Assembly (NCBI GenBank): GCA_951406725.2
Contig: OX597820.1
Location: 29,822,001-29,886,000 of the forward strand
Direction: 5' to 3'
DNA from: Octopus vulgaris
Taxonomy: Eukaryota
Length of the DNA stretch: 64,000 nt
Shown piece by piece: positions 1 through 64,000 of the stretch (the first letter of the stretch is position 1; each line of letters starts with the position of its first letter). The notes below the pieces were generated by a model that did no database searches, was not told where the DNA came from, and was given only the letters and a program-made list of their open reading frames with translations. Made by a program: the position numbers and the translations under genes.

Positions 1-77
1 TCTGAATGTTCCACCCTACCTCCTCTACGTGCAAACTCCGTCACCAAATCACCACTCCCGGTCTTTTGCAGACTCAC

Positions 78-191
78 AAGTTGTCTGCAGTTCACACCCC
101 GCTGCAGGCCCCCGCTCACTGTTGCCTTGTGTGTCATCCGAACACGTTTGACTTCTGATTCTTTGTTGGCCTAAAGCTTCATGGCTAATTA
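78..191 (-). CDS. Candidate internal exon (114 nt, phase 1-1), ISHEALGQQRIRSQTCSDDTQGNSERGPAAGCELQTT
   Basis: Minus strand: long pyrimidine tract, then ...gtcatag|TAATT acceptor and ACTT|gtgagt donor. Length divisible by 3, frame open, unique higher-GC sequence. No recognised homology. Confidence 0.4.
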
Positions 192-195
192 CTAT

Positions 196-253
196 GACGA
201 GACGGAGACAGACAGGGAGGGATGGAAGGAGAGAGAGAAAGAGAGAGAGAGAG

Positions 254-296
<43 letters not shown>

Positions 297-1290
297 GAGA
301 AGGAGATGAATGGAGAGAGAGGGAGAGGGAGGGAAAGGAAGATGAAGGGAGAGAGAGGGAGACAAGGGGATAGAGAAAAGCAGAGAGAGAGAGAGAAAGA
401 TACAGAGGCAGGAAAAAAAGAGTGGGAGAGAGAAAGAAAGAAAGAAGAGAGAGAGGGGGAAGAGAGATAGAAAGAGAAGGAGAAGAAGAGAGATAGAGAA
501 AAAGCAACATGAGAGAGAGAGAGAGAGAGGAGACAAAGTGAGACAGAAAAAGAGAGGGAGACAGATAAAAGAAGAAAGACAGAGACAAGAAAAAGAGAAA
601 AAAGAGAAAGAAAGAAAAAAAAGAAAGTAAGAAGGCAGGAAGGAAGAATGTAAGAAAGAGAGAGAGAAAGAGGGATAGGGAGAGGGAGAGGGAGAGGGAG
701 AGAGAGAGAGAGAGAGACAAAGGCAAGACTGAGTGAGGTGATGGTGTTCGGGAGAACAGAAGAAAAGAAATAGGAAAAGAAGAAGAGGAGAGGGAGGAAG
801 AAGAAGAAGAAGAAGAAGGATGTATAAGATGCAATCAGATTAATTTAATGAGGAAAAGAAAACGTTAACCTACGCTGATGGAAGTGGCAAAAGTGGGGGC
901 TGTGGAATATAATAGATAAGGTAGAAAGTATAAGGGTTAAAAGAGAGAGGGAGGGAGATGAGGGAATGACGTGAAAAGGAAAGAGGGAAATAAAGAAGGT
1001 ATAGGAAGTGAGGTGGGAGTGAAGTGGAGTGAAGTGGAGTAACGTGAGTACGTTTGTCGAGAAGTGTCAATTGCATTGAATGAGTCAGAGAGAGAGAGAG
1101 AGAGAGAGAGTAAAAGGAGAAAGATGAGAGTTAGAGAGTGAGGATGAAAGGTGGTGAAAGGTGGGGAAAGAGAAGCGGAATGACTGGGGGAAAAGGTAGG
1201 GAGAGAATGAAGGATGTAGCAATATGGGAGAAACAAGGTTATGGTGACGAGAATAGCATGAGTGACAGAGCCAGGCAGCAAGGCAGCCAG
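196..1290. repeat. ~1.1 kb polypurine (GA/GAAA/GAA) low-complexity tract
   Basis: + strand strongly G/A-rich; (GA)n, (GAAA)n, (GAA)n arrays. Confidence 0.95.
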
Positions 1291-1782
1291 GCAGCCAGAC
1301 AGATAGATAGATTGATAGACGGACGGACGGACGGGTAGATTCCCTGAAAGACAGACGGACAGTGTTCTCGGGCAAGGTGACAGACAAGCAAACAGGCGGG
1401 TAGAGTGACAGATTGACAGTCAGACAGACTGACGGGCGGAGTGACAAATAGACAGCCGGGCAGAGTGACCGACCAACCGACAAACCGACAGAGAGTCGGG
1501 CGGGCGGACGCAGACAACAATATCAGTGACATCACTTCATACACTTCATCACTGCTGACTAATCGCAGAAGAAATGTTCTGCTCGTCTCGTACAAATAAA
1601 TGAATAAATAAATCAATGAATAAATAAATAAACCACAAAACTATCAGTGTTTTTTTTCTTCCATCTTATCGTTTAACTTCTCGAGCTATAAAGGGTAAAA
1701 ATCAACGTGAACCAGGATGCTGGCTTGTGATGTATATGTGGTCGTATGTGTATACTTGTGCATGTATATATATATATATCTA

Positions 1783-2162
1783 TCTATATATAAACGGCAG
1801 TTTGTCTGTGCGTGTTTCTGTGTGTCTGTTTGCTTGTACCCTCACCCTGACCACGGCTTTCAACCGATTCTGATGACACTTGACACACACATAGCCCAAT
1901 GTCATAATTCAAAACTAACGCTGTGAAAATTTTGAAAAGTTCCCCCAGTTCTGAAAAGAATTGATAAATTCGACATGGGGTCGAGAATCAGAAACACGAA
2001 CCACAAACTGTCTAGGGGACGCAACTCCACCTTTTTTAAATCTCAAAAAAAATTTACCATCAATTTTTTCCATTTTTTGGCTATTTTTTGGCTATAACTC
2101 TCTAAAAATGCTTTATAGTTATTTCCCTTACAAACCTGAGCAACGCCGGGCGATACTGCTAG
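1783..2162 (+). mobile_element. Non-autonomous Helitron
   Basis: A|TCTATATATAAA 5' end; 3' end GAGCAACGCCGGGCGATACTGCTAG|T; inserted between A and T with no TSD; same 3' end at 51580-51604. Confidence 0.75.
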
Positions 2163-2184
2163 TATATATATATATATATATATA

Positions 2185-2385
2185 CAGCACGGACTTTGTC
2201 AGTGAACAGGTCGCGGATTTTAGCCACGAAAATATTTTGACAAATTAAACTTAAATGTTGAAGTGAATCGAACGGCTTTTGTGTGTTTCTTAAATGGCTT
2301 ATAAACACCTTCCACGCTGCAATTATTTTCGTTTCAGCACACGATCTCAGATCAAATTACTTGCTATGCGAGTACATCTCCGTAA
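2185..2385 (+). mobile_element. Short Penelope-like pseudo-LTR-derived element in (TA)n
   Basis: Flanked by (TA)n; carries a hammerhead-like motif; same family recurs at 53260-53596. Confidence 0.6.
2195..2244 (+). ncRNA. Minimal type-I hammerhead-like motif, G3:C8 core
   Basis: TTTGTCA-GTGAACA-G-GTCGC-ggatttta-GCCAC-GAAA-ATAT-TT-TGACAAA: 7-bp stem I, partly mismatched stem II, palindromic stem III. Confidence 0.6.
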
Positions 2386-2397
2386 TATATATATATA

Positions 2398-2519
2398 TAC
2401 TTTATTTAAAGCAGCAGAAAATTCAACAAAATCTGTTACTCTGAGTTTCTCGTTGCCGTTCCTGATGATTTGAGTACTCTTTTTTTCCATCTTGTTTCAC
2501 ATTTATGTGTTTACTCCGG

Positions 2520-2521
<2 letters not shown>
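2398..2521 (-). mobile_element. (TA)n-embedded short element with a half-hammerhead remnant; related copy at 3359-3492
   Basis: Minus strand GA-ACG-gcaa-CGA-GAAA-CTCAGAG-TA-ACAG with the 5' core missing; shares ctttatt.aaagca.ca.aaa and gagtact.ttttt.cca.cttgtttc.catttatg with 3359-3492. Confidence 0.45.
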
Positions 2522-2593
<72 letters not shown>

Positions 2594-2662
2594 CCTGCCG
2601 GATTTAGGACGAAACATAAGATGCCTCGTAGAGTTTCACAGTCCGCATGAGCCTCAAAATGA

Positions 2663-2692
<30 letters not shown>

Positions 2693-2693
<1 letters not shown>

Positions 2694-2900
2694 CTTTTAC
2701 TCTTTTACTTGTTTCAGTTATTTGACTGTGGCCACGCTGGAGCACCGTCTTTAGTAGAGCAAATCGACCCCAGGACTTATTCTTTGTAAGCCTAGTACTT
2801 AATCTATCGCTACTTTTGCCGAACCGCTAAGTTATGGGGACGTAAACACACCAGCATCGGTTGTCAAGCGATGTTGGGGGGGGGACAAACACAGACACAC
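2693..2900 (-). mobile_element. tRNA-derived SINE family A, 3' half
   Basis: Reverse complement of the family A tail ending ...ctgaaacaagtaaaagagtaaaag. Confidence 0.85.
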
Positions 2901-2935
2901 GAACATATGCACACACGGGTATATACATAAATACA

Positions 2936-2987
<52 letters not shown>

Positions 2988-3071
2988 AATTAATAAATAA
3001 ATAAAACATATGCATATATACATACATATATGTACGTACCTACCTCTACATGTATATATACATGCATATAT

Positions 3072-3348
3072 GGGTACAGGACACCAAAAAACGTCGAACA
3101 CAATGAGAAACGAAAACATAAACACAAAACCAAGGAAATGGACATTTTTCTTAACGAAAAAATAGAGTACAGGACATACAAAACAAGGAAAATTCCCCTT
3201 CTTCAGTCGCCTTTGTTTCATCTACTCCACGTTTCGAAGGTCAAGGCGATACATGACTTTAATGAAACAATCCTTCCCGCGAAAATCAAATTAAATAAAA
3301 TTTGAGATTTTTTTGCGGAGGGGTAAAAATGGTAACAAAAACAGGACA
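3072..3348 (-). mobile_element. Short (TA)n-embedded element, possibly a degenerate Penelope pseudo-LTR
   Basis: Unique ~280 bp between TA tracts; contains CGAAACG and CTGAAGA pieces but no complete ribozyme fold. Confidence 0.35.
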
Positions 3349-3544
3349 TATATATATATACTTTATTAAAAAGCATCAAAAATATCACAAAAAAAGTTTT
3401 ACTGCTTTTCAATAAAGCATATTACTCTACCTCTGGTATTCGAGTACTATTTTTTCCACCTTGTTTCGCATTTATGCGCTTACTCTGGTGTATGAATATA
3501 TATATATATATATTTATAATAAGATTAGATCGTATACAAGTGGG

Positions 3545-3843
3545 TATATATTTGTAAAAAAGAAGTTTGAAAATGCCACTATATTAGATAAATTTTAATT
3601 TTTACATTTTTACATGTATATAGCATGGACTCTATTGAATGTATGTAACAATTATGAACTGTTCCATTATACTTTTTATGTATATAGCATGGACTCTATT
3701 GAATGTATGAAACAATTATGAACTATTCCATTATACTCTTTATTATAAAAAAATTATTTTTGATAAGGTTCGTTATTTCAAGAACCGAAACATGTAAAAA
3801 TTAAAATGTATCTAATATAGTGGCATTTTCAAACTTCTTTTTT

Positions 3844-3855
<12 letters not shown>
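3545..3855. mobile_element. Fold-back element with ~65-bp inverted arms and an internal ~64-bp tandem duplication
   Basis: 3545-3617 is the reverse complement of 3790-3855; atgtatatagcatggactctattgaatgtatg... occurs twice in 3614-3740. Confidence 0.8.
3756..3802 (+). ncRNA. Minimal hammerhead-like motif, U3:A8 core
   Basis: ATTT-TTGATAA-GGTTC-gttatttcaa-GAACC-GAAA-CATG-TA-AAAATT: perfect 5-bp stem II, palindromic ACATGT stem III, weak AU stem I. Confidence 0.6.
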
Positions 3856-3906
<51 letters not shown>

Positions 3907-4011
3907 TAAATACACTGCTTTATTTTGAGATTGCTAGTGTTAACAATACGCGCAAGTAAAATACAGACTGGAGTTGTAGTGCTCCAAGTGAGCTATATTC
4001 TACTTAATAGT

Positions 4012-4082
4012 TTTAATGGAGGCAATGCAAGCGGAAACTAGAGGAACATAATTAAATTTCCGCTAACATTGCCTCCATTGAA
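4012..4082. repeat. ~26-bp-arm inverted repeat in a (TA)n-flanked element
   Basis: ttaatggaggcaatgcaagcggaaa versus tttccgctaacattgcctccattga. Confidence 0.85.
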
Positions 4083-4124
4083 ATTAAGTGGTATATATAT
4101 ATATATATATAAATTAACAGAATG

Positions 4125-4535
4125 GGCGCAGGAGTGGCTGTGTGGTAAGTAGCTTGTTTACCAACCACATGGTTCCGGGTTCAGTCCCACTGCGTGGCAC
4201 CTTGGGCAAGTGTCTTCTACTATAGCCTCGGGCCGACCAAAGCCTTGTAGGTGGATTTGGTAGACGGAAACCGAAAAGAAGCCCGTCGTATATATGTATA
4301 TATATATATATATGCGTGTGTGTGTTTGTGTGTCTGTGTTTGTCCCCCTAGCATTGCTTGACAACCGATGCTGGTGTGTTTATGTCCCCGTTACTTAGCG
4401 GTTCGGCAAAACAGACCGATAGAATAAGTACTGGGCTTACAAAACAATAAGTCCCGGGGTCGAGTTGCTCGATTAAAGGCGGTGCTCCAGCATGGCCGCA
4501 GTCAAATGACTGAAACAAGTAAAAGAGAAAAGAGA
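4125..4535 (+). mobile_element. tRNA-derived SINE family A, full length with 9-bp TSD
   Basis: Box A-like tggctgtgtggt, box B-like ggttcagtcc; TSD AACAGAATG at 4116-4124 and 4536-4544. Confidence 0.9.
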
Positions 4536-4594
4536 AACAGAATGAGATAAAAATCCAAGGCTGTGAAAGATTTCAGAACATTTATAAAGAGAAT

Positions 4595-4642
4595 GTCTTA
4601 CAGTTGTTTCTGGGATATTTCATATATACCTTCATCGGAGAC
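4595..4642 (-). ncRNA. Minimal hammerhead-like motif, CCGAUGA core
   Basis: Minus strand GTCT-CCGATGA-A-GGTATAT-atgaa-ATATCC-CA-GAAA-CAACTG-TA-AGAC; stem III one mismatch from palindrome CAGCTG. Confidence 0.6.
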
Positions 4643-5161
4643 GGTTAAGAAAATGGTTAAGCAATAGTTATTCTAGAAAAGATATGAAATAGAGAGTGAA
4701 GTGGAGGAATGAAAATAGACGTGAGATATGCAGGGATATTGCATCTGCAGTTCCATTATTTAGGCAGAATGGTATACATATAAGATCTTATATAATATCT
4801 TATCCTGCCTGAGTAATAGAACTTGTGTGATCAATACAGCTTGCGCTTTGGACCAGCCCCTTGGCATAAAATACTCGTAAGAAATATTTCTACTGGATGT
4901 ACTTCAGTACCCAGTATATTTATTCGACTAAAGGTGTTGTTTACAAGTTAATTCGACCCAACATGGTGCATATCATTTAAGTGCCTGATTCTATTCTGAA
5001 TCCTTAATATTAATATTATACATACATACACACATACACACATACATACATACATACATACATACATACATACATACATACATACATACATACATACATA
5101 CATACATACATACACACATACATTAACTTGTAGATACATACATATATACATAGAGATTAAC

Positions 5162-5216
<55 letters not shown>

Positions 5217-5536
5217 CATACATACATACATACATACATACATACATACATACATACATACATACATAAGTCGAAAAACGACTTAAGTCGAATTAACTTG
5301 TCTCTAGGCTAGGCTAGGCTGAATTTACTTGTCTCTAGGCAAAACCGATAATAACCATTCCAAGTTCCTGTACTTTGTTTTTTGAACGGATTTTCAATAA
5401 TACATGGTTAATAAAATCCTATTTTAAGCTTGCAAACAAATAATTTTTATTTCTCAATACAGTACAGTAAAAAAAAATGTAATCTAAATTTAAGAATACA
5501 ATCTGCCGGTTTTTACTGTACATCGCGGACGCGCTA

Positions 5537-5765
5537 GGCGGCGAGCTGGCAGACATGTTAGCGCGCCGGGCGAATGCTTAGCGGTATTTCATCTGCCGTT
5601 ACGTTCTGAGTTCAAACTCCGCCGAGGTCGACTTTGCCTTTCATCCTTTCGCGGTCGATAAATTAAGTACCAGTTACGCACTGGGGTCGATGTAATCGAC
5701 TTAATACCTATGTCTGTCCTTGTTTGTCCCCTCTATGTTAAGCCCCTTGTGGGCAATAAAGAAAT
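5537..5765 (+). mobile_element. tRNA-derived SINE family B, full length
   Basis: ggcggcgagctggcag...gagttcaaa...gcctttcatcctttcgcggtcgataaattaagtaccag...ccccttgtgggcaataaagaaata. Confidence 0.9.
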
Positions 5766-5860
5766 ATATTTATGATTGCGGCTTGCAATAAGAAATGGTG
5801 AAATAAAAACCATTTTGAAGCTTAAAAAATAAATTCGGTAATTATTATTATTTTACAATA

Positions 5861-6103
5861 CTCTTGCTCTTTACTCTTTTACTCTTTTACTTGTTTCAGT
5901 CATGTGACTGTGGCCATGCCGGAGCACCGCCTTTAGTCGAGCAAATCAACCCTAGGACTTATCCTTTGTAAGCCTAGTACTTATTCTATCGGTGTCTTTT
6001 GCCGAACCGCTAAGTTACGGGGACGTAAACACACCACCATCGGTTGTCAAGCGATGTTGGTTGGGGGGGGGGGACAAACACAGACACACAAAAATACACA
6101 CAC

Positions 6104-6138
<35 letters not shown>

Positions 6139-6411
6139 CACGACGGGCTTCTTTCAGTTTCCGTCTACCAAATCGGTTGTCAAGCGATGTTGGGGGGACA
6201 AGCACACGCACACACACACACACACACACATATGCATATACATATACACGACGGGCTTCTTTCAGTTTCCGTCTACCAAATCCACTCACAAGGCTTTGGT
6301 CGGCCCGAGGCTATAGTAAAAGACACTTGCCCAAGGTGCCACGTAGTGGGACTGAACGCGGAACCATGTGGTTCGTAAGCAAGCTACTTACCACAGAGCC
6401 ACTCCTACACC
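5861..6411 (-). mobile_element. SINE family A with internal tandem duplication
   Basis: atcggttgtcaagcgatgttgg...ccgtctaccaaatc segment present twice (about 6039-6174 and 6172-6282). Confidence 0.9.
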
Positions 6412-6470
6412 TAATAGTAAAAGAAAACTAAGAAAAAAAATTTACCAATACGTACATACAATTTGGTGGT

Positions 6471-6911
6471 TTACATCGCGGATGTAGATGGCTGTGGATC
6501 GTCAACATCAACAGCTGACTCTGGTTGTTCTTGTTGTTTGATGCGCTCAAAAAATCGGTTGAGAATTCCTTGAACTGTCTTCTTCTTTTCCTCGAGAATT
6601 ACATTATAAAGAGCAAAAGCTTTGTGACAAGCCTCCATAAGCTTGGAAAAACGCTGAGCATTTGGATCCATATCCTCGAACATAGAAAGACCTTTTATGA
6701 TATATGCAAATGTTTGCTGCATTTTCTTAATGGTAAAATGACGCGGCTCAGGTTCGACTTCCTCTTCTTTATTTTGCTGCTCGTGAAGCTCTATAAAATC
6801 TTGGTTCGTCAGGAGCTGCTTGTCTTTTTCAAATAAATCCGTGAAATCCTTCTCCTCCAAATCCATTTCCAGTTCTTTGCCCGTAGTCACTATCAAACAC
6901 CTTAAAATCAA
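6471..6911 (-). pseudogene. Tigger/pogo transposase C-terminal remnant
   Basis: ELEMDLEEKDFTDLF...LTNQDFIEL...FEDMDPNAQRFSK...LEEKKKTVQGILNRFF resembles the TIGD/Tigger1 C-terminus; no DDE domain. Confidence 0.75.
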
Positions 6912-7299
6912 TCACGAATTGATTTTATGTGCTTTTAACGGTTTTCTAGTGATTTTCCAATATTTGAGGCGGACAGACGTAAAGTCGAGTAAAACTACTT
7001 AACTTGATTTTTTTTTTTCCTTATATTATTTTTGAAAACCGACATATAATCGAGAACGGCTTAAATCGAAACGACTTAAGCCGAGGTATGCCTGCATATG
7101 TGTGTGTGTGCGTGTGACGGTGTGTGTATGTGTGTGTGTGAGAGAGAGAGAGAGTGTGTGTGTGTGTATGTATATGCATATATTAACATATACTCACACA
7201 CTTATACAAATTACTGTGTCGACCAGACTGTCGGATCTTGTTTCACAATGCGGTTCCTCGCATTGTTGCATCTTTCAAATGATGCCACCCTGCTGGCTG

Positions 7300-7490
7300 G
7301 GCGGTAGGCTAATATTTCCCTTTGAACGGGATACCATTCCACCGTCGCAGAGTTACCCATTTGCAGCCAAGTGAACTGGAATAACGTGATATGAAGTGTT
7401 TTGTTCAAGAACACAACGCATTGCTTGTTTAAGAATCGAGACAACGACCTTGCTATGGTGAATACTCTTCCTATCAAACTATCTACACCA
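7300..7490 (-). mobile_element. Diverged CORE-like SINE (family C)
   Basis: Reverse complement tgtgttcttgaacaaaacacttcatatcacgttattccagttcactt matches 25818-25862. Confidence 0.7.
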
Positions 7491-7550
7491 AGTCTTTTAA
7501 AATTATACATACACGTGTATGTACTCGCATATATATACATGCGTATTTAC

Positions 7551-7942
7551 AGGAGTAGCTGTGTGGTAAGTAGCTTGTTTACCAGCTACATTGGTCCGGG
7601 TTCAGTCCCACTGTGTGGCATCTTGGGCAAGTGTCTTCTACTATAGCCTCGAGCCGACCAAAGCCTTGTGAGTGGATTTGGTAGACAGAAACTGAAAAAA
7701 GCCCGTCGTATATATGTATATGTATACATAAATGTATGTGTATGAGTATATGTTTGTGTGTCTGTGTTTGTCCTCCCAACATCGCTTGACAACCGATGCT
7801 GGTGTGTTTACGTCTCCGCAACCTAGCGGTTCGGCAAAAGAGAATGATAGAATAAGACTAAGTCCTGGGGTCGGTTTGCTCCACTAAAGGCGGTGCTCCA
7901 GCATGGCCGCAGTCAAATGACTGAAACAAGTAAAAGAGTAAA
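7551..7942 (+). mobile_element. SINE family A
   Basis: Colinear with 4125-4535. Confidence 0.9.
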
Positions 7943-7983
7943 GTGTATATACATGTACTGTAACACTACTCCTGACCTATCTA

Positions 7984-8660
7984 TTGGGTTGACAATTAAG
8001 TTTCCGACGTCTTTTTAAATTTTGGAATTTATTGCGTTTTCAAATTTAGGAATCTATTTTTTTCGAGAATTCTATTTTTAAATCATGTTGGAATCTATGT
8101 TGTTTTTTAGTTAATTTTTGTTTATTTTCAGATCATTAAAATGGAATGTCAAGTTAAGAAAAACGAGCATTTTCGACACTTCCTTCTTTTTGCTTTTAAT
8201 CAAGGTTCTAAGGCCGCAAAAGCTGCTCGTGACATTTGTGCTGTGTCTGCAGAAGGTGCCATAGCTGAAAGAACCGCTCGTGATTGGTATGCCAAGTTCA
8301 AAAATGGAAATTTTGACCTCAAAGACGCACCTCGTTCTGGCCGTTCAGTTGAGTTCGATGAAGAACGATTAAACCAACTTTTGCACGAAAATTCTCGTCA
8401 AACGACATGGGAACTGGTAGAGAAAATGGAATGCTCTCACATTGCTATAGAGAAGTATCTTTACTCGATGGGAAAAGTTCAGAAGCATGGGTTCAGCATG
8501 CTTTAAGTGACAACAACAAAAATCAACGAGCCACAATCTCCGCTGGTTTGCTTGCTCGTCACCGCTCAACTCACGGACACAAGCAACGATTTCCTTACCG
8601 AATCGATACTGGCGACGAAAAATGGTGCCTGTACATCAATATGAAGCAGCGTATGGCTGG
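7984..8660 (+). mobile_element. 3'-truncated mariner element (mellifera-like TIR)
   Basis: TA-TTGGGTTGACAATTAAGT TIR-like start followed by a transposase. Confidence 0.85.
8141..8652 (+). pseudogene. Mariner transposase N-terminal half, frameshifted
   Basis: HTH ...ERTARDWYAKFKNGNFDLKDAPRSGR; WVQHAL (WVPHEL motif) and TGDEKW (first catalytic Asp) in the shifted frame; truncated afterwards. Confidence 0.9.
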
Positions 8661-8702
8661 GAATTTTTCGAGTCGAAATCGGGTGCATATGAGCACTATA
8701 TA

Positions 8703-8916
8703 CAAAGGGGTGCTGTAAAGTTCCTGGCTTTGGGTAAGAGAAAATACAGGAGCTGTTGATTATGATTTTATTCAAGATATTTCCATTTCAGATTCACACA
8801 CTTATTGCACCGGTCCTTCTGCTTTTCTAAGCCCTTTAAAAGAACTCAGAAAGTTGGACCTGCAACCAGGCCTTCCGCGACACCTTTAAAACCAGGAACC
8901 TCTCAGCACCCCCTTG
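8703..8916. mobile_element. Mariner-type MITE with ~30-bp TIRs and TA TSD
   Basis: TA-CAAAGGGGTGCTGTAAAGTTCCTGGCTT ... AAACCAGGAACCTCTCAGCACCCCCTTG-TA. Confidence 0.85.
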
Positions 8917-8964
8917 TATAAAAAAAAAAACTGATTATTACGAAAGGGTGAAACTAGTTTTTTC

Positions 8965-9385
8965 TCTAAGTCACCAAGACCTCGACTTTTCCTAGCGTCA
9001 GGTGAAAACGAAAGTAAGGGTATCGAAGTAAATGCTATCGCTCAGCAAATTTGTTGAAAGACAAATGAGAGTGGCGAGTTTGATACCACCGAACGAATCT
9101 GCTTTGAGCATGCGCCTGCCAACTGGAGAACAACTGGGAGAGTACATTTGCTGCAGTGGCCAGAGTGACTTGTGGTTTTGTAGGATTTCCACGAGTAGCT
9201 CTCAGAGGCCTCCCCACCTTCTGAAGGGAATTTTCTTTGTTATAATTTTATTATTACAGTGCTTTGTTTATTTTTTTTTTTTTTACATTTTGTTTACACG
9301 CAAAATTCCCTATTTGTTTCCTGTTATATTCCGCTTGTAATATCCTCATTTTTTTGTGCACACTGGTGGCTAACAAAGAAATCAT
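8965..9385 (+). mobile_element. 3' end of a non-LTR retrotransposon (Tx1/L1-like, inferred)
   Basis: Peptide KFVERQMRVASLIPPNESALSMRL aligns with RSVNVVRMSHVNGPTLIIRL* at 9511; T-rich UTR ending gtggctaacaaagaaat, then (ACC)n/(ATC)n. Confidence 0.5.
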
Positions 9386-9426
9386 CACCACCACCACCAC
9401 CACCACCACCACCACCACCATCGTCG

Positions 9427-9493
<67 letters not shown>

Positions 9494-9510
9494 TGTTATT
9501 ATTATTGTTA

Positions 9511-9810
9511 GGTCGGTGAATGTGGTGAGGATGTCCCATGTGAATGGGCCTACTCTGATCATACGCTTGTAAACCGGAAAGGTTAAGGAGGAGGGAGGTG
9601 CCTACCTGAGGTGCCCTAGGTGGTCGGGGTATCCAGGATGTGTGGGATTCCTCGGCTGGTCTTGGCTTGAACTCCTCCTTTATTATTGTCTTTTTTTATT
9701 CTATACATATATTTTTGTGCCAAGCCCAACTCGTCCTTTGTCTCGTATTAACCCATTTTGTTTTGTGTTCGGCCCTTGTGGCCAATAAAAAAAAGATTAT
9801 TATTATTATC
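9511..9810 (+). mobile_element. Second 3'-end fragment of the same LINE family
   Basis: Short ORF end, stop, UTR ending cccttgtggccaataaa...gattattatt; (ATT)n on both sides. Confidence 0.5.
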
Positions 9811-10016
9811 ATTGCCTTTGCGCAGCTTTTATTGTGGACTGAGAGACTGGTTTATCAGAGACCCCCGCCACACTTTCTTTTTTTTTTTTATCAGAAGGAG
9901 GTAGTGAGGCTATAGAGCCTTGCTTCGCTTGAGAGCAAATAATATAAATTTTGTCCTATTGTAAAAATGTACTATGGTGTCAGCTGTTCACTACCAGTGA
10001 ACTAAAGAAACACCTC

Positions 10017-10568
10017 TTATTTTTCGAGCACCTTCCGGAGTATTCGAGCGGTTCCAAGCAGTGCTGTTTTCTGCAAGTGATCCACCTTTATTGGAGCCCC
10101 TATTTGTTCCATGTACTTCTCAAGAGTTTTAGTCACTGTTCCTAAGGCTCCTATAATTATTGGTACTACTACCACCTTTTTCATTGACCACAACTGCTTA
10201 ACCTCCCAAGCTAACCTGTCTTTCTTCCTTATCGCATACCTTGCTGTCAGCTGGGAATGCTATATCTATGATCCAGCACAGTTTGCTTTCTTTCTCAATT
10301 AAGACTATGTCTGGCTTCCTATTCTTTATCTCATGGTCGCAGTGAATCATAAAATCCCACAGGATCTTTGCATTATTATTTTCGATGATGCCTTTGGGTT
10401 TGTGGTCGTACCAACTTTTTGCTTTGTCAAGTCCATACTTGTTGCAAAGTATCCAATGGAAAACCTTGCTATATTGTCGTGGCGTCTCTTATATTCTTTC
10501 TGGGCTAGTGGCATACATTGGCAGCTAATATGCCATACGGTTTCACCATTTTGTCCACAGATTCTGCA
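10017..10568 (-). pseudogene. R4/Dong-type LINE C-terminus: CCHC knuckle plus restriction-like endonuclease
   Basis: Manual translation with frameshifts: CRICGQNGETVWHI...LAQKEYKRRHDNIAR...KILWDF...NRKPDIVLIEK...CWIIDIAFP...VVVVPIIIGALG...LQKTALLGTARILRKVLEK*; abuts (ATC/ATT)n. Confidence 0.85.
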
Positions 10569-10574
10569 ATTATT

Positions 10575-10691
<117 letters not shown>

Positions 10692-10781
10692 TCAACTAGC
10701 AATAACCACGCCTCGGATAACCCTCATTGGCTATGGTACCGCCTCTGCGTATCATCATCATTATTATTATTATTGTTATTA

Positions 10782-11235
10782 AGGCGGCAAGCTAACAGAA
10801 TCGTTAGCACGCTCGACGAAATGCTTAGCGGTATTTCGTCCATCTTTACGCTCTGAGTTCAAATTCCACCAAGGTGGACTTTACTTTCATCCTTTTAGGA
10901 TCGATAAAATAAGTACCAGTTACGCACTGGAGTCGATGTAATCGACTAGCCCCCTTCCCTAAAGGTCCAGGTCTTGTGCTTATAGTAGAAAGGATTATTG
11001 TAATAATAATAAGAATTATTATTATTATCATTAACGTGCAATCATTGGTACGCCGGACAAAATGCTTAGCAACATTTCTTCCGGCTTTACGTTCTAGGTT
11101 CAAATTATCGCCGAGGTCGACTTTGCCTTACATCCTTTCGGAATCGATGAAATTAGTACCAGACGAGCACTAGGGTCGACTTGTCCCTTTTCTGTAAAAT
11201 GGTTGGCCTTGTGGGAAAATTAGAAAGTATTATTA
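10782..11235 (+). mobile_element. Two SINE family B2 copies with (ATT)n-type tail
   Basis: Family B head and core, ending ...gtcttgtgcttatagtagaaaggattatt. Confidence 0.8.
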
Positions 11236-11969
11236 ATACTATGTCAGTATTTGAGTACATACATGTGTGTATGTAATTATATGACTGTGTGCGTGCGCGT
11301 GTGTTTGCATTTATGAAATGCAAGTCTGTGTGTGTAAGCTTCAATGTGTCACTTTCACTCAAAATTGTGCATGCGCACATATGACCTACTTGTGTACGTC
11401 TGCTTGTAAATGCATATGAAAGTTTGTAGTTGAGTTTGTGAGTATGAACGAGTTTCTGTATGTAAACAAGCATTTTGGGAATATGTGTGCGCATGCGTAT
11501 GTATGCGAGCTTCCTGGAACAAAATCTGTAAAGATTTTGACAGAAATAATCTTTTATAGCAACCAACGATCTGAACTTCCATGGGATTTTTATAAAGGGA
11601 GATGTGTGTATGTTTATTTATGTATTCATATGTGTGTATATTCGTGTGTATATCTGTATGTTTAAGTGTATGGATATAACTATATGTATGTACGTATTGT
11701 ACATATGTACCTATGTGTATGTATATATGTATGTATGTATATTTGTATGTATATGTACATATATATGCATATTTGTATGCATATATGTTTATATATATTT
11801 ATATATGTATGCATGTATGTATGTATGTACACGTATGAATGTGTATATGTATGTACCTATGTATGCATTTATGTATCTGTATATTTATGTAACTATTTGT
11901 ATTTATGTGTCTATTTATCGACATATCAATCTATCTATATGTATATATATACATGTTTATATACACATA

Positions 11970-12078
<109 letters not shown>

Positions 12079-12822
12079 GCATGTGTATGTATTTATGTAT
12101 GTATGTATCCATGTGTATGCATATATGTATGTATGTGTGAGTATGTATGTATGTATGTATGTATGTATGTATGTACGGGATTTCGGTTTAAAGGATAAAA
12201 AAAATGTCACCAGACTTGGCACTTCGACTTTGAGTTGGTTCGAGCTTAATTCATAAGACGAGTGAACGTTTATGAAATATTAGTGAATTCCTGACTATAT
12301 ATATATGCGTTGAACTGTGTATATATGTATGTGCCTTTCCTCTAAACACTCGTTCATCTCCGTGCATGTACGTGCGTGAATGTATATATGTATGTATGTA
12401 TACATATATTTGAGTGTCTGTGTCTGTCTGTATGTATACATGGTATTACACATAGCATACCATGTTTCTAAACACGATTCTAAGCGTAGAATGACGACAC
12501 AGTTTAAAAATGTCTGCGTGTGCGTATATGTATTTGTGAGTGTTTAAATGTTTGGGTTTATCAGTGATGTATGTGTAACTCTATACGAATAAATGGTGCA
12601 ATATATATTTTCTCAGGAGAAAAGCACTACAGAGAATGTGACATAATTCTTAAGTGCCAATATATCACTCTATATACATATGTAAGTGCGGCGTATATTT
12701 ACGATTGTGTCCGGATGAGTGTCTGTTTACATGCGTGTATGTGCATGAGGATGTGAGTGTGTGCGGGCGCATTTATACATATATACTTATACGTTCCACT
12801 GTGTGTGCGTACGTGTGTGTTG

Positions 12823-12864
<42 letters not shown>

Positions 12865-13489
12865 CGTGTGTGTGTGTGTGTGTGTCTGCGTGTGTGGTTT
12901 TTGTCGCTCTCTGTCTACATGCGTATATGTGTGTGCGTATGTGTGTGTGTATGTATATGAACGTGTGTATATGCATGTATGCGTGTGTGTATGTGCTTGT
13001 ATTCATGTGTCTGTGTGCGTTGAACCCCGTACGTGTTCTTACATCTATCTCCTCTCTAAAGTTTGCGTGTGTCCGTATGTGTCTATGTCTGTTCGTATTT
13101 AAGTCTTTTCCTACTTTTAAGTATGTCTGTGTGTCTCAAAAAAGTCACTGCTGTATGTGTATTTACGCCTATGTGTTTCATTTAAGTCTATAAATGTGAG
13201 TGTGTGTGTGTGTGTGTGTGCGTGCGTGCGTGCGTGTGTGTGTACGTGAATACAAACGTGTATGCAATGGCGTAAACTTGTATTTGAAATGGTGCTTTTA
13301 TTACAATTTAAACCCAGATCAACCAAGATAAAGTCAGACAAGAAAACCACTGATCAAAGACAGTCAAAGCCATGAGTGTCAAATCCTGTCTTGTTTTCAA
13401 CCAGTCTTGTCCTTCCTGTTTCAAACCGCTAAGTATAATTTGGAGTAGACATGGAAGCCATTTTTAGCAAATTGAGAGATCATATAGAG

Positions 13490-14200
13490 CAGTAGTTCTC
13501 AACCTTTGCTGTTTTCTTCACGAATAGGAAATGTTTAGTAATCGTACTGCAAGAAAATGTTTCATTAATCTTTGCACCCCCTGCAAAAGCCAAATCACAT
13601 TGGAAGACAGATAATTAAATTTTCTAATTCATTTTATTAATTTATTTTGTTTAAAATCGAACCACAAAGATTCCTATAGTATAATAAAGTTCCTGGTGTA
13701 GTTAATTGAACAAAGTTACTTTTAAGAGTCAGTTAATAATTCTATGATGAAAAGCAATTTTATTACAAAAAGAAAAAGAAAACGTCACGGTGTGGAGTTT
13801 TGACCTGGTTGTCTTGAATCTCCGCGGCGTCTCAAAGTACCTTTAACTCAATGATTCGAGTATGTTATGAGCACACATCTTCTGAAAGTAGCAGTTGTTC
13901 TCTGTGGGCGATATACAACAGGGATTAGTGTATTCTCGTTCAAATCTACCGAAACGTATTCAGAATCTGTGAGTGTGAAACATTATTTCAATCAAGTTTA
14001 TATTTTACCCCTATTTGTCGCACTCACTAAAATGCGATCTCACACCACCAGGCACAGAGACTCTTAAGAGTTGAGTGTACGTATGGTGGAATATGCTAGT
14101 GCTTTTTCGGGAGAAGCCCAGAAAATTATAAGCTAATTCATATTATTTGTAAAATGGGCAAGAAATCGTATTTGAAGCCATTGATATCAACGTTGTTTTT
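13490..14200 (-). mobile_element. Ancient hAT (Charlie/Buster-like) 3' end
   Basis: CAGTAGTTCTCAACCT TIR-like motif at 13490; minus-strand WCEIAF**VRQIGVKYK resembles the hAT dimerisation motif CExxFS...K.KYR. Confidence 0.4.
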
Positions 14201-14334
14201 ACCTGAACTCAGTTATTGTCTTCTACCATAATTCCATTCACATCAGAGATACCAGCAGTCATTCATGAGCGAGTATGGCTCGGTAGCAGCTACCACGCTT
14301 TCTTTAATTCATTTAGGGAAAAGGGAAAAGCATA

Positions 14335-14579
14335 AAGTTACCTTTTCAAGTCATGCCGACTCATGGGGGCTGGTTTCTCAGTTTCATGGCATATAAATTC
14401 CCCGCCTGGACGGGACACCGGTCCATCGCAGGATTACTCATTTTTTCTAGTTGAGTGGACTGGAGTAACGTGAAATGACGTGCTTTGCTCAAGAACACAA
14501 CGCATCGCCCGGTCCAGAAATCGAAACTACAATCTTACGATCATTAGTCCAACACACTTACCACTAAGCTACGCGCCTC
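14335..14579 (-). mobile_element. CORE-like SINE family C
   Basis: Reverse complement of gaggcgcgtagcttagtggt...tgtgttcttgagcaaagcac...cctgcgatggaccggtgtcccgtccagg. Confidence 0.85.
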
Positions 14580-14651
14580 TACAATTCATTTAGGTGCTTA
14601 TAACGTTGCGAACAGACACCTTTTCGCTTCCCAGGGTGAAATAGCTTAAGG

Positions 14652-14701
<50 letters not shown>

Positions 14702-14730
14702 GAGTGAGAGAGAAAGAGAGACAGAGAAAA

Positions 14731-14764
<34 letters not shown>

Positions 14765-15646
14765 CAGCATCCAATAGGTTGTTACTCAAAAACAGAAGCT
14801 CAATGGATACAACGTGCTACTCTGTCCAAGAACTGAATCCACAACCTTATGTTCACGAGCCAAACATCACCACTTGGTCACGTGTCTTCACAATCAGAAA
14901 TGATCGAGCCTAGTATTTGTTTGATACTTTTATTTATCGACAAAAAGAAGGATGAAAAGCAAAGCTAACTTCGGCAAGATTCGAACTCAGAACATAATTG
15001 CCCATAACTAGAGGCATATATTGTTGGTATGTTTTCTGCCATACCGCTTAGTCAGCCCATGACCTTTTGTTGTTTCCAAAGCCTTCAGGATTTGCTGGAT
15101 GAAGGGAGAAGTTGTGCTCGAAAGAGTAAGTTAAACTTAGCCTTGATACTTACATCAGAGTATACATGGTAAATGGTACGTAAGGACCAGGCGATAGCGT
15201 TAAAGCAGAGCAGGGGATCAAGTCTACAACATACACCCACCAAAGGTTGTTAATTTCCTTTATAGCTATTCTGTTCATGCAGTAATGCTATGATATCCTC
15301 AGGTCATAATTAGTTTTCAAACCTAATGATACACACTCAAAAACAAAGATTAAACTTCGTTGAAGCGGCCTAACGTTTGTGTGTTTGTGAATAATATTAA
15401 CGCCAGAATGAAGGCAGCGAGCTGGCAGAATTATTAGCACGCCGGGACGAAATGCTTAGCGGCAAAGTAAATACCAGTTAAGCACTGGGGAAGATATAAT
15501 CAACTTAACTCTTGCTCCGAAATTTCAAGCCTTGTGTCTGTAGTAGAAAGGAATATTTATGACAAAGTTAGGCGGCGAGCTGGCAGAATCGTTAGTACGT
15601 CGGGAAAAATGCTTAGCAGCATTTCGTCCATCTTTGCGTTCTGAGT

Positions 15647-15980
15647 GAAGGCGCATGGCTCAGTGGTTAGAGCGTCGAGCTTACGGTCGTGAGGTTGTGA
15701 GTTCGAATCTCAGACCGGGCTGCGTGTGGTGTTCTTGAGCAAGACACTTTATTTCACGTTGCTCCAGTTCACTCAGCTGTAGAAATGAGTTGCGACATCA
15801 CAGGTGCCAAGCTGTAACTACCTTTGCCTTTCCCTTGGATAACACTGGTGGCGTGGAGAGGGGAGTCTGGTATGCATTGGCGACTGCTGGTCTTCCATAA
15901 ACAACCTTGCCTGGACTTGTGCCTGGGAGGGTTACTTTCTAGGTGCAATCCCACGGTCAGTCATGACCGAAGGGGGTCTC
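15647..15980 (+). mobile_element. CORE-like SINE nested in a family B SINE (15570-16070)
   Basis: tRNA head gaaggcgcatggctcagtggttagagc...gagttcgaatc interrupts the B copy after ttctgagt; B sequence resumes at taagtaccac. Confidence 0.8.
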
Positions 15981-16207
15981 AAAAGTAAGTACCACTTGAG
16001 TAACGTGGTCGATATAATCGACATACTCCTTCCTCCGATATTTCTGACCTTGTGCTAAAAGTCGAAACCTATATTCATGCTAGAGTAGGATGCAGCACAC
16101 CAGTATGGAAGCACATTACTGTAGTAGCATATAAGTATGGTAGCACATCGTGTAGCAACAACCATCAAACGCCATCAAGAATTTTTTGTCTACGCTAAAG
16201 ATTCTAG

Positions 16208-16515
16208 CGTGGATGCACATGGCCTAGTGGTTAGAGCAGCGGACTCGCAGTCGAGGGATCGAGGGTTCGAATCTCAGACCGGGCGATGTGTGTGTTTATG
16301 AGCGAAGCACCTAAGCTCCATGCGGCTCTGGCAGAAGGCAATGGCGAACTTCTGCTGATTCTTTCGCCACAACTTTCTAACACTCTTTCCTCCTGCATCT
16401 TGTAGTTCACTTGCAACGGACCGGCGTCCCGTCCAGGTGGGGAACCTATACGCCAAGGAAACCGGGAAACCGGCCCTTATATGAGCTAGGTGTGACTCGA
16501 GAAGGAACAAAAAAA
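16208..16515 (+). mobile_element. tRNA-Arg-like SINE with 9-bp TSD
   Basis: tggcctagtggttagagcagcggacTCGcagtc...ggttcgaatc head; A-rich tail; AAAGATTCT at 16197-16205 and 16516-16524. Confidence 0.85.
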
Positions 16516-16539
16516 AAAGATTCTGGTATCAAAGAAACC

Positions 16540-16900
16540 TATAATTAAAGGTATTCCATCTGCAATCAACCTGTCTCTTCGACATATCTTTGACGAACGA
16601 CATCAACGTCTTAGAACGGTGAGGTGTGATTTGGGAGAGACTGGGCTGCTATTTCAAGAGGATCGGTATGTAAAGGTTCGATTATTGATTGATGTTGTTT
16701 AGCTCCAGGTCAGCCTTGATCATTCAGATCATCAAAAACTTTCTAGCCATGACCATCCCATCATTTTTTCAGTCTGTCAAGGACAATAGGTGCAATATGG
16801 CACGTGACCGCGGTTGCGTCCATGTTGAGTATTGATTTAAGGGCGATTTGGCTGTTATGTCTAGTACCTGCCTGACCATATACAGACTTCCTCAATGGCC
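16540..16900 (+). repeat. Old dispersed repeat family D (also about 26590-26900, 30770-31125, 38170-38260, 38480-38600, 61410-61490)
   Basis: Recurrent gttgtttagc.ccaggtcag, tt.cagccatgaccatccc and gatttgagggagatttggctgctatttctag motifs; class unknown. Confidence 0.65.
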
Positions 16901-17042
16901 GATTTATGTTAATGTTTTGGCAGGGGTGGGGTGTTCGGTAGGATTGCAGCTATTTAGTTATGGTGGTGACGTAGACTTAATTAGGTAAGATCCCAGTTTC
17001 CGGTGCCACAATTTCCGACAGTCGGTTTCCATTCCCGGAAAT

Positions 17043-17074
<32 letters not shown>

Positions 17075-17151
17075 TGTATGTATGTATGTATGTGTATGTA
17101 TGTGTATGTATGTATGTATGTATGTATGTATATATATGTGTGTGTATGCAT

Positions 17152-17199
<48 letters not shown>

Positions 17200-17312
17200 A
17201 CACACACACATATATACATACATAGACATATATATAAATACATATATACATACATATGTGTGTGGGTGTATGTATGTATGTATACACACACAGAGACACA
17301 CATATATATACA

Positions 17313-17344
<32 letters not shown>

Positions 17345-17714
17345 CATAATATTATATACGTATGTATATATGCATAAATATATGAGTGTGTGCATGCTCG
17401 TGTGTATGTGTGTGTGTGTACTGATACATACGTATATACATACATACATACATACATATGCGTATATATATATATATATACACATATATACATATGTATA
17501 TATTGATAATTTCCGGGATTGGAAATCAATTCCCGGAAATTATATACATACATATATATACATATACAAATCTGTGCGTACGTGTGTGTGTGAGTGTGTG
17601 AGTGTGTGTGAGTGTGTGAGTGTGTGTGTGTGAGTGTGTGAGTGTGTGTGTGTATGTATATAAATATATGTATATACACATACTCATGTACATATGTACA
17701 TGTATGTATGTATG

Positions 17715-17813
<99 letters not shown>

Positions 17814-18326
17814 TTGTAGAAAACGAAAAAATAGTTTCACCATTCCGTTTCTTTTTACATTTGCAAGAGTTTCAGCTTAACAATAATACTTTGTTGGGTG
17901 GATAAAATCGTAAATTCATGTACGTATGATATTTTCAGTGAGAAATATTTTTGCAAAACTGTTGTATGTGGGGCTTACTACACTTTTGAAAAATGCTAAA
18001 CTGTTGTTCTACATTTTGACAATTTTCATCTGAAGCAGCTGGAGATACGATAGTTTGACCAAAAGAACTGGGTATTGCAAACAAAATTAAATATTGAAAA
18101 AAAAAAAAACGCATTTGGCCAAATTTGGACATATGACAGTTTAACATAATAGCAACGATATATATATATATATATATTTTTCAACCCTATTATCTCCCCT
18201 TATTTCGCTCTCGCGTCTCATGTTTGATCTTTGACCTCTGGCCGAAATCAGATCGCCATGTTGATTCGTTAGCTACTGCACGCATTTTTTTCTCTCCTTC
18301 TTTCTGTGTTTTTCTCTCTCTGTGTA

Positions 18327-18364
18327 TCTTTCTGTTGAAGAGCGTAGGCTCGAAACGTTAAAGA
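18327..18364 (+). ncRNA. 38-nt hammerhead-like motif, CUGUUGA core, in a (TA)n-flanked element (18178-18463)
   Basis: TCTTT-CTGTTGA-A-GAGC-gtag-GCTC-GAAA-CG-TT-AAAGA: perfect stems I and II, AACGTT palindrome. Confidence 0.6.
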
Positions 18365-18857
18365 CTTGTTTTATTTATATTTCCTGAGCGCCATACTAAT
18401 ACAATTGTTCGTTTGTTTTCCACCTGCCTTCGTCTTTTGTTTATTTTCATAAAGCTTCCCGTTATATATATATATATATATATTCTGTAACAAAAATTTG
18501 GATTAAGTCTCTTGGCTGTAGCTATGCCATGAGTCGTAGTTTCTGGCGCTTTTTCTGCACCAATCTTAGACGCCCTGCGAAAAGGTCAAATTCAACTTTT
18601 TTATGGACATATATTTCCCCTAGAAATGTTTTCCCATATGAAATCTTGCAAGGTATATTCGATACCCTTAAATTTACACCTTTGTAATTTAGCTGCCAAT
18701 CACTGGAATTGCTCCACTTCTGCTCGGAAAGAGAGAGACCACTCAAAAGATAGCACCACTGTATGATAAACACAAATCTTGTCACACCTTCCAAGTAAAT
18801 AAATTGCATAGTATCCACAACGAAAAGATTTAAATCAAGAAGACTCTTTCTATATAT

Positions 18858-19088
18858 ATTTCTTTATTGCCCACAAGGGGCTGAACACAGAGAGGACAAA
18901 CATGGACAGAAAAACGGATTAAGTCGTTTATATCGACCCCAGTGTGTAACTGGTACTTATTTAATCGACCTCGAAAGGATGAAAAGCAAAGTCGACCTCG
19001 GCGGAATTTGAACTCAGAACGTAACGGCAGACGGAATACCGCTAAACATTTCGCCCGGCGTGCTAACGATTCTGCCCGCTCGCCGCCT
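18858..19088 (-). mobile_element. SINE family B, full length
   Basis: Reverse complement of 5537-5765. Confidence 0.9.
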
Positions 19089-19599
19089 TAGTCTCTTTCT
19101 TTTTTACACGAGTAGCTGAAGATTTCACCATTAAGGAAAGAGAAAGGAAATGAGAAGCGAATGCGTGAAGCAGGTGAAGGGAAGAAATGAAATGAGAATA
19201 AAAAATGTGTGCTGCATTAAGAAGTGGTATAGAAGTAAAAGACAAATACGAGGTTCAAATATGAAACGTTCCTTCCTTTTATATCCGTATACTTCTCTCA
19301 CTTCTGTTTCCTCCTTCCCTTCAATCTCATCTTCTCTAGCTTCTCCAGGTCCTCTTCCTCGTCTCATTTTTTCCCTCCTCCTTCTCTCACTAAGATTCTC
19401 CCTCCTACTACTTTTTGTCCACGCATGACACTCATGTAGTTTTGGAATCTCCATCAATTGCAGTCGGCTTCTCAAGCACAGAGGACAAAAAACTCTGTTG
19501 TCTTTCTTTTAATTTTTAAACCGGTTAGATTCTCCTTGAAGAAGAACTCTGTCCGAACCGTTGGATATTCCACTCCCAACAACAATTACACTGTTCTTG

Positions 19600-21420
19600 A
19601 TTTTTACACCACAATACACACACACAGATTACACTTATAGCACAACACACTACACTTAAGCCACAACATACATATTACACTTACAACAAACAAACACACA
19701 CAACAGTTACACCACAACACACACACTCTCACACACTCACACACACACACACACTATACTTAAACTACAACAAAATATTACACTTACAATAAACAAACAC
19801 ACACAACACTTACACCACAACACACACATTACACTTATACCACCAGAACATAATACACACTACATTTACAGCACAACACACACACACACACTCACGCACA
19901 CACACGCACGCATATATACATACACTACATTTACAGCATAACACACGCACATACACACACACCACGTCATAAAGCACACACACAGCACCTTACACCACCA
20001 CTCAGTTTTCGCATTCTCACTACATATTACACTGGCACTCAAACACTCACATGCGTTACAATATACACAACATACCACACAAACCAAACACATGAACACC
20101 ACTACACACCGCTACACAATTGGACACACAGACACACACACACACATGCACACACACACGCACGCACGCACGCACGCAGTACTACATCAACACCCCCGCT
20201 ATATCACACAACACACCACTGCATATGTTACAATGCACACACAATTGCTCGCACCCCACTACACGCACTACTACCCAAACACACACACACATCACAGCAC
20301 ACACACACACAGACAGACATACATACACATTACAACACACGAGCCCACACATCACAACACACTGCCTAACACCATCCCCCTTTCACCCTCGCTACACCTT
20401 CCTCCTTCCTCCTCCCTACAGCTCACACATCTGGAATACATGAAATTCCATTCAGAAATAATTCAACCGACATATTTGTTCTACATATTTGACATATCAC
20501 AACTACAATACAGATTGCACGAAATAAAGCTTCCATTTTTTTTTTCTTTTGCTACCTATGAACTTTTGCTCTCCCCTTCTCTCTCTCACCTTTCTCTCTA
20601 TCACCCTTTGCCTCTCTCTCTCCTCTCTCTCTCCTCTCTCTCTCCTCTCTCTTTCCCCCAACAAACTTTCGTCTGCTCTCCCTTCTCCTTTTCTCCTTTC
20701 TCTCTGTCACTTCCTCGCTCACTATTTCTTTTCCCGATTCATAAACTTTTATAAACTTTCTCCCTTATCCTTCTCCTGTCTTTTTATCAACCGCCCCTCA
20801 ATTTCTCCCGTTTTCTTTCTCCCTATAAATTTCCTTCATCTCTTTCACTACTCTCTCTCTCTCTGGTTCTCCTTTTCCTCTTATAAACTCTCTCCTACTC
20901 TCCTTTTCCCCCGTTCTCTCTCTAATCCCCTTCCCTCTATCACTTTTTTCCAATAAATTTTCTTCATCTTTCCCTGGTCTCCTTCCTTTCTCTCTATCAA
21001 CTTTAGTCGCTTTTTCTTCTATCTTTAAACTTTCTTCTCTCCTTTCTCTCTAAGACCACTTTTCTCCCTCCTCTCCGTTCTCGCTCTGTCTTTCGTTTCC
21101 TACCTATAAACTTTCTTCTTCTTCTTCTTTTTCTTCTTCTTCTTCTTCTTCTTCTTCTTCTTCTTCTTCTTCTTCTTCTTCTTCTTCTTCTTCTCCTCCT
21201 CTTCTTCTTCTCCTCCTCCTCCTTTTTCTTCCTCATCTTCCTCCTACACCTCCTTCATTCTTCTCTCCTTATTCTTCTTTTTATTCCTCCTTCTTCATCT
21301 GCTTCTCTCCTTTCATTTCTCTCTCTCTTTTCCCTACACCTCTTTTCTCATTTCTCCATCCCACTCTCTCTCTCAGTTCTATCTCTTCCTCTCTCTTACT
21401 TCTCTACCCCTCCCCATCAT
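19600..21420. repeat. Degenerate (CA)-rich tract followed by (CT)/(CTT) polypyrimidine tract
   Basis: Direct inspection. Confidence 0.9.
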
Positions 21421-22082
21421 ATTTTTTATATTTCTCTCATTTTTTTATTGCTCTTTTCATCTCTATCATTTCTGATTAGTTATTTCCCCACTATCCTTTT
21501 ATTTTCTACTCGATGTAAAACAACATCGAACTTGTCTTTAATGTCCCTCACACATAGTCCTTGTGGCAAATAAAGAACCGATAATTATGCATTAGTAGAA
21601 TACTTAGAGTATAGCTTCTGGGCTCAAATTCCGCCGAGGTCGACTTTGTCTTTCATCCATTCGTGGTCGATAAATTAAGTACCAGTTGCGTACTGGGGTT
21701 GATCTAATCGACTGGCCTCTTCCCCAAAATAGTTCGGGGCTTGTGCCTAGAGTAAAAAGGGAAACAAAAATGGATAATTAAAGTAGCAGACATATACTAG
21801 AGTCGCGGGTATGACTAACCCCTATCCAGTTATTCAATCTTTGTTCTTTAATAGGGCACAAGGCCCGAAACCCTGAAGACACAAGATGAGCAGAATCATT
21901 GGAAAGTCTTGTAATATTCGTTCCAGCTCTTTCACTTTCGAAGTCCGAATCCCACCGATGTCATCTTCACCTTCCGTTCTTCAAGGGTCAAAAAAATAAA
22001 GTAACAAACGACTACTAGAGTCAAATTAATCATCTGACCCCTTCCACTCAAATTTCAGGCTCTGTACCTATATCGGAAAACG

Positions 22083-22144
<62 letters not shown>

Positions 22145-22199
22145 GTTGTTGTTGCTATTATTATTTCAGGCCTTATGTCTATAGTAGAAAGAATTATTA

Positions 22200-22620
22200 A
22201 TACCCATCATGACTACCCGTCTGATAAGGGTACACCAGGCACATGCATCACAACCATATGTGCACGACATGGTGATCTCATAACAAGATAAACAGCGCAT
22301 GACCTTGCGGGTGGGCCCAGTTAGAATTTTCTTCTGGTTGGGTAACCCATCCCACTCAAAAGGTCCCTGATTAAGGGTTGTTTAAAGATGTTGAATGAAA
22401 CACCCATGTTTCCAGAGGTGAATCATTCAAACCCCAAAGAATCCCTCTCAACACATGGCTATGATGCTCCCCCACTACTTCTACTCGTGATCAGAGATGC
22501 ACATATCGTCAGCCACTAAGGGACATGCTCAACTGGTTACGGTCAAACAACTGACAAGCAAATCTGTGGTATTGAGCAGAATATTTGCTGTAGCCCATCT
22601 TTTATACCAAGACAAAACAA
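22200..22620. mobile_element. (ATT)n-associated ~560-bp element, truncated copy
   Basis: Near-identical to 32620-33043. Confidence 0.85.
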
Positions 22621-22629
22621 TTATTATTA

Positions 22630-22695
<66 letters not shown>

Positions 22696-22721
22696 CATTA
22701 TTATTATTATAATTATTATTT

Positions 22722-23244
22722 AGCGAAAAAGCGAGCAATACATGCCATCAAAGTGATACTGGAGTACAAATATATGAAGCCCGATATACCCATCATAATA
22801 ACCTATTTGATAAGGGTACAGCAGGCACATGCATCACAACCATATGAACGCTACATGGTGATTCCATATCATGATGAACAGCGCATGACCTCGCAGGTGG
22901 GACCTAGTTAGAATTTTCTTCCGCTCAAAAGGTCTCTGAAAAAGAGCTGTTTCAGGATGATGAATGAAACACACATGTTTCCAGGGACGAATTATTCAAA
23001 GCTCAAAGAATTCCTCTCAACGCATAACTATTTCTACTTGTGATCAAAGATGTACATATCGTCAGCCACTAAGGGACATGCTCAACTGGTTTATGTCAAG
23101 CAAATGGCAAGCAAATCTGTGGTGTTAAGCAGAATATTTGTTGTAGCCCATCTTTTACACCAAAATAAAACATGTACATGATAACACTTCCAATCAGTTA
23201 TGACCAGAAGCCATGGCGGTCACTGTCTGATATTACATCAGGGC
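22722..23244. mobile_element. (ATT)n-associated ~560-bp element, diverged copy
   Basis: Colinear with 32561-33119; starts right after (ATT)n. Confidence 0.85.
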
Positions 23245-23249
23245 GCGGC

Positions 23250-23503
23250 ATATCGTCCGACTTTACGTTCTGAGTTCAAATTCCGCCGAGGTCAACTTTG
23301 CCTTTCATCCTTTCAGGGTCGATGAATTAAGTACCAGATACGCATTGAGGTTGATGTAATCGACTATCTCCCACCCATAAATTTCAGGCCTCGTGCCTAT
23401 AGTAAAAAATCTTCTTCTTCTTCTTCTTCTTCTTCTTCTTCTTCTTCTTCTTCTTCTTCTTCTTCTTCTTCTTTCTTTCTTTCTTTTCTTTCTTTTCTTC
23501 TTT

Positions 23504-23547
<44 letters not shown>

Positions 23548-23574
23548 TTCTTTCTTTTCTTCTTCCTCTTGTTG

Positions 23575-23650
<76 letters not shown>

Positions 23651-24110
23651 CAAGGCGGTGTACTGGCAGAGCCGTTACCGCGCCGGACAAAATGCTCAGT
23701 GGCATTTCGTTTGTCTTAACGTTCTGAGTTCAGATTCTGCCGAAGTCGACTTTGTCTTTCATCATTTCCGAATGAAATAAGTACCAGTCGAGCACTGGGG
23801 TCGACTTGGCCCCTTCCCCACAAATTTCAGGCTTTGTGCCTATAGTAGAAGGGATTATTATTATTATAATTATTGGTGTTATGGTGGCGAGCTGGTAGAA
23901 TCGTTAGAACGCCGGACAAAATGCTTAGCAGTAAATTCGTTATGTTCTGAGTTCAAATTCCGCCGAGGTCAACTTTGCCTTTCATCCTTTCGGGGTCGAT
24001 AAATTAAGTTCCAGTTACGCACTGGAGTCGATGTAATCGACTTAAACCCTTTGTCTGTCCTTGTTTGTCCCCTCTATGTTTAGCCCCTTGTGGGTAATAA
24101 AGAAATAAGA
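23250..24110 (+). mobile_element. Cluster of three SINE B/B2 copies separated by (CTT)n/(ATT)n
   Basis: Copies at about 23250-23405, 23653-23860 and 23883-24110. Confidence 0.85.
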
Positions 24111-24631
24111 ATCATCGAGGAAAATGTCTAACCGCATTCCTTCTGGCTCTTAAATGCCAATGAAATTCTAGAGTCACTACCCTCAAAATTTCCAGTGTCA
24201 TGCCTTAATTATCTTAGTCCCTTTTCTTTTTTTTTTTTTACACTGTAATTATTAATTAACCAGAATCTTACTAGTTATGAGACAGGAAACTTCGGAAGTA
24301 TACTTTTACCACTTCGGATGATGTCAGGAAATATGATATACATTGCAATAATTATAATTTAACTTTTATCGAATTTCTTGGTTGTTAGACAAAATAACGA
24401 AATTAATACTAATTTCCAACCGAAAAAAAAATATTGCCTTAAAATAAAATTAATTAAAAGAAAATTCTCATTCATATGATTCCTCTCGTAACCACGCTAT
24501 CATTTACTACCTCTCCTCTTCCTACCGCCACGAAGCCTCTGTATCTTTGTTTCTCTCTTCTTCCTACTGCTCTCAAGCTTGCGCCTGTATTGTTGACTTT
24601 CTCCGTGTCTTTCTTTTATATCGTCTCATCC

Positions 24632-25026
24632 GTGGAGGCGCAATGGCCCAGTGGTTAGGGCAGCGGACTCGCGGTCGTAGGATCGCGGTTTCGATTCCCA
24701 GACCGGGCGTTGTGAGTGTTTATTGAACGAAAACACCTAAAAGCTCCACGAGGCTCCGGTAGGGGATGGTGGTGATCCCTGCTGTACTCTTTCACCACAA
24801 CTTTCTCTCTCACTCTTACTTCCTGTTTCTGTTGTACCTGTATTTCAAGGGGCCGGCCTTGTCACTCTCTGTGTCACGCTGAATATCCCCGAGAACTACG
24901 TTAAGGGTGCACGTGTCTGTGGAATGCTCAGCCACTTACACGTTAATTTCACGAGCAGGCTGTTCCGTTGATTCGGATCAACCGGAACCCTCATCGTCGT
25001 TACCGACGGAGTGCTTCCATCCATCC
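24632..25026 (+). mobile_element. tRNA-Arg-like SINE with 12-bp TSD
   Basis: Head tggcccagtggttagggcagcggacTCGcggtc...gtttcgattcc; (CCAT)n tail; ATCGTCTCATCC at 24620-24631 and 25027-25038. Confidence 0.9.
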
Positions 25027-25216
25027 ATCGTCTCATCCTTTCTCTGTACGAGAGAGGAAAAATCTATTAACCAATCAACCAACAATCCACGTTTGTATCG
25101 GCTTTTACTATATAGAATTACTTTAATTGTGAAAACACGTTGTTTTAGTGAATTACAAATTTGTTTTATCAAACAAAATATCTGCCGGAAAATATTTATT
25201 GTGTGTGGTAGAGAGA

Positions 25217-52432: not shown

Positions 52433-52740
52433 AGGGTTCAATGCACACGGAGACATAAATACATACACATACATACACATACTCACACACACATACACAT
52501 ACACAAACACACACTCGGGGTTCAACGCACACGGGAGACATAAATACACACACACGGAGACATAAATATACACACATACATACACATACACACACAAACA
52601 CACACACAGGGTTCAACGCACACAGAGACATAATTACACACACACACATACACACACATACACACACACATACACACACACATACACACGCACACACACA
52701 CACACACAGGGTTCAACGCACATGGAGACATAAATACACA
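52433..52740 (+). repeat. Array of gggttcaacgcacacggagacataaatac separated by variable (CA)n
   Basis: Motif near 52434, 52518, 52609 and 52709; reverse-strand copy at 13001-13028. Confidence 0.85.
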
Positions 52741-52916
52741 CACACATACACACACATATACAAACACACACACGCACGCACGCACAAACTTTGGGCAAAG
52801 GAATACCTTTCTGTTATCCAAGGCCAACGAAGCCCGTGTAAAAGAAGAACGTGCAAATAAGTATTACCGTTTTGACCTTTGTTATTCGGTTCACGGTATT
52901 AAGACGGATTTTTCAG

Positions 52917-53010
52917 ATAAGTAATGAAGATTATGATGGGCAAGAGCACGGGCAATGCAGTGCGCAAAAAACAATGGTCTCGGACTGATCAAAATGTTAT
53001 AACGGCGACT
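52917..53010 (+). other. Weak candidate exon with possible start codon (MKIMMGKSTGNAVRKKQWSRTDQNVITAT)
   Basis: tttttcag| acceptor, in-frame TAA before ATG at 52924, ACT|gtaagc donor; short pyrimidine tract. Confidence 0.25.
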
Positions 53011-53396
53011 GTAAGCAGTTCCGATTGTAAACGCAGTTTTTGTAACCTGCGAATGATCAAGACTTATCTGAGGAATTTCTTGGTAGATAATATTCTTAAA
53101 TAGAAGAAGAACAGGAAAACCCTTGATTTTAGATATCTCTGACTTCGTTTACCGGGAAAATACTAAAACAAGAGAATCGTAATCGTATGTAGCTGGTGAT
53201 ACGGTAGATGTTAAAAGACATTGCCATCTTTAATGTTTCAAGTTTTTTTTAAAATTTATTGAGATGTACTTGCATAGCAAGTGATCTGATCTGAGATCGT
53301 GTGCTGGAACGAAAACAATTGCAGCGTGGAAGGAGTTTATAAGCCATTTAAGCAACACACAAAAACCGTTAGATTCCCTTCAACATTTAAATTTAA

Positions 53397-53447
53397 TTTG
53401 TCGAAATATTTTCGTCGCTTTGAGACCGCAACCTGTTCACTGACAAA
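53397..53447 (-). ncRNA. Hammerhead-like motif, G3:C8 core
   Basis: TTTGTCA-GTGAACA-G-GTTGC-ggtctcaaa-GCGAC-GAAA-ATAT-TT-CGACAAA. Confidence 0.6.
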
Positions 53448-53458
53448 ATTCCGTGCTG

Positions 53459-53510
53459 TTTGTCAGTGAAAAGGTCGCGGTCTCAAAGCAACGAAAATAA
53501 TTTGCACAAA
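53459..53510 (+). ncRNA. Mutated copy of the G3:C8 hammerhead-like motif
   Basis: TTTGTCA-GTGAAAA-G-GTCGC-ggtctcaaa-GCAAC-GAAA-ATAA-TT-TGCACAAA. Confidence 0.45.
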
Positions 53511-53878
53511 TTAAATTTAAATGTTGAAGTGAATCTAACGGTTTTTGTGTGTTTCTTAAATGGCTTATAAACACTCTTCCACGCTGCAATTGTTTTTATT
53601 TATTATAATTCTGAAATTACATTACTGAGAGATTTTGGAAAGGTTTTATTATATAAAAACTCATATTGTTCATTATTAGAGGGAGAAAAAGAAAGAAAAA
53701 CAAAGAAAAGGAAACTTTTGTTGCTCTCATTGTTTGCCAGCCGAACTTTGCCCGAGATTGCACGAAACGCCGGCGTCAACATTACTTCTGGATATATAAA
53801 TATAAACAGGCATTCATCTTAGTTATAGAAGCAGTAGACAACCTCACACACATACACAAACACGCACACACACAGACG

Positions 53879-53929
<51 letters not shown>

Positions 53930-54344
53930 CCTGAAATTCATATTCACACAAACAATAAAATACATACATAAAGTCATACATTAAAAATATATAAACTAAA
54001 GCATAATGACATATTGACCACACATGCACTCATACATACAGAAACTAAAACACACACACATACACACACTAAAAGGTACTCACGCACACTTACATACAAT
54101 AAAATGTACTCTTAAACACACATACATACATGCAACACACACATACATGCAAAGGCAAAACCATACACATATTAGAACACACACACACGTGCACACATAA
54201 ACTTACATATACATTCATTAAAACAAACACTCACTAAAATGCACTGACACACACATACACCATAGCACACACGCACTCACTCAACCACACTATAAGATAA
54301 TACATTCACATACTCACACATACATCTACACTAACACATACACA

Positions 54345-54800
54345 CACGCTCACATTAAAATACACATTAAAACACGCACGCATACACTAACACATGCACA
54401 CACGCACTAAATGACATAATAAAACACACACACATACACTAATACACTCACAAACACGCACACATGCACCCACACTAACATGCACACACACATACGCATA
54501 TACATACACACCACCCACACACATACACACAGTAAACAGACACACACATGCACACATACACACACTCACATTAAAACATATTAAGACACTCACGCATACA
54601 CTAACACATGCACACACGCACTAAATGACATAAGACACATACACTAATACACTCACAAACGCGCACACATGCATCCACACTAACATACACACACACGCAC
54701 ACACACACACCACCCACACACATACACACGCACACACATACACACAGTAAAAAGACACACGCACACACATACACACAGTAAAAAGACACACGCACACACA
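54345..54800 (+). repeat. ~213-bp tandem duplication of a CA-rich unit
   Basis: ctaacacatgcacacacgcactaaatgacataa at 54387 and 54601. Confidence 0.8.
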
Positions 54801-55360
54801 TACACACGTACACACATACACACGCACACACATACACACACACACACACACACGCATACACATACACACGCACACACATACACACGCACACACATACACA
54901 CGCATGCACACAGGCACACTCACATCACCATTCATTACGGACAAAAATGACGGAAGCTGTGTTCAACTGAACATAATTTACCGAGCAGATCAATAAAACC
55001 AGTCCGATTCCACACTGATCCAATTTGAACAAATTGATTGACCTACATAATAAAACGATCAAACAAGCTCCGTAATTATCTCTTCATCCAAGCACGGATC
55101 TTTTCTTCTGTTATCTTTTTCTTTCCTTTCTTCTTTTGAATAACTTCTGATCCATTCAAAATAAGGTTTGCAATCCATTGTTATACATTTTGACGGACTT
55201 TTCAGAATGGATGTTGTCGTTGTTGCTGTTGTTGTTATCCCTGTGATTGTGGTTCTTGTTGCTGTTGCTGGTTGTTGTTGTATTATGATAGTTGCATCTG
55301 TTATTGTTGTAATTATCATTTCGTTATTAATATGTTGTAATTAACATTTTGTTATTAATG

Positions 55361-55759
55361 GGCGCAGGAGTGGCTGTGTGGTAAGTAGCTTGCTTACAAA
55401 CCACATGGTTCCGGGTTCAGTCCCACTGCGTGGCACCTTGGGCAAGTGTCTTCTACTATAGCCTCGGGCCGACCAAAGCCTTGTGAGTGGATTTGGTGGA
55501 CGGAAACTGAAAGAAGCCCGTCGTATATATGTATATATATATGTATGTGTTTGTGTGTCTGTGTTTGTTCCCCCAACATCACTTGACAACCGATGGTGGT
55601 GTGTTTACGTCCCCGTAACTTTGTGGTTCGGCAAAAGAGACCAATAGAATAAGTACTAGGCTTCCAAAGAATAAGTCCTGGGGTCGATCTGCTAGACTAA
55701 AGGCGGTGCTCCAGCATGGCCGCAGTTAAATGACTGAAACAAGTAAAAGAGTAAAAGAG
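55361..55759 (+). mobile_element. SINE family A, full length
   Basis: Colinear with 4125-4535; possible TAATG TSD. Confidence 0.9.
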
Positions 55760-55841
55760 TAATGCCTGTTGTGTTGTTATCGATGTAGCTGTTATTATGG
55801 TTATTATTGTGATTATTTATTGCTGTTCTTGTTGTTGCTCA

Positions 55842-56480
55842 CACCTCATCTAGAAGGCTGTGCAGTTGCTATCCAAGAACAGGAGATGGTTTCTAAATAT
55901 CTGATCAACCAGATGATAAGAATGTCTCTAAACCTCAACGTTATGATAGAAAATTTCGATTGTACCATATCAGCAGGAGACACTACTCATATCCACAGTG
56001 GCTGTCCAAAAACGTTTGCAAGGTACTACTTTCTCATGAGAGAACGACGTTGATTAAGACGGTCTACAATGCTATACGCAGGAGGGTTTTCCTGAAGGCC
56101 ATACCAAAAGCATACCAGAAACAGACTGTCTCTAGATTGTTAAAACGAAAGAATATTGATCGTACGTTCCAATAAAAACATCCATCTAGTGTACGTACAA
56201 TAGGTCAAATATTGTTTTATGGGATAGGAAGAAACAAGTCATGCACTGTTGTGGATACCAACAACTCAATGGGCGTGAGTGTCGCGTCAACAATTGGGGA
56301 AAATAACGTTTATGGAGAACAGATGAGAAACCTACAGCTGTTATATCCAGGCTATAGATTTTTCATGTGTACGTAATGACATTGCTGCACAGAGCTGCAT
56401 GAAAACAGATTTGCACAAAAGCCTATAAACGATGGGGTTCGCGAAAAAAAGAAAAGAGCAAACTGATTCGCATTCTCTGA
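55842..56480 (+). pseudogene. Old restriction-like-endonuclease LINE remnant, same family as 46430-47040
   Basis: HLEGCAVAIQEQEMVSKYL...DTTHIHSGCPKTFARYYFLMR...KTVYNAIR...IVLWDRK...YGEQMRNLQLLYPGYRF. Confidence 0.75.
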
Positions 56481-56609
56481 ACACAATCGATCACATTGAA
56501 CAATGTACACTCGAAAAGAGTAAAATTGAAAAGATGCTATTGTCAGGGCTGGAACGTCTTTGATTATAAGGCCTACTCGATCAGGACTTACCTAGGGCTG
56601 AAATAATCC

Positions 56610-57237
56610 TTTCTACAAGAGGTACAAGGCCTGAAATTTTAGTTGAGAGGACTAGTCGATTACATCAACGCTTGACTCAGCTGGTTCTTATTTTATCGAT
56701 TCAGAGAGGATGGAAGGTTAAGTGGAAAGCTGGAAAAATGCTGCTAAGCTTTTTGCCCTTCGTGCTAACGAATTTGCCAGCTCGCCGCCTTTTAATCATG
56801 GCTTCAAATTTTGGCACAAATCCAGCAATTTTAGGAGAGAATGTAAGTCAATTATATCGGCTCCAGTGCTCACTTGGTACTTATTTCATCGACCCTGAAA
56901 TGATGACGAGTAAAGTTGACTCCGGCGGCGTTTGAACTCAGAACGTAAATATGGACGAAATACTGCTAGGCATTTTCCCCGGCATGCTAACGATTCTGCC
57001 AGTTCGCGGCCTTTTAATAATAGCTTCAAATTTTGGCACAATGCTAGCAGGTTTAGGGGATGGGGTAAGTCGATTACATCGATGCTAGCGATTAACTAGT
57101 ACTTATTTTATCGACTTCGAAAGGATGTAAGGCAAAGTCCACCTCGGCAGAATTTTGAACTCAAAATGTAAAGAGTCGAAAGAAATGTTGCAAAGCATTT
57201 TATCCGATACATTAATGATCCTGCCAGCTCGCCGCCT
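56610..57237 (-). mobile_element. Three tandem SINE B2 copies
   Basis: Units end at gccagctcgccgcc-like motifs near 56790, 57012 and 57237. Confidence 0.8.
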
Positions 57238-57627
57238 TTAGGAGTGTAGCCACAACAATTACAGAGACAACAATATTATTAACAACAACAACAACCTTGC
57301 ACTGTTGCTATCATGTTTCTATTTCCCCATGTCACAATGTTTGTGTTCATAAGTCAAGCCAAAGAATGCAGGGTGTAAACAGTGACCTCTTAATTGACAT
57401 TAAGACCTGACGTAAATATAAATATAGCACTATATAGAACAAACTTGGAGTTGAAATAACGCTTCAGCTTCATTGAAGGTTGTACTTTGGACGGACTATT
57501 TAACATTTTGAAACACGATATCAAAAATATAATTATTTACTGTAAAATTGTCAGCTGGTTGATTGAGATTGCGTTTTGGTTGTTCGTTCGTTTCTTCAAG
57601 AAGAAAATTACATTTTCTTTTCTCAAA

Positions 57628-58018
57628 CTTTTACTCTTTTACTTGTTTCAGTCATTTGACTGCGGCCATGCTAGAGCACCGCCTTTAGTCGAGCAAATCG
57701 ACCCCGGGACTTATTCTTTGTAAGCCTAGAACTTATTTTATCGGTCTCTTTTTTGGCGACCGCTAAGTTACGGGGACGTAAACACACCACCATCGGTTGT
57801 CAAGCGATGTTGTGGGGACAAACACAGACACACAAACATGCACATACATATATATATATACATATATACGACGGGCTTCTTTCAATTTCCGTCTACCAAA
57901 TCCACTCACAAGGTTTTGGTCGGCCCGAGGCTATAGTAAAAGACACTTGCCCAAGGGACTGAACCCGGAACCATGTGGTTCGTAAGCAAGCTACTTACCA
58001 CACAGCCACTCCTACGCC
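57628..58018 (-). mobile_element. SINE family A
   Basis: Reverse complement of family A with a small deletion. Confidence 0.9.
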
Positions 58019-58059
58019 TTTTTGTAATCAAAAAGCAAGAACATTTGATTTAGGGCTCC

Positions 58060-58685
58060 AACTCAAAGTGCTCAGCTGTATGAGTTGGTACTAGTAATTT
58101 TCTACCCCAGAAGAACGAAACGCGAAGTTGACCTCTGCAGAATTTGAATTCTGAACATAAAGGGTAGTTTTTAAACATTACATAGCCTCTAGGCCGATAT
58201 GACATTTTATCGATTTTGCTAGACTATCGATTTAGATATCATAATAATAGAAGTTTCTAATAGAAGCACTCGCCAGTGAATTGGGGAGGAGTATTCGATA
58301 CCATTTTTATTTTGGATTGGTTCTTTATTTTATCAACCCCTGAAAGAGTGAAAGACAAGGTTTACCTCGGTAGGATTTTAAACTCAGAATACAAGTAGTC
58401 TGAACAAATACCGCTAGACATTTGGAATCGACACTGTAATGTTTCAACCAATCAGCCACCCTTGCAATCGATACTAATGTTTCTTAATTTAGGCACAAGG
58501 CCAGCATTTTAGAGGGAAAGGGAATAGTCGATACCATGGACCCCAGCACTGAACAGATACTTTATTTTTCCGTCTCTGAAAAGATGAAAGGCAAACTTAA
58601 CATCAGCAGGATTTGAACTCAAAATGCAAAAAGTTAGAAAAAATACAGCAAAACGATATTTCGGCTCTAACGAAACCGCCAATGC
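58060..58685 (-). mobile_element. Three old tandem SINE B2 copies
   Basis: Recurrent gatttgaactca.aa motif near 58143, 58378 and 58613. Confidence 0.65.
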
Positions 58686-58728
58686 AAATAACAAACTAAA
58701 CTGACGAGTGATTTTTTCTCATCATATA

Positions 58729-59063
58729 GGCGCAGGCGTGGCTGTGTAGTAAGACGCTTGCTTCCCAACCACATGGTTCCGGATTCAGTCCCACTGCGTG
58801 GCACCTTGGGCAAGTGTCTTCTACTATAACTTCGGGCCGATCAAAGCCTTGTGAGAAAATTTGCATCCATCCCCCCTCATCACTGCTTGACAAGCGTGTG
58901 TTTGTGTAACGTAACTTAGCAATTCGGCAAAGGAGAACGCTAGAAAAATACTAGGCTTAAAAAAACAATGTCCTGGGGTCGATTTGTTTGCCAAAAACCC
59001 TTCAAAGCGGTGCTCCAGCATGGTTGCAGTCAAATGACTGAAACAAGTAAAAGAATAAGAGAA
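58729..59063 (+). mobile_element. SINE family A variant
   Basis: Family A head and tail, internal deletion. Confidence 0.85.
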
Positions 59064-59382
59064 AGAATATACCCATTCCAGGTGAACTCGCAAAATAGAG
59101 CATCGTAAAAAAAAACAAAAAAAACAACTTTGCGGTAAATGTTCAAATCCCGCCGATGTCTTCTCAGTTTTCATCCTTTCGGGCACCTTAAATTTATGTA
59201 GCAGTCTCAGTTCTAGGATCGGTGATATCGACAAAAATTGTTATCCTTGCACCAAAATCAGAAACCAGATTATACAGATCAGGAGTATACATATATAATT
59301 TAAGACGCATAGAAAGTGTATTATATAGCTAGTACCTTCTGCTGTAACGTTTCAGAAAGCTGTATTGTTTGAACGGTAAATG

Positions 59383-59550
59383 TTACGTTGTGAGTTCAAA
59401 TTCCGCCGAGGTCGACTTTGCCTTTCATCCTTTCGGGGTCGATAAATTAAGTACCAGTTACGCACTGGGGTCGATGTAATCGACTTAATACCTATGTCTG
59501 TCCTTGTTTGTCCCCTCTGTGTTTAGCCCCTTGTGGGTAATAAAGAAATA
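59383..59550 (+). mobile_element. 5'-truncated SINE family B
   Basis: Near-identical to 5600-5765. Confidence 0.9.
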
Positions 59551-59552
59551 TG

Positions 59553-59785
59553 TATTGTTTGCAAATGCTGATCATCATGGATGGATGGACGTCCTATACC
59601 CTCTTGATCTTCTAGGCTCTTATCCTCACAATGGAACCTCTTAAACCACTGTTTTACCGTCCGATCACTTGTGAGCCCTTCACCCCCATGCTCTGTTGAT
59701 ATTGCTGGCTGCTTGGGAAGCATTATATCCAAGCTTGAATTCATGCAAACAAAAGTAAAGATTTTTTTTTTCTTTTATTCGTGTT
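59553..59785 (-). pseudogene. Mariner transposase N-terminal HTH remnant (cecropia/Hsmar1-like)
   Basis: HEFKLGYNASQAASNINRAW / GEGLTSDRTVKQWFKRFHCEDKSLEDQEGIGRPS with a frameshift. Confidence 0.85.
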
Positions 59786-61941
59786 TGAAATTAAGAATTT
59801 CTACGCTTCAAAATTATATTCTGAAAGAAATCAAAGTTTATTAACCTTTAAACATATTATCCCGTATATTTTCGTTCAGAGATATCTGGTAAATATATAT
59901 TTGAACGAAAATACACATTCACTGTACCCTGAGGTATCTGTCATTTATTTCTAACCTGAAATTCTACGTTCAAGATGTTATTCTCGTTTGTTTGTTTTTA
60001 TCATTAGCTATCATTAACTATCATTAGCTATCAGTAAGTATCATTCCTTGATAATAAATGTTAACTGATTCAAAATAATTTGTGTACTTATCCTTCCTTA
60101 TATACAGATTCAAAATAAATGACAAATTGTTTGGTTTTTTTTTTTTTGCATAGAGATTGAAAAACAATGTGCTTGATAAGAGGTTAAAGTGTGCACATCA
60201 ATTACTAAGCATTTAAAATTTCGTCTAAAACACTACAAAAATAACATCTTAAATCGTATTTTACAGAATGTTTTCGAAAAATCGGACAAAATTTTCCAAA
60301 CAACGTAATACTGTGTGTGTTAGGTTCAGTCTAGTATCGCCAGTTGCTGATTCAGAAGTTTCTAAACACTGCTTTATGCAAGCAACAACGACTTACAGAA
60401 GGATTAGATCAAGAAACATGAAGCAGCGTTACCAAAATCTTTTACATATTTCAGAGGGCGACAGATTAAGTTTCTTAGATTATTTTTTCGGGAGGCAGCT
60501 AAACACTTGTTGAGGTTTAAATGTCAAATTGTTGCAGTATAAATTCCAGATATACGACCTGTTTGATGAAGGACATTTGGGGATATGACAGGACGAGCCA
60601 ATACGCATGCGTTGAGATTATACTTACAAGAGTGTTGTCGTTGGTGAACCGAAAATAGAAACATGTTGCTTGAAGGCGTTCCCTGTAATTCTAGTATCAA
60701 ACAAGGGTTATCTGTCCTGAAAAATATTTTCAAAATTTTTCCAGTCTGCCAGATAAGACCGGGGTTACTATGAGACCAGAATTGTATGCATAAATGTAAA
60801 CTACATATGATAAATAGTTTATAAGAAAATTTTCTGAAAGGTTGTAATGTCACGATCGGGTTTCGTTCTGAAAAGTTTTCAACATCTAGGCAAGGAAATC
60901 AATCTGTCTGCTTTACTCCATTTTTTGTGTACACACACACACCCCGCATATACACCTATATGTGTGTGTATGTATGTGTATATACATACATATATATACA
61001 TATACATACACACACACACATATATACACATATATGTAATGTATGTATGTATATATGTATGTATATATGTATGTATTATGTATGTACGTACGTACTAACG
61101 CGATCCTGAGGGCAACACCCACGCGGATAGAGATATAGATATACATACATACATTCTCAACTCTCATATTTACTGCCCTTCTGTAGCACCAACAACCCTC
61201 TTCTATGGCTCAATACTGTGTGTTTACCCTGCACAGTCTTTCACGAACCTTCATAAATCTTCACACTAATGCCAATATAGGAACTTGCTCTAAGTCGTTC
61301 AAACTGAAAAGAATACCAACGAAGTTCTCTAAAATCACGCCCGACTGCCACAAAAAAAAGTTCACAGTATGGTCTCAGACAAGTTGATCTTGCATGGAAT
61401 ATAGCAAAAAAAATATGGGATAGTCACGGCTGGAATGTCTTTTATCAAAGGTCTAGTCAATCAGGACAGACATGAGCCGAAACAGCAACAACATTGTTCT
61501 ACAGAATTATCAAACAAGCACAGTTTACAGATCTTTCAACATTCCCAGAAAAGGCATATTTATTTATGTGTTGGTGTATACACACACGCACGCGCGTGTA
61601 TGTGTATGCGTGTGTACATGTGTACATGTAAATATGTATGTATATATATGTATATATATATATTTATATATGTATGTATATGATATGTGCATTCCTAGTT
61701 GAAATTCCGTCGCGGTTTATTTGAGTAGTAGATTAATCCGTCACCCCGTTTGACTCAAGCAGATGGGCACTTTAAGCGGAATCCACTTAGTTGCGAGCAT
61801 TCGGGTCACGTCCCGGACTTTAAAATACCATGGACTCTCCCTTGTCACTATAAAATATTGTACTGCGACAGTTTACCACTTTTGTTAGTGTGCGGTGCTC
61901 ATCTAGTACACACAAGCTAGATATCCTATATATATATAAAT

Positions 61942-62487
61942 ATGTGCCGGGATATCAAAAAGGAGATCTCACGGAGAGTAAGGGCCGGATGGAAGGCGTT
62001 CAATGGCATAAGGGATGTGCTCAAGGGAAGGTTGGACAGGACCACCCGCGCCAACCTCATTAACAGTGCAGTTCTGTCTGCAATGTTATATGGTAGTGAA
62101 ACATGGGCTACCACAAAGAGAGAAGAGCAAAGACTGGTAACGGCTCAAAGAGCTATGGAAAGGTCAATGCTTGGTATCTCGTTGAGAGAGCACATAAATA
62201 ACAAGATCATCAGAAAGAAGTCCGGCGTGAGAGATGTCATCGCAGAGTATACTCGCAGCAAGTATAGATGGGCTGGACACGTCGCCGGGCTCACCGATAA
62301 TCGGTGGACGCACGCAGTTGTCGAGTGGTACCCGCGTGAGCGGAAAAGACCACCCAGAAGACCTCCACGACGGTGGAGTGACGATTTCAAGAGGATGATT
62401 GGGATCACGTGGATGAGAAAGGCGCGATCCAGAGAGGAGTGAACAGCGTGCTGTGACCAATGGTGTCAAATGGACGCCTGACGGACT

Positions 62488-62490
<3 letters not shown>
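61942..62490 (+). pseudogene. 5'-truncated RTE-clade LINE 3' end in (TA)n
   Basis: EISRRVRAGWKAF...MLYGSETW...QRAMERSMLGISL...RWAGHVA...DNRWT...WYPRERKRP.RRPPRRWSDD. Confidence 0.92.
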
Positions 62491-62529
<39 letters not shown>

Positions 62530-62578
62530 TATAAACACACACACATACACACAAATTTAGGGAATGGAGCAGGTAAAA

Positions 62579-62668
62579 TCCAGGTTACATATGTTTCCTA
62601 GCTAACAGAACCTCGGAAGTAATAATTACTCAACGAGGAGTACTCTGCTAGCTACTCATGAGGCTGAA
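62579..62668 (-). ncRNA. Hammerhead-like motif with long stem II and CUCAUGA core
   Basis: ttcagc-CTCATGA-G-TAGCTAGCAGA..CCTCG..AGTAAT-t-ATTACT..CGAGG..TCTGTTAGCTA-G-GAAA-CATATG-TA-acctgg. Confidence 0.5.
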
Positions 62669-62895
62669 GTTAAATGAAGGTTACATTGCCGTCAAAAAGT
62701 CCCAAGTTAACTCACAGGAGATTTAATCGAAGCTTACTAACTTTCTACACCTGGATCCTTTACATATTATTATATATATATATTACATGGAAAAATGCGA
62801 GCAAGAGAAATAATATTCTTAAGGTTAAGCCTGGAAACTTACAGGACAAATTATTACACTTAGAAAAGTTCGGGACAGCTTATTATACCTGGTAA

Positions 62896-63254
62896 ACGGA
62901 TTAAGTCAATTATATCGACCCCAGTGCTTAACTGGTACTTATTTAATCGACCCCGAAAGGATAAAAGGCAAAGTCGACCTCGGCGGAATTTGAACTCAGA
63001 ACGTAACAGCAGACGAAATACCTATTTCTTTATTACCCACAAGGAGCTAAACATAGAAGGGACAAACAAGGACAGACATAGGTATTAAGTCGATTACATC
63101 GACTCCAGTGCGTAACTGGTACTTAATTTATCGTCCCCGAAAGGATAAAAGGCAAAGTCGACCTCGGCGGAATTTGAACTCAGAACGTAACGGCAGACGA
63201 AATACCGCAAAGCATTTCGCCCGGCGTGCTAACGATTCTGCCAGCTCGCCGCCT
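62896..63254 (-). mobile_element. Head-to-tail SINE B dimer
   Basis: Same junction as 52160, read on the minus strand (cgaaatacctatttcttt at 63014-63031). Confidence 0.9.
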
Positions 63255-63261
63255 TATTTAA

Positions 63262-63643
63262 TTTTTCATTTGTTTCAGTCATCAGACTGCGGCCATGCTG
63301 GAGCGCTGCCTCGAAGAATTTTAGTCGAACTTATCAACCCCAGTACTTATTATATTTTGTAATGCCTAGTGCGTATTCTATCGGTGTTTTTGCCGAACTG
63401 CTAAGTTACGGGTTCGTAAACATACCAACACTGGTTGTCAAACGGTGGTGGAAGACAAGCACACACACACACACAATATACGACGGGCTTCTTTCAGTTT
63501 CTGTGAACCAAATCCACTCACTAGGCTTTGGTCAGACCGAGGTCGTAGTAAAAGACACTTGCCCAGAGTGCCATGCAGTGTGACTGAACCCAGAACCATT
63601 TGGTTGAGAAGCAAGCTTCTTGCCACACAGCCACGCCTGCACC
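63262..63643 (-). mobile_element. SINE family A, diverged
   Basis: Reverse complement of family A. Confidence 0.85.
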
Positions 63644-64000
63644 TAGTATGTTTATAATTAAGATAGAATTTTAGATTCAGCGTTATAGCATATATCCTGT
63701 TATAACCGACCATCATACGTCAGTATGTCTCAATGAAGTGTGCATGTACTATATAAAATATGATTATCATAAAGCTTAACTATAAATGTAAGATTAATAA
63801 TGTTTTCAATTGTTTTTGTTATTTTTTGTTTCGTTTTTTATTTTTTTCAGACATGATACAACAGATATTGTTTTGGCAAGTTAGCAAAGACTTTGATATA
63901 CTAAACTATGAACTGAATATATTTATATACAAAATAATACTAATAACAATCTTTCTAATTTTGGCACAAAGCCAGCAATTTTGAAGAGAGGGGGAAGTCG

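What the first reader, a model, noticed from the sequence alone, without database searches (positions are those of the whole stretch)
3756..3802. Independent U3:A8 compensatory core (UUGAUAA)
Seen: TTGATAA-GGTTC...GAACC-GAAA-CATG-TA with a perfect stem II and ACATGT palindrome, in an element unrelated to the G3:C8 family 1.5 kb away. With the canonical motif at 36013, three Watson-Crick solutions of the 3-8 pair occur in one window. Caveat: stem I is short and AU-only.
Basis: partly seen in the sequence, partly recalled or inferred. Interest (0 to 1): 0.72.

Follow-up and report, generated by a model that had tools for sequence, protein, structure and literature searches.

The report
Known U-A hammerhead in Penelope retroelement
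This motif is one of more than 800 genomic copies of a small hammerhead-shaped RNA carried in the terminal repeat of a Penelope-like jumping gene; its swapped U-A core pair is inherited and already published for such elements, and it likely cuts itself only weakly and in pairs, so it is an ordinary new example.

Summary
The motif is real: UUGAUAA (3760-3766), a 5-bp stem II, GAA, palindrome ACAUGU and A17, predicted cut after 3796. It lies in the pseudo-LTR of an RT/GIY-YIG Penelope-like element (Neptune-like); the window copy is a short 3' fragment with an inverted, tail-bearing arm in (TA)n. U3:A8 is inherited, not decay: 836 of 864 family matches carry it and none carries C3:G8. A sister family (about 55-60% protein identity) has a different hammerhead with the same U3:A8, so it is not a one-off. 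Natural U3-A8 is in print (Perreault 2011; Schistosoma PLEs, 2014). The G3:C8 family is real (5,884 matches) and unrelated, but the 'canonical' motif at 36013 is single-copy and at chance level, so the window holds two supported solutions, not three. Stem I here is 3 A-U pairs; this minor subfamily lacks the distal arm of four sister subfamilies. 95 of 100 listed insertions run through the predicted cut. Cleavage is untested. The scan noted this motif type before on other DNA of this genome (e1-9975396, e1-10117311).

The parts
3757..3759 (+). helix I, 5' strand (UUU)
   Evidence: 3 contiguous U-A pairs
3760..3766 (+). core strand U3 U4 G5 A6 U7 A8 A9
   Evidence: 836 exact family matches; identical in the majority sequence of 6 of 6 subfamilies
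3767..3786 (+). helix II GGUUC/GAACC with 10-nt loop; the loop differs between subfamilies
   Evidence: the only helix in the centroid of 3750-3806
3787..3796 (+). G12 A13 A14, palindromic helix III ACAUGU (predicted to pair between two copies), A17; predicted cut between 3796 and 3797
   Evidence: self-duplex -4.6 kcal/mol; N17 is A or U in 97 of 98 copies
3797..3799 (+). helix I, 3' strand (AAA); the distal arm seen in subfamilies B-E is missing after it
3614..3849 (+). 5'-truncated 3' end (pseudo-LTR) of the Penelope-like element, without tail; includes a 64-bp tandem duplication (3609-3736) shared with other copies
3512..3617 (-). inverted copy of the element's end, from the ACAUGU palindrome through the 35-nt tail (3546-3512), with an 8-nt duplication near the junction
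3849..3900 (.). (TA)n microsatellite at the right of the insertion (a shorter one lies at about 3496-3512 on the left)

Best explanation
The motif is the terminal-repeat hammerhead of an endonuclease-bearing Penelope-like retroelement, copied here as a truncated fragment; its U3:A8 pair is inherited from the family and it likely works as a slow ribozyme that would cut after A17 only when two copies pair through ACAUGU, probably with help from the element's protein. Shown: the layout, the fixation of U3:A8, the position in both direct repeats of full-length elements (118-136 nt before the first ORF and about 0.9 kb after the RT-EN ORF in L031), and the shared U3:A8 in a sister family. Inferred: folding as a dimer, cleavage, protein help, and that U3:A8 predates the split of the two families. 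In this subfamily helix I is reduced to 3 A-U pairs, so activity is predicted to be lower than in its relatives. The window copy itself is a dead insertion.
For: Long copies carry RT (PF00078) and C-terminal GIY-YIG (PF01541) upstream. Full-length copies are direct repeat - ORFs - direct repeat with the same hammerhead in both repeats (L167: 1,256-bp repeat, 100% identical; L168, L170 likewise); the motif stands before the ORF start in many loci. Common 3' end, ragged 5' ends, inversions, a one-sided tail and (TA)n targets match the insertion pattern in PMC8557442 (passages). 836 of 864 family matches are U3:A8; 13 have another letter at 3 with A8 kept, 15 another letter at 8 with U3 kept, none C3:G8. 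Across six subfamily majority sequences 0 of 11 core columns vary, 3 of 14 helix II/III columns (two are a gap-placement artefact), against 47 of 69 upstream and 19 of 72 downstream columns. The sister family keeps U3:A8 in 19 of 21 copies read (2 not parsed), with other helices: 7-bp helix I and palindrome ACCGGU. No other letter is listed at 3760 or 3765 in contigs of four runs with four organism labels. U3-A8 ribozymes are described as active in vitro (PMC3088659, section 8).
Against: No cleavage was measured. Helix I of the window's subfamily is no more stable than shuffles (duplex z +0.3), and the region does not fold better than shuffles (z -0.35 and -0.47). The youngest subfamily (E) has G10.1-U11.1 and a U-U mismatch after the first helix I pair, which suggests slack selection on cleavage. 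95 of 100 listed insertions read through the predicted cut (counted by eye), as does the window's inverted arm. Conservation against the downstream flank is weak (p 0.02 to 0.17), and subfamilies are not independent. PLE minimal hammerheads cleave poorly in vitro (PMC4209133), and one tested PLE hammerhead cut only with protein and was not needed for insertion (PMC11167929).
Confidence: 0.6

Rival explanations
1. Vestige: the motif descends from a working hammerhead, but in this subfamily (and perhaps in the whole family) it no longer cuts; it is carried along because the pseudo-LTR is copied whole, and any conservation reflects protein binding or promoter overlap.
For: 3 A-U pairs in helix I and loss of the distal arm; about 56 copies spread in this state; weakened helices in subfamily E; 95 of 100 insertions uncut; cleavage dispensable in vitro for an anole PLE (PMC11167929).
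Against: All 11 core columns are unchanged across six subfamilies whose upstream flank differs at 47 of 69 columns, N17 changes only between A and U, and the sister family keeps the core with a full 7-bp helix I. A 2-bp helix I is reported for the Drosophila virilis element (PMC4209133).
Confidence: 0.3
2. Efficient processing ribozyme: both terminal hammerheads cut the tandem transcript to a unit-length RNA of about 4.7 kb that is circularised and reverse transcribed more than once round, which would hide the cut in the DNA copies.
For: Two hammerheads 4,713 nt apart in L167 and L168; 2 of 24 listed breaks into (TA)n fall exactly on the cut and 2 more are compatible; this model is proposed in PMC4209133.
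Against: The excess of breaks at the cut is not significant (p 0.05-0.11) and two breaks also fall 7 nt upstream; weak helix I; low in vitro activity of this class.
Confidence: 0.08
3. Chance look-alike in AT-rich DNA, amplified by transposition.
For: AT-rich context; no Rfam hit.
Against: 0 of 60 strict shuffles; the expected place in both pseudo-LTRs; the same layout with different helices at the matching place in the sister family.
Confidence: 0.02

Closest known systems
U3-A8 minimal hammerheads of Cercyon Penelope-like elements in Schistosoma mansoni (Cervera and De la Pena 2014, PMC4209133; parts 1-2 of 4 read)
   Same: Type I hammerhead in PLE terminal repeats, U3-A8 in place of C3-G8 (about 1,300 hits there), mostly single truncated copies, some inverted pairs, dimer-type helix III.
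   Different: [quoted passage not shown]
Drosophila virilis Penelope hammerhead (same paper)
   Same: Small palindromic helix III and very short helix I (2 bp) in a pseudo-LTR.
   Different: No U3-A8 is reported for it in the text read; it has a bulged helix II and overlaps an intron end, which was not examined here.
Natural U3-A8 core variants (Perreault et al. 2011, PMC3088659; passages and section 8 read)
   Same: Same compensatory pair, stated to be active in vitro.
   Different: Several scattered examples there; here a fixed state of at least two high-copy retroelement families.
EN+ Penelope-like elements, Neptune/Nematis type (Craig et al. 2021, PMC8557442; passages read, figures not seen)
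   Same: RT, CX4CxxC linker, C-terminal GIY-YIG with CCHH, DKG motif, pseudo-LTRs, inverted 5'-truncated copy, one-sided tail, (TA)n targets.
   Different: Two overlapping ORFs with an in-frame U UUU UUA, where the abstract describes a single ORF (the Fig. 1 legend allows a frameshifted ORF1 without naming the clade in the text seen).
Poseidon PAc hammerhead of the green anole (Frangieh et al. 2024, PMC11167929; parts 1-2 of 4 read)
   Same: Pseudo-LTR hammerhead close to the ORF start; most copies appear to come from uncut RNA.
   Different: C3-G8 core, overlapping the start codon; its protein-assisted cleavage was measured, ours was not.

Membership tests
Type I minimal hammerhead of Penelope-like elements | Core N3 U4 G5 A6 N7 N8 A9 ... 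G12 A13 A14 A15.1 ... U16.1 H17 with a Watson-Crick 3-8 pair | tested here: met
   U3:A8 in 836 of 864 family matches
Type I minimal hammerhead of Penelope-like elements | Helix II closed by G10.1-C11.1 | tested here: met
   5 bp in the window; G-U at this pair in subfamily E
Type I minimal hammerhead of Penelope-like elements | Short palindromic helix III allowing a dimer | tested here: met
   ACAUGU, self-duplex -4.6 kcal/mol; ACCGGU in the sister family
Type I minimal hammerhead of Penelope-like elements | Helix I next to the core | tested here: inconclusive
   3 contiguous A-U pairs, not above shuffles in subfamily A; 4 bp plus a distal helix in B and C, long distal helix in D and E, 7 bp in the sister family; published range 2-5 bp (PMC4209133)
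Type I minimal hammerhead of Penelope-like elements | Located in both pseudo-LTRs of the element | tested here: met
   L167, L168, L170 hold it in both direct repeats; L165 too, with one changed letter in the 5' copy
Type I minimal hammerhead of Penelope-like elements | Site-specific self-cleavage after H17 | not testable with these tools
   only contigs were available, which cannot show RNA ends
EN+ Penelope-like element | RT with C-terminal GIY-YIG endonuclease | tested here: met
   PF00078 and PF01541 above cut-off in one 765-aa ORF of L168
EN+ Penelope-like element | Pseudo-LTRs, inverted 5'-truncated copies, one-sided 30-40 bp tail, microsatellite targets | tested here: met
EN+ Penelope-like element | Single ORF (optional frameshifted ORF1 per Fig. 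1 legend of PMC8557442) | tested here: inconclusive
   two overlapping ORFs; the figure that shows which clades may have ORF1 is not held
Neptune/Nematis clades | CX2-5CxxC linker before GIY-YIG and CCHH within it | tested here: met
   C-x4-C-x2-C linker and C-x2-C...H...H read in the translation; definition from PMC8557442
Neptune/Nematis clades | Placement in an RT tree with reference elements | not tested
   no reference PLE proteins were fetched; 'Neptune-like' rests on motifs and (TA)n targeting
Non-LTR retrozyme | Non-coding short unit in tandem repeats, no RT | tested here: not met
   the motif is part of a coding element with a unit of 4.1-4.7 kb

The most novel reading that the evidence does not exclude
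A clade of two-ORF Neptune-like elements has held U3:A8 since before its families diverged to about 55% protein identity while letting helix I shrink to three A-U pairs in subfamilies that still transposed, because the hammerhead is selected to be a slow, protein-gated switch (or a protein-binding fold) and not a free-running cutter. The subfamily series A-E plus the sister family would then be a ready natural gradient for testing what the PLE hammerhead is for.
Probability: 0.15. Interest if true: 0.5.

Novelty: new member of a known kind. Interest (0 to 1): 0.2.

Why it matters
By itself little: hammerheads in Penelope-like terminal repeats and the U3-A8 swap are both published. The practical value is a matched series from one genome (same core; helix I of 1, 3, 4 or 7 contiguous pairs, with or without a distal arm) for the open question of whether PLE hammerheads must cut for the element to spread, and a reminder that CUGANGA-only searches miss more than 800 copies of this family.

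Tried and rejected
Rfam scan of the window: no hammerhead hit. MITE reading of the 67-bp inverted repeat: rejected, the arms are an inverted copy of the element's 3' end and long copies carry RT-EN ORFs. Decay from C3:G8: rejected; the single C3:G8 hit (L037) and a G3:C8 hit (L076) have unrelated flanks and no match to the RT/EN protein. Footprint of cleavage in 5' ends: inconclusive; 3 of 12 breaks in the first 100 of 341 rows, and 2 exact plus 2 compatible of 24 loci in the first 100 of 146 rows (counted by eye; p 0.05-0.11). Expression: no RNA holder listed; the runs laid were contigs and show no ends. Full dimer folding with constraints crashed and was replaced by helix-wise energies. Literature: no paper on octopus PLE hammerheads in searches; searches for 3-8 variants gave PMC4209133 and PMC3884650 only; Lunse et al. 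2017, Przybilski and Hammann 2007 and Hammann et al. 2012 are not held and were not read, so measured rates of U3:A8 and the species list of Lunse et al. remain unseen; supplements of PMC4209133 and PMC8557442, which list motifs and families, were not opened and could include this family.

Full report
Observation. The sequence is as described: TTT (3757-3759), TTGATAA (3760-3766), GGTTC-loop-GAACC (3767-3786), GAA, ACATGT (3790-3795), A (3796), AAA. Read as a type I hammerhead this gives U3:A8, a 5-bp helix II, a palindromic helix III, H17 = A and a 3-bp helix I. A strict descriptor finds it once in the window and never in 60 local dinucleotide shuffles; a relaxed one gives 11 pairs against 0.07 expected per shuffled window. 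Rfam does not detect it.

What it belongs to. The window is G000:C7:29822001-29886000 in a 2.8-Gb genome; I take it for an octopus from a recalled look of its SINEs and from earlier notes of the scan, not from a test. A 76-base search gave 1,142 candidates, of which 40 were scored and 30 fetched. These copies share a 3' end, have ragged 5' ends, often carry an inverted copy and sit in (TA)n. Extending six of them showed RT and GIY-YIG reading frames ending about 0.9 kb before the motif in L031. A search with the 5' part of the ORF showed the same motif before the ORF start in many of 30 loci, and six longer stretches showed the direct repeat - ORFs - direct repeat layout; L167, L168 and L170 carry the motif in both repeats, 4.1-4.7 kb apart, with the predicted cut 118-136 nt before the first ATG. 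[quoted passage not shown] The window copy is a dead fragment: a direct piece 3614-3849 without tail and an inverted arm 3512-3617 with the 35-nt tail, the insertion shape that paper describes.

Is U3:A8 fixed or decay? With helix II held fixed, 836 places have UUGAUAA (reversed control 0). Fifteen have another letter at position 3: 13 family copies that keep A8 (7 C, 4 G, 2 A; some are truncated at that position) and 2 with unrelated flanks. Fifteen have another letter at position 8 and keep U3 (13 G, 2 U). The only C3:G8 match is one of the unrelated pair. So 836 of 864 family matches are U3:A8 and the exceptions are single changes. These patterns exclude subfamily E, whose helix II ends in G-U, and U3:A8 copies with another letter at 7. 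Among 110 distinct copies in hand, 95 fell into six subfamilies; their majority sequences agree at all 11 core columns and differ at 3 of 14 helix II/III columns (two by gap placement), 47 of 69 upstream and 19 of 72 downstream columns. The contrast is strong against the upstream flank and weak against the downstream one (p 0.02-0.17). N17 is A or U in 97 of 98 copies. Contigs from four runs with four organism labels list no other letter at 3760 or 3765.

Is it independent? It is unrelated in DNA to the G3:C8 family (best E 0.12), which is real: 5,884 matches, helix I 7 bp. But a second PLE family found beside one copy (about 55-60% identity to the RT-EN protein; 1,644 candidates, 25 fetched) has at the matching place UUGAAAA (18) or UUGAGAA (1) in 21 copies read, a palindrome ACCGGU and a 7-bp helix I, with no other DNA similarity around it. 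This change of helices around a constant core is the best evidence that the motif is a selected hammerhead, and it makes inheritance of U3:A8 from a common ancestor the simplest reading (inference; convergence is not excluded). A scan of all 195 loci (675,527 bases, partly overlapping) shows further repeated motifs with U3:A8 and with C3:G8 as well as G3:C8, so meeting several 3-8 pairs near each other is ordinary in this genome. The motif at 36013-36051 (-) is not good evidence for the third pair: one match in the genome, chance-level pairing, poor folding, no RT/EN match in the window.

In the window's subfamily (35 exact and 21 one-mismatch matches, some of the latter from a neighbouring subfamily) helix I is 3 contiguous A-U pairs and the flanks pair no better than shuffles (z +0.3). 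Subfamilies B and C have 4 pairs plus a distal helix, D and E a distal helix of 12-16 pairs whose two arms lengthen together (z -4.0 and -2.0, though UA-rich), and E only one pair before a U-U mismatch. The alignment shows that A and A2 lack the segment that forms the distal 3' arm in B-E; a deletion in A is the likely direction.

How it likely works. As a monomer ACAUGU cannot form a hairpin; two copies can pair (-4.6 kcal/mol), as proposed for PLE hammerheads (PMC4209133). The two copies of a tandem transcript would supply each other's substrate strand and cut after A17, giving an RNA that starts about 120-135 nt before ORF1. The DNA record suggests this is rare or reversed: 95 of the first 100 listed insertions run through the site and breaks are not clearly enriched there. 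That agrees with the anole element, whose hammerhead cut only with protein and was not needed for insertion in vitro (PMC11167929). I put 0.6 on a slow, dimer-dependent, probably protein-assisted ribozyme, 0.3 on a non-cutting vestige in this subfamily, 0.08 on efficient cut-and-circularise processing and 0.02 on chance.

Novelty. Natural U3-A8 covariation was reported in 2011 (PMC3088659, section 8) and in a Penelope-like family with about 1,300 hits in 2014 (PMC4209133). I found no paper on this family, but three relevant papers and all supplements were not seen. Earlier notes of this scan reached the same verdict on other DNA of this genome; they are not independent support. Verdict: a new member of a known kind, interest 0.2. 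The carrier's two overlapping ORFs with an in-frame U UUU UUA in 6 of 7 long copies examined (the seventh lacks the region) is the more unusual feature, lies outside this window, and has been reported separately by the scan.

Noticed in passing
L167:2815-6248, L168 (minus strand), L165, L169, L170, L032: The carrier element has two overlapping ORFs: a 466-aa ORF1 without a Pfam match above cut-off and the 765-aa RT-EN ORF in the -1 frame, with an in-frame U UUU UUA heptamer in the overlap in 6 of 7 long copies; likely a -1 ribosomal frameshift.
   Followed up: partly
window 2195-2242 (+) and 53440 (-): G3:C8 hammerhead family, 5,884 matches, 7-bp helix I, palindrome AAUAUU, often in head-to-head pairs; short copies start just before the motif; no RT/EN match in 12 loci.
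   Followed up: partly
L170:1361-1900, L171-L195, L046:1188: Sister PLE family (1,644 candidates) with UUGAAAA core, a 2-3 bp helix II, ACCGGU palindrome and 7-bp helix I; twice seen inserted next to the focal family.
   Followed up: partly
L098-L118, L167: Youngest subfamily (E; median 100% identity, 1,256-bp identical repeats, many full-length copies) has G10.1-U11.1 and a U-U mismatch in helix I.
   Followed up: partly
window 3617; G000:C3:173086071, C14:27003351; L104: Four copies break exactly at the 5' edge of the ACAUGU palindrome, 7 nt before the predicted cut; may be microhomology with (TA)n or a pause at the paired palindrome.
   Followed up: no
window 3200-3250 (-): GAAACGU lies before CUGAAGA with a complementary pair of arms around it, the reversed order described in earlier notes on rewired hammerheads (read by eye).
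   Followed up: no
window 10647-10756 (-): Rfam U4 snRNA match (56.9 bits) whose 3' part is replaced by an (AAT)n repeat: likely a truncated U4 pseudogene.
   Followed up: no
window 4008-4086: 30-bp inverted repeat, 87% complementary, 19 nt between the arms.
   Followed up: no
L009, L010, L042, L178; L017, L157, L193; L162, L166; L072, L032: Further repeated hammerhead-like motifs in the flanks, with C3:G8 (three groups) and U3:A8 (one group) cores.
   Followed up: no
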